From Pseudomonadota bacterium (GTDB taxonomy: Bacteria > Pseudomonadota > Alphaproteobacteria > Rhizobiales > Stappiaceae), in assembly GCA_039195965.1 (NCBI GenBank), contig JBCCVB010000012.1, forward strand, positions 1,172 through 65,171: a DNA stretch of 64,000 nt. Reading direction: 5' to 3'. The position numbers were made by a program, and so were the translations under genes. Positions 1 through 64,000 of this stretch are shown piece after piece. Numbering within the stretch: the first letter of the stretch is position 1; every line of letters begins with the position of its first letter. The notes below the pieces were generated by a model that saw only the letters and a list, made by a program, of their open reading frames with translations, was not told where the DNA came from and did not search any database.

Positions 1-841
1 CCTGCACTTCAGCACACTGTTTTCGCGTCACTTTCTTCACCGGGAAGTCAGCCCCCACCACTTCCTTTAGAACGCGGAAAGTCATGATGTATTTTTTGTC
101 AGCGCTTTCGGTCAGGTCATTTCTGCGCGGATCTTTCAGGAAACGGTCAATGAGCGTCCCGACGGACACCAGCTCATCTCTGTCCATCTGAGGTTGCGCG
201 GCGAATGAGGCGATATCGGCAAACAACGGATCGAACGTGGTATCTCCGTGCCCTCCTCGAGCTCTTTCAAGCGTCCGTTGCGCGTGCTCCATCTCTGCCC
301 GCCTCACCAGCTCAATGAGCCGCCACCAATCGGCTTTGCGCTCTCCTATTGTAGGGATCGGAATGCCGGTTGATGTGTCGACTTTGGAAACAGGAACGAT
401 TTGCGGAAAGAAGTCCCGGGCAAGCGGTGTAACTAACTGCTCTAGAAATCCTGTCACCTGCGCTTGGTCGTCATAGGCATTTTGGAGACGTATCAAATAC
501 TCTTCAGTCTCATCGACATTTTCGCTCGGAGTGGAGCGCCCCTTTTGCTCTCTTTCCCAGAGCAACTTTTTTGCAACCAGGTGCAAATCCAGATCGGAGA
601 TCGGCCTGTCGAAAATCTTGTCTGAGGACTTCGGTTGGGTTTTTCCGGTCCTGAGTTCAGCAAAATAGGTGTCAGTAGCTGTCGCTGCTTCGCGTGCGAG
701 GCGTCTTGCCCGATGATAATCGGATGTTTTCAGCGCAATCCAGACTTCCTTCTTTTTTGCAACTGGGTGCAAATCCTTGGGCACAGCCCGCCTGTAATAG
801 TACTTCGTACCCTGCCGAGAGAGCCCATCAACCTTGCCCAC
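1..841 (-). CDS. DUF6538-domain site-specific integrase/tyrosine recombinase, N-terminal part (runs off the left edge)
   Basis: Manually translated open frame from GTG 841 to the window edge with no stop. It begins MGKVDGLSRQGTKYYYRRAVPKDLHPVAKKKEVWIALKTSD, a typical DUF6538 YYxRRxVPxDL...KE..LxT motif. It later has a core-binding-like segment (VGTLIDRFLKD...KYIMTFRVLKEVVG). It lies just downstream of a tRNA 3' end. The catalytic domain is outside the window. Confidence 0.8.
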   Translation of the reverse strand, partial: MGKVDGLSRQGTKYYYRRAVPKDLHPVAKKKEVWIALKTSDYHRARRLAREAATATDTYFAELRTGKTQPKSSDKIFDRPISDLDLHLVAKKLLWEREQKGRSTPSENVDETEEYLIRLQNAYDDQAQVTGFLEQLVTPLARDFFPQIVPVSKVDTSTGIPIPTIGERKADWWRLIELVRRAEMEHAQRTLERARGGHGDTTFDPLFADIASFAAQPQMDRDELVSVGTLIDRFLKDPRRNDLTESADKKYIMTFRVLKEVVGADFPVKKVTRKQCAEVQ

Positions 842-938
842 TCACACCCCCGTTTGTAGTAGAGACTTGGAGTAGAGTAGACAAAATAAGCCAATGATTA
901 TCAATAGCTTATTGATTCTTCAGAGAAAAAAGAGAGTG
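1..938. mobile_element. Probable boundary of an integrative element inserted at the 3' end of tRNA-Ile(CAT)
   Basis: Integrase directly downstream of the tRNA 3' end. Direct repeat G[T/G]AGTAGAG (856-864, 869-877) and inverted repeat ATCAATA-gct-TATTGAT (about 900-916) lie between them. The other end is not visible. Confidence 0.55.
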
Positions 939-1015
939 TGGTGGGCCCGGAGGGACTCGAACCCCCAACCAATCCGTTATGAGCGGACGGCTCTAACCAG
1001 TTGAGCTACAGGCCC
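939..1015 (-). tRNA. tRNA-Ile2 (anticodon CAT, lysidine-modified type)
   Basis: Reverse complement GGGCCTGTAGCTCAACTGGTTAGAGCCGTCCGCTCATAACGGATTGGTTGGGGGTTCGAGTCCCTCCGGGCCCACCA forms a full cloverleaf with encoded CCA. The GGGCC acceptor, A73 and CTCATAA loop resemble alphaproteobacterial Ile2 rather than Met tRNAs. Confidence 0.9.
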
Positions 1016-1249
1016 ACGGCGCAATGCCGGAAAAAGGCGGCAGCGGCGCGTTACGTTCCCTATACCACGGCAAAATTCCGGGGCAAGTGCTTTGAGACAG
1101 GAAGCTCAAAAAGGTCTTGGAAAGTTGCCGGAAGTCGTTCGAACCGTCGATGAAGCAATCCGTTTGTCAAAAACCAGTTCCGTTTGCGCTTCGCATAAGG
1201 TCTAAATGTCCATAACAACTTAGCGCCTGAATCACTTACCGGAGCCGCC

Positions 1250-2320
1250 ATGCGATCACCGCTTCTTTCCGTCACGTCGAGCGTGCTGCTTGTGTGTCTG
1301 ATCGGCTGGCTGCTGGTTGTGGGTCGGTCGCTTCTGCTGCCCTTCGTAATCGCCCTCATCGTCTGGTACATGATCAACTCGCTGGCGCATGTCTTTGAGC
1401 AGATCCCGATAGGCCGCTGGCGATTGCCAGGTTTCATTTCATTTTCCCTGGCGCTTCTTGCAATCTTCGCGGTTGCCACGGTGGTGCTCGACATCGTGAC
1501 GGTCAATCTCACCCAACTGGCTCAGGATGCGCCGACCTACCAGCGCCGGCTCGAAGAACTCTTCAACCAGGTTTCCTCTCACCTGAACCTGAACGACCCG
1601 GTGGAACTCAAGGATCTTTTCCCCGACTCGGTCGTTCCGCGCATGGTCACGGCGGGCGCCAGCGTGGTGACCGCTCTTGCCGGTTCTGCCAGCCTGGTCT
1701 TCATCTACGTGCTGTTTCTGGTGCTGGAGCAGTCGACATTCGACCGCAAGTTCGAACGTCTCTTTGCATCGCCGGAGCGGGCACAGGCCGCCTTTGCAAT
1801 CCGCGCGGAAATCAACCGCTCGATCATGCACTATTTTTCGATCAAGACCGCCGTCTCCGTGGCAACCGGTGCTTTGACAAGCCTGGTACTCATCGCCATA
1901 GGCCTTCCCTATGCAGCGCTGTTCGGTTTTATTGCATTCCTGTTGAACTACATTCCGACCATTGGCTCTCTGATCGGGGTCATTTTTCCCAGCCTGCTGG
2001 CCATTGTTTATTATGACAATCTGGCACCGTTCTTTGCCATTGCCACCGGTCTGGGCCTGATCCAGTTCACCGTCGGAAATCTGATCGAGCCCAGGTTGAT
2101 GGGCTCGAACCTCAATCTTTCCGGTCTGGTTATCATGCTTTCGCTGTCTTTCTGGGGCGCGGTCTGGGGTGTTGTCGGCATGGTCCTATGTGTGCCGCTG
2201 ACAGTGATGATCGTAATCGTCTGTGCTCGTTTCGAAAGCTCACGCGCGATCGCGGTCCTGCTGTCGGAAACAGGCGACGTTGGCTTCCCCACAGACGCTG
2301 AAAGCGAGAAGCAGAACTAG
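1250..2320 (+). CDS. AI-2E family transporter
   Basis: 356 aa, multi-TM, with motifs LNYIPTIGS and EPRLMGSNLNLS. Confidence 0.9.
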   Translation: MRSPLLSVTSSVLLVCLIGWLLVVGRSLLLPFVIALIVWYMINSLAHVFEQIPIGRWRLPGFISFSLALLAIFAVATVVLDIVTVNLTQLAQDAPTYQRRLEELFNQVSSHLNLNDPVELKDLFPDSVVPRMVTAGASVVTALAGSASLVFIYVLFLVLEQSTFDRKFERLFASPERAQAAFAIRAEINRSIMHYFSIKTAVSVATGALTSLVLIAIGLPYAALFGFIAFLLNYIPTIGSLIGVIFPSLLAIVYYDNLAPFFAIATGLGLIQFTVGNLIEPRLMGSNLNLSGLVIMLSLSFWGAVWGVVGMVLCVPLTVMIVIVCARFESSRAIAVLLSETGDVGFPTDAESEKQN

Positions 2321-2435
2321 CACTTTCCTTCAAGTCCTTGAAAATGAACGGAAGCTGAACCGGCAAGCCTTATCCCTGCCGCAATGGGAGATAATCTTCG
2401 CGGCAAACAACAAACAGTTGAAAAGGATTTATTCC

Positions 2436-3203
2436 ATGACATCCATTGTTTCTGTGTTGCCCGGCCGCCCCCTGTCGTTTGCCCGCAATGTTGCACTTGC
2501 CATCGGTCTTTCGGCCGCGATGTTGACCTCCGCTCCGGTGTTTGCCCAAAACCAGGCACCGATTGCAAGTATCGGCAGTATAACGATGGAAGGTCGAGGC
2601 ACCGTTTCCGTTGCACCCGACATGGCCGTCATCACGACGAATGTGGTCACAACAGCCAAGACAGCTGCCGAGGCGCTATCTGAAAACTCCGCGTCGATCA
2701 CTAAGGTCATCGATGCGATCAAAGGAGCGGGCATCGAAGCAAAGGACATACAGACACGCGGCTTCGGGATCTATCCGCGCTATGAACAGGTCAAGGGCGG
2801 GTCCAACCGCCAGCCCAACATCGTCGGATACGAAATCCGCAATGGAGTGGAAGTCAGTGTTCGGGACTTGACCAAGCTCGGAGGCCTTCTGACCCTGGTC
2901 GTAGAGAGCGGTGCAAATTCGGTGGACGGCATACGCTTTGAAGTAAGCGATCCCGAAAAGAAACTCGACGAAGCTCGCAAGAAGGCCGTTGAAGCAGCAC
3001 GTCACAAGGCGGAAATTTTTGCCAGCGCGGCAGGCGTTGAACTTGGAAACATCATGACGATCGCTGAAACCGGCACCCAGATGCCGCGCCCGCTGATGAT
3101 GCGTGCCGAAGGCATGATGATGGCAAAGGCAGATTCGGTGCCAATCGAAGCCGGAGAAGAAACCATCGGTGCGAACGTGACAATCCGCTGGTCGCTGAAG
3201 TAA
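2436..3203 (+). CDS. SIMPL (DUF541) domain periplasmic protein
   Basis: Signal peptide ending PVFAQ, then motifs GRGTVSVAPDMA and ARKKAVEAARHKAE. The start was moved from the ORF-track 2223 to ATG 2436. Confidence 0.85.
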   Translation: MTSIVSVLPGRPLSFARNVALAIGLSAAMLTSAPVFAQNQAPIASIGSITMEGRGTVSVAPDMAVITTNVVTTAKTAAEALSENSASITKVIDAIKGAGIEAKDIQTRGFGIYPRYEQVKGGSNRQPNIVGYEIRNGVEVSVRDLTKLGGLLTLVVESGANSVDGIRFEVSDPEKKLDEARKKAVEAARHKAEIFASAAGVELGNIMTIAETGTQMPRPLMMRAEGMMMAKADSVPIEAGEETIGANVTIRWSLK

Positions 3204-3272
3204 GTCATCGACAGTGGTCTTCAGGGGCAATGCGCCGTCATCGCCCCTGAGACCTGCTTGACTGGAGGGAAA

Positions 3273-4352
3273 CTAACCCCTGCCGAAGCTCTTGTTGTAC
3301 TTGGTGAGGAACAGGTCCAACCCCTTGATCTTGCTCGTAACCCAGTTACCTGTGGTGAATAGGATCAGGAAGGAGCTTCCCTTGCTAGGTCCGAGCGGCA
3401 GCAGGATCGGCGCCTTTTTCCACGGCATGTAGGGCTTCATGTCGACAAGAGATTTCCCTGCCAGAATGCCCTTTAATGTCTTTGCAAGCCAAGGTATTTG
3501 CCGGGTGATGCCAACAATGGTCATGGCGTCTCCATTTTCGGCAACATCTCCAGCCGCGAAGACGTTTTCCAGACTGGAAGGCCGCATCCAGCCATCCGTC
3601 GCAATGCGCCCTGCAGCCGTTTTGCGAACGTCGGGCAATGTCTCCAGAAGGGAAGTGTTTGCCTTCGATCCTATCGCGGGAAAAACGAGATCGGCTGTAA
3701 TGTTCTGTCCACTTTCCAGCTGCACCGTGCCTGCATATGGTTCACCGGTGATCTGAAGATTTTGAGCGCGCGCTCCAAAGATAATCTCGACACCGGCAGA
3801 TTTCAGTTTTGCTTCCAACGATCCGCCGAGCTTGCGAGGCATTTCGGGAAGGAGTGTCTTTTTGTCCGATATGAGCACGACTTTCTTTTCAGGCATCGCG
3901 TGAGCAATTTCACCCGCAAGCTCGATACCAACGGAACCGCTGCCAACTATGGCGATCGTTTGCGCCTGCAGCAGCTTTTCGTGCACTTGCCGGTTGGCCT
4001 GCTTCAACGCCTCGATGTCTCCTCCCACCGGCTTGAACGGAGAGGTGTGCGTCGAGCCCGTAGCCAGCACGATATAGTCCCCATCCACACGGCGACCGTC
4101 ATCCAGCGCGACCCCGGCATGATCGACTTCCGTTACGCGGCCACGAACGATTTGGCCTTTCGATAACAGTTTGTCATAGGGAATGAGCGCTCTATCCAGA
4201 AGCTCCGGCTTGACGACCGCACGGATCATGGCAGGTGCATGGACGAAGTGATCGGCCTGTTCGACGAGCGTGACATGCGCCTCTGTCTCCAGAGCCTTGG
4301 CGAGCTCAGCGCCAAGATAGCCTCCCCCCACAATGACGATGCGTTTTGACAT
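3273..4352 (-). CDS. NAD(P)/FAD-dependent oxidoreductase (AIFM2/FSP1-like pyridine nucleotide-disulfide family)
   Basis: Two Rossmann motifs (GGGYLG, GSGSVGIELAGE) and VFAAGD. No redox CxxC. Confidence 0.85.
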   Translation of the reverse strand: MSKRIVIVGGGYLGAELAKALETEAHVTLVEQADHFVHAPAMIRAVVKPELLDRALIPYDKLLSKGQIVRGRVTEVDHAGVALDDGRRVDGDYIVLATGSTHTSPFKPVGGDIEALKQANRQVHEKLLQAQTIAIVGSGSVGIELAGEIAHAMPEKKVVLISDKKTLLPEMPRKLGGSLEAKLKSAGVEIIFGARAQNLQITGEPYAGTVQLESGQNITADLVFPAIGSKANTSLLETLPDVRKTAAGRIATDGWMRPSSLENVFAAGDVAENGDAMTIVGITRQIPWLAKTLKGILAGKSLVDMKPYMPWKKAPILLPLGPSKGSSFLILFTTGNWVTSKIKGLDLFLTKYNKSFGRG

Positions 4353-4468
4353 ATTTTACCTTTCCGCTGCCTGTTGTATCAGGCGAATGGACATTTAATG
4401 ATCTTGTCCTATGTAAACATAGTCAGACAGAAAACAATAGACCATTGTCCATGGTTTGGAGCTTTTAA

Positions 4469-4810
4469 ATGAAAATCGGTGAACTCGCCGAAAGGTCAGG
4501 CGTTACCCGGGACACGATCCGCTTTTACGAACGCAATGGATTGATCCGGTCCCATCCGGGGCAAAGCGCTACTAACAATTACCGGGACTACCCGGAAGAC
4601 AATCTGTTCCAGCTCGAGTTTCTGACCAAGGCCCGGGACGCAGGAATGTCGATTTCCGACCTGCAGGACCTCGTCAACGCGACGAAGGGGTCGTGTGACA
4701 TGGACGCGGCAAAAGAAGTCATTGGTGCAAAGATCAGCGAGCTCAAGGAACGCGAGGAGCAAATCCGAAGTGTCGTGCTGTTTCTGGAGGAAAGTTTGCA
4801 GAAGCTGTAG
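4469..4810 (+). CDS. MerR family transcriptional regulator
   Basis: MKIGELAERSGVTRDTIRFYER...NNYRDY. Divergent from the oxidoreductase, with an ACCAT-N5-ATGGT dyad at 4441-4455. Confidence 0.9.
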   Translation: MKIGELAERSGVTRDTIRFYERNGLIRSHPGQSATNNYRDYPEDNLFQLEFLTKARDAGMSISDLQDLVNATKGSCDMDAAKEVIGAKISELKEREEQIRSVVLFLEESLQKL

Positions 4811-4894
4811 TCATATGCTGCTCACCCGAACCCGCGCCTGTAATTCGGCACGGGCATTGGACCGTTCTGCGCTAACGGCCTCTGCAAAAACGGC

Positions 4895-5773
4895 CTAGAA
4901 CCCTGTTGTATCCTTGTGCGGAGCATCAGCAAAAAAGCCGTCACTTGGGCTGAAGCGCAGTGGAATACCGAGTTCCTCGCTCCATTTTTCCGCAGCCTTC
5001 TCGAAAAAGTCCGATTTCTTCAAATCTTCATATGCATCGCGCCAGGTTTCCGCCAGTTGCGGGTTCGTCCCGTTGGATACCATCAGGAAAGAAGGAGATT
5101 GCCGAACGGTGAAGACGGAGGAAACAGAATCAGCCGGCAGCTCGAGATCCTGCAAAATGGCGGACGCCTGCAGGCGAGAGGTGACCCATAGGTCGACGCG
5201 TCCTGCCATCAGCATCTTGACACCGGTTTGCTGACTTTCGGTCTCCACTGTCTGGATGCCAGCCTTTTGCAACAGCCGGATCTGCCAAGAGCCCCGGACA
5301 CCTGCGACAATCAATTTTTGAGTCCTGACGGCATCAAGATCCTTTAATTGCCGCATCTCCCCTTTCTTGGCCATGAGGCTATGGGTCCACATGACCACGG
5401 GGCCGATAAACTGAAACCCCATGTCCAGTCGTTCCTGCGTTTGCCCTGCTGTAAACAACAGGACGTTCGGCTCAGACTTGGCAATCAGATATCCCCGCGC
5501 CCAGGGAATGACTTCAATCGGAGTTGAGATTTCCAGCTTCTCTTTCAGGGCTTCAACGACCTCAACACTTATGCCGGTCGGCACACCCTTTTCGTCCAGA
5601 AAGTTCGAAGGCGGCCACGGCGACGTAACCAAGCGCATTTCTTGCGCATGGATCGTCCCTCCCCCGACAAACGTTCCCCAGAAAACAAGAATCAGAAACA
5701 GGCTGAGATAGAGAAAATTGCGTCGACCGTCCGTCAATTGTTTGCCGCGCATCCCATATTCCGCCAGATTCAT
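4895..5773 (-). CDS. Periplasmic substrate-binding protein (ABC family 3-like)
   Basis: Hydrophobic signal region, then WPPSNF...GISVEVV and PWARGY...LFTAGQTQER. Start uncertain (5773 or 5752). Confidence 0.8.
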   Translation of the reverse strand: MNLAEYGMRGKQLTDGRRNFLYLSLFLILVFWGTFVGGGTIHAQEMRLVTSPWPPSNFLDEKGVPTGISVEVVEALKEKLEISTPIEVIPWARGYLIAKSEPNVLLFTAGQTQERLDMGFQFIGPVVMWTHSLMAKKGEMRQLKDLDAVRTQKLIVAGVRGSWQIRLLQKAGIQTVETESQQTGVKMLMAGRVDLWVTSRLQASAILQDLELPADSVSSVFTVRQSPSFLMVSNGTNPQLAETWRDAYEDLKKSDFFEKAAEKWSEELGIPLRFSPSDGFFADAPHKDTTGF

Positions 5774-6017
5774 TTTGTGGACCCCTCCAAAGCCAGCAGG
5801 ATTGGAGGATGATAGCGTCAAACATTGGTCTGTCACTTGAAATAACGCGCTCATGAAGTTTAGACGGCTGCCTTTTGTTGAAAAATTGGAACAATCAACC
5901 AACCTGAAACTCCATGGACCTGAAAGCCACTGCCCGGCTTTCTCCGGCTCATTCGCTTGACGCCTTTGAAATTCTCATAATTTCAGGGAACCCAGCTCAC
6001 GCCGGCGAAAAAACCGA

Positions 6018-6620
6018 TCACAGCTTGCGATACCAAACCTGCATTGGCTTCTCGGTTTCCTCATCCTGGCCGACGTCCTGCCATGGAAACGTCACGACAA
6101 CGTCCTGCAACTTTTCATAACCTCGCTTGCGCCAGAACGGATCCAGCGGCCGGTAGTCCGACGGCCGCATTGGATGGTCGTCCGGTCGAATGACAGCGCA
6201 AAACACAGCTTGGGAAAACCCCAACCTTCTGGCGTGAGCCTCTCGTTCTTCAAAGAACCTGTGACCGATCCCCTGACCACGATAAGCCGGATCAAGAACT
6301 GACTCCGCGAGGTAGAAGATATCTGCGGGGTCAAAGCCGCGTTCTTCAAGCGGCGAACGGAACGCCTCAAATTCATCACCCAGAGGCTCACCCGTTGCGG
6401 CACCGACAAGCTGTCCCCGATCGTAGGCTCCCACGATCAACGCCCCTTCCGTTTCAGCGTAGCGCTGCAGATATTTCTCCTCGTAGGCCATGGACCCTTC
6501 GTAGAGATACGGCCAATCCCTGAAGACCTCGATCCTGAGCCTGGCGAGGTCGTTCAGGGCCGCTTTCAACTCTTCGCCCGTTAAGCTTTTGATTTCCACC
6601 GGCACGGCTAACCCTCTCAT
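6018..6620 (-). CDS. GNAT family N-acetyltransferase
   Basis: LARLRIEVFRDWPYLYEG and acetyl-CoA motif YRGQGIGHRF. Confidence 0.85.
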   Translation of the reverse strand: MRGLAVPVEIKSLTGEELKAALNDLARLRIEVFRDWPYLYEGSMAYEEKYLQRYAETEGALIVGAYDRGQLVGAATGEPLGDEFEAFRSPLEERGFDPADIFYLAESVLDPAYRGQGIGHRFFEEREAHARRLGFSQAVFCAVIRPDDHPMRPSDYRPLDPFWRKRGYEKLQDVVVTFPWQDVGQDEETEKPMQVWYRKL

Positions 6621-6789
6621 TTGGCGAACTGTTTTGCTTTCCGGTTAGGCCCCGGCTTGCAAATGATGGCTGACAAGCAAAATTTGTAGAAAGATTTTGC
6701 AGATTTCCCATTGAGATTAAACACTTCTTTCTGTAAGGAGTGCGCTCCGGAAATAACACCGGGTACATCTGCTGGTTTGGGAGAGCGAT

Positions 6790-7347
6790 ATGGAAAGCAA
6801 CGCCCTCTTCGAACTGGGGATGGACTTGGAGGCTCGTGTAGCAGAAGACGCAAATTGCGTTGCCGAGCCAAGAAGCACCACCCAGAAGGAAGAAAACGTT
6901 TCGACCGCGGCCGCTGGCGTTTATGCAGACGACCGCTTGGATCACTTCATTCAAAAGGAAGGGGTCCACTGCGCTGGTGCGCATTTGATCATTGACCTTT
7001 ATGATGCTGAAAAGCTGGACGACCTGCCTCATGTTGAGCAGGCGTTGCGCACATGTGTGGAAGAAGCCGGGGCAACGCTGCTTCACATCCATTTGCATCC
7101 GTTCGAACCGACGGGTGTTTCGGGTGTAGCGGTGCTCGCGGAAAGCCACATTTCCGTGCACACCTGGCCGGAAGCCGGTTACGCTGCTTTTGACGTATTC
7201 ATGTGCGGCGACGCACAGCCAGAAAAATGCGTCGAAGTGCTGCGCAGGGCTTTCAACCCGGGCAAGACGGCAGTGTCTGAACTGCTTCGCGGTCGCGAAG
7301 TAGCCAATCAGCTGTCCAAGCCGCACACCATGGAAGCAGCGGAATGA
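6790..7347 (+). CDS. speD: S-adenosylmethionine decarboxylase proenzyme
   Basis: GAHLIIDLY, GVSGVAVLAESHISVHTWPE with the ES|H pyruvoyl cleavage site, and DVFMCG. Confidence 0.95.
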   Translation: MESNALFELGMDLEARVAEDANCVAEPRSTTQKEENVSTAAAGVYADDRLDHFIQKEGVHCAGAHLIIDLYDAEKLDDLPHVEQALRTCVEEAGATLLHIHLHPFEPTGVSGVAVLAESHISVHTWPEAGYAAFDVFMCGDAQPEKCVEVLRRAFNPGKTAVSELLRGREVANQLSKPHTMEAAE

Positions 7348-8216
7348 GTGAAGGCCTGAATTTCAACGAAACCCTCTATCCGGGGGTACAGGTCAGCTAC
7401 AGCTGCGACGAAATCCTCTATCAGGAAAAAACGGAGCATCAGGATCTGGTGCTCTTCTCAAACCCTGTCTTCGGCAAGGTTCTGATGTTGGATGGCGTGA
7501 CCCAGGTCACCACCGCTGATGAGTTCATCTACCATGAGATGATGTCTCATGTGCCGATCCTGGCTCACGGTGCTGCAAAGAACGTGCTGATCGTTGGTGG
7601 CGGCGATTGCGGGCTGGCTGAAGAAGTGTTGAAACATGCTTCGGTTGAAAAGCTGGTCCAGGTGGAAATCGACGCTTCGGTCGTTGAGTTTTCAAAAGAA
7701 CACTTCGGTGATTTCAACCAGGGTGTTCTGGATGATGCACGCTTTGAACTGGTGATTGCCGACGGCATGAAATTCGCAGCCGAAACGGAGCGCCGTTTCG
7801 ATGTGGTGATTGTCGACAGCACCGATCCGCATGGTCCTGGTGCAGTGCTCTTTTCAGAAGAGTTCTACCGCAATGTCCACCGCATGCTGACACCTGGCGG
7901 CGTGTTGGTGACGCAGAATGGTGTCCCGTTCCTTCAAAAGGAAGAACTTGTCACCAGCGTCAAACGCTTCTCGCGCATCTTCAAGGACGCCGCAGCATAC
8001 ATTGCCGCGATCCCGACCTATTTCGGCGGCCACATGACGCTTGGCTGGGCAACGGACAATCCGGAGCTTCGCAGGCAGGCCGTGCAGGTTCTGGAGCAGC
8101 GCTTCGCGGATGCAGGGTTTGAAACCCGCTACTACACGCCGGAAGTCCATGCGGCAGCCTTTGCATTGCCGAGGTTTATTCTGGATGCCGTTGAAGAAGG
8201 CCGCGCCAAGGCATAA
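7344..8216 (+). CDS. speE: Polyamine aminopropyltransferase (spermidine synthase)
   Basis: LDGVTQVTTADEFIYHEMM, VLIVGGGDCG and DVVIVDSTDP. ATGA overlap with speD. Confidence 0.95.
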   Translation: MSEGLNFNETLYPGVQVSYSCDEILYQEKTEHQDLVLFSNPVFGKVLMLDGVTQVTTADEFIYHEMMSHVPILAHGAAKNVLIVGGGDCGLAEEVLKHASVEKLVQVEIDASVVEFSKEHFGDFNQGVLDDARFELVIADGMKFAAETERRFDVVIVDSTDPHGPGAVLFSEEFYRNVHRMLTPGGVLVTQNGVPFLQKEELVTSVKRFSRIFKDAAAYIAAIPTYFGGHMTLGWATDNPELRRQAVQVLEQRFADAGFETRYYTPEVHAAAFALPRFILDAVEEGRAKA

Positions 8217-8359
8217 CGGCATCCGTCGAACCAAGATTAGATGCAGCCCGCGCACAATAGTGCGGGCTACACATTTACGTTAACTCCCAATTTTCTCTCT
8301 ACATTTTCCTCCAAATTGCTAGAGTGCAGCGAACGCCTGAAGTCTGAATTGAGGTTCGC

Positions 8360-9637
8360 GTGCCTGGCACCACCGACAATGATACCGGAGCATTTGCGAT
8401 CTCTTCCTCAGCTCCGGAACGCACGCCGGATGTGATCACGGCGCTTGATGTCCTGATCAATGAGCAGGCCTTCAAGAGCGGTGTCGGCCGTTGGGATTTT
8501 TTGCGATCCCTGAATGAGATTGACGCGAGCCACTGGGCAAAGATCCTGAAGGGCAACGCGCGCTTGACCCCGGGAAAATTCCGGCTCCTGAACAAGGCGC
8601 TGAGCGAGAACAAGGCCCAGGCAGACCACCTCAGTGAGCTCTACAACAGCTACTATTCCAGTTTTAAGCGCTCATCGGGCAAGCGTTCCCGAAAGGAAAA
8701 ACCGGATGACCTGACCGGTGGACTCGAGCAGCTTCTCGAAAAGCTTGCGGTGCGTCGCGAAGACTTACGGGAAAGCCTGGTCTTTCAGAGTACAATCCGG
8801 CAAGCGATCCGCCTTCCAAGATCTTCCGGAAATTTCGCTGAAGCCAAACGTAATGGCCGCGTTCTGGTGCACGGTCTGCACAACAACCTGTACCGCGTAA
8901 ATTCCGACAAGGTCGAAGAAGAGGTGATCGACCTGATGACCGCGCTTTGTTACGCGGCCTATCAGACTGCGGATGCAGATCTTTTCAGTTGCGTCGTGAA
9001 GAATTGTCACCTGCCGGGCCAACCGGAAAAGACAACTTGCTTCATCAAGGCCGCCCAATTGCACCTGCAACGTCGGTTCAACGAAGTTTTCCTCGGGGCA
9101 CCGATCGAGCAGCTGCTTGACCTGCAGTCCGAAGCCAGGTCCCTGGCGGAAGACTTTCAGGAAAGCAGCGAAGAACGACTGCCAATGGCCGTCATGATCA
9201 AGCAGAATTTCAGCCGCCTGTTTCTTCAGACCGGCGAGGCGCTTCAACGCGACCGCATCACTCTGCAGCTAGCCGTTGAATCCAGCGACAGGGACGGCGA
9301 CAGATTCACGGAATTCCAGGCCCTGTGCCGGGCTTACCTGGCAAAGTGGTATCTGGTCAGCGGAGACCTCGACACCGCCCAAACCATTCTGGCAGACGCA
9401 ATCTCAAGGCTGGACAGAAAGCTCGGCAAATTTCACTGGGCCAGGGCATGTGTAAGGGAGTATCAGGCAGAGTGCATCCTGCAGCAGATCAAACTCACTT
9501 CGCCGTCCGAGGATCTCGCCGAGTCCTGCCTCGGGTACCTCAATGACGCTCTGGCAAACATGCGGGTTTGCGAAAACGTCGTCCAGACAAAGCTTCTGGA
9601 AAGCAAAGCTGCACAGGTTCAGAACCTTTTGATCTAA
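8360..9637 (+). CDS. Hypothetical protein; possible N-terminal XRE-like HTH and C-terminal helical (TPR-like) repeats
   Basis: 425-codon ORF filling an otherwise empty gap and followed by a plus-strand terminator. Domain calls are by eye only. Confidence 0.6.
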   Translation: MPGTTDNDTGAFAISSSAPERTPDVITALDVLINEQAFKSGVGRWDFLRSLNEIDASHWAKILKGNARLTPGKFRLLNKALSENKAQADHLSELYNSYYSSFKRSSGKRSRKEKPDDLTGGLEQLLEKLAVRREDLRESLVFQSTIRQAIRLPRSSGNFAEAKRNGRVLVHGLHNNLYRVNSDKVEEEVIDLMTALCYAAYQTADADLFSCVVKNCHLPGQPEKTTCFIKAAQLHLQRRFNEVFLGAPIEQLLDLQSEARSLAEDFQESSEERLPMAVMIKQNFSRLFLQTGEALQRDRITLQLAVESSDRDGDRFTEFQALCRAYLAKWYLVSGDLDTAQTILADAISRLDRKLGKFHWARACVREYQAECILQQIKLTSPSEDLAESCLGYLNDALANMRVCENVVQTKLLESKAAQVQNLLI

Positions 9638-9822
9638 AACGGCTTTGCCACATATCTGCCATCTGAAATGCGATTTGCGCCGGAATTTTGCCAGAATTTT
9701 GCCATAGCGATACGGCGCTCATTGACTATTCTGACAGGGTACTTGCTGCCTCGGTGTATTTGAGGCCCTTTTTGTAGCAAAGCATTTTTCCCACTGAACT
9801 TTTTTATTAATACTTTTAAGGC

Positions 9823-9855
9823 AACGCCCAGCGGCTCGCCGCTGGGCGTTTTTTT
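9823..9855 (+). terminator. Intrinsic terminator
   Basis: AACGCCCAGCGG-ctcg-CCGCTGGGCGTT followed by a T-run. Confidence 0.85.
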
Positions 9856-9874
9856 ATGCGTAAAGAAATGACAA

Positions 9875-10972
9875 TCAGTCTCTGGCTTCCAGCCAGGTCT
9901 GTGCCCGCGTCATATCTTTTGAGACAAAACCCTCGGCCAGTTTCTTACCAACAACGGCGCCGAACTTGTACCCGTGCCCGGAACAGGCAGAAACAACCGT
10001 TGCCTTGCCGTTGGTTGTCGCGAAAAAATGCTCGTCAGCAGTGAATGTATAGGCGCAAGTGACGACTTCATCGACGCGATACTCACCGATCCGGGCTATT
10101 GGCGGCGAGAAGTAATCGCGCAGTTGCTCGCCCTCGCCCTCCTTCGCGGTTCTGTCCTGATCCGGCTCCGCCTGGTATCTGTGAATTCCAGCTCCGAATT
10201 TCAGGCCGGTTCCCGAGACTGGAGGCAGAACGTAACCGTCATTGGCACCGCCCGGGTCCAGGATGGCGGGAGCCTTCTCCCAAGACTCACGCAAGTCCGC
10301 CGGCGGTGTCAGGTAAACAACCGCAGTTCGGTAAGTATTCAGGCTGATCTGCAACTCGGGGAAAAGCCCGAGGGTCCAGGCGCCTGCTGTTACGATCACA
10401 TGATCGGCAACATGCTTGCTGCCATCCGCCAGCACGACCGCGCCGGCAGAACTGTCGACGGAGGTTGCCTTGTTGTTTTCCAGAACTTGAGCACCGTTCG
10501 CGATAAGCCAGTCCCGCAGATCAGCTGCAATTCTCTGGCAAAGCAGCACGCCACCTTCGCTGCTGACAGCTCCGTAGCGAATGGTCGAGGGATCAATAAA
10601 CGGGAACCTTTCAGCAGTTTCCTCAGGCGACATGTCCTCAAACGGATAGCCGCCATCAATCAGGCCATTCCGATAAACTTCACCGCCGTCGCCCGGTCTC
10701 TGCGACAGCAACATGAAGCCGGTATCTGCGAGGTGCTTACTGCCAAGATCGTCCCACATTTCGTCCCAGGCCTCATAGGCAGCACCTATGCGGCGCTGAT
10801 AGCCGCCCTGGCTACCATAAGCCCGCCGAATGATCCGGTGCTGATCACCTGATGCGGATAGTGGATTGGGAATGGGGCCTTGTTCGACAAGCGTCACCGG
10901 TACGCCCCGTTTGGTCAGCGCCCAGGCAGTGGAAAGACCGGAGATTCCGGCCCCGACAACAATTGTGCTCAT
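9875..10972 (-). CDS. FAD-dependent oxidoreductase, monomeric sarcosine oxidase (MSOX/SolA)-like
   Basis: GAGISG dinucleotide motif, SGDQHRIIRRAYG, TCAYTFTADEHF (Cys at the covalent-FAD position of MSOX) and SGHGYKFG. Confidence 0.85.
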   Translation of the reverse strand: MSTIVVGAGISGLSTAWALTKRGVPVTLVEQGPIPNPLSASGDQHRIIRRAYGSQGGYQRRIGAAYEAWDEMWDDLGSKHLADTGFMLLSQRPGDGGEVYRNGLIDGGYPFEDMSPEETAERFPFIDPSTIRYGAVSSEGGVLLCQRIAADLRDWLIANGAQVLENNKATSVDSSAGAVVLADGSKHVADHVIVTAGAWTLGLFPELQISLNTYRTAVVYLTPPADLRESWEKAPAILDPGGANDGYVLPPVSGTGLKFGAGIHRYQAEPDQDRTAKEGEGEQLRDYFSPPIARIGEYRVDEVVTCAYTFTADEHFFATTNGKATVVSACSGHGYKFGAVVGKKLAEGFVSKDMTRAQTWLEARD

Positions 10973-11089
10973 GAGAAATTTCCTGCGGTATGTCCTCGCA
11001 GATTAGCCGGCAGTCAGTCGAGCACAAGTGGTTATCTCAAGCAAATCGGGCATACCCGTCATACGTCTGTGAGAACCGAAGGGAACACC

Positions 11090-11938
11090 TCAAGCAGCAA
11101 CTGCTCTTCCAACGATTTGACGTCGGATTGATACTTCAGCCTTCTCCAATCCACCATCAGGCGAAATCCAGGCTGGTTCGGCAATCAGCTTTTCGCATTC
11201 AATTCCGACTTGCGGAAAATTCAATCCCATAGAATGGGCGACCGCGACCCTGTCTCCTGGTTTGGGATTAAGCCCGCAACAGACTTCACGCGTGCCCATC
11301 TTCAGATGATGGGCGATATCCCACTCAAGCACCACGCCATTGTGCCGCGTCACGACCCAGCAATGCATGTCGTCACAGCACCCCTTCTTTTCCTCAGGGA
11401 AAAAGTATCCGGTGATGTAACCTGCCTCATAACCGGCTGCTCTCAACGAAGCGATCAGGTAGGTGTTGATGTCCACGCATGATCCTTCGGTCAAGCCACA
11501 TGAGAGATAGGGCACCTCTTCGCAGCCATCGTTGAAGCGCACGTCCGGGTGAGCATATTTGAACTTCTCGGCCACTGCATTGACCAGCGCCTGAATGGCA
11601 GCGTGACCGTCCTGTTCCGTTTCAGCAAGTCTGATGGCCCCTTCCACCAGATCGCGAGCGGCCCTGGTGTATCGGTTGACGACTGGCTTGAAAACTGCGT
11701 CCGGATACCCTGCTCCCCCTTCACGGAAGGTGTATCCAATTTCAATTTGCTGACCGGATACCGGCCTCACGACGGCTGCCATCTGCCCTGTCGAGTTTTC
11801 TCCAGCCAGTGAATAGAGACCGCCCGAGACTTCGAAATGGATCGGCATCTGATGCGGTGTCGGCAATCCGACCGGAACGATCAGCTTTCGAGACGTATCG
11901 GAGTTCGGCTGAACGGTAACCGTGACACGAGTTTGCAT
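11090..11938 (-). CDS. Transglutaminase-like cysteine hydrolase domain protein
   Basis: Cys-His-Asp triad pattern GSCVDIN...LRAAGYEAGYITGY...MHCWV...EWD. Confidence 0.8.
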   Translation of the reverse strand: MQTRVTVTVQPNSDTSRKLIVPVGLPTPHQMPIHFEVSGGLYSLAGENSTGQMAAVVRPVSGQQIEIGYTFREGGAGYPDAVFKPVVNRYTRAARDLVEGAIRLAETEQDGHAAIQALVNAVAEKFKYAHPDVRFNDGCEEVPYLSCGLTEGSCVDINTYLIASLRAAGYEAGYITGYFFPEEKKGCCDDMHCWVVTRHNGVVLEWDIAHHLKMGTREVCCGLNPKPGDRVAVAHSMGLNFPQVGIECEKLIAEPAWISPDGGLEKAEVSIRRQIVGRAVAA

Positions 11939-11948
11939 GTTTCTACAC

Positions 11949-13064
11949 TTAGATCACGAGCTGAAAGACAAGACCGGAAAGAACCGCGCCGACAAAACCA
12001 AGTCCGAGATACATGGCGAAGACCTGAGGCTTCACCAGGGACCAGACCGCTGCCATTGCCGGAATGGAGCTGACCGCACCCGCGATCATGAACGCCATTG
12101 CGGCACCGGCGCTCATGCCCTGATCCATAAGACCTGCAAGCAAGGGCGGTGCAACGTAGCTGTTAAGATAGGCCGGCATCCCGACGAGAGCCGAGATGAC
12201 AATCGACCCGAGGCCGTCTCCTCCGACGACACCTGCGATCAGATCTGCCGGCACATAGGTGACCAGCGCTGCTTCCAGCACATAGGCAAGTGCCAGCCAC
12301 TTCACCAGAAAAAGCGCATTTGACTTCAACTCGCTGGAGAACCTGTCCTTGCGCTCTTCTTCCTGCCAGAATTTCCAGACAGGCCGCCCCGTCAGCGGGG
12401 AAGCTCCGCAGCCGCAGCCTCCTGCGGATGAGCCGACCTTGACCGGATTGGCAAAAGCGCCGGTGCGCAAAAGCATCGAAATCAGAAAACCGCCAAAGAG
12501 CCCGAGAGCAACCGCGAAAGCGGCCTTGCCGATGGCAAACGGCCAGCCCAGAGCACCTGCCGTGATCAGCAGCGTCGGCGGATCAATCAACGGTGATGAC
12601 AACCAGAAGGCCATGATCGCGGACAACGGCGCTCCGACAGCAAGAAGACCTGCGATAAAGGGAATAACTTCACAGGAACAGAAGGGTGCCAGTCCGCCGA
12701 ACAGCGCGGCCAGAAAGATCGCCTGTGTTTCCCGTCCTTCAAATGCCTTGCCGACGTAAGCCTCCGCACCGGCTGCCTTGAGCCAAGCAATCAGTGCAAC
12801 AGCAAAAGCGATATAGGGAAGCGTTCCGGCAAAGGCCGAGATTGCGAAGGAAACAAACCCGGTGAACTGAGTCTGATCGAGCAGGAGAACCAGGAGCGGC
12901 CCGCCGATGACGATCGTCCATGTCGAAAGGAGATAGTCCCTGCCCGGGAAATTCTTCCAAGACAATTTGGGTTTGGTCGGTGCGCAACTGGTTGATTTCG
13001 CCGAAGAACAGCAAGTCTCCCCTGCACTTTCCGCCACTGCAATGTTCTCAAGAGTGTCCGCCAT
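11949..13064 (-). CDS. ArsP/DUF318-type permease
   Basis: Two internally repeated TM halves, with PFCSCEVIP and AFWLSSPLIDP, and Cys clusters TCC and GCGC. Confidence 0.85.
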   Translation of the reverse strand: MADTLENIAVAESAGETCCSSAKSTSCAPTKPKLSWKNFPGRDYLLSTWTIVIGGPLLVLLLDQTQFTGFVSFAISAFAGTLPYIAFAVALIAWLKAAGAEAYVGKAFEGRETQAIFLAALFGGLAPFCSCEVIPFIAGLLAVGAPLSAIMAFWLSSPLIDPPTLLITAGALGWPFAIGKAAFAVALGLFGGFLISMLLRTGAFANPVKVGSSAGGCGCGASPLTGRPVWKFWQEEERKDRFSSELKSNALFLVKWLALAYVLEAALVTYVPADLIAGVVGGDGLGSIVISALVGMPAYLNSYVAPPLLAGLMDQGMSAGAAMAFMIAGAVSSIPAMAAVWSLVKPQVFAMYLGLGFVGAVLSGLVFQLVI

Positions 13065-13083
13065 CTGAGATCTCCTTTGGCGC

Positions 13084-13386
13084 CTACGGACGAATGCCGT
13101 CTTCGTCTGCGCAACATTCCTTGAGAATGTAGCCAGCCAGGTTCTCCAGGTGATCGAACGCCGCCCGGTTGATCACCGACCGCCCGTCCTTTTCCTGCTG
13201 GACCAGCCCTGCGGAGGATAGAAACTTCAGATGGTGTGCCAACGTGGACGCAGCCATTCCCGTGCGGGACTGGATATCACCAACGGTCAATCCTTTGTGC
13301 CCTGCCTTCACCAGTGTAAGCACCACCTGCAGCCGGGCTTCGGAGCCCAGCGCAGCAAACCCCTGAGCCGCTTCTTCCAGAACCAT
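13084..13386 (-). CDS. ArsR/SmtB family repressor with C-terminal vicinal Cys pair
   Basis: FAALGSEARL...STLAHHLKFLSSAGLV...ILKECC. ATG 13386 has a GAGG RBS. Confidence 0.9.
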   Translation of the reverse strand: MVLEEAAQGFAALGSEARLQVVLTLVKAGHKGLTVGDIQSRTGMAASTLAHHLKFLSSAGLVQQEKDGRSVINRAAFDHLENLAGYILKECCADEDGIRP

Positions 13387-13400
13387 TCTCGCCTCACTCA

Positions 13401-13424
13401 ATATAACTATAATTCTAGTTATAT
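13401..13424. promoter_or_regulatory. Putative ArsR operator
   Basis: Inverted repeat ATATAACTA-taattc-TAGTTATAT immediately upstream of arsR. Confidence 0.65.
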
Positions 13425-13515
13425 AGTTATTTTTGATTTGTCAACGAGCTCAGGCCTTTTCAGAGGCATGGATTTCAATTGTGGCGGTACGATTGTTGGC
13501 GAGGCTTAAGGCCGA

Positions 13516-14322
13516 CTACGCATTGTTGGCCAGAATTTCCTCAACAAGCTGAATGAGTTCAGCCGACTTCCTGTCATCCAGACCTGCCGGATGAGGGTTG
13601 GAGAAGCGGCCGCTGTCATTGTCAAAATATTGGCCACTTGCATTTGAGAACTCTTCAGAGAGCGCGGCCCGCACCAGTATATCTGCACCTATGCGCAGAT
13701 CATTTCCGGCGACCCCGAACCCCTCTTTCACCATCTTGCTGGCCAGCAACGAGCCTGGATTGACCGCAATCACGGAAGGTCCTTGTCCCGCAAGCTCATT
13801 TGCTACGGATCGGGTCCACATTGTCAGCGCCAGTTTGCTTTGTGCATATGCATCCATGGCAGACAATTTCATGCGCCCGGCCAGTGCCTCGGTGCTCACC
13901 GGCGCCTGCGCAGCCGAAGACAGGTTGATCACTCGTCCATCTGAATTCATCAGCTGCAACAAGCGACTGGTGAGCAGGTAAGGCGCCAGGAGATTAACGA
14001 CAAACCGAACATCCAATCCTTCCGCTGTCGTCTCATGCGGCGTGTGAAAGATACCGGCATTGTTGATCAGGACGTCGATCCTGCCATGCTTTCCCGCTAT
14101 GTCTTCTGCCAGTTTCCGCACATCCGACAATCGGGAAAAGTCTGCAAGATACCCCTCGATGCTGCCTTGTCCCGGAATGTCGAGCAGCCTGGACTTGGCG
14201 GCATCCAATTTGGAAGGATTGCGCCCATGCAGCAGCAGGGAATGCCCTTTTGAGCGAAGCTGTTTTGCCGTCTCAAGGCCGATACCGTCGGTTGCGCCGG
14301 TCAATAGAATGATTTTTTCCAT
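13516..14322 (-). CDS. SDR family oxidoreductase
   Basis: TGATDGIG, LINNAG and YAQSK. Confidence 0.9.
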   Translation of the reverse strand: MEKIILLTGATDGIGLETAKQLRSKGHSLLLHGRNPSKLDAAKSRLLDIPGQGSIEGYLADFSRLSDVRKLAEDIAGKHGRIDVLINNAGIFHTPHETTAEGLDVRFVVNLLAPYLLTSRLLQLMNSDGRVINLSSAAQAPVSTEALAGRMKLSAMDAYAQSKLALTMWTRSVANELAGQGPSVIAVNPGSLLASKMVKEGFGVAGNDLRIGADILVRAALSEEFSNASGQYFDNDSGRFSNPHPAGLDDRKSAELIQLVEEILANNA

Positions 14323-14334
14323 GTTAGTTCTCCC

Positions 14335-15381
14335 TCAGACCCGAAAGTCCGGCAACAGCTCGTCGGCAAGCAGGTTCAATGTCCGCTCCATCTTTGTCTC
14401 ATTGAAACGCAGATTCAGGGCAACATGATTGACGCCAAATGCCTCCAGTGACTTCAGATAGGTTCGCAAGTGATTGACACCCAGCCTGAACCCGAGATGG
14501 ATCGGCCGGGGTGTAGCATCTGGCTCTTCTGCCAGATCAACATAAAGTGGCTGCATGACGGGTTTGTCGTACGCCCCTGCCGACATCACCCGCCGGCGCC
14601 ATTCGGCTACGACGTGCTCTTGCACATCCAGCCTGCGCGGATAAGTCATCCAGCCATCACCGTTTCCGGCGATCCACTCCGGATCTTGCTGACTGCCCCC
14701 GGTTACCAGCATCGGCAATTTTCCCGCAACTGGTTTCGGAAGCATATCAATGGCACCGCTTAGTTTCCCGAATGCGTTTTCGAATGCAGGGTCCTTTGCT
14801 GCCATTTCACGAATGTATGCAAAGCTCTCCCTGAACCGCTCTCCCCGACTTTCAAAGGCAAGGTCGAGTGCGGGATACTCCTCGGGCCGGTCGCCCGATG
14901 CAACACCCAGGATCAACCTTCCTCCGGAGAGTACATCCACGCTGCTTGCGGCCTTGGCAATATGAGCCGGATGGCGCAAGGGCAGAACAATGCTGGCAAC
15001 ACCAAGAGCAATCCTGTCGGTCGCCGCGGCCAGGTATCCCAGATATACAAACGGATCAAATATCTGACCCGCATCCCCAAAAGAGGGAACGTTGAAGGGC
15101 ACATCTCGCAGCCAGACGGCCGCAAACCCAAGTTGCTCCACCAGCTTCACCCGCTCCAGATGCTCCGTCATTTGCGGGACCGGATGGATGCCATAGCTTT
15201 CAAGCGGCAACACAAGACCAACGCTCAACCTGTTCTGCTTGAACACGGAATTGTAGCCTCGGTTGATCGTTTCGAAACCGATGTTTTCCGGACGATTGAG
15301 CACGGCACACTCCTTTCGCAAAGTCTTGCCTTCTCGGTGGAGATCTATCCTGCGAGCATATGCGGCCCAGGGCATTGTCAT
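14335..15381 (-). CDS. LLM-class flavin-dependent oxidoreductase (luciferase-like)
   Basis: WLRDVPF...FGDAGQIFDP and LGVASGDRPEEY. The true start may be about 15303. Confidence 0.85.
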   Translation of the reverse strand: MTMPWAAYARRIDLHREGKTLRKECAVLNRPENIGFETINRGYNSVFKQNRLSVGLVLPLESYGIHPVPQMTEHLERVKLVEQLGFAAVWLRDVPFNVPSFGDAGQIFDPFVYLGYLAAATDRIALGVASIVLPLRHPAHIAKAASSVDVLSGGRLILGVASGDRPEEYPALDLAFESRGERFRESFAYIREMAAKDPAFENAFGKLSGAIDMLPKPVAGKLPMLVTGGSQQDPEWIAGNGDGWMTYPRRLDVQEHVVAEWRRRVMSAGAYDKPVMQPLYVDLAEEPDATPRPIHLGFRLGVNHLRTYLKSLEAFGVNHVALNLRFNETKMERTLNLLADELLPDFRV

Positions 15382-15504
15382 TTGGCCCTGGAACTCGGCT
15401 GCAACGCGACACCGGAGTGCTGTTCGTTCCGCAGCAATCCCGGTATCGCGCAGCAGAAACGGCTACCGCTCCAGAAATTCGCAGCCGTAACTCAACCGCA
15501 GCTA

Positions 15505-15807
15505 TCAGGCGAGGTCGTCCTTGCCTTCGATCAGGAAATGGAAGCTGTTCGACCCTGCAGTTCGCGCTTTCAGATGCGGCGCATATTCCAGGTCATTCAT
15601 GAAATTGACAGCGGCTTCCTTTGACGGCCACTCGATCACGATACGCAGTGCTGCGTCCTGCGCCTCACCTTCAAGCTGCTCGTGACTGGAAGTTCGCGCC
15701 AGATATTTACCGCCATATTGGGCAACCAGTTTGTTGGCCGGGCCGATATAATCCGGAATCCAGTCTTCAGTGGTCGGAGTAACAGCAAGAACAGAGAAGT
15801 AAGCCAT
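15505..15807 (-). CDS. DUF1330 domain protein
   Basis: VAQYGGKYLAR...LEG...IVIEWPSKEAA...Y. Confidence 0.85.
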   Translation of the reverse strand: MAYFSVLAVTPTTEDWIPDYIGPANKLVAQYGGKYLARTSSHEQLEGEAQDAALRIVIEWPSKEAAVNFMNDLEYAPHLKARTAGSNSFHFLIEGKDDLA

Positions 15808-15853
15808 GTTGGTAGCCTTTCCTTTATATAACCAATTGGTTCAGATATTTGGA

Positions 15854-16204
15854 TTAACGCGCAAAACCGTTAAACGGCTTGAGGAGCTTCGGCGCCAACG
15901 CGGCATGCCGCTCACGCAACTCATCGGGTAGATTTCCCAGGTGCACCATGCGAGTAGCCGGAGCAGCTGCGGTCCAACGTTCCGCAAAGTTGTCCCAGTT
16001 GGAGACATGGATATGTGCCGATTCAACGTTTGCGAAACGCTCGTAGACCAGCACGTCGCCATCGTCGGAAACGTAGTATTGGTAGTTCAGCGTGCCGCCT
16101 TCCTTACGGGTCTGCGCCACGATCTCCTCGACCACTGCTTCAAATTCGGCACGTGCGCCGTCCTTGATCTTTGCTTCGACAATCCAGCCGATATTTTCGA
16201 ACAT
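15854..16204 (-). CDS. Antibiotic biosynthesis monooxygenase (ABM) family protein
   Basis: EGGTLNYQYY...YERF...AHIH dimeric alpha-beta barrel pattern. Confidence 0.8.
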   Translation of the reverse strand: MFENIGWIVEAKIKDGARAEFEAVVEEIVAQTRKEGGTLNYQYYVSDDGDVLVYERFANVESAHIHVSNWDNFAERWTAAAPATRMVHLGNLPDELRERHAALAPKLLKPFNGFAR

Positions 16205-16339
16205 TGAATTCACCTCTTTCCCACGCTCGGCGCTGTGCCGTTCAGTCATCATCAGCGCGACGACAGGAAAATAACCATCTTGAAAAGAGGTATAAATACC
16301 TAGAAAATGAGTTCACAATTCGCTTTTTGGATATAATAA

Positions 16340-17248
16340 ATGGACACTTACAGCTTGCGTCTTTTCGTACTGGCGGCAGAAAAACTGAACATCAGCGCTG
16401 CCGGCCGTGAACTCGGCATGCCCCCGGCGGTGGCAAGCAGCCGGCTTGCCAAATTGGAACGAACCTTAGGGGCCGACCTGCTGCATCGCTCTACGCGTAA
16501 AGTGGCCCTGTCTCTGGAAGGATCCGAATTTCTCCCCTTCTCAAGGGAAATGCTCGCTCAGGAAGATGCAGCAAAGGCTGCTCTCGGACTGGGCAACAAA
16601 TTTGCATCGGGAACATTGAGATTTGCCGCGTCCAGCACATTTTCGCAACTCTACATCGTCCCGTTGCTTCCGGAGTTTCTTGACCTTCATCCCGGCATCG
16701 ATCTCGATTTAAGGTTGTCAGACACACCGTTTGATCTGATCGAGGGAAGCTTCGATCTGGCGTTGCGCAACACTGCTCTTGAAGACACAAGTCTGAAAGG
16801 ACGCAAGCTTGCAGACGACAAACGCATCTTATGCGCATCACCGGACTATCTGGAGCGACACGGCATTCCTGATGAACCTGACGACTTGAGAACCCATCAC
16901 CTTCTGGCGTTCAGAAATCAGGCTGAAAAACAGCTCGTCGCGCCGGACGGAAAGACCGGTAGCTACGATCCGCGCGCATCCAAATGCCGACTGGTGATGG
17001 ATGACGGCCTAAGTCAAAAACTGGCAACGGTTGCAGGTGCCGGCATCTCGATGAATTCACTCTGGAGCGTCCACGAGGAAATCAATCGCGGTTCTCTGGT
17101 GAAGGTTCTGCCCGACTATCAGGTCAACGATCAATCGGTTCTCTGGCTTGTCTATCCGAAGTCCAACGTACTGACGGCCAAGGTCCGCGTTTTCATTGAC
17201 TTCCTGCTGGAAAAAATCGGCCGAAATCCGGTTTGGGAGATGACATAG
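16340..17248 (+). CDS. LysR family transcriptional regulator
   Basis: N-terminal LysR HTH (ISAAGRELG...SSRLAKLERTLGADLLHRSTR). Divergent from the ABM-DUF1330-LLM-SDR cluster. Confidence 0.95.
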   Translation: MDTYSLRLFVLAAEKLNISAAGRELGMPPAVASSRLAKLERTLGADLLHRSTRKVALSLEGSEFLPFSREMLAQEDAAKAALGLGNKFASGTLRFAASSTFSQLYIVPLLPEFLDLHPGIDLDLRLSDTPFDLIEGSFDLALRNTALEDTSLKGRKLADDKRILCASPDYLERHGIPDEPDDLRTHHLLAFRNQAEKQLVAPDGKTGSYDPRASKCRLVMDDGLSQKLATVAGAGISMNSLWSVHEEINRGSLVKVLPDYQVNDQSVLWLVYPKSNVLTAKVRVFIDFLLEKIGRNPVWEMT

Positions 17249-17475
17249 AAGAGCTGAAGAAGCGTACCGACACACACACTAAAATTGTGGGCGACCTAAA
17301 AACCCAGGCATCTTTCATCAATGCTTCCATTGAAGTGCATCCCTCAGTTTTTGCTGAATGGTCGGGATTGAATTGTGTCGATGGACAATCCCTGTGCTGG
17401 TCTTGCCGCCTACTGGACGGTTGAGCGCCTTTATGGATTGGCGCTTTCAATCTGACCGATTTCTCCTGGTGCGGA

Positions 17476-18051
17476 TCATTTCACCGCACGGTCAACCAGC
17501 GCCCTTGCCGCTTCGCCTGCCGCTTCCGCATAGTCCGCGTCGCGATGAACGAGAATGGTTGAAAAGGCCCCATCCAACAGAAGGACCACTTGGCGCGACA
17601 AAGCCGCAGCATCGTCCAACTCCCGCCTTTCAAATTCTTCTGCCAGCCAGAGTTCAAACTTCTTCTTGTGTGCTGCTCCGACCTTCATTGCCGGATGCCC
17701 GGGCATATTTGCGAGCTCCGCCGCCGTTCGCAGGAAGCCGCAGCCCTTCCACTTCGGATGACGTGCCGCAGTGGCGATCTGGTAAAAAATCGCGGCAACC
17801 TTGTCCGCCAGGCGACCGTCAGCTTCTTCAAACCATTTCCGATAGAGCGCCAGGTTGGGTTGATCGCGGGACGCCAGATAGGCTTCGACAAGATCATCCT
17901 TGCTTTTAAAATGGTAATAGACGGTTTTCTTGGTGATACCCGCCTTTTCCGCGATGTTGTCGAGGCTGACCGCCCGAATTCCCTCGGCGTAAAACAGCCT
18001 GTTGGCAGCCGTCAGGATCCGGTCACGGGCACTGGGAGTTTGTCTATTCAT
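17476..18051 (-). CDS. TetR/AcrR family transcriptional regulator
   Basis: ARDRILTAA...FYAEGI...IAEKAGITKKTVYYHFKSKDDL. Confidence 0.95.
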   Translation of the reverse strand: MNRQTPSARDRILTAANRLFYAEGIRAVSLDNIAEKAGITKKTVYYHFKSKDDLVEAYLASRDQPNLALYRKWFEEADGRLADKVAAIFYQIATAARHPKWKGCGFLRTAAELANMPGHPAMKVGAAHKKKFELWLAEEFERRELDDAAALSRQVVLLLDGAFSTILVHRDADYAEAAGEAARALVDRAVK

Positions 18052-18056
18052 GATCA

Positions 18057-18082
18057 AAGTATACTCACCAGTGAATATACTT
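18057..18082. promoter_or_regulatory. Putative TetR operator
   Basis: AAGTATACTCAC-ca-GTGAATATACTT, a 12-2-12 inverted repeat with one mismatch, between the divergent tetR and hydratase genes. Confidence 0.65.
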
Positions 18083-18138
18083 CAATCATTGAGATCGCTA
18101 GCCTCCCCTCACCGAAACATGCCCAGGGAGATGCAGAA

Positions 18139-18957
18139 ATGACGAACACGATCCTTTTCGAGCAACGAGACGCCGTAGCGCTTTTGACGATCAACCGACC
18201 GGAAAAACTAAATGCACTGAATTATGAAACCAACGATCTCATCGTGCAGCACCTGGATGAAATTGAAAGAAACGACGCACTACGCGCCGTCGTGATCACA
18301 GGTGCCGGCCACAGGGCGTTTTCGGCCGGTGGCGACATTCATGAGTTTGCCGAGAGCATCAAGGCTGGTCCGGATATTGCCGTGCGCGATTTCTGTCGGC
18401 GGGGTCAACGAATGACCGGGCGACTGGAAGCCTTTTCCAAGCCGATCATTGCTGCAGTCAACGGCCTGGCCTATGGCGGTGGCTGCGAAATCACCGAGGC
18501 TGTTCACCTGGCGGTCGCCAGCGAAACAGCTCTTTTTGCAAAGCCGGAAATCAACATCGGCATCCCGCCCACATTTGGCGGCACCCAGCGCCTTCCCCGC
18601 CTGGCAGGGCGAAAGCGTGCGCTGGAACTTCTCCTGACGGGAGACAGCTTCACCGCTGCTCGCGCCCATGAACTTGGATTGGTAAATGCAGTTGTTTCAC
18701 CTGGAAAGGTTCTCGAAACGGCATTCGAGATGGCCGAACGCATATTGCGCCATTCGCCCCATGCGGCAGCCCGTATCCTTTCAGCCGTCACCAGGGGCCT
18801 GAACACGAGCATCGCGGAAGGCTTGTCGATTGAATGCGAGCAATTTGCCCGCATGACGGCAACCTCAGACGTCCACGAGGGGCTGAACGCCTGGATCGAG
18901 CGAAGGTCGCCAAACTACGATCAATCACAAGGAAAGCATGAGGTCACTCTGCCCTGA
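18139..18957 (+). CDS. Enoyl-CoA hydratase/isomerase (crotonase) family protein
   Basis: AFSAGGDI, AAVNGLAYGGGCE and PEINIGIPPTFGG. Start taken at ATG 18139. Confidence 0.9.
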   Translation: MTNTILFEQRDAVALLTINRPEKLNALNYETNDLIVQHLDEIERNDALRAVVITGAGHRAFSAGGDIHEFAESIKAGPDIAVRDFCRRGQRMTGRLEAFSKPIIAAVNGLAYGGGCEITEAVHLAVASETALFAKPEINIGIPPTFGGTQRLPRLAGRKRALELLLTGDSFTAARAHELGLVNAVVSPGKVLETAFEMAERILRHSPHAAARILSAVTRGLNTSIAEGLSIECEQFARMTATSDVHEGLNAWIERRSPNYDQSQGKHEVTLP

Positions 18958-18967
18958 AGCAGAATGC

Positions 18968-19420
18968 TCAAGCTTCTTGCGAGGCCTTGTCCGATTTCCC
19001 TTCGCCAGGTTCCCGGTTCACCTGATCAATCCAGTTTTGCAGATTGTAGTAGGTTGTTATGCGGGCAATCTGACCGTCGCGGATTTCAAAGAAACTACCC
19101 GCCGGCAAATCGTAAGTCTGCCCGTTGGCAGGCGGCAGACCTTCGTCTGTGTTGATATAGGTGCCATGAACGATGAACTCCGCCGCCGCACGCGTGCCTT
19201 CTTCATTGACGAACAAGACGATGTCGGAAAGCCGCTCCTTGTAACAACGGGTCATGTGGACATTGAAAGACCAGAACTTGTCCTTGCCGATCCGCCGTTC
19301 GCCCTGATTGACGTCGTGGATCAGGTCTTCAGAGACCAGGCTTTCCATTTTCTTGGTATCGCCGGCATTGAAAGCGGCGAAGTAAGTGTCGATCAGAAAC
19401 CGGGACTGCTTGTTGGGCAT
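18968..19420 (-). CDS. Ketosteroid isomerase-related (SnoaL/NTF2-like) protein
   Basis: YFAAFNAGD...HDVNQG...AAAEFIVHGTY...YYNLQNW. Confidence 0.85.
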   Translation of the reverse strand: MPNKQSRFLIDTYFAAFNAGDTKKMESLVSEDLIHDVNQGERRIGKDKFWSFNVHMTRCYKERLSDIVLFVNEEGTRAAAEFIVHGTYINTDEGLPPANGQTYDLPAGSFFEIRDGQIARITTYYNLQNWIDQVNREPGEGKSDKASQEA

Positions 19421-19712
19421 GACATCTCACAGAAGCAAATTTGCAATTCGGCGGGAGTTTGCCCGCGCCGCGAACAGCACGCAAGAGGGACCGAAAAGTC
19501 TGGTTTACAGATCTTCACAAATTCCAGTCCAAAGCCATCGTGTCTCTTGTTCTGCAAATTCAGCGCAAAGCGTCATAGTTGCAATTTAGCAACATATTGT
19601 TGTATTTTAGCACCAACACTCATTGAGTGAGTATTTTCCCCTTGCACCTATGACCCGTTTCAACCTAAGACTTCGTCATCGGTCTCAAGACTGGTTCAGA
19701 TATCAAAGGTAT

Positions 19713-19728
19713 AGGCAATTTTCTTGCC
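19713..19728. promoter_or_regulatory. Candidate sigma54 (-24/-12) promoter
   Basis: AGGCAATTTTCTTGCC has GG-N10-GC with TT before GC. The site is palindromic, so its direction is ambiguous. Confidence 0.4.
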
Positions 19729-19790
19729 GCCCGCATGGTTCGGCATTGTCGTTTCCATGTACGGATACTGTATCAGAAGGTCGCGCGTAA

Positions 19791-19864
19791 TCGCATGAAG
19801 TTCATTGGTTGAACGCCAGGTATGTTGCCTGGAGGAAACAGGTTCGATTCCTGTCTTGCACGCA
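19791..19864 (+). ncRNA. tRNA-like unit 1 (pseudo-tRNA / tRNA mimic)
   Basis: D arm GTTC-attggtt-GAAC, anticodon arm CCAGG-tatgttg-CCTGG and T arm ACAGG-TTCGATT-CCTGT. Only 4 of 7 acceptor pairs form, there is no U33 and no CCA. Confidence 0.7.
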
Positions 19865-19938
19865 ACGGATAGCTCAGCTGGTAGAGCATCGGACGATTAA
19901 TCCGACGGTCGCGGGTTCAACTCCCGCTCCAAACGGCA
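19863..19938 (+). ncRNA. tRNA-like unit 2 (tRNA-Asn-like pseudo-tRNA / mimic)
   Basis: TA-GCTC-agctggta-GAGC, TCGGA-cgattaa-TCCGA, cggtc and GCGGG-TTCAACT-CCCGC. Only 3 of 7 acceptor pairs form, position 33 is G, and it ends GGCA. Confidence 0.8.
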
Positions 19939-19973
19939 AACCTATGGGTTCGGGTTCGACTCCCGGTCCGCCA
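19939..19973 (+). ncRNA. tRNA-like unit 3 (3' fragment: mini-hairpin + T arm + CCA end)
   Basis: AACC-tatg-GGTT, then CGGG-TTCGACT-CCCG, then gTCCGCCA. Confidence 0.6.
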
Positions 19974-20014
19974 TTTTATGGCAACAGCTTCAGGTGCTGT
20001 CTACAAAATTGGGA

Positions 20015-20295
20015 TTTGAAGAGGGCTTGTGACGGACCGGCTCTGCCTTTGCGCGACACGCACGAAGACAGGCCCGCCCTTCACCGGGAGCTCTTGTCCG
20101 GTCTTTGATCAAGGCCACGCCGCGTCGTCGCCGGGACTGTCTGTTCTCGAACGGGCACAACCTGCATTGATGCCGCAAAGCCCGCTGTTCAGAGATCCGC
20201 CGAGTGCCCTGCGCACTCTTCAGGTCTCCACATTCACACCCTCCGCCCTGTCTCGGGAGCGGTCGGTTTCCACCTACCTCCAACCCCTCTTTGAA
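20015..20295 (+). ncRNA. Putative ~280-nt structured non-coding RNA upstream of the SPFH gene
   Basis: The ends pair (TTTGAAGAGGG 20015-25 with CCCTCTTTGAA 20285-95; GACCG 20035-39 with CGGTC 20260-64) and enclose several nested helices. There is no credible ORF. Confidence 0.55.
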
Positions 20296-20344
20296 CAACG
20301 AAAGGACATGCCACGTGCCTTAGCGCAATGGAAGGAATATCGAA

Positions 20345-21505
20345 ATGATGGCTTTTCTTGATAAAATTCGCGGCCGCAGCCGCGTCGTGATCTACGAAAA
20401 CGAACGAGCGGTTCATCTGGTTAAGGGTGAACTGCAAGGCATTCTCGTACCTGGTGAGCACTACCTGAAAAATGGTAGGGGCACTCTGATGGTCGAGCGT
20501 CAGGACCTGACGATGCCGCTGTTCCGGTCTGAATATGAAAAAGCGCTTTTCGACAAGCTTCCCGAAGTCGCAGAAGAGCACTTGACCGTCGTCCGAACGA
20601 AACCGGGCGAAGTGGCCGTAGTGGAACGGGATCATCGCGTCTACAGGGTACTCGGTCCGGATCAGCAGCTTGTGCTCTGGACCGATGCCGGTCCTTGGAC
20701 ATGGACTGTCATTGATACAGCGTCTGAGCCGGAACTTTCCCGCAAGATGTTGCTTCGCCTCGGTGATGCAAAGCTGACGCAGCACTTCGAAGTCATCCAG
20801 GTGACCGAGGGCAGTGTAGCGTTGTTGTTCGTCGACGGCGTCATGACCAGGGTCTTGAACGCCGGTCTCCACGCTTTCTGGAAAGCCGGAGGAACAATGA
20901 CCAAAAAGCTCATCGACCTGAAGCGGCAGAGCCTTGACGTTACCGGCCAGGAAGTCCTGACGCTCGATCGGGTCACCATACGCATCAACCTGTCGGCCGA
21001 ATACCGGGTGGTAGATGCTATAAAGGCTGCCCAAGAGGTGAAAGACTTCTCCGACACGTTGTACCGGGCCCTGCAAATGGTGTTCCGCAAGCAACTCGGC
21101 GCCTTGAAGCTTGACCAGATCCTCGAGCGCAAAGGCGACGTGAACGCGGAGGCTGAAGCGTGGATCAAAACCGAAATGGCCAAGATCGGAGTTGAGGTCT
21201 TCGACATCGCCCTGAAGGATGTAATTCTTCCCGGTGAAATGCGTGAGATCCTCAACAAGGTGGTGACCGCAGAAAAGGAAGCGGAAGCCAACGTGATCCG
21301 GCGCCGCGAAGAAACGAACGCGACACGTTCGCTTTTGAACACCGCAAAGGTCATGGCCGAAAACCCGGTCATGCTGCGGCTGAAGGAGCTTGAGGCTCTG
21401 GAATCCATTGCGTCCAAAGTGGACCGCCTGACGGTTCACAACGGGACGAGCGGCCTGATGAACGATCTTGTTAGGTTACAGGATGAAAGCTCGGCAAAAG
21501 CCTGA
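20345..21505 (+). CDS. Slipin-family SPFH/band-7 protein
   Basis: SQLDVTGQEVLTLDRVTIRINL-like SPFH core and C-terminal RRREETNATRSLLNTAKVMAENPVMLRLKELE. Three N-terminal beta-rich repeats, no TM helix. Confidence 0.9.
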   Translation: MMAFLDKIRGRSRVVIYENERAVHLVKGELQGILVPGEHYLKNGRGTLMVERQDLTMPLFRSEYEKALFDKLPEVAEEHLTVVRTKPGEVAVVERDHRVYRVLGPDQQLVLWTDAGPWTWTVIDTASEPELSRKMLLRLGDAKLTQHFEVIQVTEGSVALLFVDGVMTRVLNAGLHAFWKAGGTMTKKLIDLKRQSLDVTGQEVLTLDRVTIRINLSAEYRVVDAIKAAQEVKDFSDTLYRALQMVFRKQLGALKLDQILERKGDVNAEAEAWIKTEMAKIGVEVFDIALKDVILPGEMREILNKVVTAEKEAEANVIRRREETNATRSLLNTAKVMAENPVMLRLKELEALESIASKVDRLTVHNGTSGLMNDLVRLQDESSAKA

Positions 21506-21511
21506 CAAACG

Positions 21512-21540
21512 ACGGCGCGGAATTGTCCGCGCCGTTTTCT
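21512..21540 (+). terminator. Intrinsic terminator between the slipin gene and kptA
   Basis: ACGGCGCGGA-attg-TCCGCGCCGT-TTTCT. Confidence 0.7.
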
Positions 21541-21564
21541 ATCTAACTGATTTCATTCAGACCC

Positions 21565-22113
21565 ATGAAAAACGACACAAAAATATCCAAGCAAATCTCG
21601 TTCTGGTTGAGACACAAACCGGAAGATGCCGGGTTGCGATTGACCAGTGACGGCTGGGTGCAGGTGAAAGAACTGCTAGGGGCATTCGACCGAACACAGA
21701 TGCCCTGCAGCCTCCAACAGTTGCAGCAGATCGTCGAGACCAACGACAAGAAACGGTTCGAGTTTTCCGAGGATGGTACTCTGATCCGCGCAAGACAAGG
21801 GCATTCAATCAGCATCGACCTGCAGCTGCCCCCAACCGAACCGCCGACCATCCTCTACCACGGGACAGCCACCCGGTTTCTATCCGGCATCCTGAAGGAA
21901 GGTTTGAAACCGATGAACCGTCACCACGTTCACTTGTCTGCCGATGCCGACACCGCTCGAACTGTGGGAGCAAGGCACGGCAAACCCGTTGTCTTGGTGG
22001 TGACATCTCAAATCATGCATGCGGCTGGCTTCGAGTTCTTCAAAACGGAAAATGGTGTCTGGTTGGTGGATCAGGTCCCACCGGGCCACCTGTCCTGCCT
22101 GGACAGCGATTGA
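21565..22113 (+). CDS. kptA: RNA 2'-phosphotransferase (KptA/Tpt1)
   Basis: SKQISFWLRH, DKKRFEF, RARQGHS, LYHGT, RHHVHLS and NGVWL. Confidence 0.95.
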   Translation: MKNDTKISKQISFWLRHKPEDAGLRLTSDGWVQVKELLGAFDRTQMPCSLQQLQQIVETNDKKRFEFSEDGTLIRARQGHSISIDLQLPPTEPPTILYHGTATRFLSGILKEGLKPMNRHHVHLSADADTARTVGARHGKPVVLVVTSQIMHAAGFEFFKTENGVWLVDQVPPGHLSCLDSD

Positions 22114-22127
22114 GCTCACACTCTATT

Positions 22128-22190
22128 TAAAAAGAAAAATCTTTCTTTATTAATCGCTGGTGATATAAAGAAAGAAATTTCTTTCTTTAT
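22128..22190. promoter_or_regulatory. Tandem operator-like palindromes upstream of the MFS gene
   Basis: Perfect 26-bp palindrome ATAAAGAAAGAAATTTCTTTCTTTAT (22165-22190) and a degenerate copy at 22128-22150. Confidence 0.6.
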
Positions 22191-22200
22191 TGAGGGTGTC

Positions 22201-23682
22201 ATGTCCATAAGCTCGCCAGCTCAGGTCCCAGCCAGCGCCGCGTCCAATTCAAGCCTGTTCGCTCCTGCCCGATTGGCAGGAACGCTCGCACTTGTCCTTG
22301 GCGTCGGCTCCCACGCCATCAATGGATTTGTAACCACGGCCGTTCTACCGGACATCATTCGCGACTTAGGTGGTCAGAACCGGGCCTTCTGGGTGTTCAG
22401 TACGTTTGAGATGATGGCCATTCTGGCTGGATGTCTGACTGGAGCCACGAAACAGCGATTCGGAGCCCGGTATCCTTTTCTGATCGCAACCTTGTTGCTT
22501 GCCACAGGCTCCGTATTGGCCGGTTTGAGTACATCACTGGCAGGCTTGATCGCCGGCCGCGCCTTACAGGGCTTTGGTGAAGGCATGATCATTGCTCTTT
22601 GCTATTCCCTGATACCCGATCTTTATCCGAGTAATATCGCCCCACGCATCTTTGCCCTCCTCGCCGGTGTCTGGGCGCTCGCAGCTGGAATCGGCCCCGT
22701 CTCTGCAGGATTGTTGACGGAGCTCTGGTCCTGGCGCGCAGCCTTTCTTGTCAACATACCTTTGACTTTGCTGCTGTTCGGATTGATGAACTCGGCCTTG
22801 CCCGCCCGTGCAACATCCGCAACCACCTCCCGCCAGCTAAAGGCTACAGGTGGCACAAGTCGGCTGGCGTTGCGATTTGGGCTGCTTACCGTCAGCATTT
22901 TTCTGCTCACCGTGATCGGTGAGATTCATCAGCCCATACCCTTGGCCGCCACAATTGTGACTGGCCTGCTTGCAGCCGGTTTGCTTTTGAAGCTTGACGG
23001 CGCCAGCGCGAAACACCTCTTTCCCCGGGAGGCCTTCCGGGTTGGAACTGTGGTTGGTTTGGGAACGTGGATCATCTTCCTGATTTCCGTCGTCGCGGCG
23101 ATCAGGGCGGTTTTCATCACTACGATGGGTCAGGTCCACTGGGGTCTCAGTGTCACCCAGGCAAGTTATGTAGCTGCCGGATTGGCCTTTTCCTGGTCGT
23201 TCTTTGCGTGGATTTCGTCGCGTGCGCCGACCCGGCAGAGAGAATTGACTTATCTGGCGATCGGTCCGTTTCTGATTGCCACCGGTATGTTGCTGACCGC
23301 TGTCGGGATCGCGACCTCATCGCTTGTCACGTTTTCTTTGGCAGCCATTGTCGCCGGCGCGGGTCACGGCTTAAGCAACCAGATCCTTATGCGGTCCCTG
23401 ATGTATTCCGCCAAAGGTGGAGACCAGGACCTCGTCTCCAGCATTTTGCCAACGCTCTCTTCTGCGGGAATCGCCATTGGCGGCGGATTGACCGGTCTTA
23501 TCGCCGTCATGACGGGCCTTGTTTCGCCAGGCGAAACCAATCTGATCACGGGCGATGCGATAGCCCGCTCAGGCCCGACTGTCTTCTACATCAATGCGGC
23601 TCTGATGATCATCCCCGCCGCTGCAATGCTGATCCTTCGGCACCGCCTTGTGCGTGCCGAAGCGGTCGGTCAAACCGACTAG
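22201..23682 (+). CDS. MFS transporter (drug:H+ antiporter-like, about 14 TM)
   Basis: 493 aa hydrophobic protein with GRALQGFGEG and WRAAFLVNIP motifs. Confidence 0.9.
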   Translation: MSISSPAQVPASAASNSSLFAPARLAGTLALVLGVGSHAINGFVTTAVLPDIIRDLGGQNRAFWVFSTFEMMAILAGCLTGATKQRFGARYPFLIATLLLATGSVLAGLSTSLAGLIAGRALQGFGEGMIIALCYSLIPDLYPSNIAPRIFALLAGVWALAAGIGPVSAGLLTELWSWRAAFLVNIPLTLLLFGLMNSALPARATSATTSRQLKATGGTSRLALRFGLLTVSIFLLTVIGEIHQPIPLAATIVTGLLAAGLLLKLDGASAKHLFPREAFRVGTVVGLGTWIIFLISVVAAIRAVFITTMGQVHWGLSVTQASYVAAGLAFSWSFFAWISSRAPTRQRELTYLAIGPFLIATGMLLTAVGIATSSLVTFSLAAIVAGAGHGLSNQILMRSLMYSAKGGDQDLVSSILPTLSSAGIAIGGGLTGLIAVMTGLVSPGETNLITGDAIARSGPTVFYINAALMIIPAAAMLILRHRLVRAEAVGQTD

Positions 23683-23696
23683 CTCCCCTTCCCGGT

Positions 23697-24110
23697 TCAA
23701 GCCGCTCGCTCTGTCCAGGTCCTTTTTCCAAACAAGAGCCTGTCGAGACTGAGCGGTCCACCACCTGCCGCAGCAAGGAAGAGAAAGACGAAACAGAAGA
23801 GAATGGCACTATCCCCGCCATTCAGCATCGGAAAGAAGTTTTTCGGCGCCAGAATCAGAAAATAGCCGACAGCCATTGTCCCTGATGCCAGAAACGCCGC
23901 CGGTCTGGTCAGCAGACCGACAGCAACCAACGTGCCGCAGATGAGCTCGATCAGGCCGGCAATACCGTCCATACTCATTACGGGCACACCTGAATACTGA
24001 CTGTGCGGAAAATCGAAAAACTTGCTGGTTCCGGTCTGTAGAAACACTAGCCCCGTCATACAGCGCAACAAACTGAGCAGATAAGGCGTCACCTTATTGT
24101 AAAAATCCAT
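23697..24110 (-). CDS. DoxX family membrane protein
   Basis: LLRCMTGLVFLQTGTSKFF, GLIELICG...GLLTRPAAFLASGTMAVGYF and GGGPLSLD. Confidence 0.9.
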   Translation of the reverse strand: MDFYNKVTPYLLSLLRCMTGLVFLQTGTSKFFDFPHSQYSGVPVMSMDGIAGLIELICGTLVAVGLLTRPAAFLASGTMAVGYFLILAPKNFFPMLNGGDSAILFCFVFLFLAAAGGGPLSLDRLLFGKRTWTERAA

Positions 24111-24356
24111 AGCCCCCTCACGGCAATTATGCAGCCCATAACGTATACACTACTTATAATTGAGCGAAATTGCACGCACTAAGTTAATTCCCGATATAGT
24201 TGCAAATTCAAGGTAAATTAATCGCAAATTCTCGACAGTGCCGGCGCAAGAAGCTGAGGTTTGCGGACAAACAATCAAAGTGTGACGTCGCGGCATTGAC
24301 CGGAACGACCGGGAACGGGACTATTTTCGCACCGATTGAGCAAACCGGGATATGTC

Positions 24357-25259
24357 ATGCGATTTCCAGCGGCCCGTCTTACCGATATGCACACCTGCCC
24401 GATGTGTGTGGGCGTTCCTGCACCGATTGCGTGGAAATGTGCATGGACGGTCTGGACAGGAAAAATGCCTCAGGCTCGTGTAACTGACCTGTGCGTTTGC
24501 GTCGGCCCACCACCTCCCATGGGCGGCGATCCAATTGTGACTGGCGCCTGGAATGTTCTGGTTGAAGGGTTGCCCGCAGCGCGCATGACGGATCTGACGC
24601 TGAAGGGCGGCGCGATCGTGTCCGGCTATCCAACCGTCCTGATCGGCATGCAAGGGGGAGGAGCCGGTGGTGCCGGGGCAGGCGGAGCAGGAGCTGGAGC
24701 CGGAGCCGGAGCTATAGGCAAAACGAATGTCGGCCCAGCCATCGTTGTAGAGGGAACCGAGGAATTCAGGGAAAAAACGGTCGCCGCATTGGCGAAGATC
24801 GGTCAAACGCCATCCGGAGCCAAATTGCTCAATGATCTGCACAATTCCGGCAAGACAATTACAATCAAGGAAACGTCAGGAGGCAACAAGGTCAATGGCT
24901 TCACTGCTGACGGTAAGGTCGATGCCAGCGGAAACCCGGGCTCAGGATCAGATTCAACGGTGCACTACAATCCGAACAGAACCACGCTCGGTCCAGACGA
25001 GCCCTGGAAAACCCGGCCTCCGGAAATAGGCCTCGCACATGAGTTGATCCACGCAAAGCATGCCGCCAATGGCGAGATAGATCTCTCAAAGGTTGAAAAT
25101 GACCACAAACCCGATCCATCCGACCCAACCAAAAATGCCAAGGTCATCAAGGAAGAAGCCAAGACGGTCGGCTTCCCACCCCATGACGGCGAACCTTACA
25201 GCGAAAATAAAATCCGGGACGAATGGGATCCCAAACAGCCACAACGGCCCTATTATTGA
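24357..25259 (+). CDS. PAAR-domain protein fused to an M91-like zinc metallopeptidase effector domain
   Basis: PAAR repeats (PAARLTD, PQARVTD, PAARMTD) with Zn-binding His/Cys, a Gly/Ala linker, then GLAHELIHAKH (HExxH), EE..TVG and SENKIRDE...RPYY. Start is ATG 24357 or TTG 24336. Confidence 0.85.
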   Translation: MRFPAARLTDMHTCPMCVGVPAPIAWKCAWTVWTGKMPQARVTDLCVCVGPPPPMGGDPIVTGAWNVLVEGLPAARMTDLTLKGGAIVSGYPTVLIGMQGGGAGGAGAGGAGAGAGAGAIGKTNVGPAIVVEGTEEFREKTVAALAKIGQTPSGAKLLNDLHNSGKTITIKETSGGNKVNGFTADGKVDASGNPGSGSDSTVHYNPNRTTLGPDEPWKTRPPEIGLAHELIHAKHAANGEIDLSKVENDHKPDPSDPTKNAKVIKEEAKTVGFPPHDGEPYSENKIRDEWDPKQPQRPYY

Positions 25260-25896
25260 TCGACGCAATTTATTGCTTGGCCTGATGGTTTTTGGCCTTA
25301 CGAGCAATTTCCAGAAGAAGGCGGCAGCAATGTCATCGTTCACTAATCAAAACAATGACATCACCCTGACGGCGCAGCTCCGCCAGGATGGGCGCTTTCT
25401 GCTTCTGGCGTATCAGGTGACCAACAAGACAGACAGGCTCGTCTATCTGTTCGATATCCTTCATGACGAATTTGACGGATCGGTATACCCGCTTATCGAT
25501 GCTTGCTATGCCACCATCGAACAGGGCCAACTTGTTCTGAGCCGGCAGATCATGGAGGTTCCGGAAGACACACTCACGGAGACCTTCAACATACCCTTTG
25601 TCACGGCAGTCAAGCCCGGTCAGACAATCGACAAGACCGTTAGACAGGTCCAGCCCGTCTATCCCTGGACACCCTATTCGGATCGGGATGAAATTCCGCC
25701 GGCAAGCGGCGTTCTGAACATGAATGCCTATTTCAGGATCGGATATTTCCTGGAGGCTGACGGCACAAGCAAACTTGCAAAGGCAGCCCCCACCGACCAA
25801 GGTTCTTTTCCCTCGTTCGACCCATTCCCGATAGAATCCCAAAGAACGCTCATGGTGGGACCGCTAGGGACCGTTCCGGTTTATGATCTGACCTGA
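25255..25896 (+). CDS. Hypothetical protein, candidate cognate immunity protein (start uncertain: 25255 ATT, 25285 or 25330 ATG)
   Basis: Directly follows or overlaps the effector stop codon. It has a protein-like body from MSSFTNQ. Confidence 0.65.
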   Translation: MDRRNLLLGLMVFGLTSNFQKKAAAMSSFTNQNNDITLTAQLRQDGRFLLLAYQVTNKTDRLVYLFDILHDEFDGSVYPLIDACYATIEQGQLVLSRQIMEVPEDTLTETFNIPFVTAVKPGQTIDKTVRQVQPVYPWTPYSDRDEIPPASGVLNMNAYFRIGYFLEADGTSKLAKAAPTDQGSFPSFDPFPIESQRTLMVGPLGTVPVYDLT

Positions 25897-25938
25897 TAGC
25901 TGGCAACGACAGGTGATGCAGTCTTTTCGCGAAATGCG

Positions 25939-27282
<1,344 letters not shown>

Positions 27283-27325
27283 AAGAATGTCCCTGGAACG
27301 AAAAAGACGATCAAATCATATAAAC

Positions 27326-27354
27326 AAAAAACCCGGCAACACCGCCGGGTTTTT
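27326..27354 (-). terminator. Intrinsic terminator downstream of rpoD (bidirectional form)
   Basis: AAAAAACCCGGC-aacacc-GCCGGGTTTTT. Confidence 0.8.
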
Positions 27355-27385
27355 CTTCATCAAACTTGAAAATCCAGACAGCAAA

Positions 27386-29365
27386 TCAGCTGTCCAGGAA
27401 GGACCGCAGTTTGCGTGAGCGGCTCGGGTGCTTCAGCTTCCTGAGCGCCTTCGCCTCGATCTGACGGATACGCTCGCGAGTAACCGAGAACTGCTGACCG
27501 ACTTCTTCCAGCGTGTGGTCGGTGTTCATACCGATACCGAAACGCATTCTGAGAACGCGCTCTTCGCGCGGAGTAAGCGAAGCCAGCACACGTGTCGTGG
27601 TTTCACGCAGGTTCGACTGGATGGCCGCATCGATCGGCAGAACGGCGTTCTTGTCTTCGATGAAGTCGCCCAGATGTGAATCTTCCTCGTCGCCGATCGG
27701 CGTTTCCAGAGAGATCGGCTCCTTGGCGATCTTGAGAACCTTGCGCACTTTCTCAAGCGGCATCTGCAGCTTCTCAGCCAGTTCTTCCGGTGTCGGCTCG
27801 CGGCCGATTTCATGCAGCATCTGCCGCGATGTGCGAACGATCTTGTTGATCGTCTCGATCATGTGCACCGGAATACGAATGGTGCGTGCCTGGTCAGCGA
27901 TCGAGCGGGTGATCGCCTGACGGATCCACCATGTCGCGTAGGTGGAAAACTTGTAGCCGCGCCGGTATTCGAACTTGTCCACCGCCTTCATCAAACCGAT
28001 GTTTCCTTCCTGGATGAGATCGAGGAACTGCAGGCCACGGTTGGTGTACTTCTTGGCAATGGAGATGACGAGACGAAGGTTTGCCTCGACCATTTCCTTC
28101 TTGGCGATACGTGCTTCGCGCTCGCCCTTCTGGACCATTGCCACGATGCGGCGGAATTCGGTGATTTCGAGACCGGTCTCTGTTGCCAGCGTCTGGATTT
28201 CCTGACGCAGTTCGCGAACGGTCTCTTTTTCCTTGGCGATGAAGTTTTTCCAACCGCGGGTGGAAAGGTTCGCAACCTTGCGCAGCCAGTTCGGGTCGAG
28301 CTCAGCGCCCTGATACTGTTTCAGGAAGTCGGAGCGATCGACGTTGTAGCTGTCCGCAAGGCGCAGAAGACGGCCTTCATAGCCCATAAGACGCTTGTTG
28401 ATGTCATAGAGCTGGGCAACCAGGGCGTCGATACGGTTCTGGTTGAGCGAAAGGCTCTTCACGTCGACAACAATGTCTTCTTTCAGCTTCTTGTAGCGGC
28501 GTTCCTGGCTCGGAGACAGGGTCTTGTTGGCCAGCTTGTTTTCAACCAGCTGATCCTGCAGACGGCGCAGTTTCTTGTAGTTGTCGGCAATGTTGTCGAA
28601 TGTTTCAAGAACGCCCGGCTTCAGTTCTGCTTCCATGGCAGAAAGCGAGACGTTTGCTTCGAACTCGTCATCATCGTCGCTGTCGCCGTTCTCGCCGTCT
28701 TCGGAATTCTCTTCGGAAGCTTCTTCCTCTTCATCCTCGCCCGGTGCGACGTCGTCATTGGCAACAGCTGGCCCGGCTTTGGCGTCCGGTCCGGCATATG
28801 TTGCTTCCAGATCGATGATGTCGCGCAGCAGAACCTGAGCTTCGTTGAGTTCGTCACGCCAGATGATGATAGCCTGGAAGGTCAGCGGGCTTTCGCAAAG
28901 ACCCGCGATCATTGCTTCGCGACCAGCTTCGATACGCTTGGCGATCGCGATCTCACCCTCACGGGAAAGAAGCTCGACCGAACCCATTTCGCGCAAATAC
29001 ATGCGCACAGGATCATCCGTGCGGTCAGCCGGCTCCTTGGTGGTGCCGGTTTTGGCGACCGCGGTTGTCGTGGCTGCTACCAGCTCACCGCCATCAACCT
29101 CTTCCGGGCCATCGTCGGCTTCGTCGGAATCGATCACGTTGATACCCATGTCGGAAAGCATTGACATGGTGTCTTCAATTTTTTCGGAAGAAACCTGCTC
29201 GGAAGGCAGGACTTCGTTCAGCTCGTCATAAGTGACATAACCGCGTTTCTTCGCGGCTTTGATCATCTTTTTGACAGCGGCATCCGACAGGTCCAGCAGC
29301 GGACCATCCGGACCGTCCGCGCTTGCTTCCTGTGTGTCGTCTGCTTGTGTCGCTTTGGCTACCAT
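27386..29365 (-). CDS. rpoD: RNA polymerase sigma factor RpoD
   Basis: Region 1.1, [12 protein letters not shown], region 2 ([14 protein letters not shown]...ATWWIRQAI) and region 4 ([20 protein letters not shown]). Start taken at ATG 29365. Confidence 0.98.
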
Positions 29366-29503
29366 ATCGTGCTCCAGTTCGTGGCTGGTCCAGCCACGCC
29401 GCGCCCTTTGTTTAGCTTCAACCCAATTCGCCCTCAGCGCGCCAGCATGAGATGCGGCGGCGTCTGAAAGAATCACTGTGTATAGGTTTGTAAGCCGTGT
29501 CCC

Positions 29504-29519
29504 TTAAGTCCCAATTAAC
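29504..29519. promoter_or_regulatory. CtrA-binding site upstream of rpoD
   Basis: TTAA-GTCCCAA-TTAAC is an exact TTAA-N7-TTAAC match, about 140 bp upstream of the rpoD start. Confidence 0.65.
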
Positions 29520-29872
29520 CGTACACTTATCGACTGTGACAATATTCAGCATCGACGCAGTACACGGCCTTTATTATTGGCATTCGAAGTGACGAATGCC
29601 GGAGAGGTATTCTAACGGGTTGCAGCGTTTATCTGACTATTTGTCGCGAGCAGGCTTTTAAGCTGCGACTCTTGAGGGCTGCAAAACTTCTATTTAGCTC
29701 GGCCAGCGCGATTCGCAAGTGTGATTCGTCATCGGTCAATTGGAAAATGCACTTTTTAACGTTCTGAACCCGCAAAACGGGGCTAAGTCCTGAAAAATCG
29801 GCACGTTCCACGCTTCAACAACTGACATGTCAAGTCTCAGGATGGCCACTTTTTAGCGACGGCCTCCCTCGA

Positions 29873-31804
29873 TTATTGTGCGGCTGCAGCCGCCGGAGGT
29901 GCCGTTCTGATTTTCTTGGCCCGTTCAGCCAGATCGGATTCGTCACGTGCGCACTCTTCGCGGCGCCGGTTCAGGTCCTGTGAAAGCGCCTGAATTCGCA
30001 TCCAGGAATGTTCATCAAGCTGCTCATCCGCAGTGGCGAGTTCCGAATTCAGCTCATCTTCAAGCGCGTTCAATTCCAGCACATCCAGGAAATGCAGGTA
30101 AGCAGCCTCGATAAAGTCTTCCGGCGGGTTTGACTTCAATAAGGGGAAGCGATGGTTCAATGCTGAAAATTCGGCCTTCTTCTGCTCCTGCATGCCGATG
30201 GTTTCCAACATCATTTCATACATGATGTCACGAAGCGGCTCATCAAAAGCGCCGGTCAGATCAGCAATCGGCGTCGCCTCCAAATCATCCACGATCCGGC
30301 ACAAGATATCGCGCAATTGCAAATGCAGCTCATTGACGAAGGGCATTCCCGAAAAGCGCTCAAAATTCCGATCCAGCAGATGCGGGTATCGCATGCATAG
30401 CCCGAGCACCAGGCGCTCAGTGCCAAAATCGTCGCTCGCCGCCACTCTTTCGCGCGCCTTGCCAAGCCCGTCGGGGCTTGGGATGCCTTTCTTGCCGTCT
30501 CGCCTGTTCTGACGCGCTTGCTCAAAGAACAGGTTGGACAGCTTGAACTTCAGGTCCAGCTGATAGCGTCGGCGGACACGTTCGTCCCGGATCGTTCCGA
30601 TCAGGTCGTCAAAACGTTTTTCCAGCGCGGCCTTGCGCTCCGGTGTGTCGAGACGAGAGACGGAAATTTCCCTCTCCCAGACCGCATCGAACAACGCCTG
30701 CGCTTTGGATACTTCCCCGTGAAATCCTTCCAACCCGCGCTGTTTGACGAGGTCGTCCGGGTCCATCCCATCGGGAAGGAAACAAAACTGGAAGGAGTAT
30801 CCGCTCTTCAAAACCGGAAAGATCCTGTCAATCGCCCGGTGAGCAGCGGACACCCCAGCAGCATCGCCGTCGAAACAGATCACGGGTTCCGGTGCGAACT
30901 TCCAGAGACGGACCACCTGATCCTCGGTGAATGCCGTCCCCAGCGAGGCAACCACATGGTGAATTCCGGCCTGCCAGAGCGCAATCGCATCCAGATAGCC
31001 CTCAACGACAACTGCTTCACCGCTCTTGAAAGCCGGTTCGCGTGCCCGGTGAGCATTGAACAGCATGACACCCTTGTGAAACAAAGGGGTCTCCGGTGAG
31101 TTGAGGTATTTCGGCTGGCCGTCCGGCATCAGAGTACGCCCACCAAAGGCGACCACCCTGCCCCGGTCGTCCTGGATCGGGATCATCAACCTACCGCGAA
31201 ACCGGTCGTATCCCGGTCGGCCATCGTCAGGCCGGATAACGAGACCGGCCTCGACCATCGCCGCCTCGGGAATGTCCCGCGCGGCCAGAAAATTCTTCAG
31301 CGCATCCCGGCTGTCCGGCGCAAATCCAAACCGGAACTCGGAAAGTGTTTGAGGAGAAAGACCGCGCTTTAACGCATAGTTGCGCGCGCTCTCGCCTCGC
31401 GGCGCTGCAAACTCGGACTGGAAGAACTGAGCCGCCATTTCGCAGATATCTGCAAGTCCAGCGCGCTTTTTCTCACGCCGCGCAGCCTGTGGATCGGGTG
31501 CTGGCAGTGCCACACCCGCCTGTTCGGCCAGCCGTTCAACGGATTCGGGAAAACTCAGTCCTTCGGTTTCACACAGGAAGGTAAAATGGTCTCCGGAAGC
31601 GCCGCACCCGAAACACTTGTAACGGTTGCGCCTGTCATCCACGTGGAAACTCGGGCTCTTCTCCTGGTGAAACGGACAGCAGGCCCAGTAATCGCCCTTA
31701 CCCGGCTGCGTTTTGCGCCTGTCCCACGTGACGCGGCGCCCAACGACATCCGAGAGTGTCAGGCGGGCGCGAATTTCATCGAGAAGGCGCGGTTCAAAAC
31801 GCAT
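29873..31804 (-). CDS. dnaG: DNA primase
   Basis: CHC2 zinc finger (CCPFHQEKSPSF...CFGC), KYLNSPET and TOPRIM (VVEGYLD, FDGD). Confidence 0.98.
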   Translation of the reverse strand: MRFEPRLLDEIRARLTLSDVVGRRVTWDRRKTQPGKGDYWACCPFHQEKSPSFHVDDRRNRYKCFGCGASGDHFTFLCETEGLSFPESVERLAEQAGVALPAPDPQAARREKKRAGLADICEMAAQFFQSEFAAPRGESARNYALKRGLSPQTLSEFRFGFAPDSRDALKNFLAARDIPEAAMVEAGLVIRPDDGRPGYDRFRGRLMIPIQDDRGRVVAFGGRTLMPDGQPKYLNSPETPLFHKGVMLFNAHRAREPAFKSGEAVVVEGYLDAIALWQAGIHHVVASLGTAFTEDQVVRLWKFAPEPVICFDGDAAGVSAAHRAIDRIFPVLKSGYSFQFCFLPDGMDPDDLVKQRGLEGFHGEVSKAQALFDAVWEREISVSRLDTPERKAALEKRFDDLIGTIRDERVRRRYQLDLKFKLSNLFFEQARQNRRDGKKGIPSPDGLGKARERVAASDDFGTERLVLGLCMRYPHLLDRNFERFSGMPFVNELHLQLRDILCRIVDDLEATPIADLTGAFDEPLRDIMYEMMLETIGMQEQKKAEFSALNHRFPLLKSNPPEDFIEAAYLHFLDVLELNALEDELNSELATADEQLDEHSWMRIQALSQDLNRRREECARDESDLAERAKKIRTAPPAAAAAQ

Positions 31805-31839
31805 TGAGTACGAACTGTCCCTGGTGAAAGCATGCTAAA

Positions 31840-31869
31840 GCCTGACCGGCCCCATCGGGCCGGTCAGGC
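31840..31869. terminator. Strong hairpin between yqeY and dnaG
   Basis: GCCTGACCGGCCC-catc-GGGCCGGTCAGGC, a 13-bp stem with no clear U-run. Confidence 0.45.
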
Positions 31870-32004
31870 AGATCTGCCAAAATAGAAGGTCTCGGCACGT
31901 TGCGCCAGTACCTAACCCGGTTCCTGACAGAGCGTGGAAGACCTGTTGATAGTTTGTGTGAATTCGACGGATCTTCCCATTCATCGTCTTCGGGAAGAAG
32001 CGCG

Positions 32005-32523
32005 TCAGTTTTGCGGTGTGTCTTCGGATCCGTTCTTGGATTGGCCGTTGCCATTGCCATCGGCACGCAGCATGTCTTTGACGAAACACGAGGCCTGAAC
32101 AAAGTCCATTTGTCCGGAATACCTGCTCTTGAGCTCGCTCATGCATCGGCCAATGTCACGCAGCCCATGGGCATCGATATCTTTCACCGTCGCCTCACAT
32201 AAAGCACGGGTTTCTTCATCGCTGAGCTGTACCGGTAGAAATTCGCGGATGATCTCTTGCTCCGCGCGTTCCTGTTCCGCGAGATTCAGCTGGCCGCTGG
32301 TTTCAAATTCTTCGGCGGAAGTTTCACGCTGGCGGATCATTTTCCGAAGAATATCAATAACCTCTCTCTCATCCACGCCATCTTTGCCGTTTTCACGGGC
32401 AGCAGTTTCGCGATCCTTTACCGCGGTCTGCACAAGGCGCAGCGTTGCGCATCTGCGTTTGTCACCCGCATCCTGCGCCAATTTCAATGCAGTGTTGATT
32501 CTTTCGCGCATGTCATCGCGCAT
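32005..32523 (-). CDS. GatB/YqeY domain protein
   Basis: TLRLVQTAVKDRE...KMIRQRE...E..IIREFLP.QLS...DIGRCM. Confidence 0.9.
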   Translation of the reverse strand: MRDDMRERINTALKLAQDAGDKRRCATLRLVQTAVKDRETAARENGKDGVDEREVIDILRKMIRQRETSAEEFETSGQLNLAEQERAEQEIIREFLPVQLSDEETRALCEATVKDIDAHGLRDIGRCMSELKSRYSGQMDFVQASCFVKDMLRADGNGNGQSKNGSEDTPQN

Positions 32524-32757
32524 GGTTTACCCCACCCCTGCCGTGCTGAACCCGCGACGCGTTGGCGCCCTTTCCACCTTGCTCAGCCAAGCTATTGAAA
32601 TTTATAGATCTTTTTTCAAAGGATCAATGTTGACGATCCTAGCCGCTTCCCATAGAGTCTCGCGCTTAATGCAGACGGCCTACTGCAGGCGTTTCTGCCT
32701 GCCTCAGACGCCTTTCCTGCAGCGCATGATGTCACCAACAAACTCTGGAAACAAGAC

Positions 32758-33933
32758 ATGACGACTGCAGACGCATGGTCTGAGACCCCGGCGACCGCCC
32801 TCCTTGTGCTCTCCGACGGCAGCGTTATCGAAGGATACGGCCTTGGCGCCACGGGACAAGCCGTTGGTGAAATTTGCTTTAACACGGCAATGACAGGGTA
32901 TCAGGAAATCCTGACGGACCCATCTTACTCCGGCCAGATCATCACCTTCACATTTCCACATATCGGCAATGTCGGCACCAATGACGAGGACATCGAAACC
33001 GTCAACATGGCCGCCGAAAGCGGAATTCGTGGCGTGGTTCTGGCGGCGGAAATCACCGACCCTTCCAACTACCGCGCCGCAAAACACCTCGACGCGTGGC
33101 TCAAGAGCCGCAACCTGATCGGCATCAGTGGAGTGGACACCCGCGCACTGACGGCGCTGATCCGCGAAAAAGGTGTCCCCAATGGCGTGATCGCGCACGC
33201 ACCGGACGGAAATTTCGACCTGGAAGCGTTGAAAACGGCAGCTGCCAACTGGCCGGGACTGGTCGGCATGGACCTCGCCAAGGATGCTTCGACCACTCAG
33301 TCCCATCCCTGGTCCCAGACCACGTGGAAATGGGATGAAGGCTTCGGCGAAACAACCGATGGCAAATTCAAGGTCGTCGCCATCGATTTCGGCATCAAGC
33401 GCAACATCCTGCGTCTGCTCGCCGACGCCGGGTGTGACGTTACTGTATTGCCGGCCACCGCAACTTCTGAAGAAGTCCTCGCGCACAATCCGGATGGCGT
33501 CTTCCTGTCCAACGGTCCGGGCGATCCGGCTGCGACTGGCAACTACTCTGTCGAGATGATCCAGAATGTCGTCGACAAGGGTGTTCCGACCTTCGGTATC
33601 TGCCTGGGTCACCAGATGCTGGCACTGGCGCTTGGCGGAAAGACCGTGAAAATGCATCAGGGCCATCACGGCGCCAATCACCCGGTATTCGACCACACAA
33701 CCGGCAAGGTGGAAATCACCTCTATGAACCACGGTTTTGCCGTTGATGCCGACAGCCTTCCGGACAATGTCGAACAGACCCATGTCTCGCTCTTTGACGG
33801 CTCCAATTGCGGCCTGGCGATGAAAGACAAACCTGTCTTTTCCGTTCAGTATCATCCGGAGGCCTCCCCCGGCCCACGCGACAGCAACTACCTGTTCAAG
33901 CGTTTCACGGATCTTATGGAAGCTGCCGGCTAA
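32758..33933 (+). CDS. carA: Carbamoyl-phosphate synthase small subunit
   Basis: EICFNTAMTGYQE, LSNGPGDP, FGICLGHQ and QYHPEASPGP. Confidence 0.98.
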   Translation: MTTADAWSETPATALLVLSDGSVIEGYGLGATGQAVGEICFNTAMTGYQEILTDPSYSGQIITFTFPHIGNVGTNDEDIETVNMAAESGIRGVVLAAEITDPSNYRAAKHLDAWLKSRNLIGISGVDTRALTALIREKGVPNGVIAHAPDGNFDLEALKTAAANWPGLVGMDLAKDASTTQSHPWSQTTWKWDEGFGETTDGKFKVVAIDFGIKRNILRLLADAGCDVTVLPATATSEEVLAHNPDGVFLSNGPGDPAATGNYSVEMIQNVVDKGVPTFGICLGHQMLALALGGKTVKMHQGHHGANHPVFDHTTGKVEITSMNHGFAVDADSLPDNVEQTHVSLFDGSNCGLAMKDKPVFSVQYHPEASPGPRDSNYLFKRFTDLMEAAG

Positions 33934-34004
33934 CCGAAGCTCGGAACAAACGCGTTTTCTCTGACAGCTGTTTCGAGCCCGGTTCTTCAGTATGAACAAA
34001 TTGA

Positions 34005-34036
34005 GCCGCCTGGCGTTGTTGACGCCAGGCGGTTTT
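34005..34036 (+). terminator. Intrinsic terminator after carA
   Basis: GCCGCCTGGCGT-tgttg-ACGCCAGGCGGT-TTT. Confidence 0.75.
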
Positions 34037-34435
34037 GTCATTTGCACTTTCTTGAATGACCCTGGATTTTTCTCAATCAAAGGCAACTGTCACACGGCCC
34101 TTGCGGAAGGGGTCCTCAATAGGTGCCGACGTTACATCGTCCTTGTGGGTTCAGCTCAAGTAGCCGAGCAATCTTGCTCGAAGAAGAGGCCTTACCAACC
34201 AGACTACGGATTAAGGAGTTGCAGTCTGCTGCTCTTCGAAATCAGGCTCTTGAGGTCAATATTATCGCACTTCATATATTGAACGTTCGTTCGTTCAACT
34301 TATATTCTCCAGACAAACATTCGTTTGCACCTTACCGGCGTCCCTGTCGGATTGTCGAACCACTGGGTTTTCAAATGAATATGGAAATCCAGACCAAAAG
34401 CCATTTTTGACTTAATCAAATTCCCGGATCTTCAC

Positions 34436-35263
34436 ATGACCTTTGCTCGAAATGTCTTCTGTGCGACAGCACTTGCCTGGCTCTTTGTTGCCGTCGCAAC
34501 CGTTTCGTCGAGCGCGCAAAGCGCTCATACGTATGACCTTCTTGTTTCAGACAAAAAAATTGGCGAGATCGTTCTGACCACACACCCCGATTCTGGTGGC
34601 GGCTACAGGATTGCACAGCAACTGAAAATCGACACTCAGGGTTTCTGGGGCAGAATTAATGTCGAGAGCCTGACGGAAGAGTTTCACGCAACACAAGGTT
34701 TACTGGAAAAGGCAAGCAGCAAGACACGCGAGAGTAACAAGGTCTACTGGAGCAAGGTCGCCCTTTCCGGCAGCGAATATCTTGCTTTTCATGCCCAGAT
34801 GAAGAACGAAGACGAAAAGGAAATGGATGAAGTCTTCGCTCTGGCCAAGGGCGTTGTCTCCTATCTTGTTCCCGGGGCCGGGGACGTCATGGCGATCGGC
34901 AGCGTCATTCTGGCAGATGACAAGAACGCCTCTCGCAACGACCGTTTTACCAAAGATAGTTTCGATACCAGTCTCATGGGCCTCCCACTGATGTGGCAGC
35001 GGAACGATTTCCGTCTTCCGGCCACCTTGCGAGTGTTCGATATCCAGGAAATGGCAGTGTTCGGAGGAAGGGTAAGTTTCAAGGGAGTTGAAACAGTTAC
35101 GCTCGGCAGTCAGAAGATTTCCGCGCACCGATACAGTCTTGAAGCAGAAGGTGGCGAACCCATTGATGTGTGGCTGCGCATCGTCGGAAGCGGATTGCCC
35201 CACTTTGTACAATTGGCCGGAAAAGAAAGCGGCACGGCCTTCAAGATAGTTCTGCGCCCCTGA
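34436..35263 (+). CDS. Hypothetical exported protein
   Basis: Signal peptide ending SSAQS and a beta-rich body. Followed by a terminator. Confidence 0.7.
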   Translation: MTFARNVFCATALAWLFVAVATVSSSAQSAHTYDLLVSDKKIGEIVLTTHPDSGGGYRIAQQLKIDTQGFWGRINVESLTEEFHATQGLLEKASSKTRESNKVYWSKVALSGSEYLAFHAQMKNEDEKEMDEVFALAKGVVSYLVPGAGDVMAIGSVILADDKNASRNDRFTKDSFDTSLMGLPLMWQRNDFRLPATLRVFDIQEMAVFGGRVSFKGVETVTLGSQKISAHRYSLEAEGGEPIDVWLRIVGSGLPHFVQLAGKESGTAFKIVLRP

Positions 35264-35315
35264 AGGCAACACAGGTGAGCATCTGCCGTGACCTGATTTG
35301 CAACACTGCAAAAAC

Positions 35316-35350
35316 AAAAAACCCCGGTGCAATTGCACCGGGGGTTTTTT
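35316..35350. terminator. Bidirectional intrinsic terminator
   Basis: AAAAAACCCCGGTGC-aatt-GCACCGGGGGTTTTTT between convergent genes. Confidence 0.85.
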
Positions 35351-35366
35351 CAGAACCGAAAGCTTA

Positions 35367-35804
35367 TCAAGCGAGCAGTTCGTCGAAGCTGGTAAGGATC
35401 AGATCGACTTCAGCAATCTGCTCGTCCAGCATCTGTTTCTGTTCTACGAGAATTTCCTGCTGACCCTTGCAGATCTCCTGGAGTTCCCTGAACTGATCAG
35501 TCCGGTTGGTGTTGCTTTCCACCAGTTTGATGACGCGGCGGATCTCCGCCAGGGTCAGACCGATTTTCTTTGCCTGCAGAATGACACGCATCCGGGAGAT
35601 GTCGCGAGCGCCGTAAAAACGACGTGCACCCTTACGTACGGGATTCAGAAGACCTTTTTCTTCGTAAAACCGCAGTGTCCGTAGAGTTACATCAAACTGC
35701 TCCGACATTTCCGAAATTGGCAATGCGCGGTCGTCCAGCACCACTTCCTGTCCCGGACCTGCGATGTCCGGAATCACAACCATGTTGGTAGCTACGTTGT
35801 TCAT
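35367..35804 (-). CDS. MerR family transcriptional regulator
   Basis: ISEMSEQFDVTLRTLRFYEEKGLLNP.R....R.Y and GLTLAEI. Confidence 0.9.
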   Translation of the reverse strand: MNNVATNMVVIPDIAGPGQEVVLDDRALPISEMSEQFDVTLRTLRFYEEKGLLNPVRKGARRFYGARDISRMRVILQAKKIGLTLAEIRRVIKLVESNTNRTDQFRELQEICKGQQEILVEQKQMLDEQIAEVDLILTSFDELLA

Positions 35805-36651
35805 AGTTTAAAGCCCGATCTTGTCTTTTTGTTCCGAGTCCAGCCAGGCAATGCAACACTCCTGATTTCCTGCCCCACAACAGGTTCTCAGGTCCCACTA
35901 GCATCGCAATTGCACCTCCATTTGGCACGAAGCAATCTGCTCAAAGCCCTGGAAGCCCCCAACGCCAAACATAATTGAGACTAAGCGGGTAGACTATTAC
36001 ACTGGATCGACAGTTAAAATCTACGATAAAATTGGATTTATTGCCTATTTTCCGCAGAAGCATCAGTCCACGGAAAACTAAAACTAATTTTTTGGCAGAT
36101 TGAGCACACAACTAGGAATAATAAGACAGATTGTCGCGTTCCAAAGTGGGTATAAATATTAATTATCGATAATAAGAACCTAATAAATATTCTTTCCCGA
36201 CCTCTGGATATCCCCAATGATTTTCACTGACCTTGCGGCAGGCGAATTTCGGAAAACGCTTAGTTTTCCAAAACTTATCACTGACATTTATATCAGTGCT
36301 CAATTTCTGTCTAGATAGCATCTAAGAAAATCCAGACTCCAACCTCACGAAAGGGAAGCCCATGGCGATGTCTCCGCTCGCCGACATACACCTTTAACGA
36401 GCATCTTGGAAGTCTGAAATTTTTCAGACCTCGCACACCAGGTGAAGCAGTCTTCGACCAACATTCATGCCTTGAGAATCAGCTCAGACAAGTACCGGCA
36501 GGTCCAGCACGCGCGCTTCCAGCACAAAAAGTAGCACATTGTGCACTTCCTGATTGACAAGTTACCATTGAGGTTATTTCTGTCAGGAAGTCGGCATGTG
36601 CACGGCCGACCATGGCAGAACCGAACCAAGGTACTCCGGAATAAAAGAAAT

Positions 36652-36930
36652 ATGGCCGAATCAAAATCAAAAATCCCAGCTCCCGGCATGACACCGCAAC
36701 AGTTCCGCGTATGGCGACGGACGCTCGGGTTGAAGCAAAAGGATGCGGCTGAGCGGCTGGGTCTGAAAAAACGCATGATCCAGTATTATGAAAAGGGCAA
36801 TCGCGACGGACGGCCGGTAGAAATACCAAAATCCATCCGTTTGGCTTGTTATGCACTGTCCGAAGGGATCGGTGATTTTGACGGCCAAATCACCACACCA
36901 TTGCCTGCCGAAGCCGCTGACTCCGAATAA
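36652..36930 (+). CDS. Small XRE-family HTH protein
   Basis: MTPQQFRVWRRTLGLKQKDAAERLGL..RMIQYYEKG. Confidence 0.85.
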   Translation: MAESKSKIPAPGMTPQQFRVWRRTLGLKQKDAAERLGLKKRMIQYYEKGNRDGRPVEIPKSIRLACYALSEGIGDFDGQITTPLPAEAADSE

Positions 36931-37103
36931 TCTCGTCATTCCTGGTCGGAAAACGTCGTCTTGTCGCTCTACCGGGGTTTCCTAGCGCTGCGCTTTTCCC
37001 TATAAGACGCGCTCAGCCAACATTGTCATTCACACTTAGATCGAGCCGGACCGAATAGCGAACGCCGCTAATACGGACTGGCCGCTGCGAGCTGCGAACC
37101 GAG

Positions 37104-40100
37104 ATGCCCAAACGCACAGATATCTCTTCCATCCTGATCATTGGTGCCGGCCCGATCGTTATCGGTCAGGCCTGCGAATTCGATTATTCAGGCACCCAGG
37201 CCTGCAAGGCGCTGCGCGAAGAGGGATACCGCATCATCCTGGTAAACTCGAACCCGGCGACGATCATGACCGATCCGGATCTCGCAGATGCCACATACAT
37301 AGAGCCGATCACGCCGGAACTCGTTGCCAAGATCATCGAGAAAGAACGTCCCGACGCATTGCTGCCGACCATGGGCGGCCAGACGGCACTTAACTGTGCA
37401 CTCGATCTGGAGGAGATGGGCGTCCTTGAAGAATATGGCGTCGAAATGATCGGCGCGCGCGGCGACGTCATCGAGAAGGCTGAAGACCGCGAAAAATTCA
37501 GGGCGGCCATGGATGTGATCGGCCTGGAAAATCCACGCGCCGCAATCGCCTCATCGCCGGCCATTCGCAACGAAGACGGCAAGATTGCTGGATACGACCG
37601 CAATGCCGGTTTCCTGGAAGCCATGCGTGCACTCGACGAGATCGGACTTCCCGCGATCATTCGTCCGGCCTTTACGCTTGGCGGAACCGGAGGCGGAGTT
37701 GCCTATAACCGCGAAGAATACGAGACGATTGTCCGCTCCGGCATTGATGCGTCACCGGTAGGCCAGGTTCTGATCGACGAAAGTCTTCTCGGCTGGAAGG
37801 AATATGAAATGGAAGTCGTCCGCGACAAGGCGGACAACTGCATCATCATCTGTTCCATCGAGAACGTGGATCCGATGGGCGTCCATACGGGCGATTCCAT
37901 CACCGTTGCCCCGGCTCTCACGCTGACCGACAAAGAATACCAAATCATGCGGGACGCTTCGATTGCCGTGCTGCGGGAAATCGGCGTCGAAACAGGTGGC
38001 TCCAACGTTCAGTTCGCGGTCAATCCGGAAAACGGGCGCCTGGTGGTCATCGAAATGAACCCGCGCGTATCCCGCTCGTCCGCACTTGCGTCGAAAGCAA
38101 CCGGCTTCCCGATCGCCAAGATCGCGGCAAAGCTGGCGGTTGGCTACACGCTTGATGAGCTTGAAAACGACATTACCGGTGGCGCAACCCCTGCCTCCTT
38201 CGAGCCGACAATCGACTACGTGGTCACCAAGATACCGCGTTTTGCCTTCGAAAAGTTCCCGGGGTCGGAATCAAATCTGACGACCGCCATGAAGTCGGTC
38301 GGTGAAGTGATGGCTATTGGCCGGACCTTCAATGAAAGCCTTCAGAAAGCATTGCGTGGCCTGGAAACCGGCCTGAACGGTCTTGATGAAACCGACATTC
38401 CCGGCCTGAATCAGGGCGACGACAAGAATGCCTTGCGGGCCGCCGTTTCGATGGCAACGCCAAGCCGCCTGCTCAATGTCGCCCAGGCGATGCGTCTTGG
38501 CATGACAATCGAGGAGATTTACAGCGCCAGCGGCATCAACACCTGGTTCCTGGAACAGATCGCAGACATTCTTGCAATGGAAGCAAAGGTTCGCAACATC
38601 GGCCTTCCGGCAGATGCATCCAACCTGCGCAAGCTGAAATCCATGGGCTTCTCGGACACGCGCCTTGCAAGCCTTGCCGGCGTAGAAGCCGACGATGTGG
38701 TCAAGCTGCGGAACGAATTGGACGTTCATCCGGTTTACAAGCGCATCGACACCTGCGCTGCCGAATTCGCTTCGCCGACCGCTTACATGTACTCCACCTA
38801 CGAGGCACCGTTCATGGGTGCCCCGGCCTGTGAATCCGCTCCGTCTGACCGGAAAAAGGTTGTCATTCTGGGTGGCGGACCGAACAGGATCGGTCAGGGT
38901 ATCGAGTTTGACTATTGTTGCTGCCACGCAGCCTTCGCATTGGATGATGCAGGCTACGAAACCATCATGGTCAACTGTAACCCGGAAACTGTTTCGACAG
39001 ACTACGATACCTCCGACAGGCTCTATTTCGAACCGCTGACTGCTGAAGACGTGCTGGAGATTATCCGTAAGGAAAGAGAAAACGGCACACTGCACGGCGT
39101 AATCGTTCAGTTCGGTGGCCAAACTCCGCTGAAACTGGCTCAAGCGCTGGTGAAGGCGGACGTTCCGATCCTCGGTACGGCACCCGACATGATCGACCTT
39201 GCAGAAGATCGCGACAGGTTCCAGAAACTGCTGATCAAGCTGGGCTTGAAACAACCGGAAAACGGCATTGCCTACTCCGTTGAGCAGGGCCGTCTGATTG
39301 CGGGCCAACTCGGTCTGCCACTTGTGGTGCGTCCGTCCTATGTTCTGGGTGGTCGCGCAATGCAGATCATCCGCGACGAGGAAGCGTTGAACTCCTATCT
39401 CCTCGGAACACTTCCGGAACTGGTTCCGGCTGAAGTCCGGGCCAAGTACCCGAACGACAAGACCGGCCAGATAAACACGGTCCTTGGCACCAATCCCCTG
39501 CTCTTCGACCGTTATCTCGAAGGGGCGATCGAAGTGGACGTTGACGCGCTTTGCGACGGCAAGGACGTCTTTGTCTGCGGCATCATGGAGCACATCGAGG
39601 AAGCCGGCATTCACTCAGGCGACAGCGCCTGCTCGCTACCACCGTTCTCGCTGCAGGAAGATCTGCTGGAAGAGTTGAAACGCCAGACGACAGCCCTTGC
39701 GCTTGCACTGGAAGTCGGCGGCCTGATGAACGTGCAATACGCCATCAAGGACGGCGAGATCTACGTCCTTGAAGTGAACCCGCGCGCATCGCGGACCGTC
39801 CCCTTCGTGGCCAAGACGATCGGTGCTCCGATTGCCAAGATCGCCAGCCGGGTCATGGCCGGCGAAAGCCTGGCCTCGTTCGGCCTGTCTGAAAAGCAAT
39901 TCGACCATATCGCGGTCAAGGAAGCCGTGTTCCCGTTCGCACGTTTCCCGGGCGTCGACACAATCCTCGGTCCTGAAATGCGCTCCACGGGTGAGGTTAT
40001 GGGCCTCGATACGAGGTTCGGCACCGCTTTTGCCAAGTCCCAGATCGGTTCCGGCACAGGTGTTCCCGAAAGCGGAACGGTTTTCGTCTCCATGCGCGAC

Positions 40101-40466
40101 CAGGACAAGGAAGGCGTCGTCGACGCGGTTCGTAAACTGGAGCAAGCAGGCTTCAACGTCATCGCAACGGCCGGCACCCAGAAGTTCCTTGAAGAAAACG
40201 GCATCGCCGCGAAGAAAGTGAACAAGGTGCTTGAAGGCCGCCCGCATATCGTCGATGCTGTGAAGAACGGTGAAGTTCAGCTCGTCTTCAATACAACCGA
40301 AGGTGCGCAGGCTATCGCCGACAGCCGGTCCATGCGCCGGGCAGCCCTTTTGAACAAGGTCCCGTATTACACGACCCTCGCCGGATCCGTTGCAGCCGCA
40401 AAAGGTATTGCCGCCCATAAAGCGGGGAGCCTTGAAGTAAGACCTTTACAATCCTACTTCGGCTGA
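37104..40466 (+). CDS. carB: Carbamoyl-phosphate synthase large subunit
   Basis: [30 protein letters not shown], duplicated ATP-grasp halves and a C-terminal MGS domain. Confidence 0.99.
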
Positions 40467-40579
40467 GGCTATTATACACGTCGACCGGCCGGGAAAGAGA
40501 GCCTTTCCCGGCTTGGTTTGTTTTTGTAAAAGCGCGGTCCTCAAGAAGGGGGACCCAATAAGCTGAAGGTCTGAGACCC

Positions 40580-41053
40580 ATGGAAAAAGTTCCGATGACC
40601 TCTGCCGGTTACAAAATGCTTCAGGACGAACTGAAGGAACGTACCACGGTTGAGCGTCCGCGCATCGTTGATGCCATTGCTGAAGCACGCGCGCATGGCG
40701 ATTTGTCGGAGAACGCCGAATACCACGCTGCCAAAGAGGCGCAGAGCCTCAACGAAGGCCGCATCTCGGAACTGGAAGACAAGCTTTCGCGTGCCGAAGT
40801 TATCGATGTCACCAAATTGTCCGGCGAAATTGTCAAGTTCGGCGCGACCGTGTCCCTGATCGACGAGGACACGGAAGAAGAAAAGAAATACATGATCGTT
40901 GGCGACGTTGAGTCCGACGTGAAGCAGAACAAGGTTTCGATCTCGTCACCTATCGCACGTGCGCTCATCGGCAAGTCCGTTGGCGACAGCGTCGAAGTGA
41001 CCGCGCCGGGCGGCGCTCGTTCCTACGAGATCGTCGAAGTTCGGTTCGTCTGA
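40580..41053 (+). CDS. greA: Transcription elongation factor GreA
   Basis: [18 protein letters not shown] and [14 protein letters not shown]. Confidence 0.98.
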
Positions 41054-41152
41054 TCTCCTCAGCTCCCAAACCGCTCTAAAGACACGCTTTTTCCTTTGAC
41101 GCCTGCCGGTCTAACGTTAAGGTAGCAACCGGCAAGTGTCGGAGGGCAAACG

Positions 41153-41632
41153 ATGGTCTTTCATGCAATTGGAATGTGGCTGCTGGCAGCGTCGATCCCG
41201 CTTTGGATCTATCGTTGGTTCGTCTATTCCAAACTGGATGAGCGCGAGCGGCTAATCTTCAAGCGCATCATCAAGCAACGCCACGAAAACGCGTTTGCCT
41301 TTGCCCTGCGCATGTTCGGCTATCTGGTCGCACTTGCTGCCGCCGTGATCGTTCTTGTTCTCGGCCTGCGCTACTTCAAGCATGGGACCGCGCAGCTTGG
41401 AGCTTATCGCGAGACGATGCGCGGACGCCTCTATTCAGGCTACGAGCCTGTCGACCAGATGCTCGATGCTTTCCACTATGATCAGCTGCTTCCGGTCGCA
41501 ATCCTGACAACCTGTGCTTTGCTCAGCGTCGCATTCACGCTGGTTGCGACAGCACTCAGGGACATTGCTACGGTCAGAAGGTTGAACAGGAAGATTGAAG
41601 GCATGAAGGAACGTCAGGCAGCAGCCAAGTAG
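41153..41632 (+). CDS. Hypothetical membrane protein
   Basis: 159 aa with three predicted TM segments and a GGAGG RBS. Confidence 0.7.
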   Translation: MVFHAIGMWLLAASIPLWIYRWFVYSKLDERERLIFKRIIKQRHENAFAFALRMFGYLVALAAAVIVLVLGLRYFKHGTAQLGAYRETMRGRLYSGYEPVDQMLDAFHYDQLLPVAILTTCALLSVAFTLVATALRDIATVRRLNRKIEGMKERQAAAK

Positions 41633-41934
41633 ACGCTGCATTCGGTCGTCCGTATCCCGGAACTAGAAAGAATCGCGCGCCTGTCAGATTTTTTCCAGAA
41701 GAGTATCTTAGAGATCCAGCTCTTAAATGAAGCAGCTTGACTTGCAAAGATCCTCTATCTGTCTCGGAGTTACGCTGCACCGGGATCTCACGAGCCAAAT
41801 ATTTTTTGAAACTTGGAGTGCCAAGCGGTTCGGTTCGCCGGTCACCTGCCAACTGTAGATTTGTCTTTGCAACGGATCCAATTCAGGTCACCGTCACGTC
41901 AGCTTGTTTTGCGGGAATACGAGGATGCCATCAC

Positions 41935-42831
41935 ATGGGTAACATGACCCCGCTGGAAATGCTCATGGCAATTATGGTTGCTCTTGTGTGGGGCATGGGC
42001 ATCGTCTTTGCCAAAGGCGCAATCGAGTTTTTCCCGCCCATCCTGTTGATGGCATTGCGCTTCACGCTCACCGCGTTTGTGCTTGTCTGGTTTACGCGGA
42101 TTCCCCGCGGCAATCTCATCTATCTATTCTTCATTGCCATCGTTGCGGCCGCGATACAGTATAGTCTCACCTTTACTGGTCTGATTGGACTGGAAGCTGG
42201 AACAGCTGCCCTGATTGTACAGCTCGAAGTTCCATTTCTCGTTCTTCTTGGTGCGGTCCTGCTGGGTGAAAAACCGGGTTTGCGCAAATGGATCGGCATT
42301 GCCATTTCGTTTTGCGGGGTCGCACTGATGACCCAGAACGACGAAATGGGCGGTAACCTGACATCTGTATTTCTGGTGATTGGGGGTGCGTTCTCCTGGG
42401 CACTCGGCCAGGTCATGGTGCGCAGCCTCAAGAACATTCAAGGCATGCAGGTGACGGCATGGATCGCAGTGTTTGCCGCCCCACAGCTCTTTGTCATGTC
42501 GGCAATATTCGAAGAGGGGCAGGCCGAGGCGATCAAAAATGCAGACGTTGTCGTCTGGGGAGCCGTTTTTTATCTCGGCCTTGTCATGACCGCACTGGGT
42601 TATTTTCTCTGGAACACACTGATCAGACGTCACGACGTCGGCAAGGTTGCTCCGTTCTTGCTGCTGTTGCCGTTTTTCTCGGTCTTGGGAGGTGTACTGT
42701 TTCTGGGAGAGCAGCCGACTCTTGCCAAGTTGACCGGAGGCCTGGTCGTCCTGCTGGGTGTCGCGGTCATTACAATAGGTCCGGCGCTTTTCACTCGGCG
42801 CGCCGCACAAGCCAATTTGCCGTCGGATTAG
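41935..42831 (+). CDS. DMT/EamA family transporter
   Basis: Two EamA repeats (VWGMGI...PPILLMALRF; GYFLWNTLI...V.PFLLL.P). Confidence 0.9.
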   Translation: MGNMTPLEMLMAIMVALVWGMGIVFAKGAIEFFPPILLMALRFTLTAFVLVWFTRIPRGNLIYLFFIAIVAAAIQYSLTFTGLIGLEAGTAALIVQLEVPFLVLLGAVLLGEKPGLRKWIGIAISFCGVALMTQNDEMGGNLTSVFLVIGGAFSWALGQVMVRSLKNIQGMQVTAWIAVFAAPQLFVMSAIFEEGQAEAIKNADVVVWGAVFYLGLVMTALGYFLWNTLIRRHDVGKVAPFLLLLPFFSVLGGVLFLGEQPTLAKLTGGLVVLLGVAVITIGPALFTRRAAQANLPSD

Positions 42832-43298
42832 CCGTCGATCGGCACGACAGGCTCGTCCTTTGTCCTGCGGATGGTAAGGGCTGTGCGTACACTGTCGACG
42901 TTGGGCGCGGCCGTCAGTTCCCGGATCACGAAGTTCTGGAATGTCTGCAGATCGGGAGAAACGCACTTCAGAAGAAAATCCACTTCACCGGACAGCATGT
43001 AGCTCTCACGCACCAGAGGCCATTTCTCGACCGTTTGTTCGAAGGCGATAAGGTCGGCCTCTGTCTGACTGTGAAGTCCCACCATCGCAAAGGCGGTGAC
43101 ATCGTAGCCAAGCTGTTTTTCATCCAGGAGCGTACGATACCCCTGAATAAGCCCGGCTTCTTCTAGGGCCCGAACGCGGCGCAGACACGGTGGAGCAGAT
43201 ATGCCGACCCGACGCGCCAACTCGACATTGGTCATTCGGCCGTCGTCTTGCAGTTCCTTCAGAATCTGCCAGTCAATGGCATCTAGCCGCGCTTTCAA
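42828..43298 (-). CDS. Lrp/AsnC family transcriptional regulator
   Basis: LDAIDWQILKELQDDGRMTNVELARRVGISAPPCLRRVRALEE. Confidence 0.95.
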   Translation of the reverse strand: MKARLDAIDWQILKELQDDGRMTNVELARRVGISAPPCLRRVRALEEAGLIQGYRTLLDEKQLGYDVTAFAMVGLHSQTEADLIAFEQTVEKWPLVRESYMLSGEVDFLLKCVSPDLQTFQNFVIRELTAAPNVDSVRTALTIRRTKDEPVVPIDG

Positions 43299-43497
43299 AC
43301 CTGTCTCCTTCGAGCTTTTCCAGATGGTTCACTTGTGGGTAGCTGCCACAGAACCTGTGATGGCACCTTGCAGAGGATGAGAATCCCACGATAACCTGAA
43401 TTCGGGTGCCCAGTTATGATTTTTTGCGCGTTTGTGCAAGACTATAACAAATTTGCGCACTATTTCGAAAGATTACGATAGGGGAAATTCTCCTGAC

Positions 43498-45521
<2,024 letters not shown>

Positions 45522-45553
45522 GGCCGCTTGAACGTCCTGCGGAGGGGGCACGC

Positions 45554-46450
45554 ATGGATTGGGACAAACTACGCATCTTTCACGCAGCTGCCCAGGCGGG
45601 CAGCTTCACTCATGCCGGCGATACGCTGCACATGAGCCAGTCGGCGGTCAGCCGGCAGGTCAGTGCACTGGAGCATGATCTCGGGGTGCCCTTATTCCAC
45701 CGCCATGCGCGTGGCCTGCTGCTGACAGAGCAGGGTGAATTGCTGTACCGGACCGCAAGCGACGTTCTCATGAAACTGGAAGCGGTCCAGTCCAGCCTCA
45801 CCGACAGCAAGGACAAGCCATCCGGCATCCTGCGGGTTACCACAACGGTTGGCCTCGGTTCGACCTGGCTGACCTCCCGTATCAAGAACTTCATCGACCT
45901 TTATCCGGATGTCGATCTTCATCTGATTTTCGATGATGACGAACTTGATCTGGGCATGCGCGAGGCTGATGTCGCAATCCGCCTGCGGCAACCAACCCAG
46001 CCGGATCTCATTCAGCGCAAGCTGTTCACCGTGCACTTTCATGTTTACGCGGCGCCGGAATACATTCAGCGCTTCGGCGCGCCCAGCACCATTGAAGACA
46101 TAGACGACCACCGGATCGTGGCCTTCGGCGAACAAGCGCCAGCCTATCTGCGGTCCATGAACTGGCTGGAGACAATAGGCCGATCACCCGCGGCTCCGCG
46201 CAGGTCGGTATTGAAAGCCAACAATCTGGTCGCAATCAAACGAGCCGTTCAGTCTGGTGTGGGTATCGCCATGTTGCCGGACTACATCATCGACAAGGCC
46301 ACCAATCTTGTCCCGGTCTTGACCGAATATGAGGACAAGGTTCCTTCGTTTGACACCTATTTCGTATATCCTTCGGAATTGAAGAATACCGCCCGTATCA
46401 AGGCTTTCCGGGAATTTCTGCTGACCAACGCGGAGAACTGGGTCTACTGA
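45554..46450 (+). CDS. LysR family regulator, VtlR/LsrB-like
   Basis: MDWDKLRIFHAAAQAGSFTHAG... immediately downstream of trxB, the conserved position of vtlR/lsrB in rhizobia and Brucella. Confidence 0.85.
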   Translation: MDWDKLRIFHAAAQAGSFTHAGDTLHMSQSAVSRQVSALEHDLGVPLFHRHARGLLLTEQGELLYRTASDVLMKLEAVQSSLTDSKDKPSGILRVTTTVGLGSTWLTSRIKNFIDLYPDVDLHLIFDDDELDLGMREADVAIRLRQPTQPDLIQRKLFTVHFHVYAAPEYIQRFGAPSTIEDIDDHRIVAFGEQAPAYLRSMNWLETIGRSPAAPRRSVLKANNLVAIKRAVQSGVGIAMLPDYIIDKATNLVPVLTEYEDKVPSFDTYFVYPSELKNTARIKAFREFLLTNAENWVY

Positions 46451-46472
46451 CCCAGTTCCTGAAGCCTGACAG

Positions 46473-47009
46473 TTATCCGGTCGGAATTTCGAATTCCTGG
46501 AAGACCGTTCCATCCGGATAGGCGACCATATCAAGCTGCCTCAAGTTCAAGAGGCGCTCATATGCTCCAAACAATCTGACGCCTTTGCCCAGCACTATAG
46601 GTGCCCGCTTGAGCCGTACTTTATCGATCAAACCCAGCTCCAGCAGAGACCCAGCCAGCGCCCCTCCTCCGCACAGGTAAATCGACCCGGCTGCTTCCAC
46701 CTTCAATCTGCGCAAGACCGCTTCCGTGTTGCGTCGAATTGGCGAGACTTCGGCTTCGCCCGGCAGTTCGAGGCTGGCCGAGATCACATAAGACTGCATG
46801 CCCGGATAAGGATTTGCTCCGGCAGGAAGGCCAAAGCGATAACCGAACTCATAGGTCCGGCGGCCCATCAGACAAACAGCATAGCTGTCCAGGCGCTTTC
46901 GATAAGCGTCGACAATCGGGCCTTCATGTGGGAAATGGCTTACATCTTCATTGTCGCCGCAAATAAATCCGTCAAGCGATACGGCCACATCATAAATGAT
47001 CGGTTGCAT
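46473..47009 (-). CDS. Dihydrofolate reductase family (RibD C-terminal-like) protein
   Basis: VSLDGFI, LMGRRTYE, IYLCGGGALA and PIVLGKGVRLF. Confidence 0.85.
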   Translation of the reverse strand: MQPIIYDVAVSLDGFICGDNEDVSHFPHEGPIVDAYRKRLDSYAVCLMGRRTYEFGYRFGLPAGANPYPGMQSYVISASLELPGEAEVSPIRRNTEAVLRRLKVEAAGSIYLCGGGALAGSLLELGLIDKVRLKRAPIVLGKGVRLFGAYERLLNLRQLDMVAYPDGTVFQEFEIPTG

Positions 47010-47228
47010 GGAACCTCCAGCAAAAACAAGGATCTTGGTGAAAAATTGGTCCAAGAGCTTACTTGTTCACTGGTGGGGCACTCCTGGTCGAATGAAGAAA
47101 AATCTGCGCCGCGGAGCGTTCACGGAGAGCATCATACGCAGATCAATTTGGAATGCACCTCAATTCTACAACCGGCCAGAACACGCGTGAACCGTAATCC
47201 GTCACGCGTGTTCCAACTCACTGGCCGA

Positions 47229-48920
47229 TCAGCGATTTCCCAGTAACCTGTCGCCGATTTCAGCAATGATCCGGGGCAGTTCATCGAAGGCATAAGGTTT
47301 GTAAACACGTTCCAGACGTTGATGGAACTCACGTCCCCACGGGCCGATGTTCACCATCGGGCAGCGCAGTGCATTTTCGTTGGGCCGATCGATCAACCAA
47401 GCCGGTGGTGTGTTGTCTTCCACAATGCCGGAGGTCGCCTGGGCCGGTTGCCCGAAGAAGCTCATATCTGAGATGCCCTCAAAGTATGGCCTCCATTTCA
47501 CACGACGTGCATGTTCGGCCTCGTAGCCGGAAAGCGTCTCGGATATCGCGGCGTGAAGCGCAGCATCATGAGTGTGTTCAAGATCCAGACGTGTTGCCGG
47601 GTAATGAAGGCTTGCAAACCCCACGACCACACACGGCCCTGATACATGAGCCTGGGCAACGAGCCAGTTTGTAAGTTCGCGGCCGACGGTGAGAGGATTG
47701 TCGATGGACCGCAATTCGGACTGTTTGGATTGCAGCGCGGATTGAAACCCGTCTGCCATCTGCCGTGCAGCTTCCTGTTTCAAATCCGCATAGCTCAGAA
47801 TGCGAACTTCAGCAGCTCCGGGTGTCTCCGCCCCTCCTGACTTTTTCGCGTGGTTTCGAGCGTTTTCAGTAATTCGTGCAATGGCAGCCTCAGCCCCGGA
47901 CTTTACTTCCGCCTGGAACCGCTTGAACAGCTCTTCCGGTGTCCAGGAGTGATAAAGCCAGTTGAAGGCAAGCCAGGTTCGCTCCGGTGTCGTGACTTCA
48001 TAAACGTCGCGCAGATCCCGCGCCTCGAGGCAAATCGGCGGCGGTGAGACCGCTTCCGGCGTATGGTTCGACAGTTCTGCGTTGGCCTCGATACGCCTGA
48101 TGACTTCGGCTGCAATAAGCTGCGCACTGACGCCTTCATACGGATAGCTGGCATGTGAACTCTGGCCGATGACAAGTGCAAACGGCATCAGCTTGCCGAT
48201 GGTTCCGGCATAAGCAGCGCGTCCTTCGCTGCCGTCGCCCTGATCGGACGTCACGTCCATGTTGATTGCCCCAACCGGCTCCAGCTGCAATTCGTCCATC
48301 AATTGCGGCAACCAATCACGCAAAGCCCGCATGCCCCGGCTGTCCCGCTCCTCGTCCGGACTGCAGCACAAAACAAGATTGCCCTGCCGATCGTCCTGGC
48401 TTGCAAACCTCTCCAGCACCGCGATCCCGGCAGCAAGGCCGCTTTTCATGTCGAGCATTCCACGTCCCGGCAGAAAATCTCCGCTTTCAAGATCCTGCAG
48501 AGCCTTGTCTTCCTGTTCATTCAGTGCACGGGCAGACAGGTCTGAGACCAGTGCCTCCCTGAGCGCATAAGGGTCACGTGAAAGACCCTTGAGATCGTGA
48601 TAGTTGTCGATAGAGACAGTGTCATAGTGACCTGCCAGCAATAGTGACTTGCGCCCTGCACCTCGAACGACCGCAACCACGTTTTGTGCCTTCGAGTTTC
48701 CAAGACCATTTGCAAGCCGGATATCGGAAGGATTTTCCCTGAAATACGGAATTTCCATCAGGATTTCGACCAAGTTTTGCGCGAAGTTTTCTTCATCCGG
48801 CGTGCCGGTTTCACTAGGAATGCGAACTAGCCTGCAAGCGAGATCCTCGACACGTTCGGCCGGGTGCCATCTATTTGAAGTTTTGGACTGCGTTTCCAGT
48901 CGACGATTTCCCGATTCCAT
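47229..48920 (-). CDS. M20/M25/M40 family metallohydrolase (RocB-like)
   Basis: GHYDTV, GRGMLDMKSG, PDEE and NIGPWGREFHQRLERV. Confidence 0.85.
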   Translation of the reverse strand: MESGNRRLETQSKTSNRWHPAERVEDLACRLVRIPSETGTPDEENFAQNLVEILMEIPYFRENPSDIRLANGLGNSKAQNVVAVVRGAGRKSLLLAGHYDTVSIDNYHDLKGLSRDPYALREALVSDLSARALNEQEDKALQDLESGDFLPGRGMLDMKSGLAAGIAVLERFASQDDRQGNLVLCCSPDEERDSRGMRALRDWLPQLMDELQLEPVGAINMDVTSDQGDGSEGRAAYAGTIGKLMPFALVIGQSSHASYPYEGVSAQLIAAEVIRRIEANAELSNHTPEAVSPPPICLEARDLRDVYEVTTPERTWLAFNWLYHSWTPEELFKRFQAEVKSGAEAAIARITENARNHAKKSGGAETPGAAEVRILSYADLKQEAARQMADGFQSALQSKQSELRSIDNPLTVGRELTNWLVAQAHVSGPCVVVGFASLHYPATRLDLEHTHDAALHAAISETLSGYEAEHARRVKWRPYFEGISDMSFFGQPAQATSGIVEDNTPPAWLIDRPNENALRCPMVNIGPWGREFHQRLERVYKPYAFDELPRIIAEIGDRLLGNR

Positions 48921-49064
48921 CCGTTTTACCTTTGAACTTCTGAAGCCTTTCAAGCGACATTCGCCCAAAATTCTGTTAGAAAAAACGCAATAAACTGACA
49001 AAATATACGAATGAATGACTATTCTGACAGCATCACACTCCAAATAGTCAGAACAGGAGCTAAA

Positions 49065-49481
49065 ATGGACGACTTGGACCGTAGGTTGATAGCGGAGCTG
49101 CGCATCAACAGCCGCGCGTCACTGCCCAAGCTCGCAGATGTTCTGAATGTTGCCAGAGGAACCGTGCAAACCCGCCTCGACCGGTTGATCGCCAACGGAA
49201 CCATCAAAAGCTTTACCATCCGCCTCAGTGATGAATTGCCGGAGAACATGTTGCGCGCGGTCATGTTGATCGAGCTGGGAGGCAGAAACGTCAAGGCAGC
49301 GATCGCATCAATCAAGCGCATTCCCGGTGTTGCTTCCCTCTCCAATACCAATGGCGTCTGGGACATTGTCGCCGAAATAGAGGTTCCGAACATCGTGGAA
49401 ATGAACAGGGTCATCTCTGAAATCCGGCTGATGAACGGCGTGGAGAAATCGGAAACCTTCATGCTTCTTGGACCGGCCTAG
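49065..49481 (+). CDS. Lrp/AsnC family transcriptional regulator
   Basis: MDDLDRRLIAELRINSRAS...LA..L.V.RGTV..R. Divergent from the RocB-like gene. Confidence 0.9.
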   Translation: MDDLDRRLIAELRINSRASLPKLADVLNVARGTVQTRLDRLIANGTIKSFTIRLSDELPENMLRAVMLIELGGRNVKAAIASIKRIPGVASLSNTNGVWDIVAEIEVPNIVEMNRVISEIRLMNGVEKSETFMLLGPA

Positions 49482-49737
49482 CTCCTGACCGAATTCGAAG
49501 CAGAGCACGCAAAATTTCTTGGCAAGAGAGCGGTCAAACTGCAAAAACCTGCGGTACATAAAATTATTTTTCGGGAAAATCACCTTCAAAAACAGCGTTG
49601 CCACGCCAATCAATCAGTTAAAAAACAATGACTTAACTGGAATATTACAACAATTAGACACAGAATTGCAAAAACTGCATAGCAGGTCTGCACCGCTGCC
49701 TCTTGTTTATGCAGCTTGTGCACTGCATATAAGCATC

Positions 49738-49871
49738 ACTGTTGGTCAAGCGGACGTCACGTCCTCCTCCCAGTGATGTCCTGACCAGCTGTTCCCCTCT
49801 GGAAGGTGATTCCACTGTATTCAGTGAATCAATTCAAACTGCCGGGTCCTTAAGACCCGGCATTTTTTTTT
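49738..49871 (+). ncRNA. AbcR-like (alpha-r15 type) trans-acting sRNA
   Basis: Hairpin GGACGTCAC/GTGATGTCC displaying TCCTCCTCCCA, followed by CAGCTGTTCCCCTCTGG and a Rho-independent terminator (TGCCGGGTC/GACCCGGCA-T9). A CTTGTT...CATATA promoter lies upstream. Confidence 0.8.
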
Positions 49872-49901
49872 GCCTGCACACACGTTCAGTGTTGAATTCA
49901 A

Positions 49902-50864
49902 TCACATAAACAGAAGTTCGCCGGTCATGTTCTTGTAGATTCCCGCGACCTGCTCCTCATATCCGTTATACAGCAGCGTATTGCGGCGCTCGTCCGTTCC
50001 GAGCAGTTTTTCACTCGCTTGCGGCCAGCGGCGGTGAGGCACCGACGGGTTCACATTTGCCCAGAAGCCATATTCCTTCGGCTGGATTTCTTCCCAGAAG
50101 CTGACCGGACGCTGATCCGTGAACGAGATCCGAACAACGGACTTGATCGACTTGAAGCCATACTTCCAGGGCGTAACGAGCCGGATCGGTGCCCCGAACT
50201 GTTTCGCAAGCGGCTTGCCATAGATCCCGGTTGCCATGAACGCGAGTTCGTTTGTCGCCTCTTCCAGCGTCAGGCCTTCCACATAGGGCCAAGGGTACCA
50301 GCTTTGCTTCTGGCCGTTTGCAACGGATGGATCGAGGAATGTTTCGAATCTCAGATATTTCGCGCCTGTCTGCGGCCCGGCGAGTTTCACCAACTCCGCA
50401 AGCGGGAACCCGGACCAGGGAACAGCCATCGACCAGGCTTCCACGCAGCGGTGACGGTAGAGACGTTCCTCGAGCGGCATTTTGGAAAGCAGTGTGTCGA
50501 TATCAACGATCTGAGGATTATCGATCAACCCGTCCAGCGTGACGGTCCAGGGACGGATCTTCAAATTTTGCGCCGCGGGCCAGATCTGCTTGTGAGATCC
50601 GAATTCATAGAAATTGTTGTACTTGGATGCCACGTCCTCCGAGGTCAGATCCCGGTCGAGGGTAAAGGAGGCGTTTCTTTTGACCGGGTAAAGTCCGGCA
50701 CTCGGATCTTCTTCCGCAAACGCAGGGCGGATACCCAGTCCGGTTCCCAGCAACGCTCCGCCTCCAACAAGACCTGCCAGAATCTGGCGGCGGTTCAAAA
50801 ACACGCTTTCTGGTGTTGCCTCGCGCTCCGGAAGGGCCCAACTGCGTTTCTTGATGATGTTCAT
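49902..50864 (-). CDS. msrP: Protein-methionine-sulfoxide reductase catalytic subunit
   Basis: Tat motif NRRQIL, YNNFYEFG, RHRCVEAWS, PWKYGFKSIK and GFWANVNP. Confidence 0.95.
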   Translation of the reverse strand: MNIIKKRSWALPEREATPESVFLNRRQILAGLVGGGALLGTGLGIRPAFAEEDPSAGLYPVKRNASFTLDRDLTSEDVASKYNNFYEFGSHKQIWPAAQNLKIRPWTVTLDGLIDNPQIVDIDTLLSKMPLEERLYRHRCVEAWSMAVPWSGFPLAELVKLAGPQTGAKYLRFETFLDPSVANGQKQSWYPWPYVEGLTLEEATNELAFMATGIYGKPLAKQFGAPIRLVTPWKYGFKSIKSVVRISFTDQRPVSFWEEIQPKEYGFWANVNPSVPHRRWPQASEKLLGTDERRNTLLYNGYEEQVAGIYKNMTGELLFM

Positions 50865-51118
50865 TCACAAAACTCCCGTTTGCCGAAGAGAGAACCGGAA
50901 TCGGCCTTCAATGGCAAATAACGCCCTGGTGACCGGATGCAGGAACAATGTGATCGGAGTGCGTTTTGCACAGCCTTGAAGGCTTGGTTTCTAAGGTAAC
51001 CGAGCTTCGATCAGCTGCTGCTGGTTCTGGCGCCCCGGACAATGGATGTTTGGAAAGTCAGTTTGCCAAAAAAAGAGAGGCCGAAGCCCCTCTTCCTCTA
51101 CTTGTCCAGTGTGGCGAC

Positions 51119-53182
51119 TTACGCCGCCTGCTTGCCCGACTTCTGCAATGCCTGATCTGCGGCTTTGCCTGACAGTTCGGCCATGTGGTCGAACTCGGTC
51201 GTGTAGCTGGCAACACCTGCCGTTGCAGAACGGAGTTCGATGATCAGATCGCCGATTTCCGCTTCCGGCATCAGAGCCTGAACCTCGTCCCAACCGGGCC
51301 AGTTCGGTCTCGCATCGAAGCCGAGCAATTGCCCGCGCCGTGCTGACACGATGGCATTGACCTTCGCCGTTGCATCATTGGGGCACGAGATGACGACCTT
51401 GTGGATCGGTTCCAGCAACACCGGCTTGCAGTCCGGCAAACCATCACGGATCGCAAGGATGCCTGCCATCTTGAAGGCCTGGTCGGAGCTGTCGACCGAG
51501 TGATAGGACCCGTCCGTAAGACAGACGGAAATATCGACAACCGGGAAACCGAAGCTGCCTTTGCAGAGGGCATCCATAACGCCATCCTTCACAGACGGTA
51601 TGTATTGCTTGGGAACGACACCTCCGGTGATCGTATCGGTAAACTGCAGCCCCTCGCCGCGTGGCAGCGGAGCGATTTCGAGAACCACGTCCCCGAACTG
51701 CCCGTGGCCGCCCGATTGCTTTTTGTGACGCCCACGCACCTTGGTCTTTGTCCGGATGGTCTCTGAATAGGGAACATGCGGCGTATGAGCGGCGACGTTG
51801 AGACCGTATTTTCCAGCAAGCCTTTCCTGTGCAACGCGCAAGTGCATTTCACCCTGTCCGGCCAGAAGCGTTTCCGCAGTTGTCTGGTTCTGGCTGATGG
51901 TCAGAGAAGGGTCTTCTTCCACCAGTTTTGCCAGCGCGGCGGACAGACGGACTTCGTCCTTGCGTTCTGTAGCCGCAATCGCCGTGGCCAGAACCGGGCT
52001 GCGTGTTTCAGCATCCTGCAGAACCGTCAGTTCGCCCTGATCCAGACTGAGCACGTCCCCAGTCTTGACGCCATCGAGCCTGCCAAGCGCTACCAGATCG
52101 CCTTTGCCGGCAGTGGCTATTTTGCTGGCAGTCTGGCCGAAAACTGAAAACAGTCCTGAAACCTTGACCTCGTCTCCGCCGTTCAGGAACAGGCTGTCGC
52201 CGTCCGACACCTGACCGTCAAGAATGCGAGCTACGGAGAGTTTGCCGCCATGCTGGGTATGCAGTGTCTTGAGGACCTGTAAAACCGCGCGTTGTTCGGT
52301 ATCGAGAACCCGTTTTGCCAACAGGTCGACACCCGGAGTTTCGTGCCGCAGAGCCTTCAACAGCCGGCTGACCCCGTTGCCGTGTTCCGCAGAGCCGAAG
52401 AACACCGGACAGATCAGACCGTCCTGCATTTCGTTCACAAGGTCGGCAAACACCTGATCCCGGTCCGGCGCGATGTCCTCAAGAAGCGCTTCCATCAGAT
52501 CGTCGTCGTGATCGGCAAGATGTTCAAGCATCGTAAACCGGGCCTCATGCTCACGCGTACGGTCCTCGTCGGACATGTCGATCTGCGTACTCGGTTCCTT
52601 TTCGTGATAGACATGCGCCCGTTCGAGCGCGAGGTCGATGAAGCCGGTCGCCTGACCGTCTTCCCAAATCGGGATCTGTCTCAGCACCAGCGGCACCGAG
52701 GACGCAGGCTGCAGAACATTCAGTACATCGTGTACCCGGCGGGTGCTCTTGTCGATCTTGTTCAAAAACAAAACCCGCGGAATAGCGCGGGCTTCAAGAG
52801 CTTTCAGGATAAGCTGCAAGGCTGGAACCTTGCGCTCGTCGTCTTCAGCTACAACGACAGCAAGATCCGCTCCGCTCAGCGCTCCGTCCATTTCGCTCAA
52901 GAATTCAACGGAACCCGGACAATCGACGAATATGAATCGATCACCCAGATATTCCGCGTCCGCAATGTTGACCTCAACGCTCATGCCATGAGCGCGAGCC
53001 TCCGGCGAGGCGTCACCCACCGTGTTTCCGTCTGCGACGCTTCCTTGACGGGCCACTTTGTCCGTTCGCGCCAGCACGGCCTCTAACAGGCTTGTCTTGC
53101 CGCTGCCGAACGGACCAACGAGGGCGATACAGCGCGGCGTGCTGCCGGCAGTGGATCCCTTTCCGTTTGTACTGATTGCCAT
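51119..53182 (-). CDS. Elongation factor G paralogue (EF-G2/FusA2-like)
   Basis: G1 GPFGSGKT, G3 DCPG, G4 NKID, domain IV KKQSGGHGQFGDV and DGSYHSVDSS, domain V LLEPI. Start taken at ATG 53182. Confidence 0.9.
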   Translation of the reverse strand: MAISTNGKGSTAGSTPRCIALVGPFGSGKTSLLEAVLARTDKVARQGSVADGNTVGDASPEARAHGMSVEVNIADAEYLGDRFIFVDCPGSVEFLSEMDGALSGADLAVVVAEDDERKVPALQLILKALEARAIPRVLFLNKIDKSTRRVHDVLNVLQPASSVPLVLRQIPIWEDGQATGFIDLALERAHVYHEKEPSTQIDMSDEDRTREHEARFTMLEHLADHDDDLMEALLEDIAPDRDQVFADLVNEMQDGLICPVFFGSAEHGNGVSRLLKALRHETPGVDLLAKRVLDTEQRAVLQVLKTLHTQHGGKLSVARILDGQVSDGDSLFLNGGDEVKVSGLFSVFGQTASKIATAGKGDLVALGRLDGVKTGDVLSLDQGELTVLQDAETRSPVLATAIAATERKDEVRLSAALAKLVEEDPSLTISQNQTTAETLLAGQGEMHLRVAQERLAGKYGLNVAAHTPHVPYSETIRTKTKVRGRHKKQSGGHGQFGDVVLEIAPLPRGEGLQFTDTITGGVVPKQYIPSVKDGVMDALCKGSFGFPVVDISVCLTDGSYHSVDSSDQAFKMAGILAIRDGLPDCKPVLLEPIHKVVISCPNDATAKVNAIVSARRGQLLGFDARPNWPGWDEVQALMPEAEIGDLIIELRSATAGVASYTTEFDHMAELSGKAADQALQKSGKQAA

Positions 53183-53511
53183 AGTGTGTCTCCCGTGTGC
53201 TCGAGGAAATCCCCGTAACAACGCGGCACGGCCGGCGATCAAGGACGCGGGCCCGCCGCGTCTCGCCCGGATGGGATCGAAGGCCAAGAAAACCCAGTAC
53301 TTATCAGCACCAAGCCCCAATTCTACGGCACACCGACCAGGGGCGGTTTTCCATCGTCGCGCCGATTGCAGGCCAAAGGCAAGGGAATCTTTTGTCGCAG
53401 TGCAAAAACCGAAACCTGACACCGCCTGCAGTGAGAGAGCGTTAAGCCTGGTTGTCGTCACGGCTTGCGCACCTGGATACTTTCCTCAATGCTGCAATCA
53501 TCCTTCGGCAC

Positions 53512-53895
53512 ATGGACACGCAAATGGCGAAACGGTTCAAGAAACGGGCGAGCCTGGAAGAAATTCTCCAGTCGACATCATTCGCGCTGTGGCCGTCGCA
53601 AGACGGTGCCGCAATCATAAGCATTGATACTGTCGGGTGCGATGGAGACAGACCGCTTCATGTTTTGGCACACAGACAGGACCTTTATTCCTGCCGAGTG
53701 CTTTTGGAAAGCGGTGCCGACCCGAACCTTCAGGGAGATATCGGCTACACGCCGCTCCACTACGCTGTCATGGCTCAGAACCGGGAACTGACGGATTTGC
53801 TTCTTGAATTTGGCGCAAGAACAGACATCGCCTCTGAATTTGACGAGACACCCGCATCAATATCCGAGGACAGGGGGTTCAGGCTTGCAAGATGA
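53512..53895 (+). CDS. Small ankyrin-repeat protein
   Basis: GDRPLHV...LLESGADPN and GYTPLHYAV...LLLEFGA. Confidence 0.85.
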   Translation: MDTQMAKRFKKRASLEEILQSTSFALWPSQDGAAIISIDTVGCDGDRPLHVLAHRQDLYSCRVLLESGADPNLQGDIGYTPLHYAVMAQNRELTDLLLEFGARTDIASEFDETPASISEDRGFRLAR

Positions 53896-53966
53896 GCCCA
53901 TGACCTTCGCCTCTTGGCGACCTATATTAGGGGTGGTCGGGAGCAAGACTGCGAAAAGGTAATGTT

Positions 53967-54266
53967 ATGAGCTTTCAGAAATACGCCTGGACGATAGCCC
54001 TATCAGCTCTTTTGACGGGTTCAGCCGCAGCTCAGAACAATCAGCTGCGCGGCCTTTCGGATTCGACACCAAACAGCCTGCCGTCGGCCCAACAGCAGCT
54101 CAATCAGAGCCTGAACAATCAGCAATCGAGTTTCTCGACCCGGCAGCAGATCGACAGTGCCAACCGGTTGAATCATACAAATCAGATCAACAGGCTGAAC
54201 GCGCAGCCCAGCACGACGATCGCACCTTGCGCGGGTGCCAACAACGGGTGTCAGAACGCACAGTAG
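53967..54266 (+). CDS. Hypothetical small secreted Gln/Asn-rich protein
   Basis: Signal peptide ending SAAAQ, a Q/N-rich body and a C-terminal Cys pair. Confidence 0.65.
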   Translation: MSFQKYAWTIALSALLTGSAAAQNNQLRGLSDSTPNSLPSAQQQLNQSLNNQQSSFSTRQQIDSANRLNHTNQINRLNAQPSTTIAPCAGANNGCQNAQ

Positions 54267-54374
54267 CGCGAACTGCAAATCTGCCCGAAATCGTTTTGAC
54301 GACACATCCCGAAAAGGCATGTCCCCTTCGTCGTTTCATGACGAAGGGGGCAGCTTAAGTTCTACTGTTGGAAC

Positions 54375-54854
54375 CTAGTTGATACGTTCCAGCGTCAGCT
54401 TGCTGACGCCGACCGTCAGATTGGTGCCGGTCTGGCTCTCCAGGCTGAACGGGTTCAATGCGATGGATCGATCGAAACCGCCAAGCAAGGCGTTGGCCTT
54501 GATCCCTGCGCCAAGGCTCGCACCGGCGGTCACACCGCCATACGTTCCTGCAAGCAATCCGGGCTTACGGTTGGCGGACGGCGCCAGGACGCCCCAGACA
54601 AGCGTCGCTTCCTTCGTCTTGCCGATATCAAGACCGTAATCCCTGACTTCGCCCTTGTAGTGCTCGACGGCTCCGCCATCGACTGGTTTGAAGCTGCATC
54701 CAAGCGCTGCGGAAGAACCGACAATGAAGTTGTGCTCCCCTTCCACCAGACAGCTCAGGGTTCCGATTTCAACTTTAGGACTGTTTTCGCTTGCGAAAGC
54801 AGATCCGGTCGCAAACAGAACTGCGGTGGCAAGTGCCATGCTCAGAAAACGCAT
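54375..54854 (-). CDS. DUF992 domain protein
   Basis: Signal peptide, GTLSC...IVGSS..L.C.F, YGLDIG, LVWGV.AP and NP.SLESQTG.N. Confidence 0.85.
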   Translation of the reverse strand: MRFLSMALATAVLFATGSAFASENSPKVEIGTLSCLVEGEHNFIVGSSAALGCSFKPVDGGAVEHYKGEVRDYGLDIGKTKEATLVWGVLAPSANRKPGLLAGTYGGVTAGASLGAGIKANALLGGFDRSIALNPFSLESQTGTNLTVGVSKLTLERIN

Positions 54855-54978
54855 TTTGAAAATCTCCATATCAAGAGCGTACACGCGCACCCTAACAAGG
54901 TATGCGAGCAAAACCGTGATATGCATGCATCGCGTCAAAATCTGGGCAAGACTCCCTGAATTGAGTTTGCGCGCCAAT

Positions 54979-55608
54979 TCAGGCAGTTGGGTCAGCCAAT
55001 TGCGCTTCGCCGGCCGCAAGTCCGCCGATCGCAAGTCCATGCCCCGAATGACCCTTGTCCACCAGACGCGCCAGCAGATATCGTCGGCCACCGATGAGGA
55101 GGGTCAAAGTCACGACCACCGGCACAAGACTGTTTGCAGGATTTGCAAGAACCCATCCTGCACCAAGCGCCGTTCCCAGCAGCATTATCAGCGAATAACG
55201 CCATTGTTGAACGCGTGGCACCTCCGGAAGCCCCGCAAATCCGCCATTCACAAAGATGGTCTGGTAGATACCGGCGAGCAGAACCGTCACCAGAACACCA
55301 CCATGCGAGTAGGTAACGAGCATTTTTGCAAACGCCGGATCGCCGAAACGGAACAATCCAACGATAATCGGTGTCGCGACAAGAATATGAGCGTTCACAC
55401 CGAGAAGAACCGGATGCATGCGGGATCTTAAATGGAGGAATGTAGCAAAAACGAAAAGCGCCAGGCCCGAGCCGATCCAGCCTGCCAACTCCAGGTCATC
55501 CAGCTGACGCCACAGCAAAATAAACGCGATGGAGGGGAGCCCCTCCAGCAGGTCTGCGAACCATTGTTTTTGCTGAGATCGTTCCATGCCCTGCTCCTGA
55601 AAATCCAT
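54979..55608 (-). CDS. Hypothetical membrane protein
   Basis: About six hydrophobic segments. Confidence 0.65.
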   Translation of the reverse strand: MDFQEQGMERSQQKQWFADLLEGLPSIAFILLWRQLDDLELAGWIGSGLALFVFATFLHLRSRMHPVLLGVNAHILVATPIIVGLFRFGDPAFAKMLVTYSHGGVLVTVLLAGIYQTIFVNGGFAGLPEVPRVQQWRYSLIMLLGTALGAGWVLANPANSLVPVVVTLTLLIGGRRYLLARLVDKGHSGHGLAIGGLAAGEAQLADPTA

Positions 55609-55623
55609 ATCACGCAGTCAATT

Positions 55624-56049
55624 TTACTTTGGTGTCGCCTCAAACATGGCAATCACTTCTTCGGCCGTCATCCTTTTGGATTTATTGGCAAAGTCATAGA
55701 AATCCGGTTTGAAATCGGTAAAGAGCTGTAACGACAGGGTCATCATGGACTGGTCGTCGAACAACCCTGCCGACATCTGGTAATCGTTGCTTGCCGAAAT
55801 ACGGTAAAACAAGCTGGAACCACACTTGTTGCAGAAACCACGCTCAGCCCAGTCAGAGGATTTGACCCGGCCGACATTCGCCTCACCTTCGAAAGAGACC
55901 CCTTCGCAATTCAGCGACATGAATGGCCCGGCCGACCAGCGTCTGCACATGTCACAGTGGCAGACAGCCACGCTCGGCTTTTTGGCGGTTGCTGTGAACT
56001 GAACCGCACCGCACATGCATTTTCCGCTGAGATCCAGTTTCCCGGTCAT
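55624..56049 (-). CDS. GFA (CENP-V) family protein
   Basis: G.C.CG.V, CHCDMCRR and RGFC..CGSSLF. Confidence 0.9.
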   Translation of the reverse strand: MTGKLDLSGKCMCGAVQFTATAKKPSVAVCHCDMCRRWSAGPFMSLNCEGVSFEGEANVGRVKSSDWAERGFCNKCGSSLFYRISASNDYQMSAGLFDDQSMMTLSLQLFTDFKPDFYDFANKSKRMTAEEVIAMFEATPK

Positions 56050-56263
56050 TTGGCCCCTCCAACCTTCACGAAAGCTGCAGCGGTGTTGCTCAGGCTGAAG
56101 GATCAGAACCGGAGGCGCGCAATCAGCAGACAGTTCACTTATGGCCAGCAGCCTAGACCGAGCCGAGACACCCTGTCAGCTTCTAATTGCAAATGTGAAA
56201 AGCACATACGAAAAAGGGCGGCTCCTGCCGCCCTTCCGAATACCTGACCTTGTTGGCAGGCCT

Positions 56264-57556
<1,293 letters not shown>

Positions 57557-57632
57557 TCAAAGCAGTTTTTCAGCTTCGTCCGGCGCAAATTTGCTCCAAC
57601 AGGCTCCGTTACGGCAGGGGCTGACGCGAGCG

Positions 57633-58763
57633 TTAGCTGCGCGTTTCCAGAATCATCTTCGGCTCGTTCTGATCTTCATCGATCAGGCTGCACTTGAACC
57701 GCTTCTTCTTCGTTTGCCCGTTCAGGACGTTCACGGGCACCGACAATGGCACGTCCGAACTCTGCTTTGCCGCACCCAGCAGCGAAGAATAGTTGTTCGG
57801 ATGAAGGAGCATCTCGGTGATCGGCCGGCTGTCCAGAACCTCTGGCGTCAGATGATAGGTCTTCATCGCGGCCTTGTTGGCGGCAATGATCATTCTGGAT
57901 TTCACATTGACCACCAGGATCGGCGCGCTGCAGATCTCGAAAACCTTTGCAAAGTCAACGTCGCCGCCGACATGACCAGCGGAAAACAGGACGCCGCCAA
58001 CCGTACCACCAATACGAAAATACATGGCGTCGTAATTGAGATCGAGACTGTCGTTCGATGCCAGCAGAAACTTGCCGCGCCCCGTGGCGCTCGCGCGCCG
58101 CGTCAGGGCAGCCAGTGTCAAAGACACAATCGTCCGTCCAACGCGGTTTTGAATATGCGCAATGTTCCTGCCGATGATCAGCCGGGCATCTTCAATCTGA
58201 AAACTCTTGACGAAACCGTCACTGGCGAACCGGACGTAACCGAAATTGTCGACCAGTAGAACAACCCTGGTAGATGAGGCGACGAAGTGCTGCAGGATCG
58301 GAGCAAGGCCCAGAACGATCCTGCCAGGGTTTTCGTCGTCTTCACCGATTGAGGGAAAACATATCGCAAGGATGCGCCCATCCGGCAATTCATAGCGATA
58401 GGCCACGATCGGAACACCAGGGATCCGGTGATCCGGTCCACCACCGACATCGAATGGTCCGGCTTTTCCTTCTCGTATGGCCCCTTGCACAAGCCGGAGG
58501 ACGGTCTTTCTGTCTTCAGGTGACAGGTGCCGCAAGGCTTCATTGTGCGGCGCTTCCTGAAGATCCTTGACTTCGCTATTGAAGCTTTGGGAACCGACCT
58601 CATGCCACAGGATGGTTTTGCGGCTGATGTCTGCGATAAAAAACTGCAATCCGGCCAAAGACAGGGCGGGACCGTCATCATCGGGTTTCCGCTCATGCTT
58701 TGTAGGCGTCACAGGGTTCTGTGGCTTTGCGGCCACGGCGCTCTGCTCTGCGTTGAGTGTCAT
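57633..58763 (-). CDS. PAS-domain protein without an evident output domain
   Basis: PAS-like segments (VLLVDNFGYVRFASDGF...IIGRN; ILVVNVKSRMIIAANKAA). No HisKA, GGDEF or HTH seen. Confidence 0.65.
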   Translation of the reverse strand: MTLNAEQSAVAAKPQNPVTPTKHERKPDDDGPALSLAGLQFFIADISRKTILWHEVGSQSFNSEVKDLQEAPHNEALRHLSPEDRKTVLRLVQGAIREGKAGPFDVGGGPDHRIPGVPIVAYRYELPDGRILAICFPSIGEDDENPGRIVLGLAPILQHFVASSTRVVLLVDNFGYVRFASDGFVKSFQIEDARLIIGRNIAHIQNRVGRTIVSLTLAALTRRASATGRGKFLLASNDSLDLNYDAMYFRIGGTVGGVLFSAGHVGGDVDFAKVFEICSAPILVVNVKSRMIIAANKAAMKTYHLTPEVLDSRPITEMLLHPNNYSSLLGAAKQSSDVPLSVPVNVLNGQTKKKRFKCSLIDEDQNEPKMILETRS

Positions 58764-59086
58764 TCCGATTTTGACCTGTAATTGCCGATTTCTCACTTTT
58801 CGCGAGTATCAAGAGCAAAAGCAAACAAACACTAAAACAAGACTGTAAAAACTTGAAAAATTAATACAAATTCCAAGATTAACGCTGCGTATTCTTGTGC
58901 TTATCAGCGTTTAATATTGCAATTTTTACCAAGCGAGATTTTGCCGAGCGCCGTAAAAGTGGCAATTGCGCCAAAGCTATACCTGCCTCGAAATCGCCAT
59001 AAAATCACTCGGTGAGAGCCAGAATGCCGACTGCCTGACGGCGCATTTAAAGCTTTTAATATGCGCCTCTAAAGATGGAGGCACCT

Positions 59087-59314
59087 ATGCAGTTTTTGAG
59101 TTCGGGCGTTTCATCTCAGACAACATCCCACACAAGCTTCCCACCGGTTTTGCTTTTTATGCTGGCTGCGGGCCTCTTGGCGGTGATGAGCCTTGCGCTT
59201 GTACCTGCTCTGGTCCTGCCGCTGGTTGCCTTTGTCGCGATGGTATGGGTTACCCGGCTGCTCGGTCTGCGTCTCTACAGGGACTTCACACAGGCATCGA
59301 ACAGAGGCCGATAA
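59087..59314 (+). CDS. Small hypothetical membrane protein
   Basis: GGAGG RBS and two TM segments. Confidence 0.65.
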   Translation: MQFLSSGVSSQTTSHTSFPPVLLFMLAAGLLAVMSLALVPALVLPLVAFVAMVWVTRLLGLRLYRDFTQASNRGR

Positions 59315-59372
59315 ATCAGCAGGTCTGCACCGCCGACCTGGCACAGCAGTTTATAAGCAATTGGTATTTGCC

Positions 59373-59603
59373 ATGGCGAACGATAAGAAAACAAATCGTC
59401 GAAAGACGTCAGTGCACAAACGCGAACTGCAGGAGGCCCGCCCTCTCCTGCAGGCGATCGCTGTAGGGCTATTATTGGCCACCGGCTTGATGGCCGCCGC
59501 TGCGATGGCCAACCCCGAAGCGGAAAGACAATCGATACAGGAACCGGTAATTCTGGAAGCTGAACCACAGGCGGAAAAGACTCCGGATATTCAAACGCCC
59601 TGA
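59373..59603 (+). CDS. Small hypothetical single-TM protein
   Basis: Basic N-terminus, one hydrophobic helix and an acidic tail. Confidence 0.5.
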   Translation: MANDKKTNRRKTSVHKRELQEARPLLQAIAVGLLLATGLMAAAAMANPEAERQSIQEPVILEAEPQAEKTPDIQTP

Positions 59604-59715
59604 TCGGGCCGTCGTTCCTCCCCCGGTCAAGACGCGTTTTTTGCAATGATGAAAGACGTAGTCTGATCGGCTAGAGCGTTTCGCATTCGTGTCTGACCCA
59701 CCAGTGCGGAACGCT

Positions 59716-60147
59716 TTAGAGTACGTTTGTGGCGATGAGCGCGACAACGATGTAGCGGCCGGTCTTGGCAATGGCCACCAGGACGAAAAACGGCCAGAAC
59801 GGCTCCTTTAAGACACCAGCAGCCAGTGTCAGCGGATCTCCTATGATCGGAGCCCAGCTGAGAAGAAGGCTCCAGCGGCCATAACGGTGATACCACCGCG
59901 TTGCCTTCTCCAGCTTTTCTGCCTTGATGGGAAACCAGGACGCGTCGGAGAAACGCACCGCACCTCGGCCAAGCGCCCAGTTTACAACCGACCCAAGTGT
60001 ATTGCCGAGACTTGCCGCAAAGACCAGGAGGACCACCGGTTCGGTCTTCAGGTAGATAAGGCTGGAGAGTCCGAGCTCGGATTGCGCGGGCAACAGGGTC
60101 GCTGCCAGAAACGAAATTCCGAAAAGGCCCAGTAGGGAAGTGCTCAT
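59716..60147 (-). CDS. YqaA family (VTT/SNARE-associated) membrane protein
   Basis: FLAATLLPAQSE, GNTLGS.VNW.LG and LSWAPIIGDPLT. Confidence 0.9.
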   Translation of the reverse strand: MSTSLLGLFGISFLAATLLPAQSELGLSSLIYLKTEPVVLLVFAASLGNTLGSVVNWALGRGAVRFSDASWFPIKAEKLEKATRWYHRYGRWSLLLSWAPIIGDPLTLAAGVLKEPFWPFFVLVAIAKTGRYIVVALIATNVL

Positions 60148-60466
60148 ATAGGGTGTTTCAGGAGCTTGAGGTTGTGCGAACAGAAGAACCGCCGGTTAAT
60201 CCCAGCTGACAGGTCTCGTCAAGTCTCTCAAACGCCAGTCTTCCACTAAAGGCAACCTCTTTCGCGCGCTGCGGACTTCAGTCGTAATTTGCCTGCCCTT
60301 GCCGGGAAGATGTCAAAACCCCGTTCGAACAAACCCACTCCGTTTCTTGGGTTAAGCAGGTTCCAACCGAATACAGTTCGTCCGGAAAGCCCATCGGCTT
60401 CCCGGACGTCTCATACAGCATTATCTGTTTGGCCTGTTATGAAGGCGTGTTCCGCCTGAATTGGGC

Positions 60467-60778
60467 CTATGCCGCGCAGGCGGCCGAATTGCGGAAAATC
60501 GCGCTGTTCGCAGCGACAATTGCCACCGCATTCATTCTGTTCTTGGCACCCAATCGCGTAATCGCGTTGCGGATATGCACTTTCACGGTCGCGGTTGAAA
60601 CGTCCAGCTCGTAAGCGATCTGCTTGTTCACCTTGCCTTCGGCCAGCATCAGCATGATTTCCAGCTGGCGGGGCGTCATGCGTTCACTCAGATTGATCGG
60701 CCATAGAATGTTGCGAGCGATTGGCTTGTTCTGTCCGGTCTGGGCGGTACTGGTGTCTAGGGCAAAATGAGCAGTCAT
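60467..60778 (-). CDS. Stand-alone LuxR-type HTH protein
   Basis: MTPRQLEIMLMLAEGKVNKQIAYELDVSTATVKVHIRN, with no receiver or autoinducer domain. Confidence 0.85.
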   Translation of the reverse strand: MTAHFALDTSTAQTGQNKPIARNILWPINLSERMTPRQLEIMLMLAEGKVNKQIAYELDVSTATVKVHIRNAITRLGAKNRMNAVAIVAANSAIFRNSAACAA

Positions 60779-60841
60779 CACTCTTTTCCTGTCCTTGAAG
60801 GTCCGTCGTTGATGAGGGGACTGTTCACCAAAGAGCTTATA

Positions 60842-60890
60842 TTGTAAAATGTAAAAATGCAGAATGCAAAATGCTAAAATTTTGCAATTT
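60842..60890. promoter_or_regulatory. Tandem TGYAAAA-like repeats, putative ScfR-family operator
   Basis: TGTAAAA TGTAAAAA TGCAGAA TGCAAAA TGCTAAAA TTTTGCAA directly upstream of the ScfR-family gene. Confidence 0.45.
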
Positions 60891-60908
60891 GACGATTTGG
60901 GACGCGTC

Positions 60909-64000: not shown

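Follow-up and report, generated by a model that had tools for sequence, protein, structure and literature searches.

A conserved arsR-permease-transglutaminase-like gene trio of marine bacteria with a probable link to trivalent organoarsenicals

Introduction

Among the closest described counterparts of the genes studied here is the SpArsR-ArsP system of Shewanella putrefaciens 200, where an ArsR with two cysteines, selective for methylarsenite or MAs(III), controls arsP (work of Chen, Nadar and Rosen, 2017, cited in PMC11868830). As summarised in that source, SpArsR is devoid of Cys102 and reportedly responds to MAs(III) but fails to respond to As(III) (PMC11868830). A bacterial arsonate pathway encoded by bsnM, bsnN and bsnJ has been published as well (PMC12159101; 10.1101/020503). 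Here we describe a related gene group in a window of 64,000 nucleotides, by which we mean the whole stretch of DNA analysed, from a Pseudomonadota bacterium (GCA_039195965.1 JBCCVB010000012.1:1172-65171). An earlier note on this DNA had read the group as a four-gene organoarsenical operon ending in a demethylase-like oxidase.

Results and discussion

Gene order, promoter and operator

Four ORFs stand in a row on the minus strand with gaps of 19, 10 and 117 bp, so that the co-orientation and spacing given in the earlier note are correct. The features are:

13439-13444, minus strand: -35-like element TTGACA ahead of arsR, conserved with an unchanged spacing to the operator in most of about 70 related loci
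13401-13430, minus strand: palindromic operator ATAACTATATAACTAGAATTATAGTTAT, with the core ATATAACTA-N6-TAGTTATAT, covering the -10 region as well as the TTG annotated as start codon
13084-13401, minus strand: arsR, predicted ArsR/SmtB repressor of the AfArsR type (type 2 site)
11949-13064, minus strand: DUF318/ArsP-family permease, 371 aa (PF03773)
11090-11938, minus strand: transglutaminase-like (TGase-like) thiol enzyme, predicted to be cytoplasmic, 282 aa (PF01841)
11000-11065, minus strand: promoter-like block upstream of the oxidase gene, with a -35-like CTTGT/C (11022-11029), a -10-like GCTAATCT (11000-11007) and an element CGTATGACGGGTATGCCCG (11047-11065)
9875-10972, minus strand: MSOX/MTOX-like FAD oxidase (PF01266), outside the conserved operon

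The palindrome ATATAACTAGAATTATAGTTATAT is located at 13401-13424 (13403-13430 in a wider version), 9-15 nt downstream of TTGACA. This operator (24-30 bp) is kept in nearly all related loci, from Stappiaceae, Ahrensia, Oricola, Bauldia, Cohaesibacter and Rhodobacterales, and was found once in the 6.9-Mb genome, before arsR only. Because it is conserved across several families and occurs a single time in the genome, the palindrome is far beyond chance, and the operator that had been proposed ahead of the operon is upheld. A GAGG (13392-13395) precedes an ATG at 13384-13386, and the TTG annotated as the arsR start is overlapped by the palindrome; the actual start is probably this ATG, at 13386 (100 aa), rather than the TTG.

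Extent of the operon

For comparison, 82 related loci with sufficient upstream sequence and 77 with sufficient downstream flank were available. The arsR and permease genes lie immediately 5′ of the TGase-like gene at 67 of the 82, which come from many marine alphaproteobacterial genera, and the trio is spread over most clades of the TGase tree, basal ones included. Other arrangements are rarer: an ArsR-TGase pair lacking the permease at two loci, the order ArsR-TGase-permease in one lineage (L110), and the TGase-like gene alone at about 12 of the 82 loci, mostly belonging to one Rhodobacterales clade. Since such enzyme-only loci exist, and permease pairs free of the enzyme occur too, neither of the two is an obligatory partner of the other. 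Judged by this conservation, arsR, the permease gene and the TGase-like gene appear to constitute a conserved, self-regulated three-gene operon of marine bacteria, and the TGase-like gene, which the earlier note had placed in the operon, is upheld as a true partner by the 67 loci. No ars gene adjoins the trio within the window, nor in the Ahrensia and Breoghania contexts.

The regulator

The regulator belongs to the ArsR/SmtB family, matching NF033788 at 66.3 bits (cut-off 55), with PF01022 and PF12840 also above cut-off. Its best PDB match is AfArsR (6j05, E 8.5e-10), and in the phmmer alignment its ECC falls on the ENCC of AfArsR, that is on Cys95/Cys96. Cys96 and Cys97 are its only cysteines; the equivalent of Cys102 (CC+6), which would complete a three-coordinate As(III) site, is absent. 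It thus fits the sequence pattern of SpArsR, AfArsR-like with two vicinal cysteines only. The earlier description of a C-terminal Cys-Cys pair with no third Cys, a pattern that has been ascribed to the MAs(III)-selective SpArsR, is accurate for the window protein but does not hold as a trait of its family: the CC pair is invariant in all 69 orthologous ArsRs, while 30 of them carry an additional Cys between +4 and +8, +6 (the spacing of AfArsR Cys102) being common. Since even close relatives differ in this third Cys, it is uncertain whether the protein prefers methylarsenite to arsenite.

The same genome encodes two three-Cys ArsRs, one with a MIP channel/aquaglyceroporin and the other with arsC-arsH, and two two-Cys ArsRs, both beside DUF318 permeases; neither Acr3 nor ArsB was found in it. 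Elsewhere in this genome, the divergent pair C62 is the more SpArsR/ArsP-like.

The permease

With 137.5 bits against ArsP_1 (PF03773, gathering 32.3), the permease is a member of the ArsP/DUF318 family (TC 2.A.119), as it had first been classified. A strong AGGAG is located 7 nt ahead of its ATG. The PFCSC motif (Cys129, Cys131) is kept in all homologues aligned, a GGCGCG loop carries Cys217 and Cys219, and the N-terminal CC-x7-C tail is specific to Roseibium. The protein is 57% identical to the permease of the L110 trio, 42% to that of L107 and 48% to the one in the ars/arx island of pORIO3, and 25-28% to the TPFCSCS-type permeases of C62 in the same genome (C62p) and of pORIO3 (L095p2), which resemble classical ArsP more than the window permease does. 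It seems from these alignments to form a clade separate from the TPFCSCS type. Against SaoE (NF040736) it scores 57.9 bits, below the cut-off of 325.

The transglutaminase-like enzyme

The third gene begins 10 nt past the permease stop with no Shine-Dalgarno sequence ahead of it, suggesting that the enzyme is translationally coupled to the permease. Its product belongs to the transglutaminase superfamily (Transglut_core PF01841, 37.8 bits, cut-off 23). The triad Cys154/His192/Asp207 is invariant in 24 close homologues and near-invariant among 82 family representatives (C154 in 78, H192 in 77 and D207 in 80), and there are nine cysteines in all, which agrees with the Cys-His-Asp hydrolase with extra Cys residues recognised at the outset. 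Cys193, directly after the catalytic His, and Cys147, in a loop, are family-specific and make up the family signature together with WDIAHH; the vicinal CC pairs at 187/188 and 220/221 are lineage-specific. The AF2 model (pLDDT 84.7) consists of an N-terminal beta-sandwich and a TGase core, and its best fold match is 3isr (Foldseek E 7e-09, TM 0.54), while no PDB match was obtained at the sequence level. Sharply set off from the superfamily, the family is small: 1.84 billion proteins yield only 210 representatives of it, one of which is a TGase-EPSP-synthase fusion.

Arsenic-related contexts

On plasmid pORIO3 of Cereibacter azotoformans, an ArsR(ECC)-permease pair is located between an arx operon and pst-phoU, beside arsRDA-acr3-arsC, and its permease is 76-80% identical to two trio permeases (L024 and L026). 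A second plasmid ArsR-permease pair also adjoins pst. This arsenic-island context of the permease clade supports its function, not orthology to ArsP.

To follow the enzyme family beyond the trio loci, eight distant members were sampled. Three of these loci (L101-L103) share the order ArsR(ENCC..C), ArsL, ArsM-like, TGase, ABC exporter, ATP-grasp, AioB and AioA, with ArsL scoring 633 bits over a cut-off of 450. In L107, L108 and L112, an AroA-like gene and a divergent iPGM-like gene precede the TGase; a phosphonopyruvate-decarboxylase homologue follows 3′ of it in L107 and L108, in neither of which a PEP mutase was called, L108 and L112 carry PstS-type transporters, and L112 has an ArsR(CC) too. 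The order in L104 is AroA-like, iPGM-like, TGase and ArsR(ECC), in addition to a methyltransferase and a MIP channel. Another distant member is that of L110, in the rearranged ArsR-TGase-permease trio. The set of AroA-like, iPGM-like and decarboxylase genes matches the bsnM/bsnN/bsnJ arsonate pathway. An arsenic link of the trio is thereby supported by gene context, and the organoarsenical role proposed earlier gains comparative backing from the ars/arx island, ArsL, AioBA and the bsn-type clusters.

Proposed working of the trio

We consider it rather probable that the trio is a self-repressed operon with one promoter that senses and exports a trivalent arsenical, and whose thiol enzyme acts before export. 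Our data show the gene content of the trio and its conservation, the operator, the residue patterns and the arsenic-related contexts, and from these we infer what the effector and the transported substrate are, which way transport runs and what the enzyme does. The operator would be occupied by an ArsR dimer until a thiophilic trivalent arsenical binds to Cys96-Cys97 and releases the repressor. Since two thiol ligands suffice for R-As(III) organoarsenicals, one of these, for instance methylarsenite, is the most likely effector. The permease would then export the trivalent species by means of its membrane CSC motif and its cytoplasmic Cys-rich loop and tail, and the cytoplasmic enzyme, with Cys154-His192-Asp207 together with Cys193 and Cys147, would act on the arsenical beforehand. 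Our best guess for its reaction is the conversion of pentavalent or conjugated arsenicals to the trivalent form that can be sensed and exported, a task comparable to that of ArsC in arsRBC, which by analogy would make it a reductase of pentavalent organoarsenicals.

Perhaps the whole family is an unrecognised group of thiol-dependent reductases of pentavalent organoarsenicals, working through Cys154 with Cys193 or Cys147, although we regard this wider idea as rather unlikely. If this is true, methylarsonate, natural arsonates and hydroxyarsinothricin would be among the substrates, and the family would be the organoarsenical counterpart of ArsC, feeding trivalent species to two-Cys ArsRs, to the DUF318 clade and to the methyltransferases of arsonate and arsinothricin clusters. 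Moreover, this would explain why one small family is met in resistance trios as well as beside ArsL and among bsnMN(J)-type genes.

Alternative explanations

In the four-gene pathway of the earlier note, the oxidase would demethylate or oxidise an organoarsenical and the hydrolase would finish the breakdown, for example of arsenobetaine-derived compounds. The oxidase gene does follow co-oriented after 117 bp in this strain, and since no terminator-like structure was found in this gap, read-through into it is possible. Its product matches DAO (PF01266) at 138 bits, and its best NCBIfam models are those of MSOX/MTOX, both below their equivalog cut-offs (NF008425, 162.9 vs 257; TIGR01377, 150.4 vs 479.65), which places it among DAO-family relatives as an MSOX-like paralogue; its Cys306 aligns with the covalent 8-alpha-S-cysteinyl FAD Cys of MSOX (1l9c, 7exs), so that the retention of this Cys had been rightly noticed. 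Yet the oxidase gene is found within 300 bp downstream of the TGase-like gene at only 6 of 77 loci, all from Roseibium (two further cases have a short flank), and a conserved four-gene unit is not upheld. In 22 Roseibium/Stappia loci the DMSP lyase gene dddL intervenes on the opposite strand, and at 45 loci no MSOX-like gene was found within 6 kb, nor do the arsenic-linked surroundings of the distant family members contain one. In addition, the promoter-like block ahead of the oxidase gene is conserved whether the TGase-like gene or dddL stands upstream, and the operator precedes arsR alone. The neighbourhood survey thus speaks for the TGase-like gene as a companion of arsR and the permease gene and against the oxidase, which is probably its own transcription unit, kept nearby by genus-level synteny. 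As the oxidase is not a conserved operon member, the demethylase-like step is left without comparative support, and nothing points to arsenobetaine; we consider the four-gene pathway very unlikely.

Efflux of a soft metal (Cu, Zn, Cd or Hg), with ArsR sensing the ion, the permease exporting it and the enzyme serving as a chaperone or buffer, would agree with the top NCBIfam match of the permease, the SO_0444 Cu/Zn exporter (NF033936), with the CSC motif that is common to metal exporters (10.1101/2022.07.06.499078), with the Cys-rich tails and loops of the permease and the vicinal CC pairs of the enzyme, and with a trio that has no flanking ars genes. However, the SO_0444 score of 88.7 bits is below the cut-off of 300, the ArsR has no alpha-3N or alpha-5 metal ligands and its sole Cys pair falls where AfArsR binds arsenic, the enzyme has its CC pairs in certain lineages only whereas its catalytic triad is family-wide, and the contexts in which this ArsR type, permease clade and enzyme family recur (ArsL, AioBA, the arx/ars island, bsnMNJ-type genes) are arsenic-specific. 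Metal efflux is accordingly improbable in our view. A still different role, in uptake or salvage or in a response to redox state or reactive sulfur, where a thiol or peptide-like compound is imported and cleaved by a cysteine-peptidase-like enzyme, is suggested by the fold shared with COG1305-type putative cysteine proteases (3isr), by a transport direction that is itself a prediction, and by some ArsR-family members that sense persulfides, BigR being a weak match. Nonetheless, the BigR score is 25.9 bits against a cut-off of 155, a vicinal CC on the AfArsR site differs from the BigR/SqrR geometry, the characterised DUF318 members are exporters, and the arsenic contexts speak against such a role, which we hold to be most unlikely.

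Comparison with known systems

Sensing and export of a trivalent arsenical, the reading that we prefer, can be set against several described systems. The enzyme resembles COG1305-type proteases (3isr of Cytophaga hutchinsonii; the TgpA periplasmic domain, 6g49) in its beta-sandwich, TGase core and Cys-His-Asp, yet is only 13-15% identical to them and has a family signature of its own. Similarly, the permease has its Pfam family and CSC motif in common with SO_0444 and SaoE, but is far under both equivalog cut-offs. The C-terminal CC of the regulator corresponds to Cys95/Cys96 of AfArsR from Acidithiobacillus ferrooxidans (6j05), and many of its orthologues, unlike the window ArsR, also place a Cys at the distance of Cys102.

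Distant TGases are found between bsnN-like and bsnJ-like genes, as in the Streptomyces bsnM/bsnN/bsnJ clusters (2-hydroxyethylarsonic acid, bisenarsan), and beside ArsL/ArsM-like genes, as in the Burkholderia gladioli arsQML arsinothricin cluster; ArsR(CC) regulators also occur in these contexts, in one case with the same permease clade. The published clusters are actinobacterial or from Burkholderia, one of the distant-TGase contigs here is a MAG, and published descriptions of the bsn and arsQML clusters, as far as accessible, do not mention a transglutaminase-like gene. Since the genome of the window has no bsnN, bsnJ or arsL homologue, the window enzyme does not lie in a biosynthetic cluster.

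The trio resembles arsRBC in that a single autoregulated promoter would drive a repressor, an exporter and a cytoplasmic thiol enzyme. It differs in having a type 2 two-Cys sensor, a DUF318 pump instead of ArsB/Acr3, and a transglutaminase fold instead of ArsC for the putative reductase. Compared with SpArsR-ArsP as described in the source cited above, the two window genes share one direction and precede the gene of a translationally coupled TGase-like enzyme, the permease lies in a separate clade, and the third Cys varies among orthologues of the ArsR. Both systems nevertheless have an AfArsR-like repressor with no third Cys and a DUF318/ArsP permease with a membrane CxC motif, and would share the presumed logic, predicted here from sequence, of derepression by a trivalent organoarsenical followed by its efflux.

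Gene organization of the locus

The earlier note had described a four-gene ArsR-ArsP-transglutaminase-sarcosine-oxidase operon, possibly an organoarsenical pathway; what it observed was borne out, while its interpretation stood only in part. The four minus-strand ORFs, with gaps of 19, 10 and 117 bp, were recovered exactly, together with the upstream signals:

Features of the locus
13439-13444, 5' of arsR: TTGACA, in a layout conserved across related loci
13403-13430, 5' of arsR: palindrome ATAACTATATAACTAGAATTATAGTTAT, conserved across related loci
13084-13401, minus: ArsR ORF (NF033788 ArsR/SmtB, 66.3 bits, above cut-off)
11949-13064, minus: permease ORF (ArsP_1/DUF318, 137.5 bits)
11090-11938, minus: transglutaminase-like ORF, “TGase” (Transglut_core, 37.8 bits)
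9875-10972, minus: FAD oxidase ORF (DAO; best NCBIfam models N-methyltryptophan and sarcosine oxidases, both under cut-off)

As had been noted, the ArsR has a Cys-Cys pair alone, Cys96 and Cys97 being all its cysteines; TGase has 9 and the permease 7. Along its entire length the oxidase can be aligned with solved MSOX structures, whose covalent-flavin cysteine it does keep (Cys306). The permease ATG is preceded by a strong AGGAG. The TGase start lies 10 nt past the permease stop and lacks a Shine-Dalgarno sequence, which suggests that TGase translation may be coupled to that of the permease. The window lies on contig C12 of a 6.9-Mb Roseibium assembly, and in a scan of species genomes the closest related loci were those of Roseibium spp. 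A plus-strand ORF of 425 aa (8360-9637) adjoins the oxidase here and in the two closest Roseibium genomes too; it belongs to no Pfam family and has a faint TPR-like match (NF040586, E 4e-4).

The operator palindrome claimed 5' of the first gene is real. Its layout, TTGACA, about 15 nt, ATATAACTAG-N4-6-...TAGTTATAT and then arsR directly, is repeated in some 70 related loci of various families, and Rhodobacterales loci carry the operator as recognisable variants. The whole genome contains a single copy of the site, so the regulon would consist of the trio operon (arsR, permease and TGase) only. The palindrome overlaps the TTG start of arsR, and the ATG at 13386, with GAGG, is the likelier true translation start.

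Conservation of the trio and position of the oxidase

Two scans of species genomes yielded 88 non-redundant loci with a TGase relative. Directly upstream of TGase, in the 82 loci where 1.5 kb or more of upstream sequence was available, both ArsR and permease were found in 67, ArsR only in 2, permease only in 1 and neither in 12, mostly from one Rhodobacterales clade; on the TGase tree, the trio state occurs in most clades, basal ones included. Downstream, where 77 loci had enough flank, an oxidase lies within 300 bp in 6 (all Roseibium) and further off in 26, and none is present within 6 kb in 45; it is also close to TGase in two extra loci with short flanks. An opposite-strand gene, encoding a DMSP lyase (PF16867, 136 bits), stands between TGase and oxidase in 22 of the 26, which are Roseibium or Stappia. 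The survey thus upheld the association of ArsR and permease with TGase and spoke against that of the oxidase with the trio. Judged by this synteny, the conserved unit is one of three genes, not four.

A promoter-like pair, CTTGY-N17-GCTAATCT, and one further conserved element precede the oxidase gene, and all three elements persist with either upstream neighbour, TGase or the DMSP lyase gene dddL. By these signs the oxidase is an independent gene, kept close by genus-level synteny with dddL and speED, to which, rather than to the ars-type operon, it may be functionally tied; in annotation, the sarcosine-oxidase-like gene should be kept out of that operon. In most Roseibium, dddL lies divergently upstream of the oxidase (for instance the DddL-like cupin gene, PF16867, at L003:6854-7543 on the minus strand of a related locus, in the same place in 22 Roseibium/Stappia loci), and it is absent at 10973-11089 (approximately) of the window and in the nearest relatives. 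In Bauldia litoralis (L072/L105, 4993-5983) the trio permease was recovered as two overlapping tblastn pieces, which suggests a frameshift (pseudogene or sequencing error); a Roseibium MAG (L014/L075) has similar breaks in several genes.

ArsR type and other arsenic genes of the genome

The best solved relative of the window ArsR is AfArsR (6j05), followed by CgArsR. Its ECC aligns on the AfArsR ENCC, that is on Cys95/96, and in AfArsR the As(III) ligands are Cys95, Cys96 and Cys102 (PMC11868830). Among 69 orthologous ArsRs the CC is invariant; it stands alone, as in the window, in 35, and 30 have a third cysteine at +4 to +8, mostly at +6, the AfArsR spacing. From this alignment, the invariant CC and the frequent AfArsR-spaced third cysteine, the family clearly appears to be of arsenic-sensing type 2. 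The two-Cys ArsR of the window strain would fit an R-As(III) effector, a selectivity not to be generalised to the whole family; the third cysteine comes and goes between close relatives. Orthologues differing only in this residue offer a natural test of As(III) versus MAs(III) selectivity.

Four AfArsR-type regulators were identified in the window's genome, two with extra cysteines and two with CC only, one of the latter being that of the trio. Neither ArsB nor a true Acr3 was found on searching this genome. The other three regulators lie as follows:

AfArsR-type regulators on other contigs of the same genome
C84:21459-23046: arsR (CC+C, extra Cys), adjoining a MIP channel with two NPA motifs (AqpS-like) and preceded by two MFS genes
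C103:22404-23913: arsR (CC..CC)-arsC-arsH (ArsC TIGR00014, 145 bits; ArsH, 401 bits)
C62:19117-20492: divergent pair of a two-Cys ArsR (SECCLDE) and a TPFCSCS-type DUF318 permease

The C62 pair, whose arrangement resembles that of SpArsR-ArsP, the two-Cys MAs(III)-selective repressor/permease system, has a repeated operator, ATATTACCGG-N-CGAAATAT, different from that of the trio. A third, Cys-poor DUF318 gene is located at about C62:14877-15788. Sinorhizobium has an arsR-aqpS-arsC-arsH system. By this analogy, the three-Cys systems appear to take care of inorganic arsenic, and the two-Cys DUF318 systems would then deal with some other substrate, plausibly organoarsenicals.

The permease clade

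The window permease and all trio permeases have in common PFCSC and a GGCGCG cytoplasmic loop, and the N-terminal CC-x7-C tail is a Roseibium addition. Identity to TPFCSCS-type permeases is only 25-28%, the SO_0444 and SaoE cut-offs are far from reached, and the three DUF318 paralogues are not separable by NCBIfam models. Members of the clade without TGase occur on Rhodobacterales plasmids. On pORIO3 of Cereibacter azotoformans ORIO, an ArsR(ECC)-permease pair, with a palindromic operator related to that of the trio and a permease 76-80% identical to the trio permeases of L024/L026, lies between an arx-type molybdoenzyme operon and pst-phoU-phoB. The arx-type operon comes with a second ArsR-DUF318-thioredoxin cassette, with arsR-arsD-arsA-acr3-arsC alongside; the region is an arsenic island. 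It is compact (32-58 kb of the record, L096), on a conjugative plasmid, and also contains an arx-type sensor, the full cassette being ArsR-DUF318-thioredoxin-rhodanese-CcdA-CDF-DsbB and the pst genes pstSCAB-phoU-phoB. An ArsR-permease pair likewise abuts pst on a Pseudosulfitobacter plasmid. On plasmids of Roseivivax marinus (L094:5990-7147) and Rhodobacteraceae SC52 (L099:7965-9125), ArsR(ECC)-permease is followed by an MFS transporter, not TGase.

The TGase family

When 1.84 billion representatives were searched with a profile, only 210 TGase relatives were retrieved at E <= 1e-3 and 83 at 1e-30, which makes this a small family with sharp limits. The Cys-His-Asp triad attributed to the hydrolase is well founded, with Cys154, His192 and Asp207 kept in 77-80 of 82 full-length representatives; 78 of them retain Cys193, which directly follows the His, and 69 retain Cys147. 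The AlphaFold2 model built with 24 homologues is confident (pLDDT 84.7) and comprises an N-terminal beta-sandwich and the TGase core, with Cys139 and Cys147 on a flexible loop (135-151). Its best structural match is 3isr, an uncharacterised COG1305-type putative cysteine protease; similarity to the arylamine N-acetyltransferase fold is weak (probability 0.35-0.41), and a sequence search of the PDB returned nothing beyond a chance LysR match. TGase is carried by only 6 of 201 order-level genomes, and a search of plasmids gave no match. Vicinal CC pairs of TGase were considered as tracking linkage to ArsR and permease and rejected as lineage-specific (Roseibium, Ahrensia, Oricola). An ArsH 2 kb from TGase in MAG L081 was too weak a link, a transposase being adjacent and unknown genes lying between.

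Distant relatives in arsenic clusters

We viewed the contigs of eight distant family representatives:

Neighbourhoods of distant TGase-family representatives
P0159 (L101-103; 37% identical to the window TGase): ArsR(ENCC..C), ArsL radical SAM (633 bits, cut-off 450), ArsM-like, flavin monooxygenase, TGase, ABC exporter, ATP-grasp, AioB, AioA
P0176 (L107): DUF318 permease (42% identical to the window's), AroA-like, divergent iPGM-like, TGase, phosphonopyruvate-decarboxylase homologue
P0192 (L108): AroA-like, PstS-type transporter, iPGM-like, acetyltransferase, TGase, decarboxylase-AEP-type transaminase fusion
P0220 (L112): LuxR, AroA-like, methyltransferase, iPGM-like, TGase, PstS-type transporter, ArsR(DCC)
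P0203 (L104): MIP channel, LuxR, AroA-like, iPGM-like, TGase, methyltransferase, ArsR(ECC), TauD
P0160 (L110): ArsR(ECC), TGase, permease (57% identical to the window's), a reordered trio
P0178 (L111): uninformative
P0144 (L109): contig too short for judgement

Arsinothricin is made by ArsL and ArsM (PMC8552651). The ArsL-containing cluster, on a metagenome contig (L101:1086-12950, also L102 and L103) with ArsL, an ArsM-like gene, ATP-grasp ligase, ABC exporter, flavin monooxygenase, the TGase-family gene and aioBA, may specify a pathway to an arsinothricin-derived peptide or derivative. The bsnM/bsnN-type clusters (AroA-like plus divergent iPGM-like) of L104, L107, L108 and L112 are on metagenome or MAG contigs of 54-72% GC; a bsnJ-like decarboxylase is present in L107 and L108 (fused to an AEP-type transaminase in L108) and methyltransferases in L104 and L112. 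One further relative, P0184 (726 aa), fuses a TGase-family domain (residues 11-270) with a complete EPSP-synthase-like domain, possibly a Rosetta-stone link to BsnM or a gene-calling artefact. No bsnN, bsnJ or arsL homologue was found in the window genome, where TGase serves a stand-alone sensor-exporter unit.

Discussion

At the level of gene organization, our comparison establishes a three-gene operon that looks autoregulated and has a conserved operator, a predicted arsenic-type two-Cys sensor and a permease of an ArsP-family clade, and a small thiol-enzyme family that recurs, in several gene orders, in clusters whose relation to arsenic is unmistakable. In the mechanism we propose, the repressor would be released by a trivalent arsenical, most plausibly an organoarsenical, the permease would export the arsenical giving this signal, and TGase would prepare the substrate. 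What the TGase contexts have in common is that arsenic species need to be dealt with or converted into one another: ArsL requires As(III), methyltransferases and ArsR/ArsP-type proteins require trivalent intermediates, and arsonates are the products. On this ground we rank first, among putative roles of TGase, a reductase of pentavalent (organo)arsenicals, ArsC-like in role, second an ArsD-like chaperone and third an amidase or acyl-transferase on amino-acid-type arsenicals.

Other readings of the locus fare worse. No terminator was found in the 117-nt gap between TGase and oxidase, so read-through into the oxidase may occur in the window strain; even so, the four-gene pathway is very unlikely, as the conserved unit lacks the oxidase. 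Somewhat better placed, yet still improbable, is a trio exporting soft metals, given the arsenic-type sensor and an enzyme family that recurs in arsenic clusters. An uptake or redox system would be the least likely of all.

Should the trio be an organoarsenical module, the ars gene repertoire would gain a new, sharply defined enzyme family, and resistance cassettes of marine Alphaproteobacteria would be tied to the recently discovered pathways of arsonate (bsn-type) and arsinothricin biosynthesis. To our knowledge, no bacterial enzyme reducing methylarsonate and other pentavalent organoarsenicals has been identified, and the TGase family is a concrete candidate for such a reductase. We found no paper on ArsP or ArsR together with a transglutaminase, nor on arsenic resistance in Roseibium/Labrenzia; both the ArsR(CC)-DUF318-TGase trio and the wider arsenic association of the TGase family appear to be undescribed.

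In the published arsonate pathway (PMC12159101; 10.1101/020503), BsnM provides arsenoenolpyruvate, BsnN forms the C-As bond of arsonopyruvate and BsnJ decarboxylates the latter; bsn-type clusters have been described in actinomycetes, and a transglutaminase-like partner is mentioned neither in these papers nor in any other found. Arsonate genes would be more widespread, given the bsnM/bsnN-type genes that accompany TGase on metagenome and MAG contigs. The AroA-like, iPGM-like and phosphonopyruvate-decarboxylase-like set, without PEP mutase, matches the published bsn pathway, and the trio itself varies the ars scheme of sensor plus exporter, to which it adds a candidate for a new ars enzyme.

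Follow-up and report, generated by a model that had tools for sequence, protein, structure and literature searches.

A conserved folded RNA with two tRNA look-alikes lies upstream of a slipin gene in Roseibium

Can a Band-7 protein and a set of tRNA mimics form a unit of their own, without the RtcB ligase? The question is raised by a locus in a 64,000-nucleotide (nt) stretch of Roseibium DNA (the window), in which tRNA-shaped elements, a larger folded RNA, a gene for a soluble SPFH protein (slipin) and kptA follow one another on one strand. Associations of this kind have precedents. YrlA (RF02553), or bacterial Y RNA, is a tRNA mimic encoded beside Ro60 (Rsr), frequently within rtcB operons under RtcR control (Chen et al. 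2014, PMC4201824; bioRxiv 10.1101/312249). [quoted passage not shown] In Pelobacter carbinolicus, a 'mutant tRNA-Asn', Pcar_R0061, is encoded between rtcR and a gene for a stomatin-like protein; it retains the cloverleaf through reciprocal mutations, its 3′ end is buried, U33 is lost and the anticodon has changed from GUU to CAG, and its authors proposed that RNA-active enzymes use it as a substrate or as a guide (Aklujkar et al. 2012, PMC3543383). PaFlo8 of P. aeruginosa also sits in an rtc locus (PMC13086221). Here we report that the cassette upstream of slipin is a conserved, folded RNA of ~670 nt with two tRNA look-alikes, and that the RNA–slipin cassette is a predicted 'band-7-associated tRNA' system, a kind that is not new.

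Organization of the locus

On the forward strand, two tRNA-like modules are followed by a 218-nt closed RNA domain, slipin, a terminator and an intact kptA (Table 1). A candidate sigma70-type promoter, missed by a generic scan with the E. coli consensus, precedes the RNA, and its −35 and −10 blocks can be aligned between genera (Roseibium, TTGCAT-N17-TATCAA; Mesorhizobium, CTTGCG-N17-CTATAG). From the sequence we infer this promoter, the co-transcription of RNA and slipin, and any processing of the slipin RNA. A single transcription unit would run from the promoter to the terminator behind slipin, comprising the structured RNA and then the slipin gene, and the RNA would consist, in order, of a 5′ domain, a head-to-tail pair of tRNA mimics, a group of small hairpins, the closed 3′ domain and a block next to the Shine–Dalgarno sequence. 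A 110-residue open reading frame in the leader (20029–20361) was rejected as coding, since relatives carry indels that are not multiples of three and its start is not conserved. Neither slipin nor KptA matched the PADLOC library of defence systems.

Table 1 Features of the slipin locus in the window
Feature	Position	Strand	Description and evidence
Predicted sigma70-type promoter	19642–19670	+	TTGCAC (19642–19647), N17, CTAAGA (19665–19670); read from sequence
RNA 5′ domain	19680–19792	+	Hairpin 19714–19728; helix 19730–19738 / 19755–19764 around a small hairpin
tRNA-like module 1	19793–19859	+	Rfam RF00005, 34.5 bits (gathering score 29)
tRNA-like module 2 (GGAUAGCUCAG...)	19867–19930	+	Rfam RF00005, 46.2 bits (gathering score 29)
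Three small hairpins	19950–20000	+	T-arm-like, 19950–19966; GCCA-uuuua-UGGC, 19970–19982; ACAGC-uucaggu-GCUGU, 19984–20000; alignment and RNAalifold
Closed 3′ domain, 218 nt, 7 helices	20011–20228	+	Outer 13-bp helix GGGAUUUGAAGAG / CUCUUCAGGUCUC
Variable hairpin, then conserved Shine–Dalgarno-proximal block	20229–20344	+	GAAAGGACA.GCCA.GUGCCUUAGCGC.AUGGAAGGA; alignment
slipin, soluble SPFH/Band-7 protein, 386 residues	20345–21505	+	Pfam PF01145 (Band_7), 104.7 bits
Intrinsic terminator	21511–21536	+	11-bp GC-rich stem, then U tract; terminator scan
kptA, Tpt1-family RNA 2′-phosphotransferase, 182 residues	21565–22113	+	PF01885, 180.6 bits

Two tRNA-like modules

The original prediction counted three tRNA-shaped units. 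Two of them pass the Rfam gathering score, whereas the third (19950–19966) is only a T-arm-like hairpin, which roughly half of the Roseibium loci have; elsewhere, other hairpins take its place. Module 1 has intact D, anticodon and T arms, an acceptor stem with four of seven pairs and no CCA, and its anticodon loop, UAUGUUG, has A at position 33; the Mesorhizobium homologue has a full 7-bp acceptor stem and an encoded ACCA, yet a 6-nt anticodon loop. Module 2 is the best-conserved part of the RNA, with an acceptor remnant of 3 bp and the loop CGAUUAA, in which G33 precedes the anticodon AUU. The Rfam tRNA alignments of the two modules begin at model positions 3 and 5, and ARAGORN called neither as a tRNA. 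Decoding tRNAs are marked by a 7-bp acceptor stem whose 3′ end is free, a 7-nt anticodon loop with U33 and a call by a tRNA finder, and the two modules do not fit this description. A derivation of module 2 from tRNA-Asn, as in Pelobacter, was also considered and rejected: the nearest real tRNAs in its own genome are those for Lys, Thr and Arg, with no clear affinity to Asn.

The modules lie 415–550 nt 5′ of slipin in the window and are co-oriented with it. A tRNA-like stretch occurs 370–500 nt 5′ of slipin in nearly all of the 80 loci from Roseibium, Stappia and Mesorhizobium, with module 2 itself found in 79, and all 11 of the distant proteobacterial loci examined have Rfam tRNA matches just 5′ of slipin. 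The expectation that RNA elements of this kind recur 5′ of slipin homologues was borne out, and the tRNA-like core appears, from these searches, to be the sole universal part of the RNA.

The module 2 anticodon is variable. Among 54 Mesorhizobium loci it switched at least 23 times while its stem stayed unchanged: 10 stem positions showed no change, and position 34 showed 18; positions 34 and 35 (18 and 14 changes) exceed the mean of 4.2 at four-fold sites. The anticodons found across lineages include CAU, GUU, UAG, GAU, GAG, UGU, UUU and ACG, and we found no earlier description of this switching in the accessible literature. Other unpaired or covarying columns of the leader are about equally diverse, which leaves positive selection on the anticodon unproven, and the variation may reflect a lack of constraint or allele exchange. 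A T-box-like arrangement, in which a 'codon' within the same RNA would covary with the anticodon of the mimic, was rejected as well, the highest mutual information with any other leader column (0.38) being that of the background.

Covariation across the RNA

The fold of the 3′ domain is supported by covariation. In an alignment of 17 Roseibium and Stappia sequences (A1), it comprises 54 pairs, 22 of them with compensatory double changes; 93.6% of the cells are paired, as compared with 39–49% in slid controls, and the observed value was reached by 0 of 500 shuffles. With both genera aligned, double changes occur in 40 of the 54 pairs. A covariance model built from Roseibium alone (R1) recovers the Mesorhizobium domain at the syntenic place (24–48 bits, E down to 4e-11), and a search of 301 genomes of the order gave six single matches, each directly 5′ of slipin and 80–120 nt from its start. 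No Rfam 15 family matched the domain, even at E values up to 10, and model R2 found nothing in the distant rtcR–slipin–rtcB loci; either homology there is beyond reach or the domain is lineage-specific. As modelled here, it appears specific to Hyphomicrobiales. The folded non-coding element of the original prediction is therefore conserved and supported by covariation, although its limits are those in Table 1 (218 nt) rather than 20015–20295.

Parts of the flanking RNA are conserved as well. The 5′ domain is homologous between Roseibium and Mesorhizobium (alignment A5), with 18 pairs predicted by RNAalifold and compensatory changes in 12. Whereas the first of the three small hairpins is variable, the latter two have Mesorhizobium counterparts (GGCC-ugauaa-GCC and CACC...GGUG). 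The last ~45 nt before the slipin start codon are among the best-conserved blocks and contain a CCUU...AAGG pairing, which may occlude the ribosome-binding site.

The site at 19714–19728 had been taken for a sigma54 promoter element. It is instead a small hairpin inside the RNA (GGCAA-uuuuc-UUGCC). Its GG-N10-GC pattern occurs in only 10 of 79 homologous loci, and the GG–GC spacing ranges from 8 to 10 among relatives. In a close relative (L005), GGUAG..UUACC retains the pairing and loses the GC, and the Mesorhizobium counterpart, GGAGC-uuucg-UCUCC, has no GG/GC pattern. By contrast, canonical distant loci have clear TGGCAC-N5-TCGC promoters 5′ of the RNA. Control of the window locus by sigma54 and RtcR is thus unsupported, the −24/−12 candidate being a non-conserved hairpin and rtcR lying on another contig (C8).

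Slipin and its neighbour kptA

Slipin comprises three N-terminal β-repeats, an SPFH domain and a long C-terminal helix, with no hydrophobic stretch of transmembrane grade, in agreement with the soluble SPFH protein first proposed. A PDB profile search retrieved stomatin (E 1e-31, residues 188–358). In Foldseek, an AlphaFold2 model of slipin (mean pLDDT 83.4) matched stomatin, HflK/C and prohibitin, and also the major vault protein, over 457–481 alignment columns that span the whole length of slipin. The SPFH domain and long helix, which build the rings and cages of stomatin, HflK/C and the major vault protein, are both predicted in slipin. Its sequence is 34–40% identical to those of slipins from rtcR–rtcB loci of beta- and gammaproteobacteria.

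KptA is intact, as predicted: it scores above its family cut-off (247.6 bits against 239 for the NCBIfam equivalog NF002014), and the catalytic tetrad R16, H17, R75 and R119 aligns with the solved Tpt1 structures 7kw8 and 6ede. The intrinsic terminator noted between slipin and kptA is also there, and the same hairpin directly follows slipin in 19 of 19 Roseibium and Stappia loci, with or without kptA. The linkage of the two genes is essentially a feature of Roseibium and Stappia (14 of 19 loci, as against none of ~60 in Mesorhizobium and 1 of 15 distant loci). This conserved terminator, a slipin–kptA gap that varies from 59 to 297 nt and the absence of kptA from the Mesorhizobium loci argue against a common operon, and kptA is probably an adjacent gene in a separate transcription unit. 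It would then be a clade-specific neighbouring accessory gene rather than a core part. In two RtcB-free Roseibium genomes, the sole kptA sits directly 3′ of slipin.

Independence from RtcB

The locus had been described as lacking RtcB and Ro60. This is true of the locus, where the genes flanking the cassette include none for RtcB and there is no TROVE (Ro60) gene, but not of the genome. A separate operon on contig C8 carries rtcR (identified by a Pfam search with a 40-residue fragment), a Ro60-like gene, YrlA and rtcB, and a second rtcB lies in an rtcB–prfH pair on contig C61. The YrlA-like RNAs beside the Ro60-like gene score 50.3 and 62.4 bits; the window RNA was rejected as a YrlA member (25.4 bits against a gathering score of 69 for RF02553).

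Independence from RtcB proved stronger than first supposed, RtcB being missing genome-wide in 9 of the 11 alphaproteobacterial carriers of the cassette. An RtcR-operon RtcB was found in only 3 of the 12 other sampled genomes of the genus, and two of the three slipin carriers lack RtcB. Of the 15 distant loci, 11 have rtcB as a neighbour and 8 have rtcR, and the beta- and gammaproteobacterial arrangement is rtcR, sigma54 promoter, tRNA mimics, slipin and rtcB. The comparison suggests that the cassette is an alphaproteobacterial, stand-alone, derived version of the Band-7/b7a-tRNA pair with a sigma70-like promoter. The RNA–slipin pair is under purifying selection in RtcB-free genomes, and, being kept there, it cannot therefore have 'cofactor of the RtcB ligase' as its core job. 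The stand-alone unit of RNA and slipin is supported: the locus has neither RtcB nor Ro60, and the RNA elements in front of slipin homologues are conserved.

Discussion

Like the Band-7/b7a-tRNA system, the window has a tRNA-like non-coding RNA directly 5′ of, and co-oriented with, a gene for a soluble Band-7 protein resembling the major vault protein. Unlike that system, the locus has neither rtcB nor rtcR, both of which are missing from the whole genome in most alphaproteobacterial carriers; its predicted promoter is sigma70-like rather than sigma54-dependent, its two tRNA modules are embedded in a three-domain RNA, and kptA is its neighbour. The mimics share with Pcar_R0061 a tRNA shape, a buried 3′ end, the loss of U33 and a place beside a stomatin-like gene, whereas Pcar_R0061 is a single instance within a complete rtcR, stomatin-like, rtcA and rtcB operon; the larger RNA and the anticodon variation between species are not described for it (PMC3543383). 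As with YrlA and Ro60, a tRNA-mimicking module of a non-coding RNA is encoded next to a scaffold protein, but the window RNA has no Ro60-binding stem and its putative partner has an SPFH rather than a TROVE fold. The predicted fold of slipin (β-repeats, SPFH 'shoulder' and long helix) and its pairing with a small structured RNA recall the eukaryotic vault particle of major vault protein and vault RNA; however, slipin has 386 residues and three repeats where the major vault protein has roughly 860 and nine, its RNA is tRNA-like and predicted to be co-transcribed with the protein gene, and its cage is a putative one.

We favour, with a probability of about 0.55, a stand-alone Band-7/b7a-tRNA unit in which a single transcript would provide a slipin cage and its dedicated tRNA-mimic RNA, independently of RtcB and with kptA as an accessory. 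Slipin would form a ring or cage like those of stomatin or of vaults, with the co-transcribed RNA as its dedicated partner. The tRNA-shaped modules, predicted to be unable to decode, would offer a tRNA surface to tRNA-binding factors, for example ribotoxins or processing and repair enzymes. Through that surface, the particle would act on tRNA damage or buffer it, and in this clade the pair would work without RtcB. In the accessible literature we found neither a phenotype nor biochemistry for any member of the slipin/tRNA-mimic family.

Somewhat unlikely, and compatible with a ribonucleoprotein, is a purely cis-acting role for the RNA, as a leader and riboregulator of slipin expression. The tRNA-like modules would then be its sensors: a cut made by RNase P or a tRNA-directed nuclease, or the docking of a tRNA-binding factor, would rearrange the 3′ domain together with the Shine–Dalgarno block, and this would switch either the translation of slipin or the stability of its mRNA. 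The RNA always lies 5′ of slipin in the same orientation with no intervening terminator, the genome-wide matches of the 3′ domain keep a short distance from the slipin start, and the conserved CCUU...AAGG block may occlude the ribosome-binding site. Yet a three-domain RNA of 670 nt is far above the size of known leaders and is conserved with tRNA-like precision, the same modules occur in operons that already have RtcR and a sigma54 promoter as regulators, and the analogous YrlA mimics act in trans as partners of Ro60 (bioRxiv 10.1101/312249). A minimal, stress-induced sigma54/RtcR operon of RNAs, slipin and kptA is very improbable: the fit of GGCAA-N5-TTGCC at 19714–19728 to GG-N10-GC, the RtcR encoded on contig C8, the frequency of kptA behind slipin in the clade and its position as sole copy in two RtcB-free genomes stand against a rarely conserved, variably spaced site whose GC is destroyed by the compensatory change in L005, the scarcity of RtcR-operon RtcB in the genus and the terminator and variable gap before kptA.

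Hardly credible is the notion that the tRNA-like units have no function connected with slipin and are simply ordinary tRNA genes, tRNA genes in decay or the inert leftovers of a broken rtc operon. In many relatives ARAGORN does report a 'tRNA' gene at the corresponding site, and the Mesorhizobium module 1 has its complete acceptor stem and ACCA. However, the acceptor remnant of module 2 has at most 3–6 bp, U33 has often given way to another base and some loops have 6 or 8 nt; its stems are invariant while position 34 changes, compensatory changes run throughout the whole RNA, and the linkage to slipin spans classes of Proteobacteria. Decidedly speculative is the proposal that the mimics serve as baits, each specific through its anticodon. 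In module 2 the anticodon would have been re-set repeatedly to match whichever tRNA the enemies of a lineage target with anticodon nucleases, which would come from phage-defence, colicin, CDI or T6SS-type systems. Held in a slipin mini-vault, the bait would soak up or sense the ribotoxin without RtcB, and in Roseibium KptA would act on the RNA or on damaged tRNAs. If so, this would be the first physiological context for the otherwise substrate-less bacterial Tpt1/KptA.

The slipin/tRNA-mimic pair is a widespread ribonucleoprotein candidate. The window adds the retention of the pair in genomes free of RtcB and a three-domain RNA in place of a lone tRNA look-alike, including a 218-nt domain absent from Rfam 15. 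Within an otherwise frozen module the anticodon changes fastest, a pattern expected of a specificity determinant in a conflict, and offers a concrete, testable handle on what the mimic does, and the recurrent kptA neighbourhood provides a lead on the role of bacterial Tpt1.

Architecture and conservation of the slipin locus

The window derives from a Roseibium (Labrenzia) genome and carries, on the + strand between positions 19640 and 22113, a series of features comprising a structured leader RNA of about 670 nt, a slipin gene and kptA. The original prediction had listed a folded non-coding element, a soluble SPFH protein, an intact KptA/Tpt1 and a terminator separating slipin from kptA, all of which our analysis supports, together with three tRNA-shaped units, of which only two (mimics 1 and 2) exceed the Rfam tRNA threshold. 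The third candidate unit (19950–19966) is just a T-arm-like hairpin, which is swapped for other hairpins in half of the Roseibium loci. The Rfam tRNA alignments of both mimics begin within the acceptor stem, and their anticodon loops (UAUGUUG in mimic 1 and CGAUUAA in mimic 2) lack U33. ARAGORN called neither module of the window a tRNA, and the YrlA model scored the window leader at 25.4 bits, short of its gathering score (69).

Features of the slipin locus and of the rtc loci elsewhere in the same genome (unprefixed positions refer to the window; L084 is positions 70000–82749 of contig C8, and L085 is a locus on contig C61)
Feature	Position	Strand	Basis
Sigma70-type hexamers TTGCAC-N17-CTAAGA	19642–19670	+	Alignment; putative promoter
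5′ domain of the leader RNA	19680–19792	+	
tRNA-like module 1 (mimic 1)	19793–19859	+	Rfam tRNA model, 34.5 bits, over gathering score
tRNA-like module 2 (mimic 2)	19867–19930	+	Rfam tRNA model, 46.2 bits, over gathering score
3′ domain of the leader RNA	20011–20228	+	
Slipin ORF	20345–21505	+	Band_7/SPFH protein, 104.7 bits
Intrinsic terminator, strong	21511–21536	+	Scan
Tpt1/KptA ORF	21565–22113	+	Pfam, 180.6 bits; exceeds NCBIfam equivalog cut-off
RtcR-type operon, contig C8	L084:2717–8271		
YrlA-like RNA	L084:6131–6259		20 bits, under gathering score of 69
YrlA-like RNA	L084:6280–6408		50.3 bits, under gathering score of 69
YrlA-like RNA	L084:6422–6556		62.4 bits, under gathering score of 69
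RtcB, contig C8	L084:6847–8271 (C8:76846–78270)		
RtcB–PrfH pair, contig C61	L085:2946–4783		

Slipin has 282 relatives in a scan of one genome per species, and the best 80, from Roseibium/Stappia (73–92% identity) and Mesorhizobium (about 65%), were taken for comparison. Culturable carriers of the cassette include Roseibium aggregatum IAM 12614 (locus L009) and Mesorhizobium loti. Nearly all of these 80 loci have a tRNA-like stretch 370–500 nt 5′ of the slipin start, and mimic 2 (GGAUAGCUCAG...) is present in 79, the contig being too short upstream in the remaining one. Among 15 distant loci, fetched from proteobacteria outside this set, 11 were scanned, and all 11 have tRNA-like Rfam matches immediately 5′ of slipin, so that tRNA-like elements are retained upstream of both close and distant slipin homologues. 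Of 401 genomes sampled from the phylum, 20, representing 13 of 212 genera, encode the window's own slipin subfamily.

Structure of the leader RNA

RNAalifold, applied to Roseibium and Mesorhizobium separately, yielded one common architecture, consisting of the 5′ domain, mimic 1, mimic 2, two small hairpins, the closed 3′ domain, a variable hairpin and a conserved block adjacent to the ribosome-binding site. The 5′ domain is homologous across both genera, with compensatory changes at 12 of its 18 pairs. The 3′ domain is tightly limited in length (212–219 nt in Roseibium/Stappia and 209–216 nt in Mesorhizobium), and 22 of its 54 predicted pairs show compensatory double changes among 17 Roseibium/Stappia sequences; 93.6% of cells are paired, compared with 39–49% when the partners are slid, and none of 500 shuffles matched the observed values. 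A covariance model built from these 17 sequences alone detected the Mesorhizobium domains at the syntenic position (24–48 bits, E values down to 4e-11). The number of pairs with double changes rises to 40 of 54 when the two genera are aligned to the model together, in an alignment that is fitted to the structure and hence biased towards it. When 301 genomes of the order were searched with the two-genus model, six, belonging to four genera, gave a single match each, in every case 80–120 nt upstream of a slipin gene. The model had no match in the equivalent region of the distant loci, which suggests that the 3′ domain, as modelled, is a feature of the Hyphomicrobiales. A search of the domain against Rfam 15 returned no family match.

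The reverse complement of the inner 3′ domain is likewise matched by the covariance model, both in the window (20086–20211, − strand) and in four related loci (L007, L009, L013 and L022), at 18.9 to 33 bits overall, because of the near-palindromic helices. We assigned the strand on the basis of synteny and of the higher scores on the + strand. Two other stand-alone alphaproteobacterial loci, L090 and L091, have leaders of about 600 nt in which the GC-rich RNA is set apart from slipin by AT-rich sequence that contains a palindrome (TTGCACTGCAACAAAATAATTGTTGCAATCG in L090), about 100–250 nt 5′ of the slipin start; this sequence may be a second promoter or operator.

A variable anticodon within an invariant stem

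ARAGORN labels mimic 2 in close relatives as Asn, Leu, Ile, Met, Thr, Lys, Arg or Ser, and its anticodon loop has 30 distinct sequences among 79 loci. The 54 Mesorhizobium loci contain nine anticodons and 17 loop variants, requiring at least 23 anticodon changes on the slipin-gene tree (shuffled labels average 29.5). Positions 34 and 35 changed 18 and 14 times, respectively, and the ten anticodon-stem positions not once, as compared with a mean of 4.2 changes (median 3, 95th percentile 13) at the 119 four-fold degenerate positions in the neighbouring gene, a synonymous yardstick that is lowered by codon bias. Nucleotide diversity at positions 32, 34 and 35 (0.51, 0.67 and 0.50) exceeds that at four-fold sites (0.20); a small number of other leader columns, unpaired or covarying, are just as diverse. 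Covariation with the anticodon was seen in no other column of the leader. The observed changes show an anticodon that is either free or often re-set, inside a scaffold that is itself frozen, and fall short of proving positive selection.

A hairpin in place of the sigma54-like site

The sequence at 19714–19728, GGCAA-uuuuc-UUGCC, is compatible with the sigma54 motif GG-N10-GC and had been predicted to be such a site, a reading that comparison with relatives contradicts. The GG..GC spacing varies among 8, 9 and 10; the close relative L005 (GGUAG...UUACC) retains the pairing and has lost the −12 GC; and Mesorhizobium has GGAGC-uuucg-UCUCC at the homologous place. GG-N10-GC occurs in only 10 of 79 loci, as against a predicted hairpin of at least 4 bp in 70, and we rejected the sigma54 site in favour of the hairpin. 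Upstream of it, a sigma70-type hexamer pair aligns across Roseibium and Mesorhizobium (CTTGCG-N17-CTATAG in the latter), and would constitute the promoter and set the transcription start, predicted to lie close to position 19677.

Relationship to rtc operons

In the 15 distant loci, slipin is adjoined by rtcB in 11 and accompanied by a divergent rtcR in 8, and textbook sigma54 promoters (for example, CTGGCACG-N4-TCGCT) lie 5′ of the RNA. This adjacency and these promoters point to an ancestral order of rtcR/sigma54 promoter–5′ RNA–mimic 1–mimic 2–3′ RNA–slipin–rtcB. [quoted passage not shown] One distant slipin–rtcB locus, L088, has at least eight full-scoring tRNA genes (8253–10110 and 13035–13107) just 5′ of its tRNA-mimic/slipin/rtcB cassette.

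In the alphaproteobacterial loci examined, including that of the window, neither rtcB nor rtcR is next to slipin. The predicted absence of RtcB and Ro60 holds at the locus and fails for the genome. Contig C8 carries a complete RtcR-type operon, in which rtcR (CARF and sigma54 AAA+ domains, 255.8 bits) diverges from a Ro60-like gene (vWA_Ro60, 59.1 bits; TROVE, 25.1 bits), three tandem YrlA-like RNAs and, last, RtcB. This RtcB has one in-frame TGA at codon 292 (EALQLI-TGA-KWTKANH); three other Roseibium genomes have an intact orthologue (472 aa, 82–83% identical), which points to a nonsense mutation confined to this strain or to an error in sequencing. A further RtcB, of 398 aa, forms the RtcB–PrfH pairing on contig C61 with a PrfH-like release factor that has an RF-1 domain. 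A search of the genome for RtcA found none. Nine of 11 alphaproteobacterial cassette carriers have RtcB nowhere in the genome, and the presence of slipin and that of RtcB are uncorrelated within the sampled genus; the RNA–slipin pair is therefore independent of RtcB.

kptA is a clade-specific neighbour

The catalytic residues R16, H17, R75 and R119 of KptA align with those of solved Tpt1 structures. Its predicted linkage to slipin stands in part: kptA comes after slipin in 14 of the 19 Roseibium/Stappia loci, as against none of about 60 Mesorhizobium loci and one of the 15 distant loci. In two Roseibium genomes without RtcB, the sole kptA directly follows slipin; in a carrier from another family, it lies 520 kb away, and none was found in the Mesorhizobium carrier genomes examined. 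Each of these 19 Roseibium/Stappia loci retains the terminator hairpin directly 3′ of slipin, whether kptA follows or not, and the slipin–kptA gap ranges from 59 to 297 nt. Given this conserved terminator, variable gap and patchy linkage, kptA is a recurrent clade-specific neighbour rather than a core part of the cassette, and is probably transcribed on its own. Between kptA and an MFS transporter gene (22201–23682), two imperfect palindromes, AAAGAAAaaTCTTTCTTT and AAAGAAAGAAATTTCTTTCTTT (22131–22195), look like a tandem operator.

The slipin protein

A hydrophobicity check of slipin revealed no transmembrane-grade segment. Its family profile matches stomatin, QmcA and HflK over residues 188–358, corresponding to the SPFH domain and a long helix. 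The AlphaFold2 model (mean pLDDT 83.4) comprises three N-terminal β repeats, the SPFH domain and a 60-residue helix. Foldseek aligned it with stomatin, HflK/C and prohibitin over about 240–280 columns, and with major vault protein over 457–481 columns, including the N-terminal repeats. By analogy with these relatives, slipin may form a ring or cage.

Discussion

The comparisons establish the anatomy of the cassette, its conservation, structure and context, and its independence from RtcB. The locus would operate as a single sigma70-driven unit, in which a large folded RNA, carrying two tRNA mimics that do not decode, is co-transcribed with its slipin partner, which would bind it; the pair may have a role in tRNA damage. 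The main rival explanation, with which this reading is compatible, is that the RNA is purely cis-regulatory for slipin. The best-supported interpretation places the cassette in the b7a-tRNA/Band-7 class, as a stand-alone member that does not depend on RtcB.

What the first reader, a model, noticed from the sequence alone, without database searches (positions are those of the whole stretch)
19791..20000. Abutting array of tRNA-shaped units that keep D, anticodon and T stems but have lost acceptor stems and U33
Units 1 (19791-19864) and 2 (19863-19938) have perfect D, anticodon and T stems, with canonical TTCGATT and TTCAACT loops. Their acceptor stems are broken (4/7 and 3/7 pairs), their anticodon loops lack U33 (TATGTTG, CGATTAA) and they have no CCA. 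Unit 3 (19939-19973) is a T arm plus a CCA end, and its TCCG could pair with CGGA at the 5' end of unit 2. A fourth hairpin, ACAGC-TTCAGGT-GCTGT (19984-20000), resembles another T arm. Intact stems combined with loss of identity elements suggest selection for tRNA shape rather than decoding, for example as decoys or substrates for anticodon nucleases, ligands for a CARF/WYL sensor, or Y-RNA-like scaffolds. The T arm-TTG(cacg)CAA-D arm junction between units 1 and 2 weakly resembles the permuted YrlA topology.
Basis: partly seen in the sequence, partly recalled or inferred. Interest (0 to 1): 0.85.

Follow-up and report, generated by a model that had tools for sequence, protein, structure and literature searches.

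The report
Band-7-associated tRNA mimics, KptA-linked
The two tRNA-shaped units are real, conserved, non-decoding tRNA look-alikes at the core of a roughly 650-base folded RNA in front of a cage-type SPFH/Band-7 gene; this RNA class was predicted in 2016 (b7a-tRNA), I found no experimental test of it, and here it sits with the RNA 2'-phosphotransferase KptA instead of the usual RtcB ligase.

Summary
Window 19791-19931 holds two abutting cloverleaves that Rfam's tRNA model detects (34.5 and 46.2 bits) and ARAGORN rejects.

They are not decaying pseudogenes. In 25 Roseibium and Mesorhizobium orthologues, 96% of stem positions pair and 21 of 39 pairs show compensatory changes. A two-unit covariance model finds the same tandem pair upstream of homologous SPFH/Band-7 genes in 13 of 15 distant proteobacterial loci.

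In 11 of those 15 genomes RtcB lies directly beside the Band-7 gene; the two operons I annotated also carry RtcA, RlaP and a divergent RtcR. [quoted passage not shown] The window holds an RtcB-less alphaproteobacterial version, and in Roseibium KptA/Tpt1 follows the Band-7 gene.

The units sit inside a larger RNA with covarying 5' (19679-19784) and 3' (20011-20228) domains.

"Anticodons" differ between orthologues. Unit 2 keeps a canonical 7-nt loop frame, and its triplet is the fastest-changing site of the RNA.

The YrlA-like permuted topology, the "CCA end" of unit 3 and the TCCG/CGGA pairing are not supported.

Verdict: a real new member of a known, untested class. Its function (RNA partner of a vault-like SPFH cage in RNA-end repair) is inferred.

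The parts
19679..19784 (+). 5' structured domain of the RNA, closed by helix 19679-19684 / 19779-19784, with inner hairpins including GGCAA-TTTTC-TTGCC
   Evidence: RNAalifold on 22 Roseibium and Mesorhizobium sequences gives 25 pairs, 11 with compensatory changes. The segment is alignable across genera. The GGC..GCC hairpin covaries (GGCC/GGCC, GGAG/CTCC) and its spacing varies, so it reads as RNA structure, not a sigma-54 promoter.
19791..19862 (+). tRNA-like unit 1: full cloverleaf (acceptor 19791-19797 / 19855-19861, D, anticodon and T arms) with a non-tRNA-like anticodon loop, TATGTTG
   Evidence: Rfam tRNA 34.5 bits. All four helices covary in 25 orthologues. The acceptor pairs 4/7 here and 6-7/7 in relatives. 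Loop length is 4-9 nt across the family and no loop equals a genuine tRNA loop.
19866..19931 (+). tRNA-like unit 2: D, anticodon and T arms with a short acceptor helix (C)GGA/TCC(A); anticodon loop CGATTAA
   Evidence: Rfam tRNA 46.2 bits. GGA/TCC is invariant in 25 of 25 sequences, and the T stem covaries (GCGGG/CCCGC against GAAGG/CCTTC). Its body is 75-86% identical to genuine tRNA-Lys and tRNA-Thr genes.
19938..19965 (+). Optional module ('unit 3'): hairpin AAACC-TAT-GGGTT plus T-loop hairpin CGGG-TTCGACT-CCCG
   Evidence: Present in 9 of 19 aligned Roseibium loci; most others have a plain CCGG-N-CCGG hairpin at this place. A similar lone T-arm hairpin occurs in the distant locus L130.
19970..20000 (+). 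Two conserved hairpins: GCCA-loop-TGGC (19970-19982) and ACAGC-TTCAGGT-GCTGT (19984-20000)
   Evidence: Both are predicted with compensatory or wobble changes and with variable loops in Roseibium. Mesorhizobium has GGCC/GGCC and CACC/GGTG.
20011..20228 (+). 3' multi-helix domain closed by the 13-bp helix GGGATTTGAAGAG (20011-20023) / CTCTTCAGGTCTC (20216-20228)
   Evidence: RNAalifold on 19 Roseibium sequences (window 19924-20350, which also covers the hairpins above and the leader end) gives 82 pairs, 26 with compensatory changes. No Rfam family matches this region.
20302..20344 (+). End of the leader: conserved hairpin AAGGAC...GTGCCTT and Shine-Dalgarno GGAAGGA ahead of the ATG at 20345
   Evidence: Nearly invariant in 19 Roseibium loci. 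No terminator-like site conserved in relatives lies between the RNA and the gene.
20345..21505 (+). SPFH/Band-7 ('slipin') protein, 386 aa, soluble, with three N-terminal beta repeats, an SPFH domain and a long helix
   Evidence: Pfam Band_7 7.4e-30. PDB profile hits to stomatin cover residues 188-363. The AF2 model has pLDDT 80. Foldseek gives stomatin 2e-15 and major vault protein 1.7e-10 over about 450 aligned columns.
21565..22113 (+). KptA/Tpt1 RNA 2'-phosphotransferase, 59 nt after the Band-7 stop codon, on the same strand
   Evidence: Pfam PTS_2-RNA 3.8e-53. E 5.5e-52 to the solved tRNA 2'-phosphotransferase 7kw8, with the LRH, R-x-QGHS, HGT and RHHVHLS motifs aligned. It follows Band-7 in 14 of 19 Roseibium, Labrenzia and Stappia loci.

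Best explanation
Window 19791-19931 is the tRNA-like core of a single ncRNA or leader of about 650 nt (about 19679-20344). It is transcribed on the + strand ahead of, and probably together with, an SPFH/Band-7 gene and KptA. [quoted passage not shown] Shown here: the RNA carries two abutting non-decoding tRNA mimics whose L-shape elements are under purifying selection (D and T stems, the GG of the D loop, the TTCRANT T loop). Unit 1 keeps an acceptor/T minihelix, often followed by NCCA in relatives, but has a degenerate anticodon loop. Unit 2 keeps a canonical anticodon arm but only a stub of acceptor helix. Covarying 5' and 3' domains flank both units. The pairing of this RNA with this Band-7 family holds across Alpha-, Beta- and Gammaproteobacteria. 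Inferred: the RNA is the dedicated RNA partner of the soluble, major-vault-protein-like SPFH protein. Its tRNA-shaped modules would dock tRNA-recognising RNA-end enzymes, and perhaps broken tRNAs, at that scaffold. Those enzymes would be RtcB, RtcA and RlaP in the full operons and KptA in Roseibium. On this reading the locus is a reduced RNA-end-healing module. My confidence that it is a b7a-type RNA is about 0.9. My confidence in the scaffold or cofactor mechanism is about 0.4. The figure below blends the two.
For: Identity and structure: Rfam tRNA hits with no ARAGORN tRNA. Cloverleaf pairs in 11 Roseibium are 96.1% paired, with 17 pairs showing double changes against 5.5 +/- 1.7 in shuffles (0 of 500) and slid controls at 37-42%. 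In 25 Roseibium plus Mesorhizobium sequences the figures are 96.0%, 21 of 39 pairs, 110 compensated cells, and slid controls at 38-48%. Association: two abutting tRNA-model hits lie 430-500 nt upstream of the Band-7 gene in all 16 loci first tested. Model R1 matches at full length in all 79 Roseibium and Mesorhizobium loci searched (123-156 bits, including the window) and in 13 of 15 distant loci (50-109 bits), but only once in the own genome. Family context: RtcB is directly adjacent to the Band-7 gene in 11 of 15 distant genomes. RtcR, RtcA and RlaP are present and a TGGCAC-N5-TCGC sigma-54 site is readable in L141. This matches the literature description. A larger RNA: the 5' and 3' domains covary, and no terminator conserved in relatives precedes the gene. 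Partner protein: it has no match outside SPFH in sequence, but the whole-length fold matches major vault protein. KptA link: it is co-oriented with a 59-nt gap, conserved in 14 of 19 Roseibium-group loci, and KptA also lies in the Band-7-RtcB operon of G254. Non-decoding: anticodon identity is not conserved between orthologues.
Against: No binding between the RNA and the SPFH protein has been shown here, and I found none in the literature I could reach. The 2016 paper itself could not be read, so I know its claims only through a citing preprint and my memory of its abstract. In Mesorhizobium and two other alphaproteobacterial genomes the RNA and Band-7 gene stand alone with no repair enzyme beside them. 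So either the scaffold works with enzymes encoded elsewhere, or 'RNA repair' is not its core function. The fixed order of RNA then Band-7 gene fits a cis-acting leader equally well. The vault-like fold rests on a model built from a shallow alignment (24 sequences, TM about 0.4).
Confidence: 0.6

Rival explanations
1. Bait or decoy for anticodon nucleases. Unit 2 presents a genuine-looking anticodon stem-loop whose 'anticodon' is re-set as toxins change. It would either soak up or inhibit ribotoxins, or be cut and so signal damage (for example through 2',3'-cyclic-phosphate fragments sensed by RtcR in the full operons). The neighbouring enzymes would then heal ends.
For: Of 40 distinct unit-2 loops, 34 are 7 nt long, all 34 have Y32 and 32 have R37. 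Seven are identical to genuine anticodon loops of this genome (Met CAU, Asn GUU, Lys UUU, Leu UAG, Phe GAA, Ser GCU, Arg ACG) against 2.2 +/- 1.2 in position-preserving shuffles (P = 0.001). In 59 Mesorhizobium species position 34 is the most homoplastic of 596 leader columns (20 steps), and position 35 is in the top 2%. On the gene tree, positions 34-36 take 20, 14 and 10 steps against a mean of 4.6 for four-fold sites. RtcR's CARF domain responds to damaged tRNA fragments in Salmonella (PMC7790460, abstract).
Against: Only 18 of 34 seven-nt loops keep U33, and this window's loop, CGATTAA, matches no genuine tRNA loop of this genome. Terminal loops of the other hairpins also vary freely, so relaxed constraint explains much of the variability. 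In Roseibium the anticodon columns are not faster than four-fold sites. Recombination among Mesorhizobium could inflate step counts. The reference set of genuine loops is incomplete (37 tRNA genes from a 265-contig assembly). The alphaproteobacterial loci I annotated (window, L104, L144) have no RtcR beside them.
Confidence: 0.2
2. Purely cis-acting leader. The tRNA shapes would be RNase P, RNase Z or RNase E processing and stability signals, or a translational operator, for the Band-7 mRNA, with no trans-acting RNA product.
For: The RNA always lies directly upstream of the Band-7 gene, on the same strand and within 200-500 nt. No terminator conserved in relatives separates them. A conserved hairpin lies beside the Shine-Dalgarno sequence. 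Unit 1 is often followed by NCCA, immediately before unit 2's 5' end, which resembles a tRNA-processing junction.
Against: About 650 nt with three separately covarying domains is far more than a processing signal needs. Unit 2's acceptor stub of 3-4 bp is probably a poor RNase P substrate (established knowledge, not tested here). The published prediction and the analogy with Ro/Y RNA modules favour a stable RNA partner.
Confidence: 0.15
3. Neutral debris: decaying pseudo-tRNAs or leftovers of integrase attachment sites.
For: tRNA genes are common integration sites. The acceptor ends are imperfect in this genome.
Against: Stems are kept by compensatory substitutions in two genera. The same tandem architecture is found across three proteobacterial classes, always beside the same protein family. 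The site is syntenic and chromosomal in Roseibium, with SnoaL upstream in all 19 loci. None of the ORFs I annotated around the element (about 17.5-25.9 kb) is an integrase.
Confidence: 0.01
4. Genuine decoding tRNA genes, or a YrlA-type Y RNA bound by Ro60/Rsr.
For: ARAGORN calls one or both units as tRNAs in many relatives. The YrlA model gives a weak hit (25.4 bits).
Against: Orthologous units carry different or unreadable anticodons. Unit 2 lacks an acceptor helix and any 3' CCA. Unit 1's loops are 4-9 nt long. The YrlA score is far below the gathering score of 69, covers only the T and D arms, and the supposed permuted junction is really unit 1's acceptor strand. The genome's Ro60-like gene lies on another contig with its own YrlA-like RNAs, which score 50-62 bits.
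Confidence: 0.02

Closest known systems
b7a-tRNA (band 7-associated tRNA) of Band-7/SPFH-RtcB RNA-repair systems, predicted by Burroughs and Aravind, Nucleic Acids Res 2016 (doi 10.1093/nar/gkw722), as described in Wang et al. 2018, bioRxiv 10.1101/312249
   Same: It is a predicted ncRNA that strongly resembles tRNA and is encoded next to a Band-7 domain protein. Homologues of this window's Band-7 protein (34-40% identity) in Beta- and Gammaproteobacteria carry the same RNA upstream and RtcB directly adjacent, and the two operons I annotated also have RtcA, RlaP and RtcR. As of the 2018 preprint the RNA was not validated experimentally.
   Different: This locus has no RtcB, RtcA, RlaP or RtcR. 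KptA/Tpt1 follows the Band-7 gene instead. Here the RNA is resolved as two abutting tRNA mimics with complementary defects, plus covarying 5' and 3' domains. I could not check whether the 2016 paper describes this, because the paper is not held.
YrlA / bacterial Y RNAs with Ro60 (Rsr), Rfam RF02553
   Same: These are tRNA-mimicking ncRNAs encoded in RtcB-type repair operons, proposed as cofactors or tethers for a scaffold protein. Both conserve the T-arm and D-arm elbow.
   Different: YrlA has a permuted tRNA-like domain and a Ro-binding helix, and it lies beside rsr. Here the cloverleaves are unpermuted, the YrlA model scores 25.4 against a gathering score of 69, and the partner is SPFH, not TROVE. 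The genome has a separate Rsr-YrlA-RtcB module on contig C8.
Eukaryotic vault particle (major vault protein, vault RNA, TEP1, PARP4)
   Same: It combines a cage protein built from N-terminal beta repeats, an SPFH-like shoulder and a cap helix with a small structured RNA and an ADP-ribosyltransferase-fold enzyme. The window's Band-7 model aligns with major vault protein over about 450 columns (E 1.7e-10), and KptA belongs to the ART superfamily (PMC9503650).
   Different: TM-score is only about 0.4, sequence identity 12-15%, and there are three repeats against nine in major vault protein. No particle has been observed. Vault RNAs are not tRNA cloverleaves. This is an analogy or possible distant ancestry, not membership.
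tmRNA tRNA-like domain and viral 3' tRNA-like structures
   Same: Both are non-decoding tRNA mimicry embedded in a larger RNA.
   Different: Those mimics keep a functional acceptor end that is aminoacylated. Here unit 2 has none and unit 1's is frayed in this genome. Rfam Tymo_tRNA-like scores 20.1 against a gathering score of 40, and ARAGORN finds no tmRNA.

Membership tests
b7a-tRNA / Band-7-RtcB RNA-repair system | [quoted passage not shown] | tested here: met
   Rfam tRNA scores 34.5 and 46.2 bits against a gathering score of 29. The cloverleaf covaries.
b7a-tRNA / Band-7-RtcB RNA-repair system | Encoded adjacent to a Band-7/SPFH domain protein | tested here: met
   The Band_7 gene starts at 20345, about 410 nt after unit 2, on the same strand. 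The arrangement is the same in all 79 close loci (including the window) and in 13 of 15 distant loci.
b7a-tRNA / Band-7-RtcB RNA-repair system | RtcB ligase in the same gene neighbourhood | tested here: not met
   There is no RtcB in the window operon. The genome's RtcB homologues lie on contigs C61 (with PrfH) and C8 (with Rsr and YrlA). The feature is met in 11 of 15 genomes that carry the homologous Band-7 protein and RNA, so this locus is a reduced derivative of the family rather than an outsider.
b7a-tRNA / Band-7-RtcB RNA-repair system | Homology of this RNA to the elements originally described in 2016 | not testable with these tools
   The original paper and its alignments are not held. 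Homology is shown only to RNAs in RtcR/Band-7/RtcB/RtcA/RlaP operons that fit the published description.
Decoding tRNA | A 7-bp acceptor helix with a 3' NCCA (or a site for it) and a 7-nt anticodon loop with U33 | tested here: not met
   Acceptor pairing is 4/7 and 3/7, there is no CCA, and position 33 is A (unit 1) or G (unit 2). ARAGORN is negative.
Decoding tRNA | Anticodon conserved among orthologues | tested here: not met
   At least nine different 'isotypes' or unreadable anticodons appear in orthologous loci.
YrlA (RF02553) / Y RNA | Match to the family covariance model at its gathering score | tested here: not met
   The score is 25.4 bits against 69, over model positions 23-89 only. 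As a same-genome yardstick, YrlA-like RNAs on contig C8 score 62.4 and 50.3 bits over the full model length, themselves just under the gathering score.
YrlA (RF02553) / Y RNA | Permuted tRNA-like domain (T arm, acceptor-like hairpin, D arm) and an adjacent Ro60/Rsr gene | tested here: not met
   The inter-arm segment pairs with the 5' strand of unit 1, with 5 of 7 pairs compensated. None of the ORFs annotated around the element is a TROVE gene; the genome's only candidate is on contig C8.
Vault-like SPFH cage (working analogy for the partner protein) | N-terminal repeats, an SPFH shoulder and a long helix that align with major vault protein | tested here: inconclusive
   Foldseek against major vault protein gives E 1.7e-10 over about 450 columns, but TMq is about 0.40. 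The model has pLDDT 80 from a 24-sequence alignment.

The most novel reading that the evidence does not exclude
Unit 2 is a re-settable anticodon-loop mimic. Its stem, 7-nt frame, Y32 and R37 are held fixed, while the triplet (and often U33) switches repeatedly between copies or near-copies of genuine anticodon loops (Met, Asn, Leu, Lys, Phe, Ser, Arg). That makes it the fastest-changing site of a 650-nt RNA. The RNA would then be a bait or competitive inhibitor for anticodon nucleases, mounted on a vault-like SPFH cage. In the RtcB-less Roseibium version, KptA would be the resident enzyme, which would give bacterial KptA/Tpt1 a physiological RNA partner for the first time.
Probability: 0.15. 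Interest if true: 0.85.

Novelty: new member of a known kind. Interest (0 to 1): 0.5.

Why it matters
The b7a-tRNA/Band-7 module is a comparative-genomics prediction from 2016. I found no experimental follow-up in the searchable literature: only one citing preprint mentions it.

This locus helps in three ways.

- **A minimal test bed.** It is a stripped-down version (RNA, SPFH protein, KptA) in cultivable marine Alphaproteobacteria. For example, the Roseibium aggregatum IAM 12614 and R. album CECT 5095 loci carry all three parts. That makes it a simple system for asking what the RNA and the cage-type protein do without the ligase.
- **A candidate partner for bacterial KptA.** From my own knowledge, the physiological substrate of bacterial KptA/Tpt1 is an open question. 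A conserved operon partner that is a tRNA mimic is a concrete candidate to test.
- **Annotation.** ARAGORN calls these units as tRNA-Thr, Asn, Leu, Met and others in many genomes, so tRNA finders may mis-call them as tRNA genes and inflate tRNA inventories.

If the SPFH protein really forms a vault-like shell around this RNA, that would bear on the origin of eukaryotic vaults.

Tried and rejected
1. **Long-range pairing of T arm 2 with the downstream GGGAYYTGAAG motif.** RNAalifold proposed this on a truncated alignment. I rejected it. T stem 2 itself covaries (GCGGG/CCCGC against GAAGG/CCTTC), and with the full leader the motif pairs with CTCTTCAGGTCTC to close the 3' domain.
2. **A sigma-54 promoter at AGGCAATTTTCTTGCC (19713-19728).** I rejected this as the main reading. 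The GG-to-GC spacing varies between relatives, Mesorhizobium has TC instead of GC at the second element, and the segment is a covarying hairpin inside the 5' domain. Real TGGCAC-N5-TCGC sites occur further upstream in the RtcR-linked relatives. The window's promoter was not found.
3. **A kissing interaction between the variable anticodon loops and other parts of the RNA.** Complementarity of a species' own loop is no better than that of loops from other species.
4. **G3:U70 (alanine identity) in unit 1.** It is seen in some Mesorhizobium and Roseibium loci only (GU 9, AU 8, GC 7 of 25), so it is not a family feature.
5. **Positive selection on the anticodon.** The step counts exceed four-fold sites in Mesorhizobium but not in Roseibium, and recombination and codon bias confound the comparison. 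I report this as hypervariability, not proven selection.
7. **The 2016 paper.** Not held under its DOI or PMC id.
8. **A whole-genome TROVE search.** It returned nothing, but this was a false negative. A Ro60-like ORF on contig C8 scores vWA_Ro60 5.9e-16 and TROVE 25.4 bits.
Full report
**What is in the sequence**

Window 19791-19931 on the + strand holds two abutting cloverleaves. Rfam's tRNA model matches both above its gathering score of 29. Unit 1 (19793-19859) scores 34.5 bits and unit 2 (19867-19930) scores 46.2 bits. Both alignments stop short of the acceptor ends. ARAGORN calls only the genuine tRNA-Met at 939-1015.

The D, anticodon and T stems are perfect. The T loops are TTCGATT and TTCAACT, and both D loops keep GG. 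The acceptor helices pair 4/7 and 3/7. The anticodon loops are TATGTTG and CGATTAA, without U33. No CCA follows.

**It is under selection, not decaying**

BLASTN found syntenic copies in ten other genomes of the same genus. A protein-guided scan named the genus as Roseibium (with Labrenzia and Stappia) and added 60 Mesorhizobium loci.

| Test set | Stem cells paired | Pairs with changes on both sides | Slid-partner controls |
|---|---|---|---|
| 11 Roseibium sequences | 96.1% | 17, against 5.5 +/- 1.7 in shuffles (0 of 500 reach it) | 37-42% paired |
| 25 Roseibium plus Mesorhizobium sequences | 96.0% | 21 of 39, covering 110 compensated cells | 38-48% paired |

Every helix of both units is supported. 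This includes unit 1's 7-bp acceptor stem (5 of 7 pairs compensated) and unit 2's T stem (GCGGG/CCCGC against GAAGG/CCTTC).

The weak acceptor stem of unit 1 is therefore particular to this genome. Its closest relative, L033, pairs 6/7. Unit 2 has only an invariant GGA/TCC stub, plus a T-A pair in some Alphaproteobacteria. In several Beta- and Gammaproteobacteria it has six pairs (GTTCGA/TCGAAC).

**It does not decode**

ARAGORN reads orthologous units as Thr, Asn, Leu, Met, Ser, Arg, Lys, Pro, Gln or "undetermined". In an alignment of 91 loci to the model, unit 1's loop is 4-9 nt long and never resembles a genuine anticodon loop.

Unit 2 differs. Of 40 distinct loops, 34 are 7 nt long. All 34 have a pyrimidine at position 32, 32 have a purine at 37, and only 18 have U33. 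Seven are identical to genuine anticodon loops of this genome, against 2.2 +/- 1.2 in position-preserving shuffles (P = 0.001).

In 59 Mesorhizobium species, position 34 of unit 2 is the most homoplastic of 596 leader columns: 20 parsimony steps on a tree built from the leader itself. Position 35 is in the top 2%. In Roseibium these columns are no faster than four-fold degenerate sites. Terminal loops of the other hairpins vary too, and I found no co-evolving partner for the loops. I therefore report hypervariability within a conserved loop frame, not proven diversifying selection.

**What it belongs to**

Downstream on the same strand lie an SPFH/Band-7 gene (20345-21505; Pfam 7.4e-30) and KptA/Tpt1 (21565-22113; Pfam 3.8e-53; E 5.5e-52 to the solved structure 7kw8).

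The full-length Band-7 family occurs in 20 of 401 sampled Pseudomonadota genomes. I built a covariance model of the two units, R1, with 147 positions. It matches at full length directly upstream of the Band-7 gene in all 79 Roseibium and Mesorhizobium loci searched, including the window (123-156 bits). It does the same in 13 of 15 distant loci where the protein is only 34-40% identical (50-109 bits). In the window's own genome the locus itself scores 145.7 bits. The next best hits, which look like ordinary single tRNA genes, reach at most 58.8 bits.

In 11 of the 15 distant genomes RtcB lies directly beside the Band-7 gene. The two operons I annotated read RtcR (divergent), a TGGCAC-N5-TCGC sigma-54 site, the RNA, Band-7, RtcB, and then RtcA and RlaP.

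This fits the system that Wang et al. [quoted passage not shown] I could not obtain the 2016 paper itself. No other paper in the library mentions the term.

**How this locus differs**

The alphaproteobacterial versions have lost the ligase operon. In Mesorhizobium, and in G404 (same class), the RNA and Band-7 gene stand alone among unrelated genes.

In Roseibium, Labrenzia and Stappia, KptA follows the Band-7 gene in 14 of 19 loci, at a syntenic chromosomal site with SnoaL upstream in all 19. KptA also sits in the Band-7-RtcB operon of one distant genome, G254. The link therefore recurs.

**The units are part of a larger RNA**

The whole interval from about 19679 to the start codon is alignable between Roseibium and Mesorhizobium.

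- A 5' domain (19679-19784) has 25 predicted pairs, 11 with compensatory changes.
- A 3' domain is closed by a 13-bp helix (20011-20023 with 20216-20228). In the alignment from the end of unit 2 to the start codon (window 19924-20350), 82 pairs are predicted and 26 are compensated.
- Between the tRNA-like units and the 3' domain lie an optional module and two conserved hairpins.

It is present in 9 of 19 aligned Roseibium loci and replaced by a plain hairpin in most others.

The proposed TCCG/CGGA pairing has no support in relatives. No terminator conserved in relatives separates the RNA from the gene, so co-transcription is likely. No Rfam family covers the flanking domains.

**Not a Y RNA**

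The YrlA model gives 25.4 bits against a gathering score of 69, and covers only the T and D arms. The supposed permuted junction is unit 1's acceptor 3' strand.

The same genome supplies a yardstick on contig C8. A Ro60-like gene (vWA_Ro60 5.9e-16; TROVE 25.4 bits) is followed by YrlA-like RNAs scoring 62.4, 50.3 and 29.3 bits, still under the gathering score, and then by an RtcB split into two frames. An RtcB-PrfH pair lies on contig C61. The six-frame TROVE search had missed the Ro60-like gene.

**The partner protein**

The Band-7 protein has no transmembrane segment that I could see. It has three N-terminal beta repeats, an SPFH domain and a long helix (AF2 model, pLDDT 80). By sequence only residues 188-363 match solved structures, and those are stomatins.

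By fold, stomatin is the best match (E 2e-15, about 246 aligned columns). Major vault protein aligns over about 450 columns (E 1.7e-10, TMq about 0.40). This supports, weakly, a vault-like architecture.

**How it most likely works**

Shown: a conserved RNA of about 650 nt with two non-decoding tRNA mimics is tied to this SPFH family across three proteobacterial classes. It usually sits in RtcB repair operons and here sits with KptA.

Inferred: the RNA is the dedicated partner of a soluble cage-type SPFH protein. Its tRNA-shaped modules would dock tRNA-recognising end-processing enzymes (RtcB, RtcA and RlaP, or KptA), and perhaps broken tRNAs. Unit 1 offers an acceptor/T minihelix, with NCCA in many relatives. 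Unit 2 offers the elbow and anticodon arm.

Rivals:

- An anticodon-nuclease bait or decoy (some support from unit 2's loop statistics).
- A purely cis-acting processing or stability leader (fits the fixed gene order).
- Neutral debris, genuine tRNAs or a Y RNA (all rejected by the tests above).

**Earlier notes of this scan**

These are AI notes, not independent evidence. They file many similar loci under the same 2016 prediction. Only the first-reader note on this same locus mentions KptA.

**Verdict**

This is a new member of a known, predicted and untested class, in an RtcB-less, KptA-linked operon variant. The new angles are moderately interesting: a possible KptA partner, the re-settable unit 2 loop, and the vault-like cage.

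Noticed in passing
own genome, contig C8:74507-78270 (locus L145:508-4271), outside the window: A second RNA-repair module. A Ro60/Rsr-like gene (vWA_Ro60 5.9e-16, TROVE 25.4 bits) is followed by two or three tandem YrlA-like RNAs (62.4, 50.3 and 29.3 bits, just under the gathering score of 69) and then by an RtcB split into two reading frames (291 and 116 aa). A CI/LexA-like repressor ORF lies nearby, so it may sit on a prophage. The six-frame TROVE search of the genome had missed it.
   Followed up: partly
own genome, contig C61:2946-4783 (locus L146), outside the window: An RtcB homologue (398 aa, Pfam 2.4e-55) overlaps by 4 nt a release-factor-H-like gene (RF-1 domain, GGQ motif). This is the RtcB-PrfH pair type.
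   Followed up: partly
window 24336-25896: A PAAR-Peptidase_M91 fusion protein (PAAR 2.6e-15, M91 1.9e-29) has an overlapping downstream 267-aa ORF with no Pfam match, possibly an immunity gene. I annotated no T6SS structural genes in the 17.5-25.9 kb stretch I examined.
   Followed up: no
loci L053-L112 (Mesorhizobium), unit 2 anticodon loop: Among 59 species the loop takes 19 forms. Three dominate and equal or resemble genuine tRNA loops: CTCATAA (19 times; equals Met CAU), TTGTTAA (12 times; resembles Asn GUU) and TTTAGGT (7 times; equals Leu UAG). They are scattered over the tree (20 steps at position 34), which suggests repeated switching or recombination between a few preferred states.
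   Followed up: partly
loci L033-L112: ARAGORN calls one or both b7a units as tRNA genes in most relatives (for example tRNA-Thr(tgt), tRNA-Asn(gtt), tRNA-Leu(tag), tRNA-Met(cat)). Public annotations of these genomes may therefore list spurious tRNA genes at this locus.
   Followed up: no
window 19578-19593: The palindrome GTTGCAATTTAGCAAC lies in the 924-nt intergenic region between the divergent SnoaL gene and the RNA, upstream of the conserved 5' domain. It could be an operator or part of the still unidentified promoter.
   Followed up: no
L130 (G218) and L131/L132: In some distant relatives the order is RtcB, RNA, Band-7, and the RNA there has one cloverleaf plus a lone T-arm hairpin. In others the Band-7 ORF is much longer (555-665 aa open frame), apparently with extra N-terminal repeats.
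   Followed up: no

Follow-up and report, generated by a model that had tools for sequence, protein, structure and literature searches.

Genomic Context of the Locus

The sequence analyzed here, referred to as the window, is a stretch of 64,000 nucleotides whose host is a Roseibium species (Stappiaceae, Rhizobiales) with Roseibium sp. SCP14 and SCP15 as its nearest named relatives. All coordinates are positions in the window. The interval that was flagged for study (20015-20295) is housed in a 920-nt intergenic gap, which is flanked by a divergent SnoaL-like gene on one side and by three plus-strand genes on the other. These genes, together with a hairpin that separates two of them, are as follows.

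18968-19420, minus strand: SnoaL-like gene, divergent from the slipin side
20345-21505, plus strand: SPFH/Band-7 “slipin” gene, 386 amino acids (Pfam Band_7, E = 7e-30)
21511-21536, plus strand: terminator-like hairpin between slipin and kptA (11-bp stem with 8 GC pairs, T-rich tail)
21565-22113, plus strand: KptA/Tpt1 RNA 2′-phosphotransferase gene (Pfam PTS_2-RNA, E = 4e-53; NCBIfam equivalog, 247.6 bits)
After kptA, plus strand: MFS transporter gene, the third plus-strand gene

Expression of kptA may be separate or may occur by read-through past the hairpin at 21511-21536. Two RtcB homologues are encoded in the window's genome away from this locus (contig C61, 3665-4681; contig C8, 77449-78216).

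Folding and Covariation of the 3′ Domain

The original prediction treated the flagged interval as a multi-helix RNA of about 280 nt. When folded by itself, the 281-nt interval has a minimum free energy of −108.9 kcal/mol (z = −2.56 against dinucleotide shuffles, with 4 of 200 shuffles as good), but the reverse strand folds almost as well (z = −2.37 against dinucleotide shuffles), and the evidence from single-sequence folding is therefore weak. Comparative evidence was obtained from 19 Roseibium orthologues that align over the whole gap. The consensus fold derived by RNAalifold defines a conserved core with the following parts.

20011-20228, plus strand: 3′ domain of 218 nt, the conserved core (consensus fold and covariation)
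20011-20023 with 20216-20228, plus strand: P1, the closing helix of 13 bp (RNAalifold on orthologues)
20027-20038, plus strand: 4-bp hairpin inside P1 (RNAalifold on orthologues)
20039-20081, plus strand: variable hairpin region (consensus fold)
20082-20213, plus strand: long irregular rod, capped by the hairpin 20138-20157 (consensus fold)

Within the genus (20 Roseibium sequences), 93.9% of cells in this structure are paired and compensatory changes occur at 24 of the 57 base pairs. Not one of 500 column shuffles reaches the observed pairing, and controls in which the structure was slid along the alignment give 39-50%. Across several Rhizobiales families, pairing is 89%, with compensatory changes at 48 of 57 pairs and at 12 of the 13 pairs of P1; these pair counts are somewhat inflated because the cross-family alignment was fitted to the model's own structure. 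That alignment was made with a stricter cut-off because the near-symmetrical rod attracts antisense matches. Joint alignment and folding of Roseibium and Mesorhizobium sequences (MAFFT and RNAalifold) gave a poor consensus; the two genera were folded apart and joined via the covariance model. One G-U pair in P1 is the same in each of the 20 Roseibium sequences, and further pairs are frequently U-G, in keeping with an RNA encoded on the plus strand. What is conserved in the rod is its helices and its internal loops; the UUCG-type cap is not. Positions 20011-20228 are a genuine structured RNA on the plus strand.

The fold differs in its borders and in most of its helices from the one first proposed, which had been right in expecting a multi-helix RNA here. 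All 54 pairs of that earlier structure can form in the window, yet only two of its eight helices hold up against the 19 orthologues, and as a whole it is 62.9% paired in the alignment of 20 Roseibium sequences. The two that persist are the TGTCTGTT/AACGGGCA hairpin at 20138-20157 (95% paired in these 20 sequences), which caps the rod, and the GAGTGC/GCACTC hairpin at 20202-20218. The 11-bp helix thought to close the element (20015-20025 with 20285-20295) is 39.9% paired in the same alignment and is specific to the window's lineage. Pairing is likewise poorly kept for the CCCG/CGGG helix (35%), GCGAC-ACGC/GCGT-c-GTCGC (48.9%), GACCG/CGGTC (55%), AAGAC/GTCTT (64.9%) and GAGATC/GGTCTC (73%), all in the 20 Roseibium sequences. 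A self-complementary TTGATCAA at 20105-20112 had been suggested as a dimerization site. The palindrome is confined to the window's lineage: at this site the two nearest relatives have TCGATCAC and TTGGTCAA, and the others have unrelated sequence.

The GAGTGC/GCACTC hairpin (20202-20207 with 20213-20218) is 89% paired in the 20 Roseibium sequences and has two compensatory pairs, and its bases overlap those of inner P1 and of two rod helices. It may be an alternative conformation that forms at the expense of the inner end of P1, and a switch would then be possible.

One explanation is that the gap has no function of its own, being a chance fold of GC-rich spacer, a decaying tRNA array, the scar of a mobile element or a small open reading frame. 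The marginal advantage of the single sequence over its shuffles on either strand, and the presence of open frames longer than 100 codons in this GC-rich region, are what such a spacer might give. The compensatory changes within the genus and across families, with controls far lower, argue strongly the other way, as do the recovery of the domain in other families by a model built from one genus and the fixed position of the domain relative to slipin across classes (see below). An unannotated small reading frame was considered separately and discarded, since no frame is open across species and length differences are not multiples of three. We regard the absence of any function as very improbable.

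The expectation that the interval belongs to no known riboswitch or ribozyme family was borne out. A scan with the covariance models of Rfam 15, which include OLE, GOLLD, ROOL, raiA, HEARO, 6S and T-box RNAs, gave no match at the gathering score in 20011-20228, in the flagged interval 20015-20295 or at the corresponding place in the related loci. When the scan of 20011-20228 was relaxed to E ≤ 10, only chance-level matches far under the gathering scores were returned (mir-BART20, 17.1 bits, E = 2.6; COG3860, 11.6 bits, E = 9.6).

Organization of the Leader

The flagged interval is not a self-contained element of about 280 nt. Judging from the alignments, it is the 3′ structured domain of a composite conserved RNA of about 650 nt that carries two tRNA mimics at its center. 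Along the leader, the order is promoter, 5′ three-way junction, two tRNA mimics, hairpins, rod domain, linker and ribosome-binding site. Features outside the 3′ domain are listed here.

19578-19593, no strand assigned: dyad GTTGCAATTTAGCAAC (GTTGC-N6-GCAAC), lying about 50 nt before the −35 box; the GTTGC...C.AC columns are invariant in Roseibium and Mesorhizobium
19642-19671, plus strand: sigma-70-type promoter candidate, with −35 TTGCAC at 19642-19647, an 18-nt spacer and −10 TAAGAC at 19666-19671
19679-19784, plus strand: 5′ domain, a three-way junction with outer helices around two hairpins (31 pairs, 94-99% paired)
19792-19860, plus strand: tRNA mimic 1 (Rfam tRNA model, 34.5 bits, match at 19793-19859)
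19867-19930, plus strand: tRNA mimic 2, with a short acceptor stem (Rfam tRNA model, 46.2 bits, model positions 5-66)
19950-19966, plus strand: T-arm-like hairpin (93-99% paired)
19969-19983 and 19984-20000, plus strand: two stems of 4-5 bp with 7-nt loops (93-99% paired)
20229-20301, plus strand: linker, a lineage-variable hairpin and a CA-rich single-stranded tract (poorly conserved)
20302-20321, plus strand: near-invariant hairpin AAGGAC...GUGCCUU (98% paired, almost without variation)
20330-20336, plus strand: Shine-Dalgarno sequence GGAAGGA (unpaired in the consensus fold)

The consensus fold of 19676-20347 comprises 138 pairs in 24 helices and is 96% paired, with 56 pairs showing compensatory changes; slid controls give about 40%. 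The dyad, promoter boxes, 5′ domain, mimics, hairpins, rod, linker and ribosome-binding site are common to the Roseibium and Mesorhizobium alignments.

Transcription is predicted to start near 19678-19680. Across 20 Roseibium and 7 Mesorhizobium sequences, neither the TTG of the −35 box nor the TA of the −10 box varies. A sigma-54 promoter was also considered and rejected, because no GG-N10-GC is conserved and the boxes fit a sigma-70-type TTGCnn-N17/18-TAnnnC arrangement. The dyad upstream looks like a candidate operator for a regulator of the RNA-slipin unit. The 5′ domain (about 105 nt) has compensatory changes at 16 of its 31 pairs and takes an identical shape in Mesorhizobium. Among the hairpins that follow the mimics, the one at 19950-19966 is absent in some species or is swapped for a hairpin that lacks a T loop.

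No conserved pairing was found in the consensus fold for the linker (20229-20301). It holds the distal strand (20285-20295) of the terminal helix first proposed, and it is deleted in one clade of loci (L035-L039). RNAalifold also suggested distant pairing of the leader with the Shine-Dalgarno region; at 2-3 bp these pairs are too short to evaluate and were set aside. No intrinsic terminator was found between 20229 and 20344, and the conserved fold does not sequester the Shine-Dalgarno sequence, so neither form of riboswitch expression platform is present. The lack of a terminator, the unpaired Shine-Dalgarno sequence and the variable linker between domain and ribosome-binding site argue that the leader is not a classical expression platform.

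The two tRNA mimics sit 80-220 nt upstream of the flagged domain. In mimic 1, the acceptor, D and anticodon stems covary. The anticodon arms of both mimics (19816-19832 and 19890-19904) have covarying stems, and their loops vary between species in both sequence and length (6-9 nt). ARAGORN called no tRNA in this region of the window. The nominal anticodon identities among orthologues are Thr, Leu, Gln, Asn, Met or undetermined, and functional tRNAs were rejected as an explanation because neither a canonical 7-nt loop with U33 nor an anticodon is conserved among orthologues. On this comparison, the conserved property of the mimics is a predicted tRNA shape and not decoding. Relaxed constraint could account for the hypervariable anticodon loops, and so could diversifying selection acting on a putative decoy.

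Relation to Previously Described RNAs

The mimics match the “band-7-associated tRNA” class predicted by Burroughs and Aravind (2016). As that work is summarized by Wang et al. (bioRxiv 10.1101/312249), the RNA was predicted beside Band-7 proteins and RtcB and was proposed, without experimental validation, to be a cofactor analogous to the Y RNA that acts with Ro60; Band-7 protein and tRNA-like RNA were proposed as the scaffold and cognate RNA of repair systems. Here too, a tRNA-shaped RNA adjoins a Band-7 gene. Adjacency of a repair enzyme is mixed: KptA follows slipin at this locus behind a terminator-like hairpin, with RtcB elsewhere in the genome, and some related loci have RtcB next to slipin and others no repair gene. 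The two arrangements differ in the repair partner, which is RtcB there and KptA or none here. They differ also in the flagged rod of about 218 nt, which is not tRNA-like and constitutes an extra module, as does the 5′ domain of about 105 nt in alphaproteobacteria. Neither the rod nor the 5′ domain is mentioned in the accessible literature, which excludes the original text of Burroughs and Aravind (2016), and the locus was not found in a text search of a paper on Bradyrhizobium non-coding RNAs. PaFlo8 is assigned to the rtc locus in a 2026 survey of Pseudomonas aeruginosa SPFH proteins, which does not mention an RNA (PMC13086221). What was already predicted in 2016, as far as the summary of that work goes, is a tRNA-like module beside Band-7 proteins; what is new, as far as we have found, is a structural domain that is absent from Rfam and is part of a predicted but uncharacterized RNA-protein system. 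The 2016 RNA would then be one module of a far larger RNA, which alters the choice of constructs for testing the system.

A second point of comparison is the bacterial Y RNA YrlA with its partner Ro60 (Rsr) (RF02553; Chen et al., RNA 2014, PMC4201824). Both RNAs combine a tRNA-like module with a helical module, protein-binding in YrlA, and both are encoded beside a protein partner, a putative one in the present case, and RNA-repair genes. In contrast to YrlA, the helical module here lies 3′ of the mimics and is not formed from paired 5′ and 3′ ends, the RNA is about 650 nt long rather than about 100-200 nt, and the genome lacks Ro60: the TROVE/Ro60 profile PF05731 had no match in the window's genome, and positive controls were matched. 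The YrlA model RF02553, whose gathering score is 69, reaches 25.4 bits here, and its match is confined to 19830-19895, across the junction of the mimics.

Distribution and Linkage to Slipin

With model R1, built from Roseibium sequences only, the domain is recovered in Mesorhizobium (E values down to 1e-12), where it lies after the mimics and before the slipin start. The model also detects the domain, usually at full length, at slipin loci of several other Rhizobiales families, and further families are reached with a second model, R2. The window's own genome contains one copy by R1 search. Note that in the R1 genome searches 5 of thousands of GC-rich candidates were scored per genome; elsewhere, the slipin protein served as the anchor.

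The geometry of the locus is well kept. At nearly all of 79 slipin loci from Roseibium and Mesorhizobium, the T arm of mimic 2 precedes the start codon by about 380-430 nt. One or two same-strand upstream matches to the tRNA model, followed by a spacer of 365-550 nt, are present at 20 of 20 order-wide slipin loci; tRNA-model matches beside slipin were obtained at 11-12 of 15 phylum-wide loci. Slipins at 36-41% identity occur in Bradyrhizobium, Xanthobacteraceae, Methylopila, Pseudomonas, Burkholderia and Ralstonia, and their loci keep the order of two mimics, a spacer of 265-430 nt and slipin. The spacer folds as a covarying rod both in the Bradyrhizobium type (21 of 50 pairs compensatory) and in the Pseudomonas type (33 of 48). 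R2 detects neither type of spacer. These rods are equivalent to the Roseibium domain by position and shape, and homology is not implied.

Genes beyond slipin are less constant. KptA follows slipin at 14 of 19 Roseibium loci and at no Mesorhizobium locus; RtcB lies directly after slipin at at least 21 of 80 loci of the Pseudomonas/Burkholderia group; and no repair gene adjoining slipin was found at Mesorhizobium or Bradyrhizobium loci. Slipin is the sole gene adjacent in every lineage examined. Because slipin is the only constant neighbor and the partners are KptA, RtcB or none, the invariant unit is RNA plus slipin. The original placement of the RNA directly upstream of the slipin gene was correct and holds throughout.

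Of 401 genomes sampled from the order, 49 carry the slipin subfamily (in 31 of 149 genera), as do 10 of 36 genomes of the genus, and the subfamily is a patchy accessory trait. Patchiness of this kind is one of several observations that fit a decoy or sensor, in which the mimics would draw anticodon nucleases or other ribotoxins as bait and the rod would insulate the cut or report it, for example where cleavage alters the stability or translation of the slipin/KptA message. The combination of hypervariable anticodon loops with covarying stems and the linkage of repair enzymes to the locus point the same way. Induction of the rtc system by damaged tRNA fragments is established and also counts toward this explanation. 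However, neither slipin nor KptA matched any defense-system model of PADLOC, the loops are explained equally by absent constraint, and bait offers no reason for the strong conservation of P1 and of the internal loops of the rod. We consider this function quite unlikely.

Structure of the Slipin Protein

No transmembrane helix was found in slipin, and the protein is predicted to be soluble. An AF2 model (pLDDT 79, pTM 0.55) has three beta repeats of about 68 residues each at its N terminus, then an SPFH domain and a helix some 60 residues long. When this model was searched with Foldseek, stomatin, HflK/C, prohibitin, erlin and flotillin aligned over about 245 columns. Among the 50 matches listed, only entries for major vault protein align over about 470-490 columns (E = 2e-10), and so among those matches only major vault protein can span the N-terminal repeats. 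The predicted fold thus resembles a shortened major vault protein, and the nearest structural relatives of the modeled slipin are predicted to be SPFH proteins that form cages or rings.

The eukaryotic vault particle consists of major vault protein, vault RNA, TEP1 and vPARP. The modeled slipin shares with major vault protein its beta repeats at the N terminus, its SPFH-like domain and its long helix, and a small structured RNA is linked to it. KptA, an NAD+-using enzyme that can ADP-ribosylate nucleic acids, adjoins slipin as vPARP is associated with vaults. Differences are that slipin has 3 repeats where major vault protein has 9, that identity is 12-15%, and that no relation of the RNA to vault RNA is detectable. 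We intend a resemblance and not a claim of membership. If the comparison is nevertheless pressed further, the composite RNA and the SPFH protein might form a bacterial vault-like RNP, in which a cage of “mini major vault protein” would bind or enclose the RNA via the rod and would display or sequester the mimics, with KptA or RtcB acting there on those RNAs or on damaged tRNAs. We offer this as a speculative and rather unlikely proposal. If true, it would provide a natural substrate for bacterial Tpt1/KptA and a prokaryotic counterpart of the arrangement of vault, vault RNA and vPARP.

Proposed Role of the RNA

As our main reading, we propose that the rod acts as a platform for protein binding, through which the tRNA mimics would be linked to an SPFH assembly, a proposal that we judge evenly poised between being right and being wrong. 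The leader RNA would be transcribed from the conserved promoter together with slipin, and RNase P, RNase Z or RNase E may cut at the mimics. The rod would then bind a protein, most plausibly the co-encoded soluble SPFH/Band-7 slipin, by which the mimics would be tethered to or packaged by an SPFH assembly that might take the form of a cage. Such an RNA-protein particle could serve a response to RNA damage or its repair. The enzyme would be KptA at this locus and RtcB in Pseudomonas and Burkholderia; Mesorhizobium and Bradyrhizobium have none next to slipin. Protein bound to the 5′ UTR might, in addition, regulate slipin translation by feedback. For this scheme, we infer transcript ends, processing and co-transcription from sequence, and the role of slipin in RNA binding is putative.

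The strict cis position before the start codon fits a pure 5′ UTR regulator equally well. Under such an arrangement, the domain and mimics would be an operator or stabilizer that sets slipin translation or mRNA half-life, either by binding a protein or a tRNA-related signal, comparable to the case of ThrRS, or by protection of the 5′ end left after cleavage by RNase P or RNase Z, and no stable RNP would be formed. The domain is always on the same strand as slipin and directly upstream of its start with no terminator between them, and the closing helix of the Pseudomonas type ends about 30 nt from the AUG. In Roseibium, the domain is followed by an invariant hairpin and the Shine-Dalgarno sequence, and competition between inner P1 and the alternative hairpin at 20202-20207/20213-20218 could supply the regulatory change. 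Against these points, the Shine-Dalgarno sequence is free in the consensus fold, the alphaproteobacterial linker of 30-100 nt that separates the domain from the ribosome-binding site is variable and partly deleted, and a rod of about 220 nt with a 5′ domain and two mimics exceeds the needs of known translational operators. Moreover, the RNA-slipin pair moves as a unit among repair contexts (KptA, RtcB or none). A purely cis-acting role is possible but somewhat doubtful in our estimation.

ThrRS of E. coli binds the tRNA-like operator of thrS, and both that operator and T-box leaders resemble the present case in that a tRNA-related structure lies in the leader of the same transcript as the regulated gene. 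The present leader differs from them in having no gene for an aminoacyl-tRNA synthetase or for amino-acid functions downstream, no terminator/antiterminator or specifier, no Rfam T-box match and a Shine-Dalgarno sequence left unpaired by the consensus fold.

The platform and the cis-regulatory readings overlap if slipin binds its own leader. Both roles offered by the original prediction, that of a cis-regulatory leader and that of an RNP partner, stand as the leading readings.

To our knowledge, large bacterial non-coding RNA structures that are supported by covariation and have no known function are rare. The RNA described here is obligatorily linked to a single protein subfamily in several Rhizobiales families; a folded domain is found at the equivalent place in related loci from Bradyrhizobium, Pseudomonas and Burkholderia. 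The system bears on the role of soluble SPFH proteins and on whether vault-type RNA-protein particles have prokaryotic relatives. It bears also on what bacterial Tpt1/KptA acts on; we know of no bacterial pathway that makes 2′-phosphate RNA junctions.

Additional Slipin Loci

At the RtcB-linked loci of Pseudomonas, Burkholderia and Ralstonia, two mimics are followed by a covarying rod of about 200 nt, with about 30 nt between its end and the start codon. Loci with two mimics and a rod include that of a relative of P. aeruginosa PaFlo8 (PMC13086221). In the Roseibium metagenome-assembled genome E1E2, a typical locus is accompanied by a second slipin copy (66% identity) on a contig of 2008 nt, and the rod domain of this second copy is of the Mesorhizobium type (54 bits with R1). 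This suggests either lateral transfer or contamination during binning.
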